From NCBI GenBank assembly GCA_964016885.1, contig CAXHJY010000661.1, positions 1 to 64,000 on the forward strand: a stretch of DNA of 64,000 nucleotides, written 5' to 3'. Positions within the stretch are counted from its first letter, which is position 1. Each line of letters begins with the position of its first letter. This document shows positions 1 through 64,000 of the stretch, piece by piece. The notes under the pieces were generated by a model. The model was given only the letters and a program-made list of their open reading frames with translations. It was not told where the DNA came from and ran no database searches. Source of the DNA: Eledone cirrhosa (taxonomy: Eukaryota). A program made the position numbers and the translations under genes.

Positions 1-49845: not shown

Positions 49846-50506
49846 ATAAGAGATATAGTCGATATGTCTCATATGAAATAATACAGCCAATTTTCCACAC
49901 AATCCAATTAGTTAGCACCCCGAATGTTTAATTAGGAATATACTCACTTATTTCCTAATGTTTGTTGAGTGAGTTGGGATTTGGCCGGAGTATCGCTAAA
50001 AGCTTTCTCCGATAATGTATTTATTTATATATATATATATATATATACACACAGATTTAACAAGTGTGTTAACATCATGACCAAAACAATTCTAACCCTT
50101 CCCCAGAAAATGTAAAAGAATTTAGCTAACTATCTATTATTATCAGCCTTATAAATAGCAGAAAAATAAGTGGGGTGAGGGGAGAAGAAAACCAAAGAAT
50201 AGGAGATAGTTTTCTCAATATCATCTATTCTATAATTGGAAGGTGGGGGGAAAGAAGCGAAAAGGGTCATTTGCCCACACCCAAACCACCCGACAGACAG
50301 GCATATTATTGCACCTAGTCTCTCCTCTATTTCCTCACCCCATCGCTGCTCTCTTTCTCCGCAATTCTGCCCTACCCCCCCTCTTCTTCCTAGTCCTCTA
50401 CGTATGTATCGTTTAACTGAAAGTAATATAAAATGACACAGATTGTGAGCCATCTGAACACATTATATCCGGTGAAAGCAATCATGTGGAACTACAAAGT
50501 TATCTG

Positions 50507-50537
<31 letters not shown>

Positions 50538-50674
50538 TGTGTGTGTTTCGTGTGTGTTTCGTGTGTGTGTTATTTTGGTTAGGAGGAAAGAAGAGAGTGA
50601 AAAAGAAAGACACACGCAAAAAAAATGTATGTATGCATTTATGTAAGTATATACGCATATATGTTTGAATATAG

Positions 50675-50705
<31 letters not shown>

Positions 50706-51314
50706 TGTATGTATGCGTGTGTACGTAAGAGGTGGTAATGATGAAGTTATTGATGATGATGATGATGGTGACGGTGACAACTGATTGTGATGAAGATGAT
50801 GAGGAGACGAGTATGATGATATTAGTGGTGGTGTTGATGATGGATATGATTGGCGATGATGACAATAAAGACGAAAAATGAGAAGTAAAAGAAAAAGAAG
50901 AAAAAAAAGATGAAAAAGATGAAAAAGAAAAAGTAAAAAAAGAAAAAAGAAAAAAAAAGAAAAAAAGAAAAAGAAGAAGAAAAAGAAGAACGGCGAGGGG
51001 GTGGTGAAAAAACATGAATTAGAAACTCCCTCTTTAGGGAAGCTAGTTTTGGCACCGAGTTAACCTGAAATCGAAACCCCCCCTTGAAATCGGAAACGTA
51101 CCCATTTGTAGGGGTCACTGCTGATGATTTAGGGATTCAGCTACAACAACAACAACAAGAAAAACAAAGGCAACGAAGATAAAATGCAAAAACAATAAAA
51201 TATAAGAATAAAAACAAAAAGAAATATAAAATTTAAAGGGATGGAACCTAGAAAAGAGATTTGTCTGGTGAGACCCCTTCAAATGAGGGCTTGTAATGTG
51301 TGTGTCGTGTGGGC

Positions 51315-51720
51315 GTGTAGCTGTGTGTGTGTAGCTGGGTGTATGTGTAGCTGTGTGTGTGGGTGTGTGTGTGTAGCTGGGTGTATGTGTAGCTGGGTGT
51401 ATGTGTAGCTGTGTGTGTGGGTGTGTGTGTGTAGCTGGGTGTGTGTGTGTAGCTGGGTGTGTGTGTGTAGCTGGGTGTGTGTAGCTGGGTGTATGTGTAG
51501 CTGGGTGTGTGTAGCTGGGTGTATGTGTAGCTGGGTGTATGTGTAGCTGGGTGTATGTGTAGCTGTGTGTGTGGGTGTGTCTGTAGATGTGCGTGTGTAG
51601 CTGTGGGTGTATATGTGTGTTTAGCTGTGTATAGCAGCTGTGTGTGTAGCTGTGTATAGCAGCTGTGTGTGTAGCTGTGTATAGCAGCTGTGTGTGTAGC
51701 TGTGTGTGTCTGTGTGAGAG
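51315..51720. repeat. GTGTAGCTG(G)-type minisatellite
   Basis: Directly visible. Confidence 0.9.
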
Positions 51721-52004
51721 AGTGAGTTAGTGAGAGATAACGGGAGTGGGAGTGTGTGTGTGTGTGTCTGCGCGAGAGTGTGAGTTAGTCAGAGCGAGTG
51801 TGTGTGAACTAGTACGTGCGTTACTGTGTGTGAAATGCGTATTTGTGTACGAGGAAGTGAATGAAAGTGTGTGTGTGTGTGTGTGTGTTTATACGCCAGT
51901 GAGCGCTCGTGTGTGTGTGTTTATACGCCAGTGAGCGCTCGTGTGTTTGTGTATGTCTTAGTTGTTTCAAGCTTGTGGATCCCCTTTCACCCTATATACA
52001 TATA

Positions 52005-52240
52005 ACAGAAGTGTGACGAGCTTTTGATTCCAGAGTCGATACAAATCGAGCCTTGAGCTGATCACTCGCGAAACGCGCGTCACACCTCAATAAATGTAAT
52101 GAAGATCTAACTCTTCGTTTTTTTGATTGCTATTAGTATTACATTCTGCTGAAAACAACACCAATACATCTACTAGAAACTACGCATCGTGTGCTCACTC
52201 TGGTGAACATACCGTAACCAGACGTTACAATCCCTAAACT
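52005..52240 (+). mobile_element. PLE-type 3' fragment with degenerate HHR (52011-52085) and AATAAA
   Basis: GTGT-GACGAG...CTCGC-GAA-ACGCGCGT-C-ACAC-CTC-AATAAA. Confidence 0.55.
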
Positions 52241-52311
52241 ATACATATATAGGAAAAAGCTAATGACTAGGCATGAAGAGTGTGTGCGTGTGCGTGTGCG
52301 TGCGTGCGTGC

Positions 52312-52442
52312 GAGCCGGTGGGGTGGAGCGAGGGGACGGCAAAAGGCCTGATGGCATGACCATCTTCCCGTTCCGCGGTGGAAAACCCCTCATCTGGGAT
52401 GGTACTTGCACCGACACTTTCTGCAGCCGCAACTGTAAATAA
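52312..52442 (+). pseudogene. Restriction-like endonuclease fragment of a CRE-type non-LTR retrotransposon
   Basis: Frame from 52320 reads [34 protein letters not shown] (RPD...WD motif); too short for the ORF track. Confidence 0.75.
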
Positions 52443-52482
52443 ACCCTATTGTACAGCCGACCATTTATTCTTCATTCTTTTG

Positions 52483-52525
<43 letters not shown>

Positions 52526-52527
52526 TA

Positions 52528-52630
52528 CAGGATGTACCCCACCAAAATATATACACAAAAGCAGTGTATTGTAATAATTATTGCCTGGGCAGGTAGTCAA
52601 AGTGTGCAAACATTATTTCGGGACACCCTG
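52528..52630. mobile_element. Tc1/mariner-type MITE
   Basis: TA-CAGGATGTACCC...GGGACACCCTG-TA. Confidence 0.65.
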
Positions 52631-52691
52631 TATATTAAGATTCCAGATTTTCGTAGACCAGCTACTTTACTAAAGTGTACTTTAAAATATA

Positions 52692-52770
52692 CAGGGTGTC
52701 CTCCCAAAAAACGTATACTTATTTTGATTAGAACGCTGTTGAAGTGTGTATACATTTTTGGGAGACCCTG
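52692..52770. mobile_element. Tc1/mariner-type MITE
   Basis: TA-CAGGGTGTCCTCCCAAAAA...TTTTTGGGAGACCCTG-TA. Confidence 0.75.
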
Positions 52771-53399
52771 TATTTTATAAATAAATGTTATGAAATTCAC
52801 GGGGTATAAAAAAAATTCGTTGTAACGAAAAATTCTTTATAACGAGAGTTTGTTTGTTATTACCATGGAAACTGAAAAAAATTTCGTTATACCGAAAATT
52901 TCGACACGGAAGGCGGTAAGGGAGACGCCACTCCACCTCATGGGTCTTGCACTAGTAATTGAAGGGTTTTTAATAAAGATTTTCCAGCATTTTGAGATTA
53001 TTGTAGTAGGTGGTCCTTATACAGACTTGGCTGAGTGGGTTGAGAACTTTGCTTTGTAATCATGAGGTACAGGGTTCGATCTCAAAGCATAGAATCTCGG
53101 TCAAATTTTTTTTTTTTTACTAAAGCCTCGAGTGGACTGGTGCTGTGCTGAAGCCTGTCAGTGTATCAAGTTTCACCCCATGCTGCATCCCATTTATTTT
53201 GTCTGAGGATAACATTAAAGGGGACAAAATCTTAAGAGCATATTAACAAAAGCAGAATCTAAACGCGAGCCCCTCAAAACTTGTTCAGCCGACGACAGGC
53301 ATGCGTACACTTAACCTAATTGATAATCCAAATCAGCATGACAAAATACGTGGAAAGGCTGCCCCATTGAATTACAGGTACAATACATTCAATTGACTC

Positions 53400-53562
53400 C
53401 CACTCAGTTTCCGTCTAAATAATTTCACTCACAAGGCTTGGGCCAATCTGAGTCTATGATAAAAAAAAACAAAAAAAGGACCGCGGTCAAGATTCCAAGC
53501 CTAGGATCGAAACCAGGACATCATTAGGAAGTACACTTCTTAACCTCACAACAATGCCTGCG
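53400..53562 (-). mobile_element. Decayed tRNA-derived SINE of a second family (related copies ~53025-53160 plus, ~62790-62925 plus)
   Basis: Minus strand CGCAGGCATTGTTGTGAGGTTAAG head, GGTTTCGATCC B box, AAGCCTTGTGAGTG...TAGACGGAAACTGA. Confidence 0.6.
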
Positions 53563-54177
53563 TTAGTTTAAATACTGGAATGTTAATCATACAGGGAATG
53601 GGGGATATAAAACACGCACCGAAGAAAGAAGCATCACGTTTAAATCTCATTCAATGTCACAAAAAACAACATAAACTTAAACATAATGGCCTCTGAATAA
53701 AGCCATTTATATTAAAAAGCTTTTGAAGAAATAAAACCATTTTTTTTTTCATCTAAAGACCAAGTCCAAAACGTGAGAATTTCTCTTCTCGCTTGGCACA
53801 CATTTAATTGAGCTGAGTTTTGCCGACTTTCATTAGGGTCAAAAGAGATGCCATTAGTCTCTCGCGACTGTTGTGTTTTACGATGTAACGGTTCACAGGG
53901 ATAGATATGTTGTCTCGTAAATACCCTTAGAGAGGTCCTGTAGCGGGTGGGGCTAGTGATGGGGAAGAGAGGGAGGGCTTAGAGGGAGATAACTGAGACG
54001 TTGTACAGCAATTAATCATCATAATCACCACAGTATCATGTCAAGCAGCTCTCGTTTTCTTACTTTCTCCTATCTCAAGCCTTTTCAGATGTCTATCTCA
54101 CCCCCTATACAACTCCTGGTGTGAAGGGAATAGGGGAAATGAATAACCACTTGCTATATCTTGACATGCATAACGTA

Positions 54178-54217
<40 letters not shown>

Positions 54218-54576
54218 GTTAGGTATAAATCGAAGTTGTAGCTGCCATATAACAAGTACTAATCGAGTTGTTTTAGGCAATCACAAAGAACTCAATAGAG
54301 CGGTATGTTAATACATTACCGTCTAGAGTAAACAACGGTTAAAAAGTGTGACACCAAGAAAAACGAGCGAAAGGAGTAACCAGGCATATACCACAACAAA
54401 TATAAATACACCAAGGTATATGTATACTCTTTAATCTGTTCCAAGGCATCCGGCTGAGTCCATGCTGGGCATATATATATATAAAGATTTACATATATAT
54501 AAAGTCATAGATATATATGTGGCAACCGGTCATGTTGCGGCTCAATGAAGAATTAATAAATTAAATAATCAGAGCA

Positions 54577-54792
54577 ATATATCATAAATCATGTCCTTAG
54601 AAGTATTAGATAAAATATATACCATTTCCTCTCCCAAAATATATACCATTTCCTCGGTTATTTGTCGAAAATTTCTTCATAGGAGCCTTTATTCTTATAG
54701 CCTGGTCTAATTGATTTTTTGTATGGTTAATTATGCTAATTGGGAGAGGAAACGGTATATATTTTATCTAATAATTCTAAGGACATGATTTA

Positions 54793-54800
<8 letters not shown>
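54577..54800. mobile_element. Fold-back insertion (arms ~54577-54637 and 54740-54800)
   Basis: ~60 bp inverted arms, GAAACGGTA motif, TA flank. Confidence 0.6.
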
Positions 54801-54851
<51 letters not shown>

Positions 54852-55204
54852 CGGTTTCAATCATTTGAGGGTGGCCATGCTGGGGTACCACCCTGGATAA
54901 TATAGTCAATCATATCAACACCACTCCCTTAAAAAATATATAAAGCATATTCAATCTATCTGTACTCGTAGAACTGTTAAATTACAGAACATAAACTATA
55001 TACATATAATTTCTTTTCAAGAGATAACAAAATCTTGTTACAGACTACCTTGCCCCTTTCTTCAGGATCACTCTGTTCCGGGTTGAATAATAATTCAGGT
55101 AAATTTTTCCGTTTCTCTTCTCAAGTTCGATAAATAAAATAGTAGTCCTGGGACGTTGTGCGACAGAGTGTTTAGTGTGGTATCTGCTCCGTCACTTTGC
55201 ATTC

Positions 55205-55345
55205 TGGGATTGAATTACTCCGCCGTTCTCGTGGTCAGAATGTGATTGAATTCCTCCGCTATTCTCGTGGTCAGAATGTGATTGAATTCCTCCGCTATTC
55301 TCCCGGCGAGAATGTGATTGAATTTCTCCCCCATCCTCGTGGCAG
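55205..55345 (+). repeat. ~36 bp tandem repeat, about four copies
   Basis: GATTGAATTCCTCCGCTATTCTCGTGGTCAGAATGT. Confidence 0.8.
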
Positions 55346-55675
55346 GAAAAAGAGACCGTCTGGATTTGGCTAATAATGGTTTCTACATTTGACAAGTCCA
55401 GCAATCTCAAGGGAAGGGGAAAGTCGATTAAATCGATCCCAGTACTTTGCTGTTACTGTATATTTATCGATTCCGTAAAGATGAAAGGCTAAGCTAACCT
55501 CGGCGAGATATGAGCTCAGAACATAAAGGGCCATAACTGTATGTCGCAAAGCATATTGTCTGGCGACCTACCGTTACTGTCAATCCACTACACTTTTGGC
55601 CAATAATGGTTTTTGATTTAAGCAGAAAGTCGATTAAATCGACCCCAGTGCGTGACTGGGGTTCATCCACACAAT

Positions 55676-55757
55676 ATATTGGGTCGTCAAGTATGAAAAA
55701 TGTAGAAATTTGTAGAAAAAACCCCAAATATCTACAAATTTCCTACTTGGCGACCCA

Positions 55758-55762
<5 letters not shown>
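55676..55762. mobile_element. Mariner-type MITE
   Basis: TA-TATTGGGTCGTCAAGTA...TACTTGGCGACCCAATA-TA. Confidence 0.7.
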
Positions 55763-55790
<28 letters not shown>

Positions 55791-55999
55791 GGGTCTGCCG
55801 ACCGGCGAAGAAACAACATCAAAACATTCTGCTCTCCCCTGTATCACAACAAGAAATTTTTCGAAGAGCTCAGGCTATCGGAATTGGTAGTCCTCAGCGA
55901 ATTATGTATCACGGAGATATAAATAAACCTAAATCAACTGTTTTTAACCTCTGATCTTTTTAAAACACACACACACACACACTCGTTCTCTCTCTCTCT

Positions 56000-56043
<44 letters not shown>

Positions 56044-56092
56044 TAATAAAAGATCGGAGGCCATATTCAATCGATTCAGGTTTATTTAAAAC

Positions 56093-56152
56093 TCCGTTAT
56101 ACATATTTCATTGAGGAGTACCAGTTATGATAGGCTGAGCTCTTCAGACGGA
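56093..56152 (-). ncRNA. Hammerhead ribozyme in a convergent inverted pair (55791-55965 and 56043-56300)
   Basis: TCCGT-CTGAAGA-G...GAAATATGTATA-ACGGA then AATAAA. Confidence 0.6.
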
Positions 56153-56436
56153 AAAACCTAAAATAAACATTGAAAGTTCCTAAAAAAAAAACCCATTTAA
56201 ATTTGGAAAAATCCAATAATTTCACCGAAAAATATATTCTTTTCATGATACAGGGGGCAGGCCGAACGCGTGGTGTGTTTCTTCGACGACCGGTCCCTGT
56301 ATATATACATATATATTATAATATATAATGCTCCAACTTGCATCATTTATACAGGCCGTTGAACGCTTTTTTTTATCTGCTTCACAACCGACAGACCATA
56401 ATATGGTCCTCACATCACTGTTTGGTTAACCCTATA

Positions 56437-56469
<33 letters not shown>

Positions 56470-56483
56470 ATATATATATATAT

Positions 56484-56575
56484 AGTAAAAAATTGAACGG
56501 GAACAAAACAGAGAGGCAGTACGAACAAAGGTTTATTAGTTTCACGCTCTTGAGAGTGGGGTGGTGGTGGGGAAC
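56484..56575 (-). mobile_element. PLE 3' fragment (family of 39380-39630) beginning at the predicted HHR cleavage site
   Basis: Matches 39380-39468 and stops where GAAACGTC would begin. Confidence 0.8.
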
Positions 56576-56589
56576 AAAAAGATGAGTAT

Positions 56590-56659
56590 TGACGTACCTG
56601 GGAGTCGAACCCACATCTTTGGTTATCCGGACCACTGTGCTACCATTTACACCAACACA
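56590..56659 (-). tRNA. tRNA-like sequence (pseudogene or SINE head) with trailer and TTTTT
   Basis: TGGTGTAAATGGTAGCAC D region, TGGT/ACCA anticodon-like stem, GGGTTCGACTCCC T arm; acceptor stem imperfect. Confidence 0.6.
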
Positions 56660-57119
56660 ATATGTGTGTGTGAGTGTGTGTGTGTGTGTGTGTGTACAAA
56701 CTTAACTATAGAACAAAATCGAAGACATAATCAAACTAGTTGACCTTAATAAGAATGATGTTTTTCCAATGAGTTAATTCTGTAACTATCGAAGCTTCCT
56801 GCTGAAGACTTCTCCTTTTAATTATTCTAAACATGACAGACTTATGTATGTATGATATTTATGTTGAATTAGACAAATCTACATTATAGTTCTTCTCTGG
56901 ATGAATGCCCCACCCCCTCGTATACAACTGTATATTCAGTATGCATTTTCCTCAATCAGAAGAAACACAGATTTTTTCCTATGAAATCAATCTTTGTTCT
57001 TTGTTGAGGTAAGTTCATATTTAGTTTGACCTCGTCATCATCTTCGTCTTAGTTTTCGTTGGATGAACGAAAGAATCATATTAAAAATGCAAACAAAAAA
57101 AAAAAAATACAGGAAGAAA

Positions 57120-57840
57120 TAATAATAATGGCTTTTACTATAGACACAATGGCGAACGATTTTGAGAGGAAAGTCGATAAAATCAATTCCAGTACATTAC
57201 TGGTACTTTATTTTATCGACCCCGTAAAGATGAAAGGCAAAGCTAACCTCGGTCGGGATTTGAACTCAGAACGTAAAGGAACTTAACTATATACTATAAA
57301 GCATTTTTGTCCGACGCCCCTCCGATATATACTGCCAATCCACCCCACTTTAATAAATGATTCTACTATAGGCACAAGGCCAGCAATTTAGCAAGAGGGG
57401 AAAGTCGATTAAATCGACGCCAGTGCATTACTGGTACTTTATTTTATTGACCCCCGAAAGGCAAAGTTAACCTCGGCAGGATTTGGACTCGGAACGTAAA
57501 GGGCCATAACTCACTGCCACGAAGCATTCTTGTCCGATGCTCTACCGATACTACCAATCCATCGCCTTTTAGTAATAATAATAATAATAATAATAATAAT
57601 TGTTTCTACTTTAGGCACAAGGCCAGCAATTACCCAGTGCATTACTGGTACTTTATTTTATCGACCCCGCAAGGATGAAAGGCAAAGTTAACCTCAGCGG
57701 GATTTGAACTCATACAGTAAAGGGGCGTAACTCTATGCTACAAAGCATGGCATCCGAACCTCTACCGATACTGCCAATCCACCGCCCTCAACTTTAGGCA
57801 CAAGGCCAGCAATTTGAGGAGATGGAGGAAAGTCGATGTT
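57120..57840 (-). mobile_element. Cluster of three to four Meta-like SINEs
   Basis: Repeated CTGGTACTTTATTTTATCGACCCC...GGATTTGAACTC...ACTGCCAATCC; further decayed copies at ~43665, 47040, 55370, 63070, 63370. Confidence 0.85.
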
Positions 57841-58230
57841 AATAATAATAAGGAAGGAAGAATAAAAAAAAAAGAGACATAAAGATAACATTGAATATCT
57901 GGTGGGGGTCTTGTTTATTTAAAGCATCATCTCCCAATACTTGATTGAATCGACAGGCAGGAGAACTAAAGCCAGTTTGTTCTTTTCCTGTTATTTTACT
58001 CTTAAGATATGGAGAGCAACAAGAGAAAACACCACACCTTCCAGCAACACCAGATGGAACATTCATTCCACATAGAAATAATCAAAAGGAAAAAAAAAAA
58101 AAAAAAAACAAATTCATGATTATAATATATCCTTCTTACCTCAGCAAGCGAGTAAACAAACACCACCAGCTTTGGGTTTGTTTTTTGTAGCTTCTTCCAC
58201 AAGTACCATTACTATTAGTATTATACTACA

Positions 58231-58500
58231 TAGTGGATTGGCAGTATCGGTAGAGGGTCAGACGCCATGCTTTGCAGCAAAGAGTTACGGCCCTTTATGG
58301 TCTGAGCTCATAGGCGGTGGATTGGCAGTACCGGTAGAGGGTCGGACGCCATGCTTTCCAGCATAGTTACGTCCCTTTACGATCTGAGTTCAAATCCCGC
58401 CGAGGTTGACTTTGCCTTTCATCCTTACGAGGTCGATAAAATAAAGTACCAGTAATGCACTGGTTAATTGCTGGCCTTGTGCCTAAAGTAGAAACAATTA
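58231..58500 (+). mobile_element. Meta-like SINE preceded by a duplicated head
   Basis: GTGGATTGGCAGTA twice (58233, 58317), full body after the second. Confidence 0.85.
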
Positions 58501-59086
58501 TTACTACCAGCACTACTATTAGTATTACTACATAGTACTATTACTACCAGCACTACTATTAGTATTACTACATAGTACTATTACTAGCAACACTACTATT
58601 AGTATTACTACCAGCACTACTATTAGTATTATTACATAGTACTATTACTACCAGTACTACTATTAGTATTACTACATAGTACTATTACTACCAGTACTAC
58701 TATTAGTATTACTACATAGTACTATTACTACCAGCACTACTATTAGTATTACTATATAGTACTATTACTACCAGCACTATTATTACTACTACGGCAGTAT
58801 CGGTAGAGTGTCAGACGCCATGCTTTTCATCATAGATTTACGGCCCTTAACGGTCTGAGTTCAAATCCCGCCAAGGTTAACTTTGCTTTTCATCCTTAAG
58901 GGGTCTATAAAATAAAGTACCAGTATTGCACTGGGGTAATTGCTGGGCTTGTGCAAAAAGTAGAAACAACTATTACTACTACCACTAATACCAGCACTAC
59001 CATTAGTATTACTTCATATTAATTACTATTACTACTACCACCACTAACATTAGTATTACTACATAGTACTATTACTACATGGTACT
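58498..59086. repeat. ~40 bp ACT/AGT-rich minisatellite interrupted by a SINE at 58793-58970
   Basis: ATTACTACCAGCACTACTATTAGTATTACTACATAGTACT units. Confidence 0.85.
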
Positions 59087-59118
59087 ATGTTAAAACAACA
59101 AAACACTATCAACGGTAA

Positions 59119-61250
59119 TGGTGGTCTCTCATCTAGACACAAAGCCAGCAAACCCTTGGGTGAGAGGAAAGTCTATATTATATTGACCTCAGCATTTGAC
59201 TGGTACTTCAACAAAGACAGACATTCTCAAAAATACCGGTTGGTGGTCTCTCATCTAGACACAAAGCCAGCAAACCCTTGGGTGAGAGGAAAGTCTATAT
59301 TATATTGACCTCAGCATTTGACTGGTACTTCAACAAAGACAGACACTCTCAAAAATACCGGTTGGTGGTCTCTCATCTAGACACAAAGCCAGGAAACCCT
59401 TGGGTGAGAGGAAAGTCTATATTATATTGACCTCAGCATTTGACTGGTACTTCAACAAAGACAGACACTCTCAAAAGTACCGGTTGGTGGTCTCTCATCT
59501 AGACACAAAGCCAGCAAACCCTTGGGTGAAAGGAAAGTCTATATTATATTGACCTCAGCATTTGACTGGTACTTCAACAAAGACAGACACTCTCAAAAGT
59601 ACCGGTTGGTGGTCTCTCATCTAGACACCATGCCAGGAAACCCTTGGGTGAGAGGAAAGTCTATATTATATTGACCTCAGCATTTGACTGGTACTTCAAC
59701 AAAGACAGACACTCTCAAAAGTACCGGTTGGTGGTCTCTCATCTAGACACAAAGCCAGGAAACCCTTGGGTGAGAGGAAAGTCTATATTATATTGACCTC
59801 AGCATTTGACTGGTACTTCAACAAAGACAGACACTCTAAAAAATACCGGTTGGTGGTCTCTCATCTAGACACAAAGCCAGCAAACCCTTGGGTGAGAGGA
59901 AAGTCTATATTATATTGACCTCAGCATTTGACTGGTACTTCAACAAAGACAGACACTCTCAAAAGTACCGGTTGGTGGTCTCTCATCTAGACACAAAGCC
60001 AGGAAACCCTTGGGTGAGAGGAAAGTCTATATTATATTGACCTCAGCATTTGACTGGTACTTCAACAAAGACAGACACTCTAAAAAATACCGGTTGGTGG
60101 TCTCTCATCTAGACACAAAGCCAGCAAACCCTTGGGTGAGAGGAAAGTCTATATTATATTGACCTCAGCATTTGACTGGTACTTCAACAAAGACAGACAC
60201 TCTCAAAAGTACCGGTTGGTGGTCTCTCATCTAGACACAAAGCCAGCAAACCCTTGGGTGAAAGGAAAGTCTATATTATATTGACCTCAGCATTTGACTG
60301 GTACTTCAACAAAGACAGACACTCTCAAAAGTACCGGTTGGTGGTCTCTCATCTAGACACCATGCCAGGAAACCCTTGGGTGAGAGGAAAGTCTATATTA
60401 TATTGACCTCAGCATTTGACTGGTACTTCAACAAAGACAGACACTCTCAAAAGTACCGGTTGGTGGTCTCTCATCTAGACACAAAGCCAGGAAACCCTTG
60501 GGTGAGAGGAAAGTCTATATTATATTGACCTCAGCATTTGACTGGTACTTCAACAAAGACAGACACTCTAAAAAATACCGGTTGGTGGTCTCTCATCTAG
60601 ACACAAAGCCAGCAAACCCTTGGGTGAGAGGAAAGTCTATATTATATTGACCTCAGCATTTGACTGGTACTTCAACAAAGACAGACACTCTCAAAAGTAC
60701 CGGTTGGTGGTCTCTCATCTAGACACAAAGCCAGGAAACCCTTGGGTGAGAGGAAAGTCTATATTATATTGACCTCAGCATTTGACTGGTACTTCAACAA
60801 AGACAGACACTCTAAAAAATACCGGTTGGTGGTCTCTCATCTAGACACAAAGCCAGCAAACCCTTGGGTGAGAGGAAAGTCTATATTATATTGACCTCAG
60901 CATTTGACTGGTACTTCAACAAAGACAGACACTCTCAAAAGTACCGGTTGGTGGTCTCTCATCTAGACACAAAGCCAGGAAACCCTTGGGTGAGAGGAAA
61001 GTCTATATTATATTGACCTCAGCATTTGACTGGTACTTCAACAAAGACAGACACTCTAAAAAATACCGGTTGGTGGTCTCTCATCTAGACACAAAGCCAG
61101 CAAACCCTTGGGTGAGAGGAAAGTCTATATTATATTGACCTCAGCATTTGACTGGTACTTCAACAAAGACAGACACTCTCAAAAGTACCGGTTGGTGGTC
61201 TCTCATCTAGACACAAAGCCAGCAAACCCTTGGGTGAAAGGAAAGTCTAT
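59119..61250. repeat. 122 bp tandem satellite, ~17.5 copies, derived from the Meta-like SINE 3' end
   Basis: TGGTGGTCTCTC starts at 59119, 59241, 59363, 59485...; CACAAAGCCAGCAA...GGAAAGTC...ACTGGTACTT matches the minus-strand SINE tail. Confidence 0.92.
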
Positions 61251-61649
61251 TACGTTATCTTTATATCATCGACCCTGGAAGGATGGAACACACAGTTGAC
61301 CTTGGCGAGATGAGAAATCAGAAGGAAAAATAGCAACAACCTAATCCCTTCAAGGCGGTAACTCAACATAACCGCAGTTCAATGAATGAAACGAATAAGG
61401 CAGTAGAAGAAAGTAAACAATTAATGGTTGTCTAGTCATAGACAAAACAGAATAAGTTGAGGGATATAGCAGTGTCTGGATCATTTATAAAATAGGAACT
61501 ATGCCAGCTTTTTGAAATGCTCGCAGAAAAAAACAAAAAACAATTCGATGGCCGGATTATCCGTTTTTGTCGGATTTTTCGTTTTGCCGGATTATATAAT
61601 AATTCCTTAGAATGATGTGGGAAGTAGTCTTCTTACCTCTTAACTATAA

Positions 61650-62110
61650 TAATTGTTTCTACCTTTGGCACAAGGCCAGCAAATTCACCAGTACATTACT
61701 GGTACTTTATTTTATCGACCCCGTAAGGATGAAAGGCAAAGTCAACCTCGACAGGACTTGAACTCAGATATAATAATGGTTTCTGATATAGAAACAAGGC
61801 CAGTAATTTGGGGAGGAAGAGAAAGTCGATTAAATCGATCCCATTGCAATACTGGTACTTTATCTTATCGATCACGTAAGGATGAAAGGCAAAGTTAACC
61901 ACAGCGGGATTTGAACTCATAGCGTAGAGGGCTGTAACTATGCCATAATGCATATTGTCTGATACTCTATCGATACTGCTAATCCACCGCCCTCCTCTCG
62001 ACTGTAATAATTGTTTATACTATTGGCACAAGGCCAGAAATTACCCAGTACATTACTGGTACTTTATTTTATCGACCCCGTAAGGATGAAAGCAAAGTTA
62101 ACCTCGGCTG
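61650..62110 (-). mobile_element. Cluster of three partial Meta-like SINEs
   Basis: Three CTGGTACTTTAT...GGATGAAAG(G)CAAAGT blocks. Confidence 0.8.
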
Positions 62111-63703
62111 TAATAATGAAGACTGAAAACGCAAATCTTTAAAATTAAGTCTAATGCCACTCGGTAACATCTTAATGTGAAGTTAAAAGTCTGAAGGGTC
62201 GTGAGAAATTTGAGTTTTCACCTATATCCGAATATAAAGAGATGCCGGATCATAAATTGCCGAGAAACCGGTGTTGTGCCTGTATCCATAGAATTAATGT
62301 GACAATGTGGGAATGTCTATGTAGTCGCTCATCTTAAGAAATAGCAGTCAAATTTCATTTAAATCCCATTTTACACTCTTTAATGGTACACATTTGATGG
62401 TGTGATTTTACGGGGGTTGGGTAAAATGTTCATAGAATGAAAAGTTCATATGCTGACCAAGATACTCTCATGGAATGACTAAATGAGGTTTATTTTTTAA
62501 TATAGTCCCTGGAAAGAAATAATGCAATTATGAATAAAAAGAGTTGAAATTAATGCATGCAAGATTTCACAGCCCTAGCATCACTCCTTCGTAGTTAACC
62601 TATGAACATTGAAACCAACCCTCGTATATGAGCTGTTTCTGAGACCCCCCTCCCCTCCAACCGCTGTAGGCTGGTCATAAATGGAATGTGTTGATAAGAG
62701 CTGACCAGAAGCTAGAAATCATTACAACTCACAGAAAATGATGCAGTAGAAATATACCTGGAAAACCTTACAGCATGATAAAGGGACTATACTGTGTGCT
62801 TTACTAAAGAAATTCCCTTCGTAAGCATATGGCTCCTAGCTTCGATCGATCTCAGCACCCGATAATTTGGACAAGTCTTTACCGCCACAGTCATAGATTG
62901 ACCAATGCTTTGTGAGTGAATTTCTTCTTTCTTTCTCTCTTTTTTTTGTTTACTCTTTAGTCGGTCAGGTCCTCGGTGACTGGTTGTAAGTGGGGAGGAC
63001 GTTATCCTTAAACCGGAAGCCTGGACGAAAAGCTTACAACAGAAGAAACTTTGAGCCAAATAAATTTTGGTGGAGGGTAAGTCGATGAAATCGATCCCAG
63101 TCCAAAAACTGGTACTTTATTTTATCGGCCCCGTAAAGATGAAAGACAAAGCAAAACTCGGCGGGATTTGAAACATCATCGACTAAATTGGCCAATGTGA
63201 CCTATTTTTAAGAGGGTGAAGTATAATTTGAGGGAGATTTAGCTGCTATTTCGCTCCGATAGAGCACCAATTATTTGGGCTTATGTCGATGATGGTGATG
63301 ATTGTGATAGGAATATTTTCTTACAAGTAAACAAATACTACAAAAGGAGTTGATAGCTGATTAGATATTAGATTGATCCCAGTACTTGACTGTTACTTTA
63401 TTTTATTGACCCCCGAAATAATAAAAAGTCGACCCCAGCCTTATTTGAACTCAAAACATAAAAGAAGATATCCAAAAGCATACAAAAATTAATTGATTCT
63501 AAACCCCACATGAAGTTATCAGGCCTTTAAAAACATTTCACCAGCCCCCAACACTGCTTTTCTTAAATAAATCCTTTCACAGTTATTCATCCCTGCAGCT
63601 TCCTGACCTCAAAACGGGTCAGTGTATGTAATTTTAATTATTTTTCAATAAAAAAAAAAATAATGATGATAATAATAATAACAACAATTCTACACACACA
63701 CAC

Positions 63704-63747
<44 letters not shown>

Positions 63748-64000
63748 CTTTGAAGATATCCTTCTCTCCAGCAATCTTTCTCTTCTTTTGTCTCTCACTT
63801 ATCTTTCTTTCTTTCTTTCTTTACCCTCTCTCTTTTTTTCACATCCATCTTCTATCATTTACCCCCCGCCCCACACCCTTTATAACTTCTCCCTCTTCAT
63901 ACCCCACCCCATCCACCACCACTCGTTTTCGTTTTTCAGAAAAATTGATGGATTTTTCAGAGATATTCACTTGGAAAGCAAAAGCAAACAAATAAATAAA

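What the first reader, a model, noticed from the sequence alone, without database searches (positions are those of the whole stretch)
56484..56659. tRNA-like RNA fused exactly at a predicted hammerhead cleavage site
Seen: on the minus strand a tRNA-like sequence, a short trailer and TTTTT are joined to GTTCCCCACC.... In the longer copy at 39467-39498 that sequence follows GAAACGTC, so the junction is at the predicted GUC cleavage position. Established: HHR 3' products carry a 5'-OH, and U6/L1 chimeras arise by RNA ligation or template switching. Inference: this is a fossil of in vivo cleavage followed by ligation or RT template jumping to a Pol III transcript. It could also be a nascent PLE-mobilised SINE.
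Basis: partly seen in the sequence, partly recalled or inferred. Interest (0 to 1): 0.78.

Follow-up and report, generated by a model that had tools for sequence, protein, structure and literature searches.

The report
Fossil of Penelope hammerhead self-cleavage
This 176-base insert joins the tRNA-like head of one common repeat to the tail of a Penelope-like jumping gene exactly at the predicted cut site of that gene's hammerhead ribozyme, and truncated copies across the genome pile up just 3' of that site and drop about tenfold just 5' of it, which likely records the ribozyme cutting its own RNA in living cells.

Summary
The junction is real. The 84-nt head is not a tRNA gene. It is a piece of a tRNA-headed repeat (family A, 1082 exact 31-mer matches), and its TTTTT is internal to that repeat. 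The 92-nt tail is the fixed 3' end of a Penelope-like element (family B), starting at the predicted hammerhead cut. The fusion is not a SINE family: 2 copies were found genome-wide, independent, both at that base.

The wider result matters more. B 5' ends are about 10-fold denser in the 25 nt 3' of the cut than elsewhere (15 of 99 unbiased copies, p=3e-9). Genome-wide they drop at the scissile bond: 61 ends at +4..+1, 15 at -1..-10, none at -1. Ends exactly at +1 often carry other retroelement sequence (6 of 15, against 0 of 14 at +7..+25).

Best reading: the hammerhead cuts in vivo, reverse transcriptase runs off the cut end and sometimes jumps to another RNA. RNA ligation and a transcription start at the same base are not excluded, and no RNA data were available. 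The mechanism is known for R2 elements; my searches found no report of it for Penelope elements, whose hammerhead function is described as open.

The parts
56576..56659 (-). Family A fragment: tRNA-fold head (about 56659-56590; A-box-like 56654-56643, B-box-like 56611-56601, labels from established knowledge), 9-nt trailer, T5 (56580-56576). Starts 2 nt inside the tRNA fold.
   Evidence: 1 mismatch in 84 against natural copy L007, which continues CCATTTCTCC
56484..56575 (-). Family B (Penelope-like element) tail, +1 to +92 after the predicted hammerhead cut; +92 is the family's fixed 3' end
   Evidence: 0 mismatches in 92 against L042, where it is preceded by GCCCGAAACGTC
56452..56483 (.). (TA)n target at the 3' end of the insertion
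56663..56695 (.). (CA)n microsatellite on the 5' side of the insertion
39469..39496 (-). Minimal hammerhead in the longer B copy: CUGAAGA core, unpaired A, helix II GGGC-UUAU-GCCC, GAAAC-GUC with palindromic ACGU; predicted cut 39469/39468
   Evidence: features as in PMC4209133
39384..39588 (-). Longer family B copy: end of 3' UTR, hammerhead and tail
   Evidence: 96-97% identity over about 205 nt to the top genome matches

Best explanation
The insert is a one-step chimera of a family A head and a Penelope-like element's tail, likely made when the element's reverse transcriptase ran off an RNA that its hammerhead had cut and jumped to a family A RNA. Steps: (1) shown: B copies share one 3' end at +92 next to (TA)n, while full units continue past it, so copying starts inside the RNA. 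(2) Shown: B 5' ends pile up at +1..+25 and fall about tenfold at the predicted scissile bond. (3) Inferred: some templates physically begin at +1 because the hammerhead cut them in vivo; most copies read through +1, from uncut or re-joined RNA. (4) Inferred: on cut templates the enzyme stops a few bases short and joins the TA target by microhomology, or reaches the last base and jumps to a nearby RNA. (5) Shown: the acceptor here and on contig C1 is family A at its T run. Whether that is a Pol III 3' end or an internal site is open (about even).
For: Unbiased 100-copy sample, 99 resolved: hazard 0.11%/nt at +62..+26 (4 ends), 0.63%/nt at +25..+1 (15), 0.06%/nt at -1..-60 (3), 0.13%/nt at -61..-160 (10); zone against all other bins 10.1-fold, p=3.4e-9. 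Genome-wide list of AT-flanked ends, 79 loci read by hand: 61 at +4..+1, 15 at -1..-10, p=1e-20; 13 at +1 against 7 over six upstream G/C positions (p=3e-7); 43 at +2/+3 against 8 over four upstream A/T positions. Seven other C-rich tracts of similar score hold 0-3 ends each, against 13 here. No ends at -8/-9, the foot of helix II. Of 50 copies not preceded by C, 16 are cut exactly at +1; 6 of 15 independent ones are joined to retroelement sequence, against 0 of 14 ends at +7..+25 (p=0.011; 0.020 without the window copy). The C1 chimera has 8 extra bases, and four +1 junctions (3 events) go to internal B sequence. The one strongly variable core position is N7 (A100/G38 of 138). R2 elements make such jumps from a ribozyme-cut end to tRNA and U12 (PMC3414825).
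Against: No RNA data: no RNA run was listed, and cleavage was not assayed. Helix I is only 2 bp, and predicted folds pair the core elsewhere, as monomer and as dimer. In a lizard element no RNA-seq reads began or ended at the cut, and hammerhead mutants still inserted in vitro (PMC11167929). +1 is not a spike: only 2 of 69 zone ends in the hand count are at +1. 80 of 95 copies at risk read through the site. None of 25 family A insertions ends at the T run, so an RNA ending there is not independently shown. Positions were read by eye, and +4/+3/+2 cannot be told apart beside a TA run. The jump test compares two differently drawn sets, and +1 junctions preceded by C are missed.
Confidence: 0.62

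Rival explanations
1. The hammerhead cuts in vivo, and an RtcB-type ligase joins the 5'-OH product to a U-tailed family A RNA before reverse transcription, as for U6/L1 chimeras.
For: The window junction is clean, T5 straight to +1. T5 and T7 fall in the 4-8 T range of U6/L1 junctions (PMC6789731). RtcB circularises hammerhead-cut retrozyme RNA in vitro (PMC7229834).
Against: The C1 chimera has 8 extra bases. Other +1 junctions go to internal B sites, one with 2-nt microhomology, and one to the opposite strand of a third family. Ligation needs a 2',3'-cyclic phosphate on the donor, which is not shown for family A RNA.
Confidence: 0.15
2. The RNA 5' end or stop at +1 has another cause: a transcription start in the pseudo-LTR that coincides with GUC|G, or a stall after the G-rich cDNA tract +18..+4. 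The jump to family A then follows as in the best explanation.
For: Penelope elements start transcription in the pseudo-LTR (PMC6765202). C|G is a pyrimidine-purine step (established initiator rule, recalled). The plateau of ends overlaps the C-rich tract.
Against: In Drosophila Penelope a 75-bp intron starts 46 bp after the start site (PMC2377424) and ends at helix I (PMC4209133), so the start is over 120 nt upstream of the cut. Equally C-rich tracts upstream show no pile-up. A start site falling on the scissile bond would be a coincidence.
Confidence: 0.15
3. A DNA-level accident: one element inserted into or beside the other in a shared TA run, or a deletion fused them through TTCC microhomology.
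For: Both families target (TA)n and can lie side by side (L145). A reads TTTTTCC where B reads GTTCC.
Against: None of four diagnostic motifs for the missing parts of A or B lies within about 1.5 kb of either chimera. A TTCC-mediated deletion would drop the G at +1, which both chimeras keep. Two independent events hit the same base.
Confidence: 0.05
4. The fusion is a nascent SINE family (tRNA head plus Penelope tail) that has begun to spread.
For: It has a promoter-like head and the family's priming tail, and there are 2 copies.
Against: The exact junction is unique. The 2 copies differ in junction, tail variant and 5' end. The T run would be expected to stop Pol III before the tail (established knowledge).
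Confidence: 0.03

Closest known systems
R2 5' junctions with tRNA or U12 snRNA in Drosophila (PMC3414825; passages read)
   Same: A small RNA sequence fused at the ribozyme-made 5' end of a retroelement RNA, explained by a template jump in vivo.
   Different: R2 has an HDV-like ribozyme at the 5' end of the full element and primes at the RNA 3' end. Here a minimal hammerhead lies 92 nt upstream of an internal priming site, so the product is a tiny insert, and the acceptor is a repeat, not a cellular tRNA (no CCA).
U6/L1 chimeric pseudogenes (PMC6789731; passages read)
   Same: A Pol III-type head ending in a short T run fused to a 5'-truncated retroelement 3' end.
   Different: The L1 break points are variable and the join is by RtcB ligation; here both breaks are at one ribozyme site, and one junction has extra bases.
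Endonuclease-positive Penelope-like elements with minimal hammerheads, Neptune/Nematis type (PMC4209133 parts 1-2 of 4; PMC11167929 parts 1-2 of 4; PMC8557442 passages)
   Same: Family B has the RT, CX4CxxC linker, C-terminal GIY-YIG, partial pseudo-LTR, minimal hammerhead, internal priming and tail, and a microsatellite target.
   Different: These papers describe in vivo hammerhead function as unshown or unclear; none of the passages I read maps genomic 5' ends against the cut site.
Animal non-LTR retrozymes (PMC7229834 passages; bioRxiv 10.64898/2026.07.22.740005 part 1 of 5) and non-autonomous Chlamys elements such as MRC1 (PMC8557442 passages)
   Same: Short non-coding tandem repeats thought to ride on Penelope machinery; family A has a 270-nt tandem unit and Penelope-like insertion forms.
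   Different: Family A has a tRNA fold and no hammerhead core on its sense strand, and no similarity to B was found.

Membership tests
EN+ Penelope-like element (family B) | RT domain of Penelope type | tested here: met
   RVT_1 E=5.8e-5, below the curated cut-off; Atlas hits 0.95-0.97 to eukaryotic RT clusters; DKG and YIDD motifs in the translations. No tree was built.
EN+ Penelope-like element (family B) | C-terminal GIY-YIG endonuclease | tested here: inconclusive
   GIY-YIG E=0.008, below cut-off, in 1 of 2 fragments; motif VYGLRC..TYVGQT lies after the RT; copies are frameshifted.
EN+ Penelope-like element (family B) | Partial tandem forming pseudo-LTRs, with hammerhead and tail | tested here: met
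   L294: 5'-truncated repeat with hammerhead, 4.4-kb unit, second hammerhead, 92-nt tail; 1 of 16 long copies fetched is full length.
Neptune/Nematis clades | CX2-5CxxC linker and microsatellite targeting | tested here: met
   CSLPRCNTC in L294; (TA)n at 3' ends; definition from PMC8557442. Clade not tested by phylogeny.
Minimal type I hammerhead | CUGANGA and GAAA core, extra base after A9, G10.1-C11.1 pair, palindromic 15.2-16.2 | tested here: met
   All present; N7 is the strongly variable core position across 138 copies; features from PMC4209133.
Minimal type I hammerhead | Helix I of 4-5 bp (2 bp in D. virilis) | tested here: inconclusive
   Only 2 bp (C-G, A-U; 9 of 138 copies have G-U); predicted minimum-energy folds do not form it.
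Minimal type I hammerhead | Self-cleavage at NUH, as a dimer | not testable with these tools
   Only the indirect genomic footprint.
SINE family (the fusion itself) | Many copies sharing one head-tail junction | tested here: not met
   2 copies with different junctions.
tRNA gene (the head) | Free-standing cloverleaf with canonical anticodon arm | tested here: not met
   Part of a 270-nt repeat with 1082 exact 31-mer matches; 22.5 bits, below the Rfam cut-off; the anticodon loop has C33 and U37 (read from the alignment).
tRNA-derived SINE mobilised by a Penelope element (family A) | Penelope-type insertion forms: internal 3' ends, partial tandems, inverted 5' partner, TA target | tested here: met
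   Of 25 independent insertions: 13 with inverted partner, 12 starting upstream of the head, 21 with TA at the 3' end; 22 of 25 3' ends at u170-182 or u216-228.
tRNA-derived SINE mobilised by a Penelope element (family A) | 3' sequence shared with the partner element | tested here: not met
   No blastn-short hit to B or to the third family; other Penelope families were not tested.
tRNA-derived SINE mobilised by a Penelope element (family A) | Pol III transcription | not testable with these tools
   A- and B-box-like motifs are present; no RNA run was listed.

The most novel reading that the evidence does not exclude
Penelope hammerheads cut in vivo and leave a countable genomic fossil: a step in 5' ends at the scissile bond plus template-jump chimeras, which can be read from any assembly. 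The jump acceptor, family A, is itself a tRNA-headed SINE-like family spread by Penelope machinery, with a tRNA fold where retrozymes have a hammerhead.
Probability: 0.35. Interest if true: 0.78.

Novelty: new variant of a known kind. Interest (0 to 1): 0.6.

Why it matters
Whether Penelope hammerheads cut in cells is an open question. [quoted passage not shown] A tenfold step in 5' ends at the predicted bond is indirect germline evidence that cut RNA exists and is copied. It gives a purely computational test for other hammerhead-bearing families. It also suggests that cut, un-rejoined RNA is a dead end that yields tiny inserts and chimeras, while productive copies need uncut or circularised RNA. 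The single locus alone is an ordinary kind of retro-chimera.

Tried and rejected
ARAGORN on the window found no tRNA. The Rfam scan of the whole window listed mostly sub-threshold microsatellite and hairpin matches (150 of 213 rows shown), and there was no hammerhead hit at 39400-39560. Sequencing runs: no RNA holder listed. In contigs of 4 runs of unknown kind no listed piece spans the junction; loose ends at 56575/56576 show the two parent families. Neither result counts for or against. The first truncation pattern was swamped by repeated matches and was replaced. 1 of 100 sampled copies (L202) could not be anchored and was dropped; ends beyond -400 were not scored, and some end positions were corrected by eye for TA overhangs. 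I looked for a pool of family A copies ending at the T run: of 42 matches (41 displayed; the window copy was not in that display), most are long T runs, internal deletions or ends of inverted arms, and one is a tiny TA-flanked piece. The 8-nt spacer of the C1 chimera has no exact match in 116 upstream B stretches, although similar TTTTATCATG and TTTTGATCATG motifs occur, so its origin is open. Literature searches that found no report of this footprint or of Penelope-driven tRNA SINEs: (open-licence PubMed Central and bioRxiv only). The paper on dimeric cleavage of Penelope hammerheads (PMC5785218) is not held. No supplements were read; Fig. S2 of PMC11167929 and the supplements of PMC4209133 may bear on novelty. 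Repbase could not be checked.

Full report
OBSERVATION. The minus strand at 56659-56484 reads: tRNA-like sequence, ATACTCATC, TTTTT, then GTTCCCCACC...TTTTTTACT, then (TA)n, with (CA)n on the other side. The 22-mer after the T run occurs twice in the window, with 0 expected by chance. At 39468 it follows CTGAAGA-AGGGCTTATGCCC-GAAACGTC, so the junction is at the predicted cut, 39469/39468. The genome is 3.0 Gb and rich in microsatellites. It looks cephalopod-like to me from recall of its SINEs; I did not test this.

THE HEAD. The first 84 nt match a repeat, family A, at 98-99% (1 mismatch against L007). An exact 31-mer occurs 1082 times, counting tandem units and both arms of inverted pairs. 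The unit is about 270 nt. ARAGORN calls a tRNA in 8 of 9 loci scanned. The T run is internal: 57 of 72 sites read T5 then CCAT. In 25 independent insertions (30 loci, 5 dropped as partner arms or overlaps), 21 end in TA, 22 have 3' ends at two internal zones (u170-182, u216-228), 13 have an inverted 5' partner, 12 begin upstream of the head, 9 begin at about the first 12 bases of the unit, and none ends at the T run. These forms match published descriptions of Penelope insertions (PMC8557442, passages). That A rides on Penelope machinery is an inference; no sequence shared with B was found.

THE TAIL. The last 92 nt are identical to the 3' end of family B. There are 1330 exact matches to the +1..+22 motif and 2719 to a motif near the 3' end. 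One of 16 long copies fetched, L294, is a full unit: truncated repeat with hammerhead, continuation past +92 into a 5' UTR, frameshifted RT, CX4CxxC linker and GIY-YIG motifs, long C/A-rich 3' UTR, second hammerhead, tail, (TA)n. Pfam matches are weak (RVT_1 E=5.8e-5; GIY-YIG E=0.008), and the Atlas agrees on an RT. A fixed 3' end inside the unit fits the internal priming shown for a lizard element (PMC11167929, parts 1-2 of 4). The hammerhead has the published minimal features (PMC4209133, parts 1-2 of 4). N7 is the strongly variable core base (A100, G38 of 138 copies). Helix I is only 2 bp, and predicted folds do not form the active shape.

HOW MANY CHIMERAS. The exact junction is unique. 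Allowing a 50-nt gap gives 2 loci: the window and C1:84972152. The second has T7, 8 extra bases, a shorter head and a different tail variant, so it is independent. It also starts B at +1. Four diagnostic motifs for the missing halves are absent within about 1.5 kb of either locus.

IS +1 SPECIAL? (a) Unbiased sample: the first 100 listed matches to the 3' motif, all on C1, 99 resolved. Ends: 4 at +62..+26, 15 at +25..+1, 3 at -1..-60, 10 at -61..-160, 3 at -161..-300, 0 at -301..-400. The zone is 10.1-fold above all other bins (p=3.4e-9) and 5.8-fold above the stretch 3' of it (p=5e-4), so this is not a simple decline with length. (b), 83 loci counted by hand from the first 100 of 1831 rows: 69 in +1..+25, 11 in -1..-35, 3 at +26, and only 2 exactly at +1. 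(c), the whole genome-wide list, 79 loci by hand: +5: 1; +4..+1: 61 (13 at +1); -1: 0; -2..-10: 15; 2 ambiguous beyond -10 left out. The step holds when G/C and A/T positions are compared separately (p=3e-7 and 8e-14), which controls for microhomology with TA. (d) Seven other C-rich tracts hold 0-3 ends each against 13 here, and the foot of helix II holds none. (e) Of 50 copies not preceded by C, 34 continue upstream and 16 are cut at +1. Seven of the 16 (6 of 15 events, since two are one duplication) are joined to retroelement sequence: A twice, B three times, a third family once. None of 14 sampled ends at +7..+25 is (p=0.011; 0.020 without the window copy). So the site is the sharp edge of a plateau, and the place where jumps occur.

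MECHANISM. Shown: the fixed 3' end, the step in 5' ends, the excess of templated joins at +1, and two independent A-B chimeras. Inferred: in vivo cleavage makes a template that begins at +1; the enzyme primes at +92, nears the end, and either joins the TA target a few bases early or jumps from the last base. Most copies (80 of 95 at risk) read through, which needs uncut or re-joined RNA, as proposed in PMC4209133. Jumping is favoured over ligation by the 8 extra bases and by joins to internal B sites. Family A may offer a Pol III 3' end at the T run, or an internal landing site, since TTTTTCC resembles GTTCC; the data do not decide. Against the model: no RNA evidence here, weak helix I, and the negative RNA-seq and mutant results in the lizard element. 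A start site at +1 is not excluded, though in Drosophila it lies over 120 nt upstream (passages of PMC2377424).

COMPARISON. It works like R2 jumps from a ribozyme-cut end to tRNA or U12 (PMC3414825, passages) and looks like U6/L1 chimeras (PMC6789731, passages). B files as an EN+ Penelope-like element, probably Neptune or Nematis type (no tree built). The fusion fails the SINE-family test. Also consulted: PMC7229834, PMC6765202, PMC13282606 and PMC10886601 (passages) and bioRxiv 10.64898/2026.07.22.740005 (part 1 of 5). Ten literature searches found no report of a 5'-end step at Penelope hammerheads or of a Penelope-driven tRNA SINE; subscription papers, Repbase and supplements were not seen. 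Earlier scan notes had nothing on this genome or sequence; a word search gave notes on other genomes, which I did not test.

VERDICT. Real; a rare chimera of a known kind, not a new family. Its interest lies in the genome-wide footprint it led to, which bears directly on an open question and can be tested in other assemblies. New variant of a known kind; interest 0.6.

Noticed in passing
family A, e.g. L018:1225-1970, L029, L298-L327: A tRNA-headed 270-nt repeat with Penelope-like insertion forms and no hammerhead. 5' ends cluster at the start of the tRNA fold, and several arms start at u83-95 just past the T run. Leader and trailer pair into a long stem under the cloverleaf (z=-1.7, not significant overall). 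It could be a Penelope-driven SINE, possibly processed at the tRNA fold.
   Followed up: partly
window:48570-48770 and window:39167-39340: A third family (C) forms perfect fold-backs with TA at the outer ends. Read from the centre outward it has CTGATGA..GAAAC followed by about 100 nt, a layout like another Penelope pseudo-LTR end, but its helices fit a hammerhead poorly.
   Followed up: partly
L117 (G000:C4:66642428): A B tail starting at +1 is joined head to head to family C through a 3-nt overlap that falls inside C's hammerhead-like motif; possibly two cDNAs primed on opposite strands and joined at their ends.
   Followed up: partly
window:39589-39628 (-): The window's longer B copy is itself composite: about 110 nt upstream of the cut it switches to about 40 nt resembling the element's 5' UTR (by eye). 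L071 looks similar.
   Followed up: no
L150 (G000:C1:338078747): A family A arm ending at T5 is joined to ATAAAGTACCAGT..., which resembles the 3' part of the SINE-like repeat at window 57310-57170.
   Followed up: no
window:12777-17541; window:59119-61250: Tandem arrays of 10 x 474 bp (98% matches) and 17.5 x 122 bp (97%).
   Followed up: no
L283, L289, L290, L292, L294, L295: Long ORFs of other retroelements lie next to B copies, among them 1204-aa and 1073-aa LINE-like frames and other Penelope-like frames on the opposite strand.
   Followed up: no
run X5: A second organism's contigs hold diverged relatives of both family A and family B, so both families predate that split or are shared.
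   Followed up: no
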